Source of the DNA: Planctomycetota bacterium
GTDB lineage: Bacteria; Planctomycetota; UBA11346
NCBI GenBank assembly: GCA_013816645.1
Contig: JACDEC010000017.1
Coordinates: 1 to 16,004 of the forward strand
DNA: 16,004 nucleotides
Reading direction: 5' to 3'
Position numbers and translations under genes: made by a program
In this document: piece after piece, positions 1 to 16,004 of the stretch
Layout: every line of letters starts with the position of its first letter
Numbering within the stretch: the stretch's first letter is position 1
Notes under the pieces: model-generated
Seen by the model: only the letters and a program-made list of their open reading frames with translations
Databases searched by the model: none
What the model was told of the DNA's origin: nothing

Positions 1-921
1 ATCTTGAGCAGGGCGTCGCTCGGCGGCGATGCGTGCGCGAACGACTCGACGATCGTCGGGATGCCCAGGCCGATGTGCCGGGTGGTGCCCAAGGCCAGCA
101 CCGCGAGCGCGACCAGGATGCCGCCGACCACCAGCCGTCCGGGCATCCAGGCGATGGTCCGCTGGGCGAAGGCGCGGATGGCGCGGGTCAGCGCTGCGAA
201 AGCCAGCGCGGCCAGGCCGAAGACCGCGCCCGCGCCGACCGCGGCGAGGATCCCGAGCAGCGTCAGCGCCGGCACCGCGCCGGGGACGTACTCGGTGTGC
301 CGGACTCCGAACGCGATCGCCACCCGATCGCCGATCACCGCCGCGATCAGGCAGGGCAGGAGCGCGTCGCGGCGCATCGCGCCCAACGCGAGCACCTCGA
401 GCGCGAAGATCGCGCCGGCGATCGGCGTACCGAACACCGCGCCGAAACCACTGCTGACCCCGGCCATCAGCAGGATGCGCCGGGCGCGCTGGTCGAGGCG
501 CAGCGGGCGCGAGAGCTGATCGGCGAGCGACGCGCCCATCTGCAGCGCGGTGCCCTCGCGTCCCGCCGAGCCGCCGAACAGGTGGGTGGCCACGGTGCTG
601 ATCAGGATCATCGGCGCCATGCGCAGTGGCAGCCGGTGGCGCGGCTGATGGATCTCGGCGAGCACCAGCTCGCTGCCCGCTTCGACCGACCCGCCGAACC
701 AGTGGTAGGACAGCCCGATGACCAGTCCGGCCAACGGCAACAGCGCGATGATCCACGGGTGCTGCTCGCGCCACTCCGTCGCCCAATCCAATGCCGACAG
801 GAAGACCGCGCACGATCCGCCGGCGAGCACACCGACCGCCGCCGCGAGCAGCAGCCAGCGCAGCGCGGTCCGGGCGACGGCGAGCGGGTGCGCGAGCGGG
901 TGGGACACGAATGCCTTCATC
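1..921 (-). CDS. CLC-family anion channel / H+-coupled antiporter (EriC-like), N-terminal ~307 aa; the 3' end of the gene runs off the window start. The GREGT variant of the gating-glutamate motif suggests the fluoride-specific CLC-F subtype
   Basis: Manual minus-strand translation from ATG (complement of 919-921): MKAFVSHPLAHPLAVARTALRWLLLAAAVGVLAGG...HLFGGSAGREGTALQMGASLADQL...ILLMAGVSSGFGAVFGTPIAGAIFALEVLALG. These are the CLC hallmarks G(R/K)EG(P/T) and GxFxxPxxGxxFxxE. In-frame stop lies just upstream (complement of 934-936). The frame is open to position 1. It is not in the ORF track because no stop falls in the window. Confidence 0.8.
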
Positions 922-954
922 GAGCGGAGCGCTCAGTCGCGGGGAATGCTGCCG

Positions 955-1045
955 AGCGCCATGACAACGCTGGCTCGCCCCGGGTCAAGGTGGGCACGCT
1001 GCAGCATCCGATCGCCTGTCATGACAAACCCGTCCCGCCCGCATT
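955..1045. promoter_or_regulatory. Divergent promoter/operator region between the CLC gene and kbl. Holds two related ~22-bp direct repeats containing CATGACAA, and a perfect 10-bp palindrome TGTCATGACA
   Basis: ccATGACAAcgctggctCGCCCc at 959-981 and tcATGACAAacccgtcCCGCCCg at 1019-1041, 60 bp apart. TGTCATGACA at 1017-1026 is self-complementary. Confidence 0.25.
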
Positions 1046-1235
1046 GAGCGCCGACCGCGCGCGATCATCGTGACGCCGCATGACCGCCGCCGCGGCGCCC
1101 GCCCACTCGACGATCGCAGCGCAGGCAGCGACCGCTGACGAACTGTATCCGACGGCGGTGGCGGGAGCGGCGCGCGGCTGATCCGGCAGCCGGTTGGCAC
1201 GGTGGCATTCCCGCGCATGGCATTAGCGTTCGGCC

Positions 1236-2423
1236 ATGAACCAGCAGTTCCTCGACCACCTCCAGAGCGAGCTCGCCACGCTGCGCGAGACCGGCCTCTA
1301 CAAGCGCGAACGGGTGATCGCCTCGCCGCAGGCGGCGACGATCAGCGCGGAAGGCGCGCAGGTCGTCAACTTATGCGCCAACAACTACCTCGGCTTGGCC
1401 AACGACCACGAGCTCATCGTCGCGGCGACGCGCGCGCTGGACACCTACGGTTATGGCCTGGCTTCGGTGCGCTTCATCTGCGGCACCCAGACCGTGCATC
1501 GCGAACTGGAGAACCGGCTGGCCGCGTTCCTGCGGGTCGACGCGGCGATCCTCTACTCCTCGTGCTTCGACGCCAACGGCGGGCTGTTCGAGACCGTGCT
1601 CGGCGAGCAGGACGCGGTGATCTCGGATGCGCTCAACCACGCCTCGATCATCGACGGCATCCGCCTGTCCAAGGCCAAACGCTTCCGCTACGCCAACAAC
1701 GACATGACCGATCTGCGCCAGCAACTGGTCGCGGCCAAGGACTGCCGCTTCAAGATGATCGCCACCGACGGGGTGTTCTCGATGGACGGCACCATCGCCG
1801 ACCTCGCCGCGGTCTGCCAACTCGCCGACGAGCACGGCGCGCTGGTCATGGTCGACGACTCGCACGCCGTCGGCTTCATCGGCGCCAATGGTCGCGGCAC
1901 TCCCGAGCGCTGCGGCGTCGAGGGTCGCATCGACGTGCTCACCGGCACCTTCGGCAAGGCGCTCGGCGGGGCCTCGGGCGGCTACACCGCGGGCCGCGCG
2001 CCGATCGTCGAATGGCTGCGCCAGCGCTCGCGCCCGTACCTGTTCTCGAACACCCTCGCGCCCGCGATCGCCGCCACCACCCTGCGCGCGCTCGAACTGG
2101 TCGAGGCCGGCGCGGACCTGCGCGAGCGGCTGCGCGAGCGCACCCGCCAGTTCCGCGAGGGCATGGCCGGCCTGGGTTTCACCATCGTCCCCGGCGAGCA
2201 TCCGATCGTGCCGGTGATGCTCGGCGACGCGGTCCTCGCCCAGACCATGGCTGCGCGGCTGTTCAGCGCAGGCATCTACGCCGTCGGCTTCGCCTACCCC
2301 GTGGTGCCGATGGGCAAGGCGCGCATCCGCTGCCAGATCTCGGCCGCGCACAGCGCCGAGCACATCGACCTTGCCCTCGCAGCGTTTGCCAAGGTCGGCC
2401 GCGAACTGAAGATCATCGGCTGA
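1236..2423 (+). CDS. kbl: 2-amino-3-ketobutyrate CoA ligase (glycine C-acetyltransferase), PLP-dependent
   Basis: 395-aa ORF. Strong family resemblance: [39 protein letters not shown], and PLP-lysine motif TFGKALGG. Lies immediately upstream of tdh, as in the E. coli kbl-tdh operon. Confidence 0.95.
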
Positions 2424-2451
2424 CGCCAACCCTCTGCCGGTCAGGAACACC

Positions 2452-3483
2452 ATGACGACGATGAAGGCGCTGGTCAAAGCCAAGGCCGAGCCCGGCCTGT
2501 GGATGCAGGACGTGCCGATGCCCGAGATCGGGCCCAACGACCTGTTGATCCGCATGCGCAAAACCGCGATCTGCGGCACCGACCTGCACATCTTCGCCTG
2601 GGACGAGTGGGCGCGCCGGACCATCCCGGTGCCGATGGTCACCGGCCACGAATTCGTCGGCGTCGTCGACCAGGTGGGCTCGGCGGTGCGCGGTTTCGCT
2701 CCCGGCGACCGCGTCTCGGGCGAGGGCCACATCACCTGCGGCCATTGCCGCAACTGCCGCGCGGGACGCCGCCACCTCTGCCGCAACACCCAGGGCATCG
2801 GCGTCAACCGCACCGGCTGCTTCGGCGAATACCTGTCCCTACCCGCGGGCAACGCCTTCAAGCTGCCCGACGACATCAGCGACGAATTGGCGTCGATCTT
2901 CGACCCCTACGGCAACGCCACCCACACCGCGCTGTCCTTCGACCTGGTCGGCGAGGACGTGCTGATCACCGGCGCCGGACCGATCGGCTGCATGGCGGCG
3001 GCGATCGCCCGCCACGTCGGCGCCCGCAACGTGGTGGTCACCGACATCAACGACTACCGGCTCGCCCTGGCCACGCGCATGGGCGCGACGCGCACGGTCA
3101 ACACCGCCAAGACCCCGCTCGAGCCGGTGATGCGCGAACTCGGCATGGTCGAAGGCTTCGACGTCGGCCTGGAGATGTCGGGCAACGGCCAGGCATTCAC
3201 CGGGATGCTCGCGGCGATGAACCACGGCGGCCGCATCGCCATGCTCGGCATCCTGCCCGGTCAGGTCGCGATCGATTGGAGCACGGTGATCTTCAAAGGT
3301 CTGGTCATCAAGGGCATCTACGGCCGCGAGATGTTCGAGACCTGGTACAAGATGACCGCCATGCTGCAGAGCGGCCTCGATCTCTCGGCGGTGATCACCC
3401 ACCGCCTGCCGGTCGCGCGCTACCTCGACGGCTTCGCGGCGATGCAGACCGGGCAATCGGGCAAGGTCATCCTCGACTGGTGA
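2452..3483 (+). CDS. tdh: L-threonine 3-dehydrogenase (Zn-dependent MDR family)
   Basis: 343-aa [53 protein letters not shown], Cys-rich structural-Zn motif [15 protein letters not shown], and Rossmann motif [11 protein letters not shown]. It starts 28 bp after the kbl stop. AGGA sits 5 nt upstream of ATG 2452. ATG 2461 would give the E. coli-like MKAL N-terminus. Confidence 0.95.
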
Positions 3484-3637
3484 CCGAGCTGGCGTGACCG
3501 CCGCAACGCTTGCGACGTTCCGTGGACGCCGAGCCGGGTGACGCACGCGCACGGGAGCGCCCAGGCCCCCTGCGGTCCGCCCTACGCACCCCGGCAGGAT
3601 TGGCTGCTAATTCCGGGCCTCCGCGCGGGAACAGTCC

Positions 3638-4164
3638 ATGAGCATGCCATCGAACGATCCGGTCGAGCAGATGAACCTGCTGTTCCTGCGCCATGCGCAG
3701 GCCATCCGCGGTTTCATCGTCTGCCTCGTGGCGGGCGACCAGGGCCTGGCCGACGACGTGTTCCAGGAGGTCTTCCTGGTGGTCAGCAGGCGCGCCGCGG
3801 ACTTCCGTCCCGACGGCGACTTCACTGCCTGGGTGCGCGGGATCGCCCGCAACAAGCTGCTGGCCGTGCTGCGCCAACGGCGCCGTGGTTTCGCGCTCAG
3901 CGAGGACGTCCTGGAACTGCTCGCCGCCGAAGCGCCATCGGACGACGCCTGGGACCGCCATCAACGGGCGATACGCACCTGCCTGGATGGGCTGGCGCCG
4001 CGCGCGCGCGCGAACTGGCCGATCTGCGCTTCACCGAGGAACTCAAGCCCGCGGCGATCGCCGAGCGCGTGCATTGGACGATCAACGCGGTCAACGTCGC
4101 CCTGTCGCGCGTGCGTCGCCAGCTGCGCGATTGCTGCGAATGTCGCCTGGAGACCGAACGGTGA
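3638..4164 (+). pseudogene. ECF (sigma-24 / FecI-like) RNA polymerase sigma factor, interrupted as sequenced by a frameshift inside a (CG)7 tract. Region 2 is in frame 2 (3638-~4011) and region 4 is in frame 1 (~4012-4164)
   Basis: Frame 2 gives LLFLRHAQAIRGFIVCLVAGDQGLADDVFQEVFLVVSRRAADFRPDGDFTAWVRGIARNKLLAVLRQRRR, which is sigma region 2. Frame 1 gives ELADLRFTEELKPAAIAERVHWTINAVNVALSRVRRQLRDC, which is the region 4 HTH, ending at TGA 4162-4164. The two halves join at CGCGCGCGCGCGCG (3999-4012). Removing one CG unit, or adding one base, restores a ~175-aa ECF sigma. Confidence 0.8.
3999..4012. repeat. (CG)7 dinucleotide simple-sequence repeat at the frameshift point of the ECF sigma gene
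   Basis: Direct read of ccgCGCGCGCGCGCGCGaac. The sigma reading frame changes exactly here. Confidence 0.9.
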
Positions 4165-5468
4165 CCGGCGCGCAACGTTGCGATGCGCTGCTCGACGCCT
4201 GGCTCGACCAGGGGGACGAAACAGCCGCATCCGAACTCAACGCCCTGCTGCGCAGCGACCCCTCGGCGCGTGCGCGCTACTTCAGCGCGATGCTGGTCGA
4301 TGCCGGGATCCGCGCGGCGCTCAAGGACGCGTCGACCCACGTGCGCATCGACCGCCTGCGCCAATCGGGACGACGGCGCCTGCGCCGTCAGCGCCGCAGC
4401 GATGCCGGCCGGTATGCCGCCGCCGCGATCGCCGCCACCCTGATCGCCGCCATCGGCCTGATGATCGCGTCCAGCCGCGGCCAGCGCAGCGCGACACCGG
4501 GCGAGGCGCCGACCGTCGCCGTCCGACCCATCGAATCGAGCGTCGCGGTCGGCGCTGAAGACGTCATCGCCACCCGCACCGACGCCGGTCCGCATCGGGA
4601 GATCCGAGCAGGCGAGACCATCGCCACCGGCGATACCCCGGTGAGGCTGGTCCTGATCAGCGACCGCACGCGCATCGATCTCTCGGCCGGGACCAGCGCC
4701 CGGTTCGCGCGCGAACGCCAGGGCGTGCGCGTGCACCTCGAACACGGCGGCTTGTCCGCCGAGGTCATGCCGCGCACCGCTGATCGGCCGTTCGTGGTCG
4801 AGACTCCGCACGCCAACGCCTCCGTGGTCGGCACCGCGTTCAGCGTCGCTGTCACCGGCCACAGTACGGTGTCGGTCGGGCATGGAGTCGTCGACGTCGC
4901 CTCCGGTGGAGCGAGCGCCCGCCTGTCGGCCGGCGACGTGGCGGCCTGCGCCCGGGGCGAGGCTCCCCGCGTGGCGCGGCGGGTCGACCGGGTGCTCGAG
5001 GAACTCGCCGACCCGGGCGGCTGGAACAACTGCAGTCTCGACCTGCCCCTGGTCAGCGGCGTCGGCGGACTGGTCGGTGGGCGCTCCCTCCAGATCCATT
5101 TATCCAGCGAGCGATCCTGGGCGGGCGCGATCTTCGCCCAGCGCCAGGATTTCTCGCCATACCGCGGGCTCAGCCTGACCTGCCGAGGTCAAGGCACAGG
5201 CGCGCTGTTGCTGGTCGAGGTCCTCGACAATGGGCCCCCGCGGCAGCCTGGCGAGAAGGACCAGGCTGAACGATTCTTCGCCGACCTGGTCGATGACGTC
5301 GCGGGATGGCGCGAGGTGCGCATTCCCTTCACCGCGTTCAAGCGGCGCGAATTGCAGATGCCAGGTGCGGCGAACGATGGACTGACCCTCACCGGAACCC
5401 AGGGATTGTCGATCCTGACCAGTCGGGATACCACGCTGTCGCTCGAGCGGATCGGGCTTTACAAGTGA
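4161..5468 (+). CDS. FecR-family transmembrane anti-sigma factor with an additional ~150-aa periplasmic C-terminal beta-sandwich domain (possibly CIA30/CBM11-like)
   Basis: GTG start at 4161 overlaps the sigma-factor stop (GTGA), which implies translational coupling. The N-terminus VTGAQRCDALLDAWLDQGDETAASELNALLRSDPSARARYFSAMLV is a typical anti-sigma N-domain. One TM segment YAAAAIAATLIAAIGLMIA spans 4413-4469. The FecR domain reads RIDLSAGTSARFARE...VHLEHGGLSAEV...FVVETPHANASVVGTAFSV. The C-terminal region from ~5020 reads WNNCSLDLPLVSGVGGLVGGRS...GWREVRIPFTAFK...LSLERIGLYK. Same frame as ORF-track entry 3693..5468. Confidence 0.8.
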   Translation: MTGAQRCDALLDAWLDQGDETAASELNALLRSDPSARARYFSAMLVDAGIRAALKDASTHVRIDRLRQSGRRRLRRQRRSDAGRYAAAAIAATLIAAIGLMIASSRGQRSATPGEAPTVAVRPIESSVAVGAEDVIATRTDAGPHREIRAGETIATGDTPVRLVLISDRTRIDLSAGTSARFARERQGVRVHLEHGGLSAEVMPRTADRPFVVETPHANASVVGTAFSVAVTGHSTVSVGHGVVDVASGGASARLSAGDVAACARGEAPRVARRVDRVLEELADPGGWNNCSLDLPLVSGVGGLVGGRSLQIHLSSERSWAGAIFAQRQDFSPYRGLSLTCRGQGTGALLLVEVLDNGPPRQPGEKDQAERFFADLVDDVAGWREVRIPFTAFKRRELQMPGAANDGLTLTGTQGLSILTSRDTTLSLERIGLYK

Positions 5469-5565
5469 TGCGAGCGTTGCGCCGCGAGTGATGCACCCCG
5501 GACAGCGGGCGCAGCCCACCGGCTAAGCGACACCCGAGCCGCGGGAATCGACGGCGGAGGCCGCC

Positions 5566-8307
5566 GTGCACTTAGCCCCGAGCATCGCTTTGATCTGCTG
5601 CCTGATCGCCTCGGCGCCAGCCAGCGATTACTACGTCAGCACCAGCGGGAATGACGGCAACGCCGGGACCTCCATGGCGAGCCCGTGGCAAACCATCGCC
5701 AAGGTCAACACCAGCAATTTCGTCGCCGGCGATCGCGTGTTCTTCGCGGGCGGCCAGACCTTCACCAATCCTGGCCTGATGCTCGACGCTTCGGATACCG
5801 GCTCCGCGGCGAATCCGATCGTCATCGGCAGCTACGGGACCGGACGCGCGATCATCCGGGCCACGGGCAACGTCGACGGTCTGTTCATCTACAACACCGG
5901 CGGCGTGCGGATCCAGGATCTGATCGTCGAAGGACCGGGCGTCTCCTCCAGCACCAAGAGCGGCATCATCGCCTACTGCGATCTCGCCAATGGCAGCAAG
6001 CTCACGGGTCTCGCAATCGCCAACTGCGAAGCGCGGCAGTTCCGGAACGGCATCATCATCGGCGCGTGGCATGCTTCGTTCAGCGGCTTCTCGGGCGCGC
6101 TCGTCGAGAACTGCGTCGCGCACGACAACAGCCGCTCCGGCATCAGCAGCTACGGCTACACGACGACCTCGGCCGCGGTGCAATCGCATGCCAGCCTCAC
6201 TATCCGTGGCTGCGAAACCTACCTCAATCGTGGAGACCCCCTCCATACCGCGAACCACAGCGGCAGCGGCATCGTGGTCTCCGGCACCGTCGGCGGACTG
6301 GTCGACCAATGCTACGCCCACCACAACGGCGGATCCGCCGGCAATCCAGGCGGAGGCGGACCGGTCGGCATCTGGACCTACCAGTCCGACGGGGTGGTGA
6401 TCCAACGCTGCCTGGTGCACGACCAGAAGACCACCGCAGGCGTCAAGGACGGCGGCGGCTTCGATATCGACGGCGGCGCGGTCAATGCCGTGATCCAGTA
6501 CTGCTATTCCTACAACAACGAGGGTCCGGGTTACCTGATCTGCGAATACAGCGGCGCCGACGTGCCGGTCTCCGCGGCCACGATCCGCTATTGCCTGGGC
6601 TGGAACGACGCGCGCCGCAGGGCCAACGACCAGGGCGCTGGGTTCGATTTCTACAACGGGTATGACGGCGACCCGAGCAAACTCACGGGAGTGACCATCC
6701 ACAACAACCTGGTCTACGCCGATGCGGCCGTAGCCGGTGCGTGCGTCAAATGGGAGGGAGGCCCGCTGGCCAACGTCCGCTTCGCCAACAACATCTTCGT
6801 CGTCACCGGCGGATCACGGTTCGTCGACATCGCGGCGCACACCGCCGATTTCAGCTTCGTCGACAACGCCTATTTCTCCAGCGATGCCAATTATTCCGGT
6901 GGCTGGAAATGGAGCAGCCTGACCTACACCAGCCTGGATGCATGGCGGTCGGCATCAGGCGCGCCCGAGACCTGGAGCGGGTCCCCGGTCGGCATGCAAG
7001 CCGATCCCCTGCTCGCCAACGTGGTCGGAGGTGCGCAACCGACCTCGATCGCGGCGCTTGAATCGATCACCGCCTACCGACTGCTCGCAGGCTCGCCGTG
7101 CATCGACGCCGGGCAGGACCTGAGGACCGCGGCGTTCGGCAGCCGCACGGTCGGCAGCCGGGATTTCTTCAATCAGACGATCCCCCAGGGCGGGGCGTTC
7201 GACATCGGTGCGCACGAAACCACGCCGGCGACTGCGAACACCGCGCCGACCATCAGTCCGATCGATGGCCAGGCGATCCTCGAAGATGCGCCGACCGGCG
7301 CGATCGCCGTCACCATCGGCGATGCCGAAACCGCGGCCGGTTCGCTCACGCTCGCGGCTGCATCGTCCAACCCCACCCTGGTGCCGATCGCCAACGTGGT
7401 CTTCGCCGGTTCGTTCGCCAACCGCACGGCGACCGTGACCCCAGCCGCGGACCGCAATGGCCTCGCCACCATCACGGTCACCGTCACCGATGGTGGCGGG
7501 CTGACCGCCTCGCGATCATTCACCGTCAACGTCACCGCGGTCAATGACGAGCCCTCCTTCGTCCCGGGAGCCGACCAGAATACCTACGCGGGCGCCGGGG
7601 CGCAGACCGTGGCCAGTTGGGCGACCGCAATCAGCGCTGGGCCGACCGATGAAAGCGGGCAGACCCTGACCTTCCAGGTCAGCGCCAACAGCAATCCCGG
7701 CTTGTTCGCCACCGCTCCAGCGGTGTCCCCCGCGGGGACCTTGAGCTACACGCCCGCATCCAACGCCAATGGAACCGCCACCATCTCGCTCATGCTGGTC
7801 GACAACGGCGGCACGGCGAACGGCGGCGTGCAGGCCAGTGCGATGCAAACGTTCATGATCGCCTGCTCCCCGACGCCATTGCCCAACCTGGTCGTGTCGC
7901 GCAGTTCGGTGATCATCGGCTCGGGTGGGACCGATCGGTGCAGCGCTGCGCTCGGCGCCAATACCACCATCGCCTATGTCCTCGCCAACAGTGGCCAAGC
8001 CGTGCTGTCGATCGCCACCGCGACCGTGGTGGCGCACACCGGCTGCATCGCATCAGTCAGCGCTCTGCCCGCCGCATCGGTCGTCGCTGGTACGACCACG
8101 GGAATGGGCGTCGATGTGACGCCGCAAGCGGCGAACTGGTCATTCACCATAAGCGTGACTAGCAATGATCCCGACACGCCGAGCTACGCCTGGACGATCC
8201 GCAGCAGCACTTCCACAGTAAGCACCGCCGCCAAGCCCTGCGGCATCGGCAGCGGCATCGCCCTGGTCCTCAGCGCTCTGGCGCTGACCTTCTTTCGTCG
8301 CCACTGA
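5566..8307 (+). CDS. Secreted/surface right-handed parallel beta-helix (pectin-lyase-fold, PbH1-repeat) protein with two cadherin-like/Big-type VNDEP domains and a C-terminal sorting-signal-like tail
   Basis: 913 aa. GTG start at 5566 with GGAGG at 5556-5560. N-terminus MHLAPSIALICCLIASAPA|SDYYVSTSGNDGNAGTSMASPWQTIAKV is the DUF1565-like start of beta-helix proteins. PbH1-like repeats include NNxF...GGFDIDGG...YCYSYNNEGPGYLI. C-terminus of the helix domain is CIDAGQD...GGAFDIGAHE. From 7231 to 7870 there are two ~100-aa repeats carrying VNDEPSF. The tail AAKPCGIGSGIALVLSALALTFFRRH* spans 8233-8307. Confidence 0.8.
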   Translation: MHLAPSIALICCLIASAPASDYYVSTSGNDGNAGTSMASPWQTIAKVNTSNFVAGDRVFFAGGQTFTNPGLMLDASDTGSAANPIVIGSYGTGRAIIRATGNVDGLFIYNTGGVRIQDLIVEGPGVSSSTKSGIIAYCDLANGSKLTGLAIANCEARQFRNGIIIGAWHASFSGFSGALVENCVAHDNSRSGISSYGYTTTSAAVQSHASLTIRGCETYLNRGDPLHTANHSGSGIVVSGTVGGLVDQCYAHHNGGSAGNPGGGGPVGIWTYQSDGVVIQRCLVHDQKTTAGVKDGGGFDIDGGAVNAVIQYCYSYNNEGPGYLICEYSGADVPVSAATIRYCLGWNDARRRANDQGAGFDFYNGYDGDPSKLTGVTIHNNLVYADAAVAGACVKWEGGPLANVRFANNIFVVTGGSRFVDIAAHTADFSFVDNAYFSSDANYSGGWKWSSLTYTSLDAWRSASGAPETWSGSPVGMQADPLLANVVGGAQPTSIAALESITAYRLLAGSPCIDAGQDLRTAAFGSRTVGSRDFFNQTIPQGGAFDIGAHETTPATANTAPTISPIDGQAILEDAPTGAIAVTIGDAETAAGSLTLAAASSNPTLVPIANVVFAGSFANRTATVTPAADRNGLATITVTVTDGGGLTASRSFTVNVTAVNDEPSFVPGADQNTYAGAGAQTVASWATAISAGPTDESGQTLTFQVSANSNPGLFATAPAVSPAGTLSYTPASNANGTATISLMLVDNGGTANGGVQASAMQTFMIACSPTPLPNLVVSRSSVIIGSGGTDRCSAALGANTTIAYVLANSGQAVLSIATATVVAHTGCIASVSALPAASVVAGTTTGMGVDVTPQAANWSFTISVTSNDPDTPSYAWTIRSSTSTVSTAAKPCGIGSGIALVLSALALTFFRRH

Positions 8308-8664
8308 CGACCCCATCTGCGCATGTGCACCGAGTAGTGCTCCCTTGAGCGCCTCGATCCGTGCGTGGTGAGTCAAAACCCCCCGGTCCATCACTCGACG
8401 TAAGTACCATTCCTGGCGCAGCCGAGCCTATTTTCCCTGCCTCCGCTCGCAGCAGGCGGGAGCGAGGTCCGTTCCGACATTCGCGCGAATGATCGAACGT
8501 GTGCAGTGACGCTGCTGCACCTCCGTCGGCATGAATTACCAGCCCTACGTCATGAAAAATGCATCACCGACCGTATGATAGTGCTAGTTTAATCATTTAT
8601 CCGGCGTCCTAGGCTCTCGCGCCCTATTGGTTTCGTGCAAAAAGCGAAATCTCCTGGAGTCGCC
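8308..8664. promoter_or_regulatory. Long, comparatively AT-rich 5' leader and promoter region of the large adhesin gene. Contains imperfect palindromes gtgcagtgacgctgctgcac and tgatagtgctagtttaatca, and possible -10 TATGAT
   Basis: 357 bp with no convincing ORF and far lower GC than its surroundings (for example catgaaaaatgcatcaccgaccgtatgatagtgctagtttaatcatttatcc). It lies immediately upstream of ATG 8665, which has GGAG at 8656-8659. Confidence 0.3.
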
Positions 8665-10206
8665 ATGTTTGAGCCAGTCCGCCTGACCTCATCTTTCCTG
8701 TCCAGTCGGCTGATCGGCGCGGCTGCGCTGGCATTGGCGCTGCTCTGCGCTGCACCAGCTCACGCAGCGAATGTGCGCTGGGACGGTGGCGGCGCGGATG
8801 GCCAGTGGTCGAATCCGCTGAACTGGAAAAATGACGCGGTGCCGGGTTCCGGCGACAGCGTCGCCTTTCCGGCCAATTACGTGACAGCGCCGCTGGCGGT
8901 GAATCTCAGCGCGCCGGTCACCGTCGGCGCGCTCACCCTGGCGACGTCGAGCCCAGTGAGCTTCACCGGCGCCACGATCACCGTGAACAAGCGGATCGTC
9001 GTCAACTTCGGCAGTCACAGCATCGCCAATGCGATCGACGGGAAGAATGGATCCGATCTGCTGATCATCGTCGGCACCGGCAGCTCGCTCGCGCTCAGCG
9101 GCGCCATCTCGGTCAGCAACAACAAGATCCTGGCGCTGACCCGCGACGGTGCGGTGACGATGTCCGGGGCGCTCAGCGGCACGGGCGTGCAACTGGTCGT
9201 CGGCGGGGCGGGCAGCCTCACCCTGTCTGGTGCGAGCACCTATACCGGATCGACCAGCATCAATGGAGGCACCGTGATGGTCGTGGCCAACGCGCCGGTC
9301 TTGGCCGCGGGTCCGTTCGGCGACGCCGCATCCGCCATCAACATCGGCAATATCGTCACCGCCGCCAACATCTCGATCCATGCCGCCAACGGCGTGACGA
9401 TCGGCCGTCCCGTCACGGTCTCGGCGAATGCGACCGGAAGCGTCACCGTGGGGGCAGCGAGCGGCGCAGTCAGCTTCGCGGGCGCGATCACCCTCGAGCG
9501 CGGAGCCACCCTCAGCGCACCTGCCGGTGCCACAGCGACGTTCTCGGGAGCCATCAGCGGCGCAGGCTTCGGCGTGACCAAGAGCGGTGCCGGCACCGGC
9601 GCCCTGGACAACGCGCTCAACACCTACACCGGCGCCACCACGGTGGCGGCCGGCGTGCTGCTCGCCAATGGCGCGACCCAGGCGACCGGGACGGCCGTCA
9701 GCACGGTCACCGTCGCCAGTGGCGCCACCCTGGGCGGCGCCGGTCGGATTGCCGGCACTGTCAGCGTCGCTGCAGGCGGCACCCTGGCTCCCGGCAATGC
9801 CAGCGGCATCGGCACGCTCACCGTCAATGGCGACGTCACGGTGCCGGCTGGGGCAATCCTGCGCGTGCACCTCAATGGCGCCACGCCGAGCCAATCCGGC
9901 AAGCTGGCAGTCACTGCCGGCACGGTCTCGCTCGCAGGCAACCTGGTGGTCAACCTGAGCCCGGCCTCGGTGTTCTCCACCGGGTGGACCATCCTCGACA
10001 AAGGTGCCGCAGGCGCGATCTCTGGCACCTTCGCCGGCAAGCCCGAGGGCGCCGCCTTCGCGGCGAATGGCCGCGGACTGCAGATCACGTACGTCGCGGA
10101 ACCAACAGCAACGACATCCTGCTCGCTGATATCGGACCGACCACCAACCCGGAAGTCCTCAGCCTGTCCCCCGCCTTCGGCACCACGCGCGGCGGCGACA
10201 GCGTGA
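8665..10206 (+). CDS. Large surface adhesin, N-terminal segment as sequenced: signal peptide plus autotransporter-associated beta-strand (PATR) repeat region. The reading frame breaks near 10093-10100 and continues in frame 0 (see next feature)
   Basis: ATG 8665 with GGAG 5 nt upstream. The ORF track starts at GTG 8635. Signal peptide MFEPVRLTSSFLSSRLIGAAALALALLCAAPAHA|AN. Then WDGGGADGQWSNPLNWKNDAVPGSGDSVAF, repeated LTLSGASTYTGSTSINGGTV-type PATR units, and the typical passenger end GTLTVNGDVTV...GRGLQITYV. The last ~36 codons before the stop at 10206 (AEPTATTSCSL...) are off-frame garbage. Confidence 0.75.
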   Translation: MFEPVRLTSSFLSSRLIGAAALALALLCAAPAHAANVRWDGGGADGQWSNPLNWKNDAVPGSGDSVAFPANYVTAPLAVNLSAPVTVGALTLATSSPVSFTGATITVNKRIVVNFGSHSIANAIDGKNGSDLLIIVGTGSSLALSGAISVSNNKILALTRDGAVTMSGALSGTGVQLVVGGAGSLTLSGASTYTGSTSINGGTVMVVANAPVLAAGPFGDAASAINIGNIVTAANISIHAANGVTIGRPVTVSANATGSVTVGAASGAVSFAGAITLERGATLSAPAGATATFSGAISGAGFGVTKSGAGTGALDNALNTYTGATTVAAGVLLANGATQATGTAVSTVTVASGATLGGAGRIAGTVSVAAGGTLAPGNASGIGTLTVNGDVTVPAGAILRVHLNGATPSQSGKLAVTAGTVSLAGNLVVNLSPASVFSTGWTILDKGAAGAISGTFAGKPEGAAFAANGRGLQITYVAEPTATTSCSLISDRPPTRKSSACPPPSAPRAAATA

Positions 10207-12686
10207 CCCTCACCGGCCTGCTGCTCACCGGCCCGTCCGGCGGACTGACGCCCACGGTGAGCTTCGCGGGCGTGGCCGGGGCGGTCACCGCGTCGACCCC
10301 GACCTCGGTCACGGTGACCACGCCGGACCTGTCGATCGGCGCTTCGACCCAACTGGTGGATGTCGCGTTGACCGTCAACGGCAACACCTCGACCGTGCTG
10401 CTCGGCTTCGAGTACCGGCGTCCCGTCCTGACCGTCACCGCCGCCAACGCCTCCCGCATCCATGGCACGGCGAACCCGGCTTTCGGCGTGTCCTTCGCCG
10501 GATTGGTCGCGCCGGACAGCGATCCGCTCGCGGTGGTCAGCGGCACGGTGGCATACGCCACCGCTGCGACGCCCACCTCGTCACCGAACGGCTACGCCAT
10601 CGAGCCTTCGGGCCTGACCAGCGCCGACTACGCGATCGTGTACGTCAACGGCCTGCTCACCGTCACCCAGGCACCGCCGACCATCAACTGGTCGACGCCT
10701 GCGCCGATCGCTTACACGACGGGTGGCGCGGCCCTGCCGGCCAGCGCGCTCAACGCCACGATCAGCGACGTCAATCTCGGTCTCGCGCTGACCGACCCCA
10801 CCACCGGGACGATCGCCTATACGCCGGCCTCAGGCACGCTGCTCAACGCCGGGTCCCACGCGCTCACGGTGACCTACACGCCGCTGATCGACAGCGCCTA
10901 CGACGACAACTGCCTGCAGACCAGTGGAACGGTGTACCAGATCGTCACGGCGATCCCGGTGACCATCACCTGGGCCAATCCCGCCGACATCACCTATGGC
11001 ACCGCGCTGGATGCGTCGCAGCTGAACGCCACGAGCGGGGGCGTCCCTGGCAGCTTCATCTACACGCCCGCGTCGGGCATCCGATTGTCCGCCGGCGACG
11101 CCCAGACGCTCAGCACCACCTTCACCCCCAGCGACCCCAACTACGCGACCACCACCACGACGGCCACGATCGACGTGCTGGCCAAGGCGCTGACCATCAC
11201 CGCCGATGACGCCGCCAAGGTCTACGGCGCAGCCAATCCCGATTTCGCCGCATCCTACGACGGTTTCGTCACCGGCGACGACGAGGACGATCTCGGCGGA
11301 AGCCTCGCCTTCGCCACCAGCGCCGACGCCAGCAGCGCGGTCGGCGACTACGACGTCACCCCGAGCGGGCTGACCAGCACCAACTACGTGATCGCCTTCG
11401 CCGATGGTACCCTGTCGATCACCGCCAAGGCGCTGACCATCACCGCCGATGACGCCGCCAAGGTCTACGGCGCAGCCAATCCCGATTTCGCCGCATCCTA
11501 CGACGGTTTCGTCACCGGCGACGACGAGGACGATCTCGGCGGAAGCCTCGCCTTCGCCACCAGCGCCGACGCCAGCAGCGCGGTCGGCGACTACGACGTC
11601 ACCCCGAGCGGATCGACCAGCACCAACTACGCGATCACCTTCGCCGACGGCACCCTGTCGATCACCGCCAAGGCGCTGACCATCACCACCGTCAACTCCA
11701 CCAAGGTCTACGGCGAAGCCAATCCCGATTTCGCCGCATCCTACGACGGTTTCGTCACCGGCGACGACGAGGACGACCTGGGCGGGAGCCTCGCCTTCGC
11801 CACCAGCGCCGACGCCAGCAGCGCGATCGGCGACTACGCCGTCACCCCGAGCGGGCTGACCAGCACCAACTACGCGATCACCTTCGCCGATGGCACGCTC
11901 ACGGTCGGCGCCAGGACCCTGACCGTCACGACGAACGCGTGCTCCAAGGTCTATGGCGCGGCCAACTCGGACTTCGCGGTCAGCTATACGGGATTCGCCA
12001 TCGGCGACGACGTCAGCGACCTCGGCGGCCTCCTGGCCTTCACCACCACCGCCACCGCGGCCAGCGCGGTCGGCGCCTACGACGTCACCCCGGGCGGACT
12101 GACCAGCACCACGTACGCGATCACCTTCGTGAAGGGCACGCTCACCGTGACCAAGCAGGAGCTGGTGGTGACCGCCGATCACAAGCTCGTCGCCAAGGGC
12201 GCGACCATCATCCCGGCCTCGCTGACCTGGACCGCGACCGGCTTCGTCGCCGGCGACGGCGCGGGCAGCGCCTTCAGCGGAGCGCCCGAACTCGGGACCA
12301 GCGCTGACGCCGCCACCGTCGGCTCCTATCCCATCACCATCGCCATCGGCACGCTGGCTTCGACCAACTACAGCTTCTCGCTGGTCGGGGGCACACTCGA
12401 CGTCTACGTCCTGGATGTGACCAGCATCACGGTCAGCGGCACGATCACCGGCAGCAGCGCCACGACCGCGACGATCAGCTCCGGAACCATCACCAAGACC
12501 GGATCGACCTGGTCGGCGGCGGTCCCTCTGCCCGGCGCAACGTCCAGGACAGTGACGGTGCAGGCCCACGATCGCGGCAAGCATTCCACCCTGCTGCCGA
12601 TCACCATCGACGAGGGTGATGTCCCGGTGCCGAAACCGTCCTCCAGCCTGCCGCCTGTGCCGCTGATGCCCGCGGCGAAGGGATGA
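9984..12686 (+). CDS. Large surface adhesin, C-terminal segment (frame 0): IPT/TIG domain followed by ~8 MBG/YG-type repeat domains. Genuine codons begin about 10096. ATG 9984 and the following ~37 codons are an artefact of the frameshift
   Basis: Frame 0 from ~10096 reads GTNSNDILLADIG, which completes the PATR terminal ITYxGGxxNDxxL consensus. Then PEVLSLSPAFGTTRGGDSVTLTG...VSFAGVAGAVTASTPTSVTVTTP, which is IPT/TIG. Then repeated units such as KVYGAANPDFAASYDGFVTGDDEDDLGGSLAFATSADASSAVGDYDVTPSGLTSTNYAITFADGTLSIT, which are MBG/YG-type. There is no C-terminal beta-barrel translocator domain. Confidence 0.75.
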   Translation: MDHPRQRCRRRDLWHLRRQARGRRLRGEWPRTADHVRRGTNSNDILLADIGPTTNPEVLSLSPAFGTTRGGDSVTLTGLLLTGPSGGLTPTVSFAGVAGAVTASTPTSVTVTTPDLSIGASTQLVDVALTVNGNTSTVLLGFEYRRPVLTVTAANASRIHGTANPAFGVSFAGLVAPDSDPLAVVSGTVAYATAATPTSSPNGYAIEPSGLTSADYAIVYVNGLLTVTQAPPTINWSTPAPIAYTTGGAALPASALNATISDVNLGLALTDPTTGTIAYTPASGTLLNAGSHALTVTYTPLIDSAYDDNCLQTSGTVYQIVTAIPVTITWANPADITYGTALDASQLNATSGGVPGSFIYTPASGIRLSAGDAQTLSTTFTPSDPNYATTTTTATIDVLAKALTITADDAAKVYGAANPDFAASYDGFVTGDDEDDLGGSLAFATSADASSAVGDYDVTPSGLTSTNYVIAFADGTLSITAKALTITADDAAKVYGAANPDFAASYDGFVTGDDEDDLGGSLAFATSADASSAVGDYDVTPSGSTSTNYAITFADGTLSITAKALTITTVNSTKVYGEANPDFAASYDGFVTGDDEDDLGGSLAFATSADASSAIGDYAVTPSGLTSTNYAITFADGTLTVGARTLTVTTNACSKVYGAANSDFAVSYTGFAIGDDVSDLGGLLAFTTTATAASAVGAYDVTPGGLTSTTYAITFVKGTLTVTKQELVVTADHKLVAKGATIIPASLTWTATGFVAGDGAGSAFSGAPELGTSADAATVGSYPITIAIGTLASTNYSFSLVGGTLDVYVLDVTSITVSGTITGSSATTATISSGTITKTGSTWSAAVPLPGATSRTVTVQAHDRGKHSTLLPITIDEGDVPVPKPSSSLPPVPLMPAAKG
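11181..12152 (+). repeat. Four tandem 243-bp (81-codon) MBG-domain repeat units in the adhesin gene
   Basis: Units start at 11181, 11424, 11667 and 11910, all codon-aligned. Units 1 and 2 differ at only ~8 nt. Unit 3 is ~90% identical and unit 4 more diverged. A fifth, degenerate unit follows (~12153-12395). Confidence 0.85.
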
Positions 12687-13036
12687 ACATCATGAACTCC
12701 CGCAACGGATCGACTCTCATGCGCAGACTGCTCCTGAGCTTCGGCTCCCGCTTCACCCTCCTGTGCCTGATGGCGGCGGTGGCGACCACCGTGGGCTGCG
12801 GCGGTGGGGGAGGAGGCGGGGGTGGAGGCGTGACTCCCACGGTCTCGCTCGGCAGCGTGACGCTCTCCGGCCAGGTCGAGTTCCCCGGCACCGTCGAGGT
12901 GCAGGTCGATGGCGCACCCGCGGTGGTCTCGGGCACCACCTGGACCTTCACCACCACCCAGGTCACGGCGATACGACGTGACGATGAGCGAAGGGGGCAC
13001 GCTGCTCGCCCATCGGAGCGTGGTGGTTCACGCTAA
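12683..13036 (+). CDS. Small putative lipoprotein with a Gly10 linker. Start and 3' end are uncertain
   Basis: ATG 12683 overlaps the adhesin stop (ATGA). Alternative in-frame starts are ATG 12692 (AGGG ~9 nt upstream) and ATG 12719 (MRRLLLSFGSRFTLLCLMAAVATTVGC, a classical-length lipoprotein signal with lipobox-like TVG|C). The Cys codon is at 12797-12799, followed by GGGGGGGGGG (12800-12829) and then VTPTVSLGSVTLSGQVEFPGTVEVQVDGAPAVVSGTTWTFTTTQVTA. The last ~23 codons use rare codons (ata, cga, agg, ggg, tca), so the true C-terminus is doubtful. Confidence 0.5.
   Translation: MNIMNSRNGSTLMRRLLLSFGSRFTLLCLMAAVATTVGCGGGGGGGGGGVTPTVSLGSVTLSGQVEFPGTVEVQVDGAPAVVSGTTWTFTTTQVTAIRRDDERRGHAARPSERGGSR
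12800..12829 (+). repeat. (GGN)10 tract encoding a poly-glycine run. Contains two G5 homopolymer stretches
   Basis: Direct read: ggcggtgggggaggaggcgggggtggaggc. Confidence 0.9.
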
Positions 13037-13172
13037 GAGACACCTGGCCCGGGCGAGGCTGGTGGACAAGGCAAGGCTATTAGCCCCCGAGGGATGGACA
13101 TAACGGTCCGGCCACCGATTCCGCTTCGATAACGTGCGCTGGGTATAGCATCGGTCGCCCAAGGCGAACCCG

Positions 13173-13931
13173 ATGGATGAGATGCTCACCGCCGCCACTG
13201 CCGTACCGACCGCATTGTTCAGCGGCCTGCTGCTGGTGGCGTTGGCCTACTGGCTGCTGGTGGCGATGGGCCAGATGGACATCGACATGTTCCACATCCA
13301 CACCGACCACGGCGAGGTCGGCGACCTCGGCCACCACGGCGCGCTCGACTTCCTGTCGATCGGCAAGGTGCCCCTGACCCTGCTGTTGACCCTGTTCCTG
13401 CTCATCGCCTGGTCGCTCTCGATGAGCGCCGAACTGTCGCTGCGCGCTCCCCTGTCGTCGATCCTGCCGTCCTGGGCCTACGCCACGATCGCCGGAGCCG
13501 GCGCGACCATCGCCGCGCTGTTCGGCACCGCGGCGGCCGCCCGGCCGCTGCGCAAGCTGTTCACGCTCGACACGGTGCACGCCCACCAGGCGCTGGTCGG
13601 CCGCCAGGCGACCATCACCTCCGGCCAGGTCGACGAGCGCTTCGGCACCGCGAGCATCGCCACCGACGGTCCCGACATCCTGCTCAACGTGATCTGCGCG
13701 ACCGGGATGCGCCTGGCCCGCGGCGAGCAGGCGGTGGTGGTCGAGCACGACGCCGAGCGCGACCTCTACCTCGTCGCGCCCCTCCCGCACCTGCGCCCCG
13801 GTTTCCTCGCCACCGGCATCGACGGAACGCCGGCCGAGCAGCCGCCAGCGCCGGTCCTACCGGCGGCGACGCTGCCCGCGAATCTTCCTGCCAACGCTGC
13901 GCCGCCGGCGCGCGCCACCGAATCCGCCTGA
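13173..13931 (+). CDS. NfeD-like / YqiJ-family (DUF1449) inner-membrane protein with a C-terminal OB-fold domain. Partner of the downstream flotillin
   Basis: 252 aa. AAGG sits 8 nt upstream of ATG 13173. Hydrophobic segments are LFSGLLLVALAYWLLVAMG, VPLTLLLTLFLLIAWSL and WAYATIAGAGATIAALFG. The C-terminal part GRQATITSGQVDERFGTASIATDGPDILLNVICATGMRLARGEQAVVVEHDAERDLYLVAP resembles an NfeD OB-fold. Gene order matches E. coli yqiJ-yqiK. Confidence 0.75.
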   Translation: MDEMLTAATAVPTALFSGLLLVALAYWLLVAMGQMDIDMFHIHTDHGEVGDLGHHGALDFLSIGKVPLTLLLTLFLLIAWSLSMSAELSLRAPLSSILPSWAYATIAGAGATIAALFGTAAAARPLRKLFTLDTVHAHQALVGRQATITSGQVDERFGTASIATDGPDILLNVICATGMRLARGEQAVVVEHDAERDLYLVAPLPHLRPGFLATGIDGTPAEQPPAPVLPAATLPANLPANAAPPARATESA

Positions 13932-13949
13932 ACCGCAACTGAACCGCAA
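13928..13949 (+). repeat. Perfect 11-bp tandem direct repeat ctgaaccgcaa x2, spanning the stop codon of the NfeD-like gene and the 30-bp spacer before the flotillin gene
   Basis: Direct read: gcCTGAACCGCAACTGAACCGCAAcctggagctcccATG. Confidence 0.85.
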
Positions 13950-13961
13950 CCTGGAGCTCCC

Positions 13962-15968
13962 ATGACCCCGCTCATCATCACCGCCGCCATCGGCGCTTTC
14001 CTGCTGATTCTGGTCATCGCCTTGAACGCGTTCTACCGCACGGTCGAGCAGGGCCACGCCCTGATCATCAACAAGCTCGGCCACCTCGAACCGACCGTGA
14101 CCTTCACCGGCGCCATGGTCATGCCGGTGATCCACCGCGCGGAGGTCATGGACATCTCGGTCAAGACCATCGAGGTCGACCGCAACGGCGCCAACGGGCT
14201 GATCTGCAAGGACAACATCCGCGCCGACATCAAGGTCACCTTCTTCGTGCGCGTCAACAAGACGCGCGAGGACGTGGTCAAGGTCGCCGGATCAGTCGGC
14301 GTGGCGCGGGCCAGCGACACCGAGACCCTGGCCGAACTGTTCGAAGCCAAGTTTTCCGAAGCGCTCAAGACTGTGGGCAAGCGCATGGAGTTCATCGACC
14401 TCTACAACCAGCGCGACACCTTCAAGGACGAGATCGTCAAGGTCATCGGCCGCGACCTCAGCGGCTACAACCTCGAGGACGCGGCGATCGACTACCTCGA
14501 GCAGACCCCGCTCAAGATGCTCGATCCCGACAACATCCTCGATAGCGAGGGCCGCAAGAAGATCATCGACCTGACCAGCACCCAGCGGGTCATGGCCAAC
14601 GAGATCCAGCGCGAGGCCGAGAAGACCATCAAGAAGCAGGACGTCGAAGCCAAGGAGGCGATGCTCTCGCTGGAGCGCCAGCAGGCCGAGGCCGAGGCGC
14701 GCCAGGGTCGCGAGATCGCCACCACCCGCGCCCGCGAGACCGCCGAGCAGCACAAGGTCGAGGCCGAACAGCGCCAGCTGTCGGAGGGCGCGCGCATCGC
14801 CTCCGAGCAGGAGATCGGCATCGCCCGCGAGAACGCCCAGCGCGAGGTCCAGGTCGCTGAGAAGAACCGCGAGGGCGCGGTCGCCGTCGAGTACGAGCGC
14901 GTCGAGAAGGCCCGCCAGCTCGAAGCGATCAACCGCGAGCGCGCGGTCGAGATCAGCGGCATCGAGAAGGAGAAGATCATCGCCATCGAGCGCAAGAACA
15001 TCGCCGAGGTGATCCGCGAGCGCGTCTCGGTCGAGAAGGCCGTGGCCGAGGAAGAGGAGCTGACCAAGAACCTGCGCGCCTTCATGGAGGCCGACCGCCA
15101 CAAGAAGGTCACGGTGGCCCACGCCGAGGCCGCGGCCGAGCAGGTGCGCATCAAGGAGGTCACCGCCGCGATCGGGTCCGAGCAGGCCGCCGGCCACCTC
15201 GCCAAGGAACGCATGATCACCGCCGATGCCGACCTCAACGCCGCCGAGAAGGACGCGCTGGCGCGCACCCGCCGGGCCGAGGGCATGCAGGCCGAGACCG
15301 CGGCGCCGGGCCTGGCCCACGCGCGGGTGATGGAGGCCGAGGCCGAGGCCCGCCGCAAGCAGGGCCTGGCCGAAGTCCACGTGCAGGAGGCGTCGGCCAA
15401 GGCGATCGAGCTGGTCGGCCAGGCCGAAGCCGGTGCGACCGAGGTCAAGATGCTCGCCGAGGCCAAGGGCCTGGCCGAGAAGGCGGTGTCGATGTCCAAG
15501 CTCACCGCCGAGACCAAGGCGCACGAGGAGTTCCGCCTGCGCCTCGAGAAGGAGTTCGAGCTGGCGCGCGAGCGCATCGCCGGCCAGGTCAAGGTCTCGG
15601 AGCAGAACGCCGTGGTGCTCGGCCAGGCGCTGTCCAAGGCGAAGTTCGACATCGTCGGCGGCGACGGCGAGTTCTTCGAGCGCTTCGTCAAGGCGGTGTC
15701 GGTCGGCAAGGGCCTCGACGCCACCGTGCAGCACAGCGAAACGCTCAAGATCCTGGGCAAGGACTACCTGAGCGGCGAGCAGAGCCTGCCCGGAGACGTG
15801 AAGGACGTGCTGCTCAACACCAGCATGGGCAGCGGCGACGTGAAGAACCTCACGGTCAGCGCGATGCTCTCGCGGATGATGGCCGGCAAGGATCCGGTCA
15901 AGGTCGACGCGCTGCTCGCCAAGGCGCGCGAGCTCGGGTTCGTCGACCATCCGAGCAAGGTCAACTGA
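13962..15968 (+). CDS. Flotillin-family SPFH/band-7 protein (YqiK-like) with an extended Glu/Ala-rich coiled-coil region
   Basis: 668 aa. GGAG sits 5 nt upstream of ATG 13962. N-terminal TM segment LIITAAIGAFLLILVIALNAF. The SPFH core reads QGHALIINKLGHLEP...MPVIHRAEVMDISVKTIEV...NIRADIKVTFFVRV. A long EA-repeat coiled coil (EAEARQGREIATTRARETAEQHKVEAEQRQ...) and a flotillin-type C-terminus follow. Confidence 0.9.
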   Translation: MTPLIITAAIGAFLLILVIALNAFYRTVEQGHALIINKLGHLEPTVTFTGAMVMPVIHRAEVMDISVKTIEVDRNGANGLICKDNIRADIKVTFFVRVNKTREDVVKVAGSVGVARASDTETLAELFEAKFSEALKTVGKRMEFIDLYNQRDTFKDEIVKVIGRDLSGYNLEDAAIDYLEQTPLKMLDPDNILDSEGRKKIIDLTSTQRVMANEIQREAEKTIKKQDVEAKEAMLSLERQQAEAEARQGREIATTRARETAEQHKVEAEQRQLSEGARIASEQEIGIARENAQREVQVAEKNREGAVAVEYERVEKARQLEAINRERAVEISGIEKEKIIAIERKNIAEVIRERVSVEKAVAEEEELTKNLRAFMEADRHKKVTVAHAEAAAEQVRIKEVTAAIGSEQAAGHLAKERMITADADLNAAEKDALARTRRAEGMQAETAAPGLAHARVMEAEAEARRKQGLAEVHVQEASAKAIELVGQAEAGATEVKMLAEAKGLAEKAVSMSKLTAETKAHEEFRLRLEKEFELARERIAGQVKVSEQNAVVLGQALSKAKFDIVGGDGEFFERFVKAVSVGKGLDATVQHSETLKILGKDYLSGEQSLPGDVKDVLLNTSMGSGDVKNLTVSAMLSRMMAGKDPVKVDALLAKARELGFVDHPSKVN

Positions 15969-16004
15969 GCCCCGCTGAACCACCGGACGCACGCTGATGA
16001 CCGA

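Follow-up and report, generated by a model that had tools for sequence, protein, structure and literature searches.

A candidate three-gene glycan-response cassette of Planctomycetota with a FecR-type anti-sigma factor carrying a CBM11 module

Results

A recurrent three-gene module on a Planctomycetota contig

The genes for an ECF sigma factor, a FecR-type anti-sigma factor with a CBM11 module and a beta-helix enzyme constitute a real, recurrent planctomycete module, and only these three genes belong to it. The window in which they were identified is an entire Planctomycetota MAG contig (16,004 bp). With moderate confidence, we read positions 3606-8307 as a self-contained glycan-response cassette of Planctomycetota, a switch leading from sensor to enzyme: the CBM11-bearing membrane anti-sigma factor probably senses a glycan and turns on the neighbouring surface glycosidase. 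Domain architecture, folds, conservation of catalytic and Gly-Thr residues, gene linkage and a shared cis motif were observed directly and carry this reading.

At least seven further, independent loci contain the trio. In L002 the gene order is the same, with 67% (sigma factor), 35% (anti-sigma factor) and 55% (enzyme) identity to the window. The order sigma, FecR-CBM11, beta-helix is also kept in L008, L009, L012, L059 and the P0152 contig, and L060/L061 contain the trio with two extra genes in between. The flanking genes are different at each cassette locus (kbl/tdh, NDK/iPGM, GDSL esterase, ABC transporter, AraC/oxidoreductase). Neighbourhood conservation, which a preliminary description of this DNA had proposed as a check, was thus confirmed for the trio. 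The sigma/anti-sigma pair was absent beside beta-helix homologs of at most 52% identity in L003, L004, L005 and L007, and no enzyme gene immediately follows FecR-CBM11 at locus P0023. As already noted in the preliminary description, no TonB-dependent receptor is encoded among the scanned ORFs of the window. Likewise, no TonB-dependent transducer was found in 20 kb around L002, nor in the P0152 contig, L008, L009, L059 and L060.

All cassette sigma factors fall in TIGR02989. The sigma gene of the window (3638..4164, plus strand), whose true start is likely the ATG at 3644 and not 3638, is frameshifted: Pfam detects Sigma70_r2 and Sigma70_r4_2 in different frames. The +2 shift lies in a (CG)7 tract (3999..4012) that is one CG unit too long; (CG)6 would be in frame. 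Removal of one CG yields a 174-aa sigma factor that aligns end to end with the intact L002 ortholog (67% identity) and passes the TIGR02989 model with regions 2 and 4 (126.8 bits, cut-off 124.55), while the unrepaired gene gives a split score of 85.7 plus 32.9 bits.

The anti-sigma factor ends in a CBM11 module

The anti-sigma gene (4161..5468, plus strand) encodes a protein of 435 aa with full-length relatives. Its GTG at 4161 overlaps the sigma stop codon (4162-4164), which gives the reported GTGA junction of the two genes. Pfam searches identified FecR (PF04773, E 2.3e-12) and CBM_11 (PF03425, E 5e-7), the latter above gathering (30.4 bits, cut-off 27). In the AF2 model (pLDDT 86.4), a cytoplasmic helical anti-sigma domain (residues 3-77) is followed by a TM helix (residues 82-105; together 4167..4475), and this N-terminal block is kept across 29 homologs. 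The periplasmic FecR domain (residues 135-272; 4563..4976) was matched by Foldseek to the C-terminal signalling domain of PupR and to the anti-sigma factor BDI_1681 (rmsd 2.1-2.4 A). Pfam, AF2 and Foldseek together therefore reveal a FecR-type architecture with an N-terminal anti-sigma domain, a single TM helix and a periplasmic FecR domain. Residues G224-T225 (4830-4835) within the latter are invariant across the 29 homologs (alignment A1). A Gly-Thr motif is the self-cleavage site of E. coli FecR and has also been described for FoxR (PMC8144685). Judged by this alignment, the window protein keeps the putative self-cleavage motif, and cleavage is predicted.

The C-terminal part of the protein (residues 297-434; 5049..5462) is a CBM11 module and the presumed sensor. 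The A1 family profile matched CtCBM11 (1v0a/2lro) over the whole module (E 3.6e-17), and Foldseek gave a target-normalised TM-score (TMt) of 0.69 to 6r31/1v0a, the best matches being glucan-bound CBM11 structures. By Pfam, 27 of 29 full-length family members share the FecR + CBM_11 architecture. The beta-sandwich-like extension noted at this end in the preliminary description is hence real and is a CBM11. An ordinary FecR C-terminal domain is ruled out by profile and fold, and a C-terminal transducer-binding (STN-type) subdomain was not found, residues 297-434 being the CBM11 sandwich. Large proteins contain the same CBM11-like domain in 3-6 tandem copies, and in L060 a further, free CBM11-like protein is encoded next to the anti-sigma gene.

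The window module shares only about 17% identity with CtCBM11. At the positions aligned with what we take to be the key ligand-contact tyrosines of CtCBM11, it has residues other than tyrosine. Given this low identity and the different residues at these presumed contacts, the module may differ from CtCBM11 in specificity, and a non-glycan partner is possible. The module might thus be a protein-docking domain, with the signal relayed from the beta-helix enzyme or another envelope protein, much as classical FecR meets its transducer through its STN-binding end. We regard such docking as rather unlikely. It would fit the tyrosine positions, which in our alignment of presumed contact sites seem not to be kept, and the match of 11 of the 29 family members to the assembly-factor domain CIA30, which has the same fold. 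The much faster divergence of the anti-sigma factor (35%, against 67% for the sigma factor and 55% for the enzyme) and the free CBM11-like protein of L060 point the same way. However, sequence profile and fold place the module in CBM11, with glucan-bound structures matching best, and the tandem copies are, as we infer, typical of carbohydrate-binding modules. Moreover, the neighbourhoods of the cassette and of enzyme paralogs are glycan-degradation loci, which contain sulfatases, GH30, GH42 and melibiase as well as sugar ABC transporters. Glycan sensing by the CBM11 module is therefore the reading we prefer.

The neighbouring gene encodes a predicted GH136-related glycosidase

The third gene (5566..8307, plus strand) encodes a predicted secreted beta-helix glycosidase of 913 aa with a signal peptide and Beta_helix, choice-of-anchor Q and Big_9/Cadherin_5 domains. 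A GH136-like catalytic domain (residues 20-556; 5623-7233) precedes Ig/cadherin-like repeats, and the C-terminus is a sorting-type tail. The A4 profile matched GH136 lacto-N-biosidases with E-values of 7e-38 to 1e-39. In Foldseek searches with the AF2 model (pLDDT 94.9), the beta-helix best matched 5gqc and 7v6i (LnbX and BsaX; TM 0.67-0.70, E 5e-16), at only 18-20% identity to the GH136 structures. The preliminary description had proposed a surface enzyme with a hydrolase-type beta-helix; profile and fold bear this out and specify a glycoside-hydrolase type related to GH136. The same profile and structural matches exclude a phage-tail or autotransporter fragment.

The motif D295-GGGFDI-D302 (6448..6471) contains a putative pair of acid/base and nucleophile. 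Both aspartates are invariant in 59 homologs, and in alignments DGQAWDAD is the corresponding motif of LnbX and BsaX. The catalytic aspartates of ErLnb136, D568 and D575, are 7 residues apart as in the window enzyme (PMC7335108). GH136 enzymes depend on a helical partner, either a subunit or a domain (PMC8106489, PMC7335108). No helical GH136-I (LnbY) partner domain or gene was recognisable within 3600-8307, and a 333-aa helical protein of L060 had no detectable similarity to solved structures. The enzyme may represent a family separate from GH136.

The C-terminal tail of the enzyme (STAAKPCGIGSGIALVLSALALTFFRRH; 8230..8307) passes from Cys/Gly residues through a hydrophobic helix to arginines and reads KPCGIGSGIALVLSALALTFFRRH. 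Tails of this type, with GGGGCG... followed by hydrophobic residues and RRR, also form the C-termini of the cassette orthologs P0152 and P0154. The sorting-signal-like pattern described previously is thus shared between orthologs, although NCBIfam gave no match to a curated sorting-signal model of the MYXO-CTERM / GlyGly-CTERM type. The enzyme is probably surface-anchored.

A shared promoter-like motif precedes the sigma and enzyme genes

A bipartite motif, GCTAAT-N17-GAA, is located before the sigma gene (3606..3631, plus strand) and is a candidate autoregulated ECF promoter. Its counterpart GCTAAG-N17-GAA before the enzyme gene (5522..5547, plus strand) is a candidate sigma-dependent target promoter. 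The pattern GCTAAKN{16,17}SAA, a post hoc finding, matches the window at these two sites and nowhere else (0.09 matches expected), and it occupies the same two positions in L002, L012 and L059. On the enzyme side the spacer is exactly 17 nt long in 4/4 orthologous gaps, and its sequence is not conserved. Among 61 loci, 10 of 12 matches were at the two promoter sites of cassette loci; one of the remaining two was on the minus strand in L002, the other in L037. The motif is unlike the common ECF 'AAC ... CGT' pattern.

A second element, TGAYGCAC, was found near both sites. Upstream of the sigma gene, conserved box 1 (TGACGCAC; 3539..3546, plus strand) is an exact match, and exact copies are present there in the window, L059 and L012 (inverted in L012). 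The gap between anti-sigma and enzyme genes contains exact copies in the window, L002 and L012. The window copy (TGATGCAC; 5489..5496, plus strand) lies 25 nt ahead of the GCTAAG hexamer; box and spacing are kept in L002 and L012, and L059 has TGAACCAC at 26 nt.

The adhesin and lipoprotein genes form a neighbouring unit

Downstream of the cassette lie a PATR/IPT/MBG adhesin gene (8665..12686, plus strand) and a small poly-Gly lipoprotein ORF (12683..13036, plus strand). These two genes are not conserved beside the cassette and form a neighbouring unit unrelated to it. The preliminary description, in which the features were all correctly located or nearly so, had spoken of six consecutive genes forming one system. 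The genes concerned number five (sigma, anti-sigma, enzyme, adhesin and lipoprotein), and their combination into one sigma-controlled surface module now appears very unlikely. In its favour, the five genes lie side by side on one strand, all are envelope-directed, and two carry frameshifts. However, co-directionality, though correctly observed, is uninformative, because nearly the whole contig is co-directional: only a ClC channel gene (1 to about 920) is on the minus strand. In the four loci readable downstream of the cassette (L002, L008, L009 and the P0152 contig), the next gene encodes a phosphoglycerate mutase (iPGM; two loci), an Ig-domain protein (one) or an unknown 329-aa protein (one), and a PATR/MBG gene never follows (0/4). 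Furthermore, the adhesin gene is preceded by a 330-bp gap of lower GC content with a sigma-70-like promoter of its own (8552-8579), and GCTAAK-N16/17-SAA is absent from this gap. The search for a shared promoter suggested earlier was thus successful before the sigma gene and before 5566, but not before 8665. Of the supposed single system, the sigma/anti-sigma/enzyme part stands and the adhesin and lipoprotein drop out.

The adhesin is encoded in two frames, with PATR in the first and TIG plus six MBG_2 domains in the second. One base is missing; its insertion anywhere in 10090-10101 gives a 1,340-aa ORF. The gene contains 243-bp tandem repeats (11181-12129), and the indel lies outside any repeat. 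The protein has a Pro-rich C-terminal tail. Domain searches returned only PATR, TIG and MBG_2, and no C-terminal beta-barrel translocator of a classical autotransporter. The lipoprotein ORF contains a GC(G)10 lipobox/poly-Gly stretch and had no family match in domain searches. Its ATG at 12683 does overlap the adhesin stop, but the start may be M13 (12719), which makes the ATGA coupling claimed for this pair uncertain. Past about 12960 the third-codon-position G+C content (GC3) departs from the lipoprotein frame, so a third frameshift is possible. The frameshifts of sigma and adhesin genes are hence confirmed, but they may not be the only two of the window, as had been claimed.

Origin of the frameshifts

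If the sequence is correct, the extra CG breaks the sigma gene and the switch is off in this contig. Decay, slippage and assembly error are the candidate origins of this shift. It is quite possible that the frameshifts arose through faulty assembly or consensus calling of the metagenome bin, with an intact cassette and adhesin in the organism itself. The contig comes from a MAG, the sigma shift lies in a GC dinucleotide repeat, a context prone to wrong consensus calls, and both ORFs are otherwise stop-free and fully alignable after minimal repair. This explanation fits less well with the adhesin indel, which is outside a repeat, and with the lack of indels in the larger genes tdh, kbl, anti-sigma and enzyme. 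The presence of the same adhesin frameshift in a second public record (GCA_020064125.1, L001; 100% identity over 6,871 bp) also speaks against errors, although that record may derive from the same reads and may not be independent.

Alternatively, the tract could be a slipped-strand on/off switch (phase variation) of the cassette. The shift is exactly one unit in the sole dinucleotide repeat of at least 5 units in the window, and ortholog L012 has an in-frame (CG)6 allele. We nevertheless judge phase variation unlikely, since the tract simply encodes a conserved Pro-Arg-Ala-Arg in GC-rich codons and is interrupted in 2/4 orthologs (L002 and L010). Moreover, 6-7 units are short for a contingency locus, and the adhesin shift is not repeat-based.

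Discussion

Proposed mechanism

In the model we propose, the single-pass FecR-type anti-sigma factor would keep the ECF sigma factor at the cytoplasmic membrane. CBM11 would take the place of the last periplasmic subdomain of classical FecR, which docks on a TonB-dependent outer-membrane transducer. When CBM11 binds a glycan, or an oligosaccharide that has entered the periplasm, the usual FecR proteolytic cascade would start, presumably in the order Gly-Thr self-cleavage, periplasmic trimming and site-2 protease. The released sigma factor would then transcribe from the two candidate GCTAAK-N16/17-SAA promoters, that of its own operon and that of the adjacent enzyme gene. The target would be the GH136-related beta-helix enzyme, a predicted retaining glycosidase that is secreted and probably anchored at the surface. 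It may attack the sensed glycan, and its products could feed the sensor. In this model we infer that the module binds a ligand, that proteolysis brings about activation and that both promoters depend on the sigma factor; the substrate, too, is inferred.

Comparison with known systems

The cassette resembles FecI/FecR/FecA systems (E. coli Fec; Pseudomonas Fox and Pup) in several respects. The gene for the single-pass anti-sigma factor begins within the end of the ECF sigma gene, the FecR domain of the window superposes on PupR and BDI_1681, and the Gly-Thr self-cleavage motif is present. In addition, sigma and target gene of the window share a promoter-like motif, which suggests autoregulation. 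In contrast to these systems, the window and the other scanned loci lack a TonB-dependent transducer, and the anti-sigma factor has CBM11 instead of a transducer-binding C-terminal subdomain. The sigma factor belongs to the planctomycete/verrucomicrobial TIGR02989 (Rhodopirellula/Verrucomicrobium family) and not to FecI models, and the target is a predicted glycosidase, not an iron transporter.

Bacteroidetes PUL ECF/anti-sigma pairs signal via SusC-like TonB-dependent transducers. [quoted passage not shown] The Bacteroidetes pairs (original group ECF10; ECF240) have been tied to carbohydrate scavenging (PMC7826278).

With the GH136 enzymes LnbX, BsaX, TnX and ErLnb136, the best profile and structure matches, the window enzyme shares the right-handed beta-helix, the D-x6-D pair and secretion. 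It differs in sharing only 18-20% identity with them, in lacking a recognisable LnbY/GH136-I partner in the window and in its source: environmental Planctomycetota or Verrucomicrobia, in loci with many sulfatases and further glycosidases. The sensor module resembles CtCBM11 of Lic26A-Cel5E over its full length in sequence profile and fold. As a type B module, CtCBM11 binds glycan chains at internal stretches (PMC8612152). The window module, however, is fused to a signalling protein and not to an enzyme, and at this sequence identity (about 17%) the beta-1,3-1,4-glucan specificity of CtCBM11 cannot be assumed for it.

A functional parallel is SigI/RsgI of Clostridium thermocellum. According to published accounts, an extracytoplasmic CBM of the anti-sigma factor senses polysaccharide directly, autoproteolysis and RseP bring about activation, and glycan-degrading enzymes are turned on (PMC10328401, PMC12203970, PMC6852018). 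The logic of a membrane anti-sigma factor with a CBM is the same, and the resemblance is functional only: the cassette contains no SigI-type sigma factor or RsgI_N domain but an ECF sigma factor and a FecR-type anti-sigma factor, which are unrelated protein families. SigI/RsgI is Gram-positive and controls cellulosome genes, whereas the envelope of the cassette host is diderm, so that the sensor would be periplasmic and must see imported or released oligosaccharides. By this comparison, the cassette appears to be new, a system that would work like clostridial RsgI/SigI and is built from FecR parts.

Recurrence of the sigma, anti-sigma and beta-helix genes

The window is an entire contig (16,004 bp, G+C ~69%) from a Planctomycetota metagenome-assembled genome (MAG). 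Its proteins are deposited as MBA3683859-61, and a second public record, GCA_020064125.1 (L001 in our collection of loci recovered from public genomes), shows complete identity with the window over 6,871 bp. At the left contig end a partial ClC-type chloride channel gene runs off the contig on the minus strand (1 to ~920), followed on the plus strand by kbl (1236-2423) and tdh (2452-3483). Two plus strand ORFs in this part were rejected as genes: ORF 33-1073 is a GC-rich shadow ORF without family match, the real gene being the minus-strand ClC channel, and ORF 1202-2455 is a shadow of kbl. At the right end, a 252-aa membrane protein without family match (13173-13931, plus strand) and a 668-aa SPFH/Band 7 protein (13962-15968, plus strand) may represent an NfeD-like/flotillin-type pair unrelated to the genes studied here. 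An Rfam scan of the whole window detected no RNA family.

Between these genes lie an ECF sigma factor gene (3638-4164), a FecR-type anti-sigma gene (4161-5468), a beta-helix enzyme gene (5566-8307), an adhesin gene (8665-12686) and a small poly-Gly lipoprotein gene (12683-13036), which the preliminary description had put forward as one candidate surface-signalling module. All features it described were located in the sequence. Since nearly all genes of the window are on the plus strand, co-directionality is no evidence of a system. Related loci were sought from three starting points, namely the anti-sigma factor, the enzyme and the sigma factor; a genome scan with a three-sequence alignment yielded one locus. 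The order sigma, FecR-CBM11, beta-helix recurs in L002, L008, L009, the contig encoding protein P0152, L012 (with partial copies in L010, L011 and L013), L059 and L060/L061. In L002, which is from another MAG with 59% GC, identity to the window proteins is 67% for sigma, 35% for anti-sigma and 55% for the enzyme. The cassette is flanked by other genes in every locus, and its linkage is therefore not residual synteny. In one FecR-CBM11 locus the enzyme gene is not directly downstream, and enzyme homologs at 48-52% identity occur without the regulator pair in glycan-degradation loci (GH30, GH42, melibiase, sulfatases).

The regions around the L002 cassette (4940-8944 and 14537-18652) encode two BNR-repeat proteins, a GDSL esterase, a LacI/GntR-type regulator, a BD-FAE esterase and a sulfatase, and so resemble a locus acting on a decorated or sulfated glycan. 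The distant cassette L060 has a sugar ABC transporter upstream. Here (5372-6959), as in L061, a secreted stand-alone CBM11/CIA30-like protein of 185 aa and a helical protein of 333 aa are inserted between the anti-sigma and beta-helix genes.

The downstream gene was readable in four cassette loci (L002, L008, L009 and the P0152 contig) and encodes iPGM in two, an Ig-domain protein in one and an unidentified protein in one. In the window, the 330-bp gap before the adhesin gene has a lower G+C content and contains a sigma-70-like promoter (8552-8579). The proposed module thus holds for sigma, anti-sigma and enzyme, which keep their order in changing flanks, but does not extend to the adhesin and lipoprotein. 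Within the adhesin gene, a 243-bp unit encoding the MBG_2 repeats is present 3.9 times in tandem (11181-12129, 88% matches), and repeat number is likely to vary here. For the lipoprotein, M13 (12719) is the more plausible start of the signal peptide, and this start would abolish the ATGA overlap with the adhesin gene.

Frameshifts in the sigma factor and adhesin genes

The sigma gene is spread over two frames, with Sigma70_r2 in the first and Sigma70_r4_2 in the second (Pfam). The frame breaks at a (CG)7 tract (3999-4012), the sole dinucleotide repeat of at least five units in the window, and the shift corresponds to +1 unit. Deletion of one CG in silico gives a 174-aa sigma factor that is 67% identical, end to end, to the intact L002 ortholog and scores above the TIGR02989 cut-off. 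The L012 ortholog carries an in-frame (CG)6 at the same Pro-Arg-Ala-Arg codons. Synonymous changes interrupt the tract in L002 and L010; the tract is thus a side effect of GC-rich codon use and no conserved switch. The adhesin shift is of another kind: one base is missing and there is no repeat at the site. After ~12960, GC3 departs from the lipoprotein frame and follows another frame to 13103, which hints at a third frameshift. In the window, the large genes of housekeeping function and of the cassette are intact. The frameshifts could stem from real decay, from heterogeneity of the population or from assembly error.

Predicted domains of the anti-sigma factor

The start codon of the anti-sigma gene, GTG 4161, overlaps the sigma stop codon. 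The NCBI call is shorter (335 aa) and leaves out the conserved N-terminal anti-sigma domain. An AF2 model (pLDDT 86.4) comprises a helical cytoplasmic anti-sigma domain (residues 3-77), a transmembrane helix (82-105), a low-confidence linker (~107-132), a FecR domain (135-272) and a beta-sandwich (297-434). Foldseek superposes the FecR domain on those of PupR and BDI_1681, and the domain contains a Gly-Thr that is invariant among the aligned homologs (n = 29); FecR self-cleavage occurs at a Gly-Thr motif (PMC8144685). The sandwich scores above gathering for Pfam CBM_11, the family profile matches CtCBM11, the CBM11 of Clostridium thermocellum, over the whole module (E 3.6e-17), and glucan-bound CtCBM11 structures superpose with a TMt of 0.69 (Foldseek). 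By profile and model, the beta-sandwich is a genuine CBM11.

A word-indexed protein search with the anti-sigma factor, alone or as a 29-sequence profile, recovered practically just the query itself, and an exhaustive HMMER search recovered 2,125 relatives. Full-length alignment was seen for about 30 of the listed representative clusters, and FecR plus CBM_11 was found in 27 of 29 checked. Some proteins of 700-1,750 aa (P0003, P0005, P0008, P0011 and others) carry the CBM11-like module of the anti-sigma factor in 3-6 tandem copies.

A GH136-like beta-helix enzyme

In the beta-helix protein, a signal peptide precedes a beta-helix domain of 540 residues and Ig/cadherin-like repeats, and the C-terminus is a tail of Cys/Gly, a hydrophobic helix and Arg. 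The family of this protein counts over 1,100 relatives at E <1e-10. A profile of 59 homologs matched strongly to GH136 lacto-N-biosidases only (E 1e-39), and the best structural matches of the AF2 model (pLDDT 94.9) are the GH136 enzymes LnbX, BsaX and TnX (TM 0.67-0.70, Foldseek). D295 and D302, invariant in the 59 homologs, lie in a motif that aligns to DGQAWDAD of LnbX and BsaX; their spacing equals that of acid/base D568 and nucleophile D575 in ErLnb136 (PMC7335108). GH136 enzymes require a helical partner (PMC8106489, PMC7335108). Because identity to the GH136 structures is only 18-20% and no helical partner was recognisable with the cassette enzyme, we call it GH136-like and not a GH136 member. 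The helical 333-aa protein of L060 is unsupported as a GH136-I analogue, with no detectable relative among solved structures.

No curated NCBIfam sorting model matched the C-terminal tail. Two cassette orthologs (P0152, P0154) share its Gly/Cys, hydrophobic, Arg type, which supports a putative sorting or anchoring signal. A terminator scan after the enzyme gene gave one weak site, inside the end of the ORF (8270-8287), which was set aside because shuffled sequences gave a higher mean number of sites than the total counted.

A candidate promoter motif before the sigma and enzyme genes

The motif GCTAAK-N16/17-SAA, defined after the fact, has exactly two matches in the window compared to 0.09 expected from shuffles. 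Both are on the plus strand; one (3606-3631) precedes the sigma gene and the other (5522-5547) the enzyme gene. L002, L012 and L059, which encode closely related sigma factors, carry it at the same two positions, and only two stray matches occur across 61 loci. The four anti-sigma/enzyme gaps share a spacer length of 17 nt but no conserved spacer sequence. From the end of the second hexamer to the sigma ATG there are 9-10 nt in four of four orthologs (window 3644; L002 9474; L012 2779; L059 1643), which argues for ATG 3644 as sigma start and a very short leader; before the enzyme ATG of L002 and L012 the distance is just 5 nt. These hexamer-to-start distances suggest leaderless or near-leaderless transcripts. 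GCTAAG as the downstream hexamer was rejected: no -35 element is conserved 16-17 nt upstream of it, and the motif fits only with GCTAAG upstream and SAA(T) 17 nt downstream. A stricter second-hexamer pattern had no match in the window. A third plus strand GCTAAG (13032-13037) overlaps the lipoprotein stop codon, 136 nt ahead of the next gene and with no SAA at 16-17 nt, and is probably there by chance.

A TGAYGCAC box was found in 6 of 8 regions. In L002, L012 and L059 it overlaps the stop codon of the anti-sigma gene, whose product ends in YRE. The window anti-sigma gene ends 20 nt earlier, its product in YK, and a second copy, CGCGAGTGATGCAC, then follows (5466-5500), as though the stop had been shifted by a short duplication that left the box 25 nt from GCTAAG.

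A search for a shared ECF-type promoter before 5566 and 8665 had been proposed in the preliminary description. The motif precedes the sigma gene and 5566 but is absent before 8665; in the window search neither it nor TGAYGCAC preceded the adhesin gene. One motif before the sigma operon and one before the target gene have the look of an autoregulated ECF regulon, and we regard both as candidate promoters.

Discussion

To our knowledge, little has been worked out about the sensing of complex, often sulfated glycans by planctomycetes and their relatives. A literature search found no paper pairing FecR with CBM11 and none describing this cassette, an as yet uncharacterised variation on known signalling logic. 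As a compact unit for which a sensor domain and a promoter are predicted and whose target is a single enzyme, it offers a tractable entry point. The predictions for sensor, promoter and target can each be put to the test, which makes a modest follow-up worthwhile. The CBM11 ligand should indicate the substrate of the beta-helix glycosidases, a large family that is so far uncharacterised. Moreover, the cassette would demonstrate that FecR-type anti-sigmas are able to work without a TonB-dependent transducer, and the sigma/anti-sigma pair is a possible orthogonal glycan-responsive switch.

We propose a FecR-type switch by regulated proteolysis, in which a carbohydrate-binding module would take the place of the transducer-binding subdomain. 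Periplasmic glycan binding to the anti-sigma factor would free the sigma factor, which in turn would induce its own operon and the surface glycosidase. It is possible, if somewhat doubtful as a whole, that the cassette represents a TonB-independent FecR branch in Planctomycetota. CBM11 would read the glycan directly, the promoter would be group-specific (GCTAAG-N17-CAAT-like, nearly leaderless), and an uncharacterised GH136-related glycosidase family would be displayed via a Cys-containing C-terminal sorting signal. Such a branch would be a diderm RsgI/SigI counterpart built from different parts, with a slippage-prone CG tract able to switch sigma off in GC-rich lineages.

Among homologous systems, Fec/Fox/Pup cell-surface signalling comes closest; two of its hallmarks, the TonB-dependent transducer and the STN-binding subdomain, are missing from the cassette. 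C. thermocellum RsgI anti-sigmas are reported to bear carbohydrate-binding modules and to be activated by autoproteolysis and RseP (PMC10328401, PMC12203970, PMC6852018). RsgI/SigI is the nearest functional analogue of the cassette, although the proteins are unrelated.

Follow-up and report, generated by a model that had tools for sequence, protein, structure and literature searches.

The DNA analyzed here is a complete contig of 16,004 nt from an uncultured planctomycete (hereafter, the window), with a G+C content of 68% and a GC3 of approximately 0.9. Its central feature is a three-gene cassette in the order sigma gene, FecR+CBM_11 anti-sigma gene, a spacer of ~64 nt, and a gene for a large beta-helix/Ig protein. 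Upstream of the cassette, positions 1236-3483 encode a kbl-like aminotransferase (395 aa) and a tdh-like zinc dehydrogenase (343 aa). A search with Rfam found no RNA families in the window. The features on which the analysis turns are the following:

3606 to 3611, + strand: GCTAAT, the window copy of a promoter-like GCTAAGT element, ~30 nt 5' of the sigma start
3638 to 4011, + strand: N-terminal part of an ECF sigma factor gene (region 2, linker, and first residues of region 4), in frame 2
3999 to 4012, + strand: (CG)7 tract, the site of the reading-frame change; the ancestral (CG)6 would read CCG CGC GCG CGC G, or P-R-A-R-(E)
4012 to 4164, + strand: C-terminal part of the ECF sigma factor gene (the remaining region 4), in frame 1, from GAA at 4012 to TGA at 4162-4164
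4161 to 5468, + strand: intact gene for an anti-sigma factor of 435 aa, with a GTG start that overlaps the sigma stop (GTGA)
5566 to 8307, + strand: gene for a beta-helix protein of 913 aa with right-handed beta-helix and cadherin/Ig-like domains, the third gene of the cassette
8665 to 10206, + strand: P0094 (MBA3683861.1), a protein with autotransporter-associated beta-strand repeats

As sequenced, the sigma gene has no uninterrupted open reading frame that carries both region 2 and region 4; the two domains lie in frames 2 and 1, respectively. In-frame ATGs are present at 3638 and 3644, and the latter is the likelier start, since the orthologues begin with MP.(D/E). In the GC3 frame plot, the coding signal moves to the other frame between ~3960 and ~4020. 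Searching with tblastn placed one sigma piece at 3644-4009 (residues 1-122, frame 2) and the other at 4003-4161 (residues 120-172, frame 1); the only positions they share lie within the tract. The tract itself, CGCGCGCGCGCGCG, is (CG)7 and spans exactly 3999-4012 of the + strand. The sequence, the GC3 plot, and the tblastn ranges all confirm what the first-pass annotation had reported, namely a (CG)7 run with a frame change inside it. That annotation had also described region 2 (frame 2) and region 4 (frame 1) as both intact and joining at the tract. The frames and the point of joining stand, but the tract codes for residues ~121-125, so the break lies within the first helix of region 4 and not in the interdomain linker.

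Taking one CG unit out of the tract yields ...LAPRARELADLRFTEE... and a protein of 174 aa. In this repaired protein, Pfam identified Sigma70_r2 at residues 15-83 and Sigma70_r4_2 at residues 110-162. The sequence with one CG removed, and only that sequence, matched TIGR02989, the ECF sigma 'Rhodopirellula/Verrucomicrobium family' of NCBIfam, at 126.8 bits (NCBIfam cutoff 124.55) over profile positions 4-157 of 158. The full-length match and the presence of both Pfam domains support the earlier statement that removal of one unit gives a normal ECF sigma factor. Left unrepaired, the frame-2 ORF (306 aa) continues to 4558, over the start of the anti-sigma gene.

The anti-sigma protein begins with an anti-sigma segment and ends with a CBM_11-like domain; between them lie a transmembrane helix and a FecR domain. 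As had been noted earlier, the GTG at which its gene starts (4161) shares bases with the sigma stop codon, the two together reading GTGA, and a 4-nt overlap of sigma and anti-sigma genes (ATGA or GTGA) is kept in all orthologous loci examined. A GGAG is located 12 nt 5' of the GTG and could let anti-sigma translation start independently. A FecR-domain anti-sigma gene also lies immediately downstream in loci L085-L095. The cassette as a whole (window 3638-8307; L085-L095) is conserved in several Planctomycetota, in differing genomic neighborhoods. In L082, an Ogt-like methyltransferase gene stands upstream instead of tdh, so the synteny of the cassette does not extend to its flanks. Judged by conserved gene order alone, the beta-helix gene at 5566-8307 is the probable target of the sigma factor. 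The carbohydrate-binding-like sensor domain of the anti-sigma factor suggests that it may sense polysaccharides, much as RsgI-type anti-sigma factors do.

In orthologous loci, GCTAAGT is found ~30 nt 5' of both the sigma and the beta-helix starts (upstream regions of L082, L085, L088, and L092). The window copies of this element (GCTAAT/GCTAAG) are at 3606-3611 and 5522-5527. Three intergenic copies of GCTAAK are also found in the window, at 1222(-), 13032(+), and 13079(-), and another, at 5571(-), falls just within the 5' end of the beta-helix gene, giving 6 matches against 2.35 expected. GCTAAK was considered as a sigma-specific promoter and set aside, since it is present in intergenic regions elsewhere on the contig as well. 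In these organisms, it is probably a promoter element of a general, -10-like type, one not specific to the sigma factor.

Apart from the (CG)7 at 3999-4012, no dinucleotide tract in the 16,004-nt window exceeds 4 units, and no homopolymer is longer than 6; runs of (CG)4 lie at 1056, 1429, and 4706. Dinucleotide-preserving shuffles contained a mean of 0.07 tracts of more than 4 units per window, with at least one in 10 of 200 shuffles, so the presence of the tract by itself is only mildly unusual. The chance that a randomly placed frameshift falls in the 14-nt tract is ~14/16004. The tract is situated ~70% along the sigma ORF, away from the 5' end. A single-stranded DNA hairpin formed from it was no more stable than one from shuffled sequence.

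The repaired sigma factor was searched against 5.8 billion proteins, and 93 homologues were recovered, the ten closest at 56-82% identity. No protein in that set was more than 82% identical to it, which means that no intact allele of the strain is on record. Among 95 homologue-carrying loci, the split sigma gene was found only in the window and in L001, a contig of a second assembly described below. A profile scan of genome contigs with the sigma alignment gave nothing above 52% identity among the matches listed, and the exact tract flanks, with any tract length between them, had no match in JGI metagenomes. In the ten close homologues and three more distant ones, the junction reads LAPRARE(L/I) without a gap, with one A-T-R-A-R-E and one S-P-R-A-R-E as variants. 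Because the homologues cross the junction gap-free, (CG)6 is the ancestral length: the -2 repair is the ancestral reading, and (CG)7 is a derived state, one unit longer. The alternative, a +1 repair, would give a protein with one residue more and without E125, which is nearly invariant.

The coding of the motif was compared in the DNA of 13 orthologous loci:

L082/83 (closest homologue): GCG CCC CGC GCC CGC GAA, a CG run of 2 units
L085-87: GCG CCA CGC GCA CGT GAA, a CG run of 2 units
L088-91: GC(C/T) CCA CGT GCG CGC GAA, a CG run of 3 units
L094/95: GCC CCG CGC GCG CGT GAG, (CG)5
L092/93: GCC CCG CGC GCG CGC GAG, (CG)6 with the frame intact

Orthologues with (CG)6, for which the first-pass annotation had proposed a search, thus exist: L092 and L093 carry it at exactly the same position in an intact frame. 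Inside the CG run, a synonymous CGC/CGT difference separates alleles that encode one and the same orthologous protein. In the codon usage of the contig, Pro is written CCG at a frequency of 0.55, Arg as CGC at 0.71, and Ala as GCG at 0.39. From these values, P-R-A-R is written CCG CGC GCG CGC (which, with the following G of Glu, makes (CG)6) with P ~0.11. Since codon bias alone gives P = 0.11, and since the runs of the orthologues vary from 2 to 6 units with synonymous interruptions, the comparison argues that the CG repeat is a by-product of the conserved APRARE peptide and codon bias and is not maintained as a repeat. A metagenome scan for (CG)5-7 loci was intended to show if further sigma genes have undergone the slip and gave no such evidence: at least 120 loci had (CG)5-7 in a P-R-A-R-E-L..LR-like context, and in none of those listed did an HMM search find a sigma homologue.

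A full-length sigma factor could in theory still be made from the gene as it stands, through a programmed +2 (= -1) slip of tRNA-Arg from CGC 4001-4003 to CGC 4003-4005, or through slippage of RNA polymerase. A 2-nt slip on a dinucleotide repeat would keep codon-anticodon pairing perfect and would give exactly ...LAPRAREL.... However, the homologues are all encoded in one frame, so that a shift is not conserved; a canonical slippery heptamer (X XXY YYZ) is absent; and the 88 nt downstream (4013-4100) fold more weakly than shuffled sequence (z = +1.19). Moreover, we know of no established mechanism for efficient +2 slips or for transcriptional slippage on CG dinucleotides. Based on the single-frame homologues, the missing heptamer, and the weak downstream fold, programmed frameshifting was rejected as improbable in the extreme.

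The reading frame of the gene is intact only at n = 3, 6, or 9 CG units, so a change of one unit switches the frame. This is the behavior expected if (CG)n were an evolved contingency locus, maintained so that the sigma factor and its regulon can be turned on and off reversibly, and if the assemblies had caught it in the OFF phase. In-ORF dinucleotide tracts in which each unit changes the frame are known from Helicobacter pylori oipA, with (CT)n (PMC10564699), and from M.MmyCI of Mycoplasma mycoides, with (AG)12 (PMC3498834). That (CG)7 is the longest dinucleotide repeat on the contig, that neither the downstream sequence nor the anti-sigma gene has decayed, and that the putative target genes encode surface or secreted proteins, a class often phase-varied, would also fit such a switch. 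Set against these points, the conserved peptide and codon bias account for the repeat; the repeat is not conserved as such among the orthologues; its length is the same in both assemblies; it lies in the last third of the gene and not near the 5' end; the contig has no further long repeat; and the neighboring broken gene is disrupted at a site that is not a repeat. Six or seven units would also be short for a known dinucleotide switch. The proposal of a reversible on/off switch, one of three put forward from the sequence at the outset, is consequently unsupported, and we regard an evolved switch as improbable. The more specific proposition, a working (CG)n switch in APRARE that stochastically toggles the ECF sigma/anti-sigma/beta-helix cassette of a free-living planctomycete, has very little probability in our judgment. 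In the literature, a search for phase-variable ECF sigma factors gave no paper with the term 'ECF sigma' among those listed. The tract is more probably a hot spot that arose incidentally than a contingency locus shaped by evolution.

A second public assembly, GCA_020064125.1, was found through an exact match to the Tdh protein. A single SNP separates its contig JAITZQ010036488.1 (L001, 4,397 nt) from window positions 30-4426, and the tract there is likewise (CG)7; no gene is annotated in it between tdh and the anti-sigma gene. Another of its contigs (L084, 6,871 nt) is identical to window positions 4437-11307, so the window and the second assembly differ by 1 SNP in 11.2 kb. Exact-protein matches to the second assembly were obtained for tdh, kbl, and P0094, and exact-protein look-ups of the anti-sigma protein, the 306-aa ORF as it stands, and the Band-7 protein gave no match. 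The assembly and protein accessions likewise had no match in the literature. Where the anti-sigma gene encodes its transmembrane segment, window positions 4416-4452 hold a 15-nt tandem repeat (GCCGCCACCCTGATC, 2.5 copies), and the contigs of GCA_020064125.1 break exactly there, between window positions 4426 and 4437. The two assemblies are not mere copies of one another, as their contig ends differ and there is one consensus difference between them. Because they are nearly identical, they may have been built on overlapping reads and are then not fully independent. The tract is (CG)7 in 2 of 2 assemblies of the strain, each count being that of a consensus sequence only.

A second interruption of a reading frame was found near position 10098. 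One ORF, 8635-10206, is in frame 1 and another, 9984-12686, is in frame 3; they share 222 nt, and the frame favored by GC3 shifts near 10020-10140. With a slash marking the junction, frame 1 reads ...GLQITYVA/EPTATT... and frame 3 reads .../GTNSNDILLADIGPTTNPEVLSLSP.... Homologues of the autotransporter-associated beta-strand repeat module end in ...(I/V)SY..G.GGND(I/V).L; here, the conserved motif ...ITYVA/GTNSNDILL... is split between frames 1 and 3. BLASTP alignments to P0115 and P0136 span the junction, with ITYVAGTNSNDILL against VSYTSGTGGNDILL and IDYIGG-DGNDIVL. The part downstream of the break encodes an IPT/TIG domain plus six MBG domains, and the IPT/TIG domain starts at ~10149, upstream of the gene start called in the second assembly (window 10203; L084 5767). 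Because the motif is split between the frames, the BLASTP alignments cross the junction, and the IPT/TIG domain begins upstream of the called start, 8635-12686 is best read as one gene of ~1,350 aa whose frame has been disrupted by an indel of 1 nt at GCG/GAA (10096-10100). The break is at a GG site that is not a repeat, which rules out phase variation for it, and it is also present in the second assembly (L084). This second frameshift raises the suspicion of imperfect data and equally fits relaxed selection on a surface-protein locus.

Farther along the same large surface protein, window positions 11181-12129 form a 243-nt tandem repeat (3.9 copies, 88% identity) that encodes near-identical MBG domains. 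It is followed at 12683-13036 by a small putative lipoprotein gene, in which a signal peptide precedes CGGGGGGGGGG, written with mixed GGN codons. The GC3 signal of this gene weakens after ~12900, and its 3' end is tentative.

With both breaks in view, the option of a sequencing or assembly error, raised at the outset, can be weighed. Under this reading, the sigma gene of the organism itself would be intact, with (CG)6, and one CG unit would have been added when the consensus was built, in a region of extreme GC content and probably low coverage. The part of region 4 beyond the tract is perfectly preserved, as would be expected of an intact gene, and two frameshifts in ~10 genes are many, the second being a single-base one in a GG context. 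Modest coverage is suggested by the division of the region into contigs of 4-7 kb in the second assembly. That assembly, identical over 6.9 kb and with 1 SNP over 4.4 kb, may also share both reads and errors with the metagenome-assembled genome (MAG). On the other side, (CG)7 and the second frameshift are present in both assemblies despite their different contig boundaries and one consensus difference. Long ORFs of 913, 668, 435, 395, and 343 aa, and one of ~860 aa after the second break, are uninterrupted, which implies an indel rate well under that of raw long-read assemblies. Finally, 2-nt insertions in 12-nt dinucleotide runs are not typical of short-read consensus errors. The artefact option is thus weakened by the (CG)7 of the second assembly, yet the assemblies may share reads; we consider it unlikely, though it carries appreciable weight.

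Beyond the tract, region 4 is well conserved. All 15 of the 15 positions that are invariant in the 13 homologues are kept, as are 23 of the 24 positions conserved in at least 11 of the 13, and no further decay was detected in region 4 downstream of the tract (extra stops, indels, or loss of conserved residues). Relative to the closest homologue, dN/dS was 0.15 upstream of the tract and 0.36 downstream, the latter value coming from 47 codons only. Most of the divergence behind these values is older than the frameshift, and the contrast between them is not decisive. Because region 4 is undecayed and the anti-sigma gene is intact, the frameshift, provided that it is real, appears to be recent. 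An undecayed region 4 is equally expected of an artefact or of a frequently reverting switch.

Taking these lines of evidence together, we favor, with a probability of roughly 60%, a real, recent, and incidental slippage mutation that inactivated one ECF sigma gene, leaving a null allele or young pseudogene. A recent inactivating mutation had been among the options named by the first-pass annotation, and it is the one best supported, by the derived additional CG unit, the retention of the invariant region 4 positions (15/15), and the intact anti-sigma gene. The proposed course of events begins with the APRARE peptide, whose GC-rich codons (GCG CCG CGC GCG CGC GAA) would have created a (CG)6 run by accident. 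Replication slippage (slipped-strand mispairing) at (CG)6 would then have added one CG unit, or +2 nt. Comparative genomics has found that the indel variability of dimeric repeats climbs steeply with length and that selection generally acts against repeats of at least ~10 bp (PMC3315296); a dimeric repeat of 12-14 bp is present here. From the longer tract, translation would depart from the sigma frame after residue ~124 and add ~180 out-of-frame residues before the stop at 4558, giving a product without nearly all of region 4. In the sigma-70 family, region 4 contacts the -35 promoter element. With this recognition module lost, the sigma factor is, we infer, inactive.

Two further consequences would be expected of the favored mutation. 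Ribosomes would no longer stop at the GTGA overlap, which would disturb the coupled start of the anti-sigma gene. The earlier suggestion that translational coupling would be affected is sound in this sense, as the frame-2 ORF runs to 4558 across the anti-sigma start. In addition, the target of the cassette, probably the beta-helix protein, would no longer be inducible via the sigma factor. The frame would be restored at n = 6, the wild type, or at n = 3 or 9 with two residues fewer or more, respectively, so that reversion would be possible in principle.

The locus illustrates how a conserved peptide motif and extreme codon bias can produce a mutational hot spot within a regulator. For annotation, the sigma locus and its neighbor at ~10098 are better treated as frameshifted genes than as separate ORFs. 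Should a stable mixture of tract lengths prove true, it would extend repeat-driven phase variation to the ECF regulons of environmental Planctomycetota; a true switch would mean that a bacterium which is environmental and non-pathogenic phase-varies an ECF regulon by way of a CG dinucleotide repeat.

Compared with the TIGR02989 ECF sigma factors that have FecR-type anti-sigma partners, the repaired protein fits the family model over its whole length, whereas the gene as sequenced is unable to yield a family member. The coupling of the sigma gene to a FecR-domain anti-sigma gene by a 4-nt overlap is like that of the orthologous cassettes. The tract resembles those of oipA, (CT)n, and M.MmyCI, (AG)12, in being an in-ORF dinucleotide run in which one unit shifts the frame and truncates the product and the opposite slip reverts it. 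Those tracts, however, are longer and 5'-proximal; they are kept as repeats, and their lengths differ between cells and between strains. By contrast, (CG)7 is short, sits in the last third of its gene, stems from a conserved peptide written in biased codons, is not conserved among orthologues, and does not vary between the two assemblies.

Further parallels are found among mutational hot spots. In Escherichia coli, (CG)n and NarI-type sequences are hot spots of -2/+2 frameshifts and of Z-DNA deletions, and alternating CG runs slip by two bases. The slip of 2 nt in a CG run is common to these sites and the present one; the former are laboratory mutagenesis systems (the NarI context is discussed in PMC4245952), and (CG)7 is a natural allele in an environmental genome. 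As for short repeats that exist for coding reasons, the tract is comparable to those of mucA22 and glpK, which act as recurrent or reversible frameshift sites in high-GC bacteria. The mucA22 allele of Pseudomonas aeruginosa has lost one G from a G5 run, mucA encoding the anti-sigma factor of the ECF factor AlgU, and the 7C tract of glpK is a repeat frameshift site in Mycobacterium tuberculosis. Repeat indels of M. tuberculosis are covered in PMC13596474. An ECF sigma/anti-sigma pair is affected both in mucA22 and here. The mucA22 and glpK sites are homopolymers with recurrence in many isolates, whereas the present event concerns a CG dinucleotide run, the sigma gene itself, and one lineage. 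The event is a further instance of a well-known kind, a frameshifted copy in the large paralogous family of ECF sigma factors, seen in a MAG.

What the first reader, a model, noticed from the sequence alone, without database searches (positions are those of the whole stretch)
5020..5468. Anti-sigma factor carries an extra C-terminal periplasmic domain resembling the CIA30 / CBM11-type beta-sandwich
After the FecR domain there are ~150 further residues. LPLVSGVGGLVGGRS, YRGLSLTCRGQGTGALLLVEVLD and GWREVRIPFTAFK...LSLERIGLYK recall the conserved blocks of the CIA30/CBM11 carbohydrate-binding-like family (vnD-VMGG-S, rG-G--y-l, W--v-iPF--F). If correct, this anti-sigma would bind a glycan ligand directly. 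That would be an unusual input for FecR-type cell-surface signalling, which normally receives its signal from a TonB-dependent transducer
Basis: inference. Interest (0 to 1): 0.7.

Follow-up and report, generated by a model that had tools for sequence, protein, structure and literature searches.

The report
FecR anti-sigma factor with CBM11 sensor
A membrane regulator from an uncultured planctomycete has lost the end domain that normally listens to an outer-membrane transporter and carries a sugar-binding-type module instead, next to a likely sugar-cleaving enzyme, which suggests it senses a carbohydrate directly.

Summary

The CBM11 sits where canonical FecR, FoxR and PupR carry the STN-like subdomain that contacts a TonB-dependent transducer. 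No such transducer is encoded in the window or in seven related loci. The FecR beta-solenoid and its Gly-Thr self-cleavage site (G224-T225, aligned to FecR G181-T182) are kept.

About 20 metagenomic protein clusters share this architecture. The gene order is ECF sigma, then FecR-CBM11, then a secreted beta-helix protein. It recurs in 7 of the 8 distinct loci that extend far enough downstream. The beta-helix protein is GH136-like and keeps the catalytic Asp pair.

Best reading: a transducer-independent, direct periplasmic glycan sensor, functionally parallel to clostridial RsgI.

Caveats:
- The CtCBM11 ligand tyrosines are not conserved.
- No binding data exist.
- The sigma gene here is frameshifted.

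The parts
3638..4164 (+). ECF sigma factor gene (TIGR02989, Rhodopirellula/Verrucomicrobium family). It is interrupted by a +2 (GC) frameshift in a (GC)n tract at ~3999-4012.
   Evidence: The product reads across two frames. After removing one GC unit it has Sigma70_r2 plus r4_2, scores 126.8 bits against TIGR02989 (cut-off 124.55), and aligns colinearly with the orthologous sigmas of L001 and L004 ('LAPRAREL').
4161..5468 (+). Anti-sigma factor gene, 435 aa plus stop. The GTG start overlaps the sigma stop codon.
   Evidence: NCBI annotates only a 335-aa version (P0001), but homologues align from residue 1.
4161..4400 (+). Cytoplasmic N-terminal helical domain (aa 1-~80), the presumed sigma-binding anti-sigma domain.
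   Evidence: AlphaFold predicts helices 3-17, 20-32 and 34-79 with pLDDT 86-97 over residues 1-50 and 54-84 over 51-90. There is a weak profile match to RsiW (E=0.41). Function is inferred from position and operon context.
4410..4475 (+). Single transmembrane helix (aa ~84-105, YAAAAIAATLIAAIGLMIASS).
   Evidence: A hydrophobic stretch visible in the sequence, predicted as helix 85-105.
4563..4976 (+). Periplasmic FecR beta-solenoid subdomain (aa ~135-272).
4830..4835 (+). Gly224-Thr225, the candidate N-O acyl self-cleavage site.
   Evidence: Invariant in all 19 family members. It aligns to E. coli FecR G181-T182, the published self-cleavage bond (PMC9249621; FoxR G191-T192 in PMC11637429).
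4974..5465 (+). C-terminal CBM11 beta-sandwich module (aa ~272-435). It occupies the place of the STN-like subdomain.
5566..8307 (+). Secreted right-handed beta-helix protein, GH136-like, with Cadherin-like/Big_9 domains and a C-terminal hydrophobic anchor. It is the conserved third gene of the module. The candidate catalytic residues are Asp295 and Asp302 (nt 6448-6450 and 6469-6471).
   Evidence: Pfam Beta_helix, Cadherin_5 and Big_9. Orthologues (29-61% identical) lie directly downstream of the FecR-CBM11 gene in L002, L004/L008, L005/L006, L007, L011 and L012. The family profile hits GH136 lacto-N-biosidases at E=2e-29 to 1.5e-14. D295 and D302 are invariant and align with the Asp pair spaced 7 residues apart, which is D568/D575 in ErLnb136 (PMC7335108).
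3606..3611 (+). GCTAAT hexamer 27 nt upstream of the sigma start codon. This is a weak promoter or leader candidate.
   Evidence: GCTAAG sits at the equivalent place upstream of the sigma genes of L001 and L004. Statistical support is weak.
5522..5527 (+). GCTAAG hexamer 39 nt upstream of the beta-helix start codon. Also a weak candidate.
   Evidence: The same hexamer lies in the anti-sigma/beta-helix spacer of L004 and L012. Window-wide there are 6 matches against 2.35 expected.

Best explanation
This is a three-gene regulatory module of uncultured Planctomycetota: an ECF sigma factor, a FecR-type anti-sigma factor, and a secreted GH136-like beta-helix glycosidase. In the anti-sigma factor, the C-terminal STN-like subdomain has been replaced by a CBM11 module. 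In canonical systems that subdomain docks onto a TonB-dependent transducer.

Proposed mechanism:
1. The N-terminal helical domain holds the sigma factor at the inner membrane.
2. In the periplasm, the FecR beta-solenoid (probably self-cleaved at G224-T225) carries the CBM11.
3. A glycan or oligosaccharide that reaches the periplasm binds the CBM11 cleft.
4. Binding changes the stability or protease accessibility of the periplasmic part.
5. Regulated proteolysis follows (a site-1 protease, then RseP-type cleavage) and releases the sigma factor.
6. The sigma factor transcribes its own operon, including the adjacent beta-helix enzyme.

Shown here: the domain identities, the replacement of the STN subdomain, the alignment of the GT site, the absence of a transducer gene, and the conserved gene order.

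Inferred: sigma binding, glycan binding, the proteolytic cascade, and the regulon.
For: - The closest relatives of the module are CBM11 copies on GH16, GH3, GH9, GH92 and S8 enzymes.
- The FecR part matches PupR and BDI_1681 only over the beta-solenoid, and no FecR_C/PF16344 hit was found. The STN subdomain is the part of FoxR that binds the transducer (PMC11637429).
- The G224-T225 pair is invariant and aligned to FecR G181-T182.
- The sigma / FecR-CBM11 / beta-helix order is seen in the window plus L002, L004/L008, L005/L006, L007, L011 and L012/L013. That is 7 of the 8 distinct loci that reach far enough downstream.
- The beta-helix family hits GH136 at E=2e-29 and keeps an invariant Asp pair.
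- Neighbouring genes in related loci include GH78 rhamnosidase, ASD1, BNR and SASA carbohydrate-active genes.
- Planctomycetes can accumulate extracellular macromolecules in the periplasm (PMC5394234).
- There is a functional precedent. RsgI anti-sigma factors carry C-terminal CBMs that sense polysaccharides (PMC10328401, PMC6852018).
Against: - No binding or expression data exist.
- As I recall them (own knowledge), the three tyrosines central to ligand binding in CtCBM11 map in the window protein to a gap or Cys291, to Ser319 and to Leu398. Enzyme-borne relatives keep aromatics at positions 22 and 129, but only 8 of 20 FecR-type members do so at position 129.
- The window protein also deviates at otherwise near-invariant positions: F331 where W is usual, and A404 where P is usual.
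- The sigma gene in this contig is frameshifted, so the circuit may be dead in this organism if that is not an assembly error.
- One related locus (L003) lacks the beta-helix gene.
- The conserved neighbour could be a binding partner rather than a regulatory target.
Confidence: 0.55

Rival explanations
1. The CBM11-fold domain is a protein-protein interaction module rather than a glycan sensor. It docks onto the co-encoded beta-helix protein or another envelope protein, which would play the role that the transducer's signalling domain plays in canonical systems. Partner binding would protect the anti-sigma factor from proteolysis, and substrate engagement by the partner would release it.
For: - Synteny with the beta-helix gene is tight and conserved.
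- The CtCBM11 ligand tyrosine positions are not aromatic in the window protein.
- In the current FoxR model, the C-terminal domain works through a protective protein-protein contact (PMC11637429).
Against: - The FecR-type modules keep the polar core shared with enzyme-borne CBM11s: E370, R371, D378, R395, D406 and G407. They also keep R396 in 18 of 20 members, which corresponds to cleft residue R126 of CtCBM11.
- The nearest sequence relatives are all on carbohydrate-active enzymes.
- L003 has the anti-sigma factor without the beta-helix neighbour.
Confidence: 0.2
2. The module senses the cell's own envelope glycan, such as peptidoglycan or a surface polysaccharide. It would then be an envelope-integrity sensor rather than a nutrient sensor, comparable to B. 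subtilis RsgI sensing cell-wall defects.
For: - ECF systems are typically envelope-stress systems.
- B. subtilis RsgI senses gaps in peptidoglycan (PMC9732909, abstract seen).
- The downstream protein has adhesin-like Ig/cadherin domains and a C-terminal anchor.
Against: - The conserved partner has a GH136-like catalytic Asp pair.
- Related loci sit among catabolic glycosidase genes. This fits nutrient glycan use better than envelope repair.
Confidence: 0.12
3. In this particular organism the locus is a decaying, non-functional remnant. The frameshifted sigma gene means that the CBM11 fusion no longer signals.
For: - The frameshift falls inside sigma region 4.
- Several near-invariant CBM11 positions are substituted only in the window protein.
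- There is a 20-nt insertion at the 3' end of the anti-sigma gene relative to orthologues.
Against: - The anti-sigma ORF and the beta-helix ORF are both intact and full length.
- The contig has a second frame break in an unrelated repeat-protein gene, and the sigma shift lies in a (GC)n run. This pattern points to assembly or sequencing indels.
- Orthologous loci are intact.
Confidence: 0.1

Closest known systems
[quoted passage not shown]
   Same: - An ECF sigma gene lies immediately upstream with overlapping stop and start codons.
- The Gly-Thr pair aligns to the FecR G181-T182 self-cleavage bond.
   Different: - The C-terminal STN-like subdomain (PF16344), which binds the transducer's signalling domain, is absent and replaced by a CBM11.
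- No TonB-dependent transducer gene lies in the window or in the related loci.
- The sigma factor belongs to the PVC-specific TIGR02989 family rather than the FecI clade.
- The linked gene is a beta-helix glycosidase-like protein, not an outer-membrane receptor.
RsgI/SigI polysaccharide biosensors of Clostridium thermocellum and relatives
   Same: - It is a membrane anti-sigma factor whose extracytoplasmic C-terminus is a carbohydrate-binding module.
- It controls glycan-degrading enzyme genes.
- A juxtamembrane extracytoplasmic domain autoproteolyses (PMC10328401).
   Different: - The proteins are unrelated. RsgI has an RsgI_N domain and an Asn-Pro cleaving domain and pairs with SigI, which is not an ECF sigma factor.
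- RsgI is Gram-positive and exposed at the cell surface.
- Its sensor modules are CBM3, CBM42, PA14 or GH10, not CBM11.
- The resemblance would therefore be convergent.
CtCBM11 of C. thermocellum Lic26A-Cel5E (PDB 1v0a, 6r31)
   Same: - It belongs to the same Pfam family and has the same beta-sandwich fold (rmsd 2.1 Å over 144 residues).
- It shares the conserved core: DW, E-R/H, W, P-F, R-R and D-G.
   Different: - Identity is only 15-17%.
- The ligand tyrosines Y22, Y53 and Y129 are not conserved.
- The module is attached to a signalling protein rather than to a glycoside hydrolase.
- CtCBM11's specificity for beta-1,4 and beta-1,3-1,4 glucans (PMC8612152) cannot be transferred.
Bacteroides PUL-linked ECF sigma / anti-sigma / SusC-like transducer systems
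   Same: A FecR-type anti-sigma factor is used to regulate glycan-degrading genes in response to glycans.
   Different: In those systems the glycan signal is relayed by a SusC-like TonB-dependent transducer with an N-terminal signalling extension (own knowledge). Here there is no transducer, and the glycan-binding fold is part of the anti-sigma factor itself.

Membership tests
CBM11 (Pfam PF03425 / CAZy family 11 carbohydrate-binding modules) | Match to the family HMM above the curated gathering score | tested here: met
   33.3 bits for the isolated domain and 30.3-30.4 for the full protein, against a cut-off of 27. 18 of 19 same-architecture homologues match, best E=2.1e-21. The family profile hits CtCBM11 at E=5e-22.
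CBM11 (Pfam PF03425 / CAZy family 11 carbohydrate-binding modules) | Beta-sandwich fold superposable on the solved CtCBM11 structure | tested here: met
CBM11 (Pfam PF03425 / CAZy family 11 carbohydrate-binding modules) | Aromatic ligand-platform residues of the cleft (CtCBM11 Tyr22, Tyr53, Tyr129; residue roles from own knowledge of Carvalho et al. 2004) | tested here: not met
   An HMM-guided alignment maps them to a gap or Cys291, to Ser319 and to Leu398 in the window protein. Enzyme-borne relatives keep an aromatic at position 22 (16 of 16 with a residue there) and at position 129 (25 of 33). FecR-type members keep it at position 129 in 8 of 20.
CBM11 (Pfam PF03425 / CAZy family 11 carbohydrate-binding modules) | Demonstrated carbohydrate binding | not testable with these tools
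   This needs the purified module and glycan arrays, ITC or affinity electrophoresis.
CBM11 (Pfam PF03425 / CAZy family 11 carbohydrate-binding modules) | Module is part of a carbohydrate-active enzyme (the CAZy definition of a CBM) | tested here: not met
   The host protein is an anti-sigma factor with no catalytic domain. The closest sequence relatives are on GH16, GH3, GH9 and GH92 enzymes.
CIA30 (Pfam PF08547) | Match to the family HMM above the gathering score | tested here: not met
FecR-type cell-surface-signalling anti-sigma factor | Periplasmic FecR beta-solenoid domain (PF04773) | tested here: met
FecR-type cell-surface-signalling anti-sigma factor | Conserved Gly-Thr self-cleavage site within the beta-solenoid | tested here: met
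   G224-T225 is invariant in 19 of 19 members and aligns with E. coli FecR G181-T182. Cleavage itself is not testable here.
FecR-type cell-surface-signalling anti-sigma factor | C-terminal STN-like subdomain (FecR_C, PF16344) that binds the transducer signalling domain | tested here: not met
   No PF16344 hit at E<=10. PupR and BDI_1681 align only over ~128-138 of their ~213 residues. The position is occupied by the CBM11.
FecR-type cell-surface-signalling anti-sigma factor | Cognate TonB-dependent transducer encoded in the locus | tested here: not met
   No Plug, TonB_dep_Rec or STN hit among the window ORFs or among the called genes of loci L001-L007 and L011-L013. A transducer encoded elsewhere in the genome cannot be excluded.
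FecR-type cell-surface-signalling anti-sigma factor | N-terminal cytoplasmic anti-sigma domain and single TM helix, co-transcribed with an ECF sigma factor | tested here: inconclusive
   A three-helix N-terminus and a TM helix at 85-105 are predicted with good confidence. An ECF sigma gene lies directly upstream in every locus. But there is no DUF4880 hit, and the only anti-sigma match is a weak one to RsiW (E=0.41). Binding was not tested.
RsgI/SigI polysaccharide sensors | RsgI N-terminal domain paired with a SigI-type sigma factor | tested here: not met
   Pfam finds only FecR and CBM_11 in the anti-sigma factor. The sigma factor is an ECF of family TIGR02989. The similarity is functional and architectural only.
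GH136 (for the downstream beta-helix gene 5566..8307) | Beta-helix catalytic domain homologous to LnbX, with acid/base and nucleophile Asp residues 7 apart | tested here: met
   The family profile hits 7v6m, 7v6i, 5gqc, 24mr and 6kqs at E=2e-29 to 1.5e-14 in two stretches. D295 and D302 are invariant in 8 of 8 members and align to the DG..D.D motif of LnbX. D568 and D575 are the catalytic pair in ErLnb136 (PMC7335108).
GH136 (for the downstream beta-helix gene 5566..8307) | Obligatory LnbY-like helical partner subunit or domain | not tested
   No candidate was noticed next to the gene, but no dedicated search was made. The middle of the beta-helix (profile positions ~100-250) did not align to GH136, so at most it is a distant relative.

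The most novel reading that the evidence does not exclude
FecR-type signalling has been rewired in Planctomycetota into a transducer-independent, one-component periplasmic glycan receptor. A CBM11 fused to the self-cleaving FecR beta-solenoid reads polysaccharide taken into the enlarged planctomycetal periplasm and switches on a previously undescribed GH136-like beta-helix glycosidase. This would be a Gram-negative counterpart of clostridial RsgI biosensors that evolved independently. The other FecR-X proteins with unassigned C-termini in the same genomes would then be a whole repertoire of such direct sensors.
Probability: 0.4. Interest if true: 0.65.

Novelty: new variant of a known kind. 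Interest (0 to 1): 0.5.

Why it matters
FecR-type cell-surface signalling is understood as a three-protein relay in which the anti-sigma factor is blind and the TonB-dependent transducer sees the ligand. Here the transducer-docking subdomain has been swapped for a ligand-binding fold. That swap would show that the FecR beta-solenoid and Gly-Thr module is a portable signalling cassette able to accept a direct sensor.

It also offers three practical things:
- a testable handle on how the many orphan ECF/FecR pairs of Planctomycetota and Verrucomicrobiota perceive signals;
- a candidate regulator and enzyme pair for an unknown glycan;
- a natural experiment for comparing FecR-type and RsgI-type proteolytic signalling.

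The practical value is moderate. The architecture is already picked up by automatic annotation, and the family is small and known only from metagenomes.

Tried and rejected
- The word-indexed homologue searches were nearly useless for this low-complexity, high-GC protein. The full-length query found only itself, the isolated domain found nothing, and the profile found 15 hits, mostly other FecR architectures. The exhaustive representative search was what revealed the family.
- Single-sequence AlphaFold gave a meaningless model with pLDDT 42. Only the model built with an alignment was used.
- The search for related loci failed with the diverse alignment. With a narrower alignment it returned only 2 loci, one of which duplicates L004.
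- The afdb50 fold library was unavailable, so taxonomic spread among UniProt proteins was not assessed.
- CIA30 membership was rejected because it scores below its cut-off.
- The standard FecR C-terminal domain was rejected.
- A promoter motif shared by the sigma and beta-helix genes was looked for. Only a GCTAAG/T hexamer recurs, with weak statistics. No consistent -35 partner was found, and sigma-70-type scans gave nothing relevant.
- Minus-strand ORFs overlapping 5020-5468 (for example 5100..5519) were treated as the usual spurious ORFs of high-GC DNA. No homology support for them was sought.

Full report
**What is at the coordinates.** The window is a 16,004-bp contig of a 'Planctomycetes bacterium' MAG. 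The + strand carries an ECF sigma gene (3638..4164) followed by an anti-sigma gene. The best start for the anti-sigma gene is GTG 4161, which overlaps the sigma stop codon as GTGA, and the gene ends at 5468 (435 aa). NCBI annotates only the last 335 residues (P0001), but 18 homologues align from residue 1. The longer form, with an N-terminal helical domain and a TM helix, is therefore the real protein.

**Identity of the C-terminal domain.**
- Pfam finds FecR (47.6 bits) at residues 153-244. It finds CBM_11 at 33.3 bits for the isolated C-terminus and 30.3 bits in the full-length protein, against a cut-off of 27. CBM30 and CIA30 fall below their cut-offs.
- An exhaustive phmmer search of 1.84 billion representatives with the last 167 residues gave 310 hits at E<=1e-3 and 113 at E<=1e-10.
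- Sampled top hits are multi-copy CBM_11 proteins attached to GH16, GH3, GH9 and GH92 glycosidases, S8 peptidases and Calx-beta domains.
- A 53-row alignment (A3) used as a profile hits C. thermocellum CBM11 (1v0a, 2lro, 6r31, 6r3m) at E=5e-22 over residues 7-169.
- AlphaFold with that alignment gives mean pLDDT 88.4, with block means of 89-98 (mostly >90) across the C-terminal domain. The single-sequence model was useless.
- Foldseek against the PDB gives CtCBM11 at TM 0.70-0.71.

The domain is therefore a CBM11-family module. 'CIA30' is right only at fold level.

**What it replaces.** In FoxR and PupR the periplasmic part has two pieces. The first is a beta-solenoid. The second is a C-terminal STN-like subdomain, and only that subdomain binds the signalling domain of the TonB-dependent transducer (PMC11637429).

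In the window protein, PupR (6ovk/6ovm) and BDI_1681 (4m0n/4m0h) match only over their first ~128-138 residues. There is no FecR_C/PF16344 hit. In an alignment with E. coli FecR, the CBM11 begins where FecR's STN-like tail begins.

The beta-solenoid keeps an invariant Gly-Thr pair (G224-T225; 19 of 19 members). It aligns exactly with FecR G181-T182, the published non-enzymatic self-cleavage bond (PMC9249621; FoxR G191-T192, PMC11637429).

No TonB-dependent receptor, Plug or STN domain is encoded in the window or in any related locus.

**A family and a conserved module.**
- Of the 150 best representatives, 21 (including the window's own protein) combine the N-terminal/FecR part with a single C-terminal CBM11.
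- 18 of 19 in alignment A1 hit both Pfam families.
- All of them come from metagenomes or MAGs, in clusters of 1-2 sequences. One is named by NCBI 'carbohydrate binding domain-containing protein [Planctomycetota bacterium]'. One lies in a MAG labelled Brocadiaceae.
- In every locus an ECF sigma gene sits immediately upstream. The repaired window sigma factor and its orthologue belong to TIGR02989, the Rhodopirellula/Verrucomicrobium family.

Immediately downstream of the anti-sigma gene lies a secreted right-handed beta-helix protein. This holds in the window, L002, L004 (the same organism as L008), L005/L006, L007 (two paralogues), L011 and L012/L013. These proteins are 29-61% identical to window 5566..8307. 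L003 is the exception.

A profile of eight of these beta-helix proteins hits GH136 lacto-N-biosidases at E=2e-29 to 1.5e-14. The invariant D295 and D302 align with the Asp pair spaced seven residues apart. In ErLnb136 that pair is the acid/base D568 and the nucleophile D575 (PMC7335108).

Neighbouring genes in related loci include GH78 rhamnosidase, ASD1, BNR-repeat proteins, SASA esterase and LacI/GntR-type regulators.

**Mechanism proposed.**
1. The cytoplasmic helices (aa 1-~80) sequester the sigma factor (inferred).
2. The TM helix (84-105) and a disordered linker (106-131, pLDDT <50) lead to the FecR beta-solenoid, which is probably self-cleaved at G224/T225 (inferred from alignment).
3. 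The CBM11 binds a glycan that has entered the periplasm (inferred). Planctomycetes can accumulate extracellular macromolecules in the periplasm (PMC5394234).
4. Ligand binding alters the protease sensitivity of the periplasmic part, which triggers site-1 and then RseP-type cleavage and releases the sigma factor. This follows the FoxR/FecR scheme (PMC11637429, PMC9249621).
5. The sigma factor then transcribes its own operon and the GH136-like gene.

Short spacers of 22-108 nt in most loci are compatible with co-transcription.

The closest functional precedent is the unrelated RsgI/SigI system, whose anti-sigma factors carry CBM3, CBM42, PA14 or GH10 sensors (PMC10328401). No paper in the searchable library mentions both FecR and CBM11.

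**Caveats.**
- The ligand is unknown. The residue roles in CtCBM11 are from my own recollection. On that basis, Y22, Y53 and Y129 of CtCBM11 map to a gap or Cys291, to Ser319 and to Leu398. Enzyme-borne relatives keep aromatics at positions 22 and 129, and only 8 of 20 FecR-type members do so at position 129.
- The FecR-type modules do keep the family-wide polar core, and they keep R396 (CtCBM11 R126) in 18 of 20 members.
- The window protein itself is somewhat aberrant, with F331 where W is usual and A404 where P is usual.
- The sigma gene is frameshifted by an extra GC in a (GC)n run, compared with the orthologues.
- A second frame break in an unrelated repeat-protein gene suggests assembly indels, but real decay cannot be excluded.
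- The conserved beta-helix neighbour could be a binding partner rather than, or as well as, a regulatory target.

**Verdict.** The domain assignment is supported, as CBM11 and not CIA30.

Direct glycan sensing is the best-supported mechanism, at about 0.55, but it is untested. The finding is a new variant of a known kind. The parts are known and automatic annotation already flags them, but the combination, its conserved pairing with a GH136-like enzyme, and its implication of transducer-independent FecR signalling do not appear in the literature searched.

Noticed in passing
window 3990-4020 (sigma gene 3638..4164): The ECF sigma gene is split between two reading frames by an extra GC unit in a (GC)n run. 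The window reads CCG CGC GCG CGC GCG AAC, where the orthologues read ...CGC GCG CGC GAA CTx. Removing one GC restores a full TIGR02989 sigma factor.
   Followed up: partly
window ~9984-10206 (ORFs 8635..10206 and 9984..12686): Two long ORFs overlap in different frames and look like one large surface protein broken by a second frameshift. One has PATR autotransporter-type repeats. The other has TIG plus six MBG_2 domains. This suggests that the contig carries assembly indels.
   Followed up: no
window 4161-4463: The public annotation of the anti-sigma factor (P0001, 335 aa) starts at an internal Met. It omits the N-terminal sigma-binding helices and most of the TM helix. Homologue alignment supports the GTG 4161 start.
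   Followed up: yes
window 5566-8307: The downstream beta-helix protein is a distant GH136 (lacto-N-biosidase) relative with an invariant Asp295/Asp302 pair, Cadherin-like/Big_9 domains and a C-terminal hydrophobic anchor ending in RRH. No LnbY-like partner was noticed nearby.
   Followed up: partly
window 3606-3611 and 5522-5527; L001 1605; L004 4707 and 6535; L012 spacer 8168-8242: A GCTAAG/T hexamer lies roughly 27-45 nt upstream of both the sigma and the beta-helix start codons in three orthologous loci. It may be part of a shared ECF promoter. Window-wide enrichment is weak (6 found, 2.35 expected).
   Followed up: partly
window 5466-5500: Compared with the orthologues, the anti-sigma gene has a ~20-nt insertion at its very 3' end. 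The ancestral 'CGCGAGTGA' (…RE-stop) lies 20 nt downstream of the present stop codon, so the protein ends in LYK instead of LYRE.
   Followed up: no
proteins P0008, P0009, P0013, P0016 and others (hits): In many long multi-CBM11 proteins, one CBM11 copy is split by a ~240-residue insertion between model positions ~92 and ~96. In P0008 the inserted part is a GH16 domain, so a catalytic domain is nested inside a CBM11.
   Followed up: no
L002 6834-8908 and L011 11450-13572: The same genomes carry further ECF sigma / FecR-X pairs next to other secreted enzymes, for example an Sde182_NH-like protein. Their anti-sigma factors have 270-300 C-terminal residues with no Pfam match. These may be further direct-sensor variants.
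   Followed up: partly
window 13962-15968 and 2452-3483: The flanking genes appear unrelated to the module. They are an SPFH/Band 7 (flotillin-like) protein of 668 aa and a zinc-type alcohol dehydrogenase. They are not conserved next to the module in other loci.
   Followed up: no

Follow-up and report, generated by a model that had tools for sequence, protein, structure and literature searches.

Cysteine-containing C-terminal sorting signals

Tripartite C-terminal sorting signals were described by Haft in terms of eight attributes, the eighth being that homologs elsewhere are tail-less or carry a different signal. Those that contain a cysteine, and the CPBP-type proteases that go with them, have been recognized only recently, and there is experimental proof for one enzyme of the class, MrtX of Myxococcus xanthus (PMC11980579). 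MYXO-CTERM, the signal of the myxosortases MrtX, MrtC, and MrtP, is said to occur only in Myxococcota and Bradymonadales, and the action of Lgt or a similar enzyme on its C-terminal Cys has been raised only as a hypothesis (PMC11980579). Substrates with CGP-CTERM, the signal of archaeomyxosortase MrtA in Thermococcales, have a Ser/Thr-rich region (41%) ahead of the motif (Haft). Our literature search for a planctomycete Cys-type sorting signal found nothing.

Here we describe the tail of a beta-helix protein encoded in a 16,004-nucleotide stretch of planctomycete DNA (the window). Its best reading is as a variant in the class of MYXO-CTERM, CGP-CTERM, JDVT-CTERM, and Synerg-CTERM that is not covered by existing models; it is probably a surface-anchoring signal, related to yet distinct from MYXO-CTERM.

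A GH136-like beta-helix protein with a tripartite tail

The open reading frame at 5566-8307 (+ strand, as are the parts of the protein and the two upstream genes described below) encodes a 913-residue protein recorded at NCBI as MBA3683860.1 (Planctomycetota MAG), for which the PGAP name is only "right-handed parallel beta-helix repeat-containing protein". From its sequence we read an N-terminal Sec signal peptide (VHLAPSIALICCLIASAPAS, 5566-5625) followed by DYYVS; a short hydrophobic leader ending in A(A/T) directly ahead of D(Y/F)YVS starts all 16 of the 16 close homologs inspected, and the AF2 model has residues 3-14 as a helix. The right-handed beta-helix domain (5626-7218), GH136-like and putatively catalytic, was recognized by PF13229 (Pfam, 50.4 bits), phmmer, AF2 (pLDDT 70-94 across residues 20-470), and Foldseek. 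By phmmer it matched the GH136 lacto-N-biosidases 7v6i and 5gqc with E-values from 1e-10 to 9e-9, the match at 1e-10 spanning residues 17-112 only. The top Foldseek PDB matches were GH136 structures 6kqs and 5gqc (E-values 4e-10 to 5e-10, TM-score (target) 0.45-0.53, identity 16-21%), with PL6 lyases next. A choice-of-anchor Q segment (7075-7221, residues 504-552) passed the NF041518 cut-off of 25 with 26.6 bits. Beyond it are two cadherin-like/Big_9/tandem-95 Ig-like domains (7219-7866; PF17892, 36.3 bits; PF17963, 32.4 bits; NF012211, 46.1 bits) and a C-terminal domain (7867-8208, residues 768-881) that has only a weak match to NF041425 (E-value 0.057) and low AF2 confidence, and whose sequence suggests a beta-sandwich.

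The preliminary description had placed a tripartite tail at the end of this protein, and the translation bears it out, running through CGIG, a hydrophobic core, and RRH to the stop codon. The frame terminates in RSSTSTVSTAAKPCGIGSGIALVLSALALTFFRRH, that is STVSTAAKP-CGIG-SGIALVLSALALTFF-RRH, with residues K890-H913 at 8233-8304 and the stop codon at 8305-8307. A linker that is Ser/Thr-rich in composition, TSTVSTAAKP (8209-8238), runs up to the Cys of the signature motif C-G-I-G (8239-8250), for which tail alignments give the family consensus C-G-x-G. The stretch from C892 to F910 is without charge; its membrane segment GIGSGIALVLSALALTFF (8242-8295) contains a hydrophobic core, IALVLSALALTFF, with a mean Kyte-Doolittle value of 2.57; at 13 residues this core is shorter than one would expect of permanent anchoring. 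The basic cluster RRH (8296-8304, or 8296-8307 with the stop codon) closes the protein. In the window tail the first basic residue lies 19 residues from Cys892 (family range 16-21), and the motif-to-stop distance is 22 residues.

The CGxG tail in relatives

Seven more tails with an invariant C-G-x-G were found in the closest metagenomic homologs (P0003, P0004, P0007, P0009, P0044, P0123, and the continuation of P0010 on L164). At NCBI, P0001 and P0010 are assigned to Planctomycetota MAGs; P0010 comes from assembly GCA_964652775.1 and has an apparent in-frame TAA. The Cys-Gly that had earlier been called invariant-looking proved to be so, C, G(+1), and G(+3) being the same in all eight tails and the only invariant columns of the tail alignments. 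The third residue of the motif varies (C-G-[IASL]-G), and the motif directly abuts an uncharged segment of 16-21 residues followed by the basic cluster. This cluster is RQRR, RRRR, or RRR in relatives and weak in the window (RRH) and P0007 (R-S-A-R-G-R), with 0-25 residues past it in relatives.

The beta-helix domain is common to 8/8 carriers, and the domains next to the tail vary: Flg_new repeats, a Big_13-like Ig domain, a carboxypeptidase-regulatory-like domain, a bare Thr/Gly linker, or an unassigned domain. Found behind such different domains, the tail behaves as a module, and its linker and helix sequences have diverged. An orphan second tail (P0123) just downstream of a gene with its own tail on contig L002 points to cassette exchange. 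At the same time, the eight carriers are all members of a single family, so that shared ancestry may account for some of the conservation.

We also scanned the 25,259 stop-to-stop open reading frames of at least 40 residues in the window plus 2.1 Mb of fetched loci for a strict tail pattern: CG.G, then 10-22 residues without charge, a basic pair, and the C-terminus. Five matched, one of them in the window, and the background was zero in the roughly 25,250 others. All five belong to this beta-helix gene family, and the pattern is more than chance.

More distant homologs carry other anchors at the same place. The Phycisphaeraceae homolog L079 ends in PEP-CTERM (TIGR02595, 25.9 bits, cut-off 16), L084 and P0092 end in MYXO-CTERM (29.1 and 26.8 bits, cut-off 20), four others (P0093, P0103, P0111, and P0115) have the T9SS C-terminal domain PF18962, and some are without any tail, which is the situation of Haft's eighth attribute. 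Other attributes on Haft's list that we found here are the very C-terminal place, the conserved motif, the hydrophobic helix, the 2-5 basic residues, and the signal peptide.

Searches for carriers outside the family were made with the tail itself. A word-indexed search with the 48-residue window tail gave no candidates and missed the parent protein too, the index being blind to this query. A 30-column HMMER profile run against 1.84 billion representative proteins gave three matches at E<=0.001, namely the window protein and two junk repeats (a eukaryote-like 5253-residue repeat translation and a GxGxxG repeat), and thus no unrelated carrier; it also missed known carriers, a 30-residue profile being too short for library-wide significance. 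A six-tail profile run word-indexed against 5.8 billion proteins returned P0123 alone and missed its own training sequences. These negatives say little, since known positives were missed as well. Scans with the beta-helix alignment yielded, among the matches listed, distant homologs only, at up to 54% identity in genome contigs and up to 42% in metagenome contigs; the window's own genome and close relatives were not among the matches listed in either scan.

Comparison with described signals

No NCBIfam or Pfam model matched the window tail at E<=10, in line with the earlier observation that it corresponds exactly to none of the canonical signals. That its Cys is reminiscent of MYXO-CTERM also holds, the closest analogs being the Cys-containing signals. 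Like MYXO-CTERM, the tail is tripartite, with an invariant Cys then Gly, a helix, and an Arg cluster, and it sits on Sec-exported enzymes that are presumably located at the surface. The window tail differs in having a single Cys and no GCGC or GCQC. Further, Cys and closing basic cluster are 16-21 residues apart in CGxG tails as against 25-27 in four MYXO-CTERM examples, in which a polar or charged spacer of 6-14 residues intervenes, whereas in the CGxG tail nothing separates the Cys from the helix. The hosts also differ, being Planctomycetota for the CGxG tail and Myxococcota/Bradymonadales for MYXO-CTERM. No myxosortase, the protease family of core model NF040914, was seen, there being no CPBP gene in the window or the flanks of relatives. 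We rejected membership in MYXO-CTERM because the window tail had no match to TIGR03901.2 or TIGR03382 at E<=10, while the controls P0092 and L084 passed; the best relative, P0009, came close to the old model TIGR03382 with 13.8 bits (cut-off 15.85) and 7.3 against TIGR03901.2 (cut-off 20).

With CGP-CTERM the tail shares a length of about 20 residues, the Cys-Gly opening, a motif that abuts the helix, and a Ser/Thr-rich lead-in (43% of the 30 residues ahead of Cys892 versus the 41% reported). Its third residue, however, is I, A, S, or L rather than Pro and is followed by an invariant Gly, and its hosts are bacterial rather than archaeal; TIGR04288 gave no match at E<=10, and membership was rejected on these grounds. 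JDVT-CTERM membership was ruled out by HMM scores.

Among signals without a Cys, PEP-CTERM is similar in its distance from motif to basic cluster (17-19 residues in the fetched loci versus 16-21), but CGxG tails lack Pro-Glu-Pro and have the invariant Cys. Membership was rejected in the absence of a TIGR02595 match, with L079 as control (25.9 bits). Membership in GlyGly-CTERM was rejected as well: Gly-Gly is absent from KPCGIGSG, and at E<=10 none of the GlyGly-CTERM domain models matched.

The tail also resembles, in mirror image, the N-terminal lipobox (L-[AS]-[GA]-C; Lgt/LspA), with cytoplasmic basic residues, a helix, small residues, and an outer-face Cys; the chain polarity is opposite, the CGxG tail being C-terminal. 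Lipoproteins in or near these loci (window 12683-13036, L166, and L167) start C-GGGGGG, and the tails of relatives, if cleaved, would end in GGGGGG-C.

Proposed sorting pathway

We hold it somewhat more probable than the contrary that the protein closes with a 24-residue tripartite sorting signal of the Cys type (the CGxG tail), with a lipidated Cys and removal by a CPBP-type protease. The signal peptide, the step that can be read directly from the protein, would route the GH136-like enzyme through Sec. The C-terminal helix would then stop transfer, leaving the enzyme on the outer face of the cytoplasmic membrane; the positive-inside rule predicts that RRH is cytoplasmic and that the Cys falls exactly at the membrane boundary. 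Following the M. xanthus model (PMC11980579), the Cys would be modified, most likely by lipidation, and an intramembrane endopeptidase, likeliest a myxosortase-like CPBP/Rce1-type protease, would cut beside it and remove the helix and RRH. The spacer-free motif and the 16-21 residues to the basic cluster match the geometry of signals whose processing enzymes lie deep in the membrane. The mature enzyme would carry a flexible Ser/Thr- or Gly-rich tether and the modified Cys and be displayed at the cell surface, where it may act on a glycan that, as the conserved gene order suggests, would be sensed by the adjacent ECF sigma/FecR-CBM11 pair.

The preliminary description had raised the possibility of a distinct sorting system. 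In its favor, C-G-x-G, helix, and Arg cluster are kept behind different domains and distant homologs have different tails; against it, the carriers all belong to one beta-helix family. With 16 kb of the genome covered and every carrier found in that one family, we consider a distinct system a well-founded inference rather than a demonstration. A fuller version, in which the Planctomycetota own a Cys-dependent pathway with C-G-x-G as a mirror-image lipobox, a Cys lipidated at the membrane's outer face, a dedicated CPBP-type "planctosortase" that removes the helix, and surface glycosidases held by a C-terminal lipid on Gly- or Ser/Thr-rich tethers like those of the N-terminal lipoproteins encoded nearby, is a tentative suggestion that we think rather doubtful.

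If the CGxG tail is such a signal, this distinct and shorter C-G-x-G variant from Planctomycetota would bring the PVC group into the class. The envelope biology of planctomycetes and their breakdown of glycans at the surface are ecologically interesting, and little is understood of how they display their enzymes. Annotators would gain a new model to build, useful because the PGAP name says only that this is a beta-helix repeat protein, and with its Cys exactly at the membrane boundary the tail would make a handy substrate for testing lipidation, which in the myxosortase model is still a hypothesis.

Alternative explanations of the tail

The strongest alternative, which we nevertheless judge unlikely, is a plain C-terminal anchor that stays uncleaved and ties the enzyme to the outside of the cytoplasmic membrane, C-G-x-G being kept by descent or for small-residue helix packing. 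Such an anchor agrees with the homology of all carriers found, the lack of any HMM match to the tail, and the failure of tail profiles to bring up an unrelated carrier among 1.8 and 5.8 billion proteins, in searches that missed known positives too. It also agrees with the gene content of the contigs examined, in which no sorting enzyme was seen: there is no CPBP, rhomboid, or exosortase gene in the 10-kb flanks of seven relatives or in the window, for which the absence of a sortase-type gene had already been noted. A core of only 13 residues behind a Gly-rich, helix-breaking stretch is not what a plain anchor predicts, however, and neither is an invariance limited to C, G, and G while helix and linker drift. 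The tail also survives domain swaps, the choice-of-anchor Q model was passed, and other lineages hold curated, cleaved sorting signals at the same position.

Quite improbable, in our view, is a divergent substrate of a known non-Cys system, either GlyGly-CTERM/rhombosortase or a degenerate PEP-CTERM/exosortase. Gly-Gly runs do flank the Cys in most relatives (GGGGCGAGG), and two tails weakly match a GlyGly-CTERM family model (SVAGG, E-values 0.74-1.3). PEP-CTERM, with the same motif-to-basic spacing, is common in the fetched Planctomycetota loci (L040 and L079), including neighboring genes. Yet the window (KPCGIGSG) and P0044 (QPQCGLGA) have neither Gly-Gly nor Pro-Glu-Pro, leaving C-G-x-G as the sole shared feature, and TIGR02595 readily finds the real PEP-CTERM homolog and none of the CGxG tails, which also lack a GlyGly-CTERM domain match.

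Chance likeness or an annotation artifact such as a wrong stop or frameshifted end, for which one could cite the many spurious hydrophobic or Arg-rich frames of high-GC DNA, is effectively refuted, as the tail is in unbroken frame with a 913-residue protein bearing domain matches along its whole length, a second contig encodes the identical protein, and the tail is conserved in relatives.

Gene neighborhood

Directly upstream of the beta-helix gene is a FecR-type anti-sigma factor gene with a C-terminal CBM_11-like domain (4161-5468; PF04773, 46.9 bits; PF03425, 29.7 bits), its start at 4161 being taken from the gene call in L168. It is preceded by an apparently frameshifted ECF sigma factor gene (3638-4164) recognized in a three-frame read, with Sigma70_r2 in the frame of 3638 and Sigma70_r4_2 in the frame of 3538. 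This three-gene order (sigma factor, FecR/CBM11, beta-helix) is kept in seven contigs. Besides this sigma/anti-sigma pair, the window encodes a ClC channel, kbl, tdh, a PATR protein, an MBG/TIG protein, a small lipoprotein, a YqiJ-like protein, and a flotillin-like protein.

Scanning the window against Rfam and for tRNA genes gave no matches, and a terminator-like hairpin at 8270-8287, within the tail codons, did not exceed shuffle expectation. For the flotillin-like protein there is no identical protein on record, and the identical-protein match to tdh comes from a 4.4-kb contig contained within the window.

The C-terminal tail and its relatives

The 913-residue product of window 5566-8307 (+) ends in ...RSSTSTVSTAAKPCGIGSGIALVLSALALTFFRRH*, and the coordinates proposed for its sorting-signal-like tail in the preliminary description were exact (K890-H913 at 8233-8304, stop codon at 8305-8307). 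An identical protein (MBA3683860.1, from a Planctomycetota MAG) is named "right-handed parallel beta-helix repeat-containing protein" at NCBI, and the protein is also encoded on a 6.9-kb contig of GCA_020064125.1, which matches the window at every base. The protein begins with a Sec-type signal peptide, followed by a right-handed beta-helix domain (PF13229), two cadherin-like/Big_9 domains, a domain with no family assignment, and a Ser/Thr-rich linker (43% Ser/Thr) directly N-terminal to the tail. It passed the choice-of-anchor Q model (26.6 bits vs. a cut-off of 25). The NCBIfam and Pfam sorting-signal models all failed to match the tail, even at E ≤ 10, in agreement with the earlier statement that it fits no canonical signal exactly. 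We also noted a terminator-like hairpin (TCAGCGC-TCTG-GCGCTGA, then CCTTCTTTCG) at 8270-8287, within the tail-helix codons and 20 bases before the stop codon; such sites are no more numerous than in shuffled sequence.

Among the 120 best matches to the whole window protein, five of the closest homologs have a C-terminal tail of this kind: P0003 (GGGGCGAGLTGLLVLAGLGLRQRRD), P0004 (GGGGCGSGGVLGLLALGQMSCLVRRRRG...), P0007 (GGCGAGGLMGILLSGLSLVWLTPRSARGR...), P0009 (GGGGCGAGGLAGILAMGLTLGLMRRRYS...) and P0044 (QPQCGLGAASSALGVALLAWRRRDG). Fetched DNA yielded two more. One is P0123, a 64-residue orphan ORF (locus L002, 7036-7230) that nearly duplicates the P0007 tail; it lies 55 bases downstream of P0009, itself a tailed protein, and looks like a remnant of C-terminal cassette replacement. 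The other came from the gene for homolog P0010, from a related Planctomycetota MAG, which has an in-frame TAA within an Ig repeat, after which the frame stays open for 241 codons to ...SSGGGGGGCGAGSSLALLCAVLACSLTVRGRHSLLDK* (contig L164). As this continuation (L164 12476-13204, the same sequence being present in contig L165) encodes two extra domains and a CGAG tail, its sequence indicates that the annotated 825-residue P0010 is a truncated or interrupted version of a tailed protein of ~1067 residues. Over the eight tails the Cys and the Gly residues at +1 and +3 are the sole invariant columns, which bears out the Cys-Gly first described as invariant-looking, and in 8/8 the Cys begins a stretch of 16-21 uncharged residues, which an Arg or Lys closes. 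What comes before the tail varies: Flg_new repeats, Big_13-like Ig, a carboxypeptidase-regulatory-like domain, a bare Thr/Gly linker or, in the window protein, the unassigned domain. A strict tail pattern, run over the window as well as 2.1 Mb of fetched loci, matched 5 of 25,259 stop-to-stop ORFs, all within the beta-helix gene family.

Comparison with known sorting signals

The beta-helix domain was widespread in profile scans of genome and metagenome contigs, where the matches listed are distant homologs. A Phycisphaeraceae homolog (locus L079) carries PEP-CTERM (TIGR02595, 25.9 bits vs. a cut-off of 16), genuine MYXO-CTERM is found on L084 (29.1 bits) and P0092 (26.8 bits; TIGR03901.2 cut-off 20), and four Bacteroidota-type homologs have the T9SS C-terminal domain PF18962, all three in the position occupied by the CGxG tail; many of the 120 best matches end immediately after the beta-helix. 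The eighth of Haft's attributes of sorting signals is that homologs elsewhere have alternative signals or none, so these C-termini supply it. The tail shows six of the eight attributes: it lies at the C-terminus, its signature includes at least three invariant residues, a hydrophobic helix and then a basic cluster follow, the protein has an N-terminal signal peptide, and homologs use alternative signals. As to the other two (several carriers in one genome, and carriers alike in nothing but the tail), the 16-kb window has one carrier, and all eight carriers share the beta-helix domain.

MYXO-CTERM, described as limited to Myxococcota and Bradymonadales, is cleaved by MrtX, as demonstrated experimentally; in its working model, Sec export and retention by the C-terminal helix are followed by Cys lipidation by an unknown enzyme, myxosortase cleavage and T2SS transport to the surface (PMC11980579). 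We rejected membership of the window tail in this class because the curated models did not match. In four examples (P0092, P0112, L084, and TraA from PMC11980579) MYXO-CTERM spans 25-27 residues, counted from its first Cys as far as the closing basic residue, with a polar or charged spacer of 6-14 residues, whereas CGxG tails span 16-21 and lack a spacer. In spacer-less geometry and Ser/Thr-rich lead-in the closest likeness is to archaeal CGP-CTERM, which however has Gly-Pro in place of Gly-x-Gly. PEP-CTERM has an equal motif-to-basic distance (17-19 residues in loci fetched from Planctomycetota and Verrucomicrobiota).

On this comparison of sequences, the tail is best placed among the Cys-type tripartite C-terminal sorting signals already known, as a spacer-less C-G-x-G variant belonging to Planctomycetota; our literature search turned up no description of a Cys-type signal from that phylum. 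The sorting-signal reading of the preliminary description is partly supported: all carriers found are homologs of one another, and no sorting enzyme was seen in the window or within 10 kb of seven relatives. Both points would suit a plain, uncleaved C-terminal anchor, yet we consider such an anchor less likely, given a hydrophobic core of only 13 residues, invariance selective to C-G-x-G, and the alternative signals of homologs. Short-profile searches of large protein collections found no unrelated carriers, but they also missed known positives, and the contig scans filled with distant homologs, so the lack of carriers and enzyme is absence of evidence only. Even less probable is a divergent GlyGly-CTERM or PEP-CTERM, despite the shared PEP-CTERM spacing, since Gly-Gly and Pro-Glu-Pro are both absent from the tails of the window protein and P0044. 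An annotation artifact is excluded by the continuous 913-residue translation, the identical copy on a second contig, and the tails in relatives.

In the most likely mechanism, the beta-helix enzyme is exported by Sec and, by topology logic, its C-terminal helix would keep it on the outer side of the cytoplasmic membrane while RRH stays in the cytoplasm. The Cys at the membrane boundary would then be modified, probably with a lipid, and an intramembrane protease, most probably of CPBP type, would cut off the helix, leaving the mature enzyme tethered at the cell surface via a flexible linker ending in the modified Cys. Small lipoproteins in or next to these loci have C-GGGGGG right after the lipobox, with 7-11 glycines following the Cys: TVGC-G10 in the window (12683-13036), LAGC-G11 in locus L166 (6711-7133) and LAAC-G7 in locus L167 (10094-10549). 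The latter two are mutually homologous (E ~1e-7), each directly after a tail-less beta-helix gene. The relatives' tails, if cut, would leave ...GGGGGG-C, the mirror image of the lipoprotein start, which is suggestive of the proposed mechanism.

The enzyme and its genomic setting

GH136 lacto-N-biosidases are the nearest match to the beta-helix domain, with PL6 lyases next. The GH136 sequence likeness (phmmer E 1e-10) spans only the N-terminal ~90 residues, and the fold likeness (Foldseek E 4e-10) comes from an AF2 model confident only for residues 20-470. The gene order ECF sigma factor, FecR anti-sigma factor, beta-helix enzyme is kept in seven contigs (window 3638-8307 and six related), in most of which the anti-sigma factor has a C-terminal CBM_11-like carbohydrate-binding domain, and in the P0010 genome the unit lies among sulfatases, GDSL esterases and BNR proteins. 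This conserved order and these surroundings suggest glycan-sensing trans-envelope regulation of a surface glycan-degrading enzyme. The window sigma gene (3638-4164) is apparently frameshifted near 3975-3990: Sigma70 region 2 reads in the frame of 3638, but region 4 in that of 3538. Locus L168 has the same sequence and is near-identical to the window, so it may not be an independent assembly; no sigma gene was called there.

The window genes are those for a ClC channel, kbl, tdh, the ECF sigma factor, the FecR-CBM11 anti-sigma factor, the beta-helix protein, a PATR-repeat protein, an MBG/TIG protein, the small lipoprotein, a YqiJ-like protein and a flotillin-like protein. NCBIfam and Pfam revealed no cognate sortase-type gene among them, as first stated, and no RNA families or tRNAs were found in the window. 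The beta-helix, PATR and MBG genes (5566-12686) have a third-position GC of 0.80-0.84, against 0.93-0.95 for kbl, tdh and the ClC, YqiJ-like and flotillin-like genes (1236-3483, 13173-15968); the lower values of the surface-protein genes may stem from a foreign origin or from codon selection being weaker in them. As called, the PATR and MBG/TIG genes overlap by 4 bases at 10203, and the MBG/TIG frame is open from 8835, overlapping the PATR-repeat ORF (8665-10206) by >1.3 kb; window 8593-12686 may be one large frameshifted adhesin gene.
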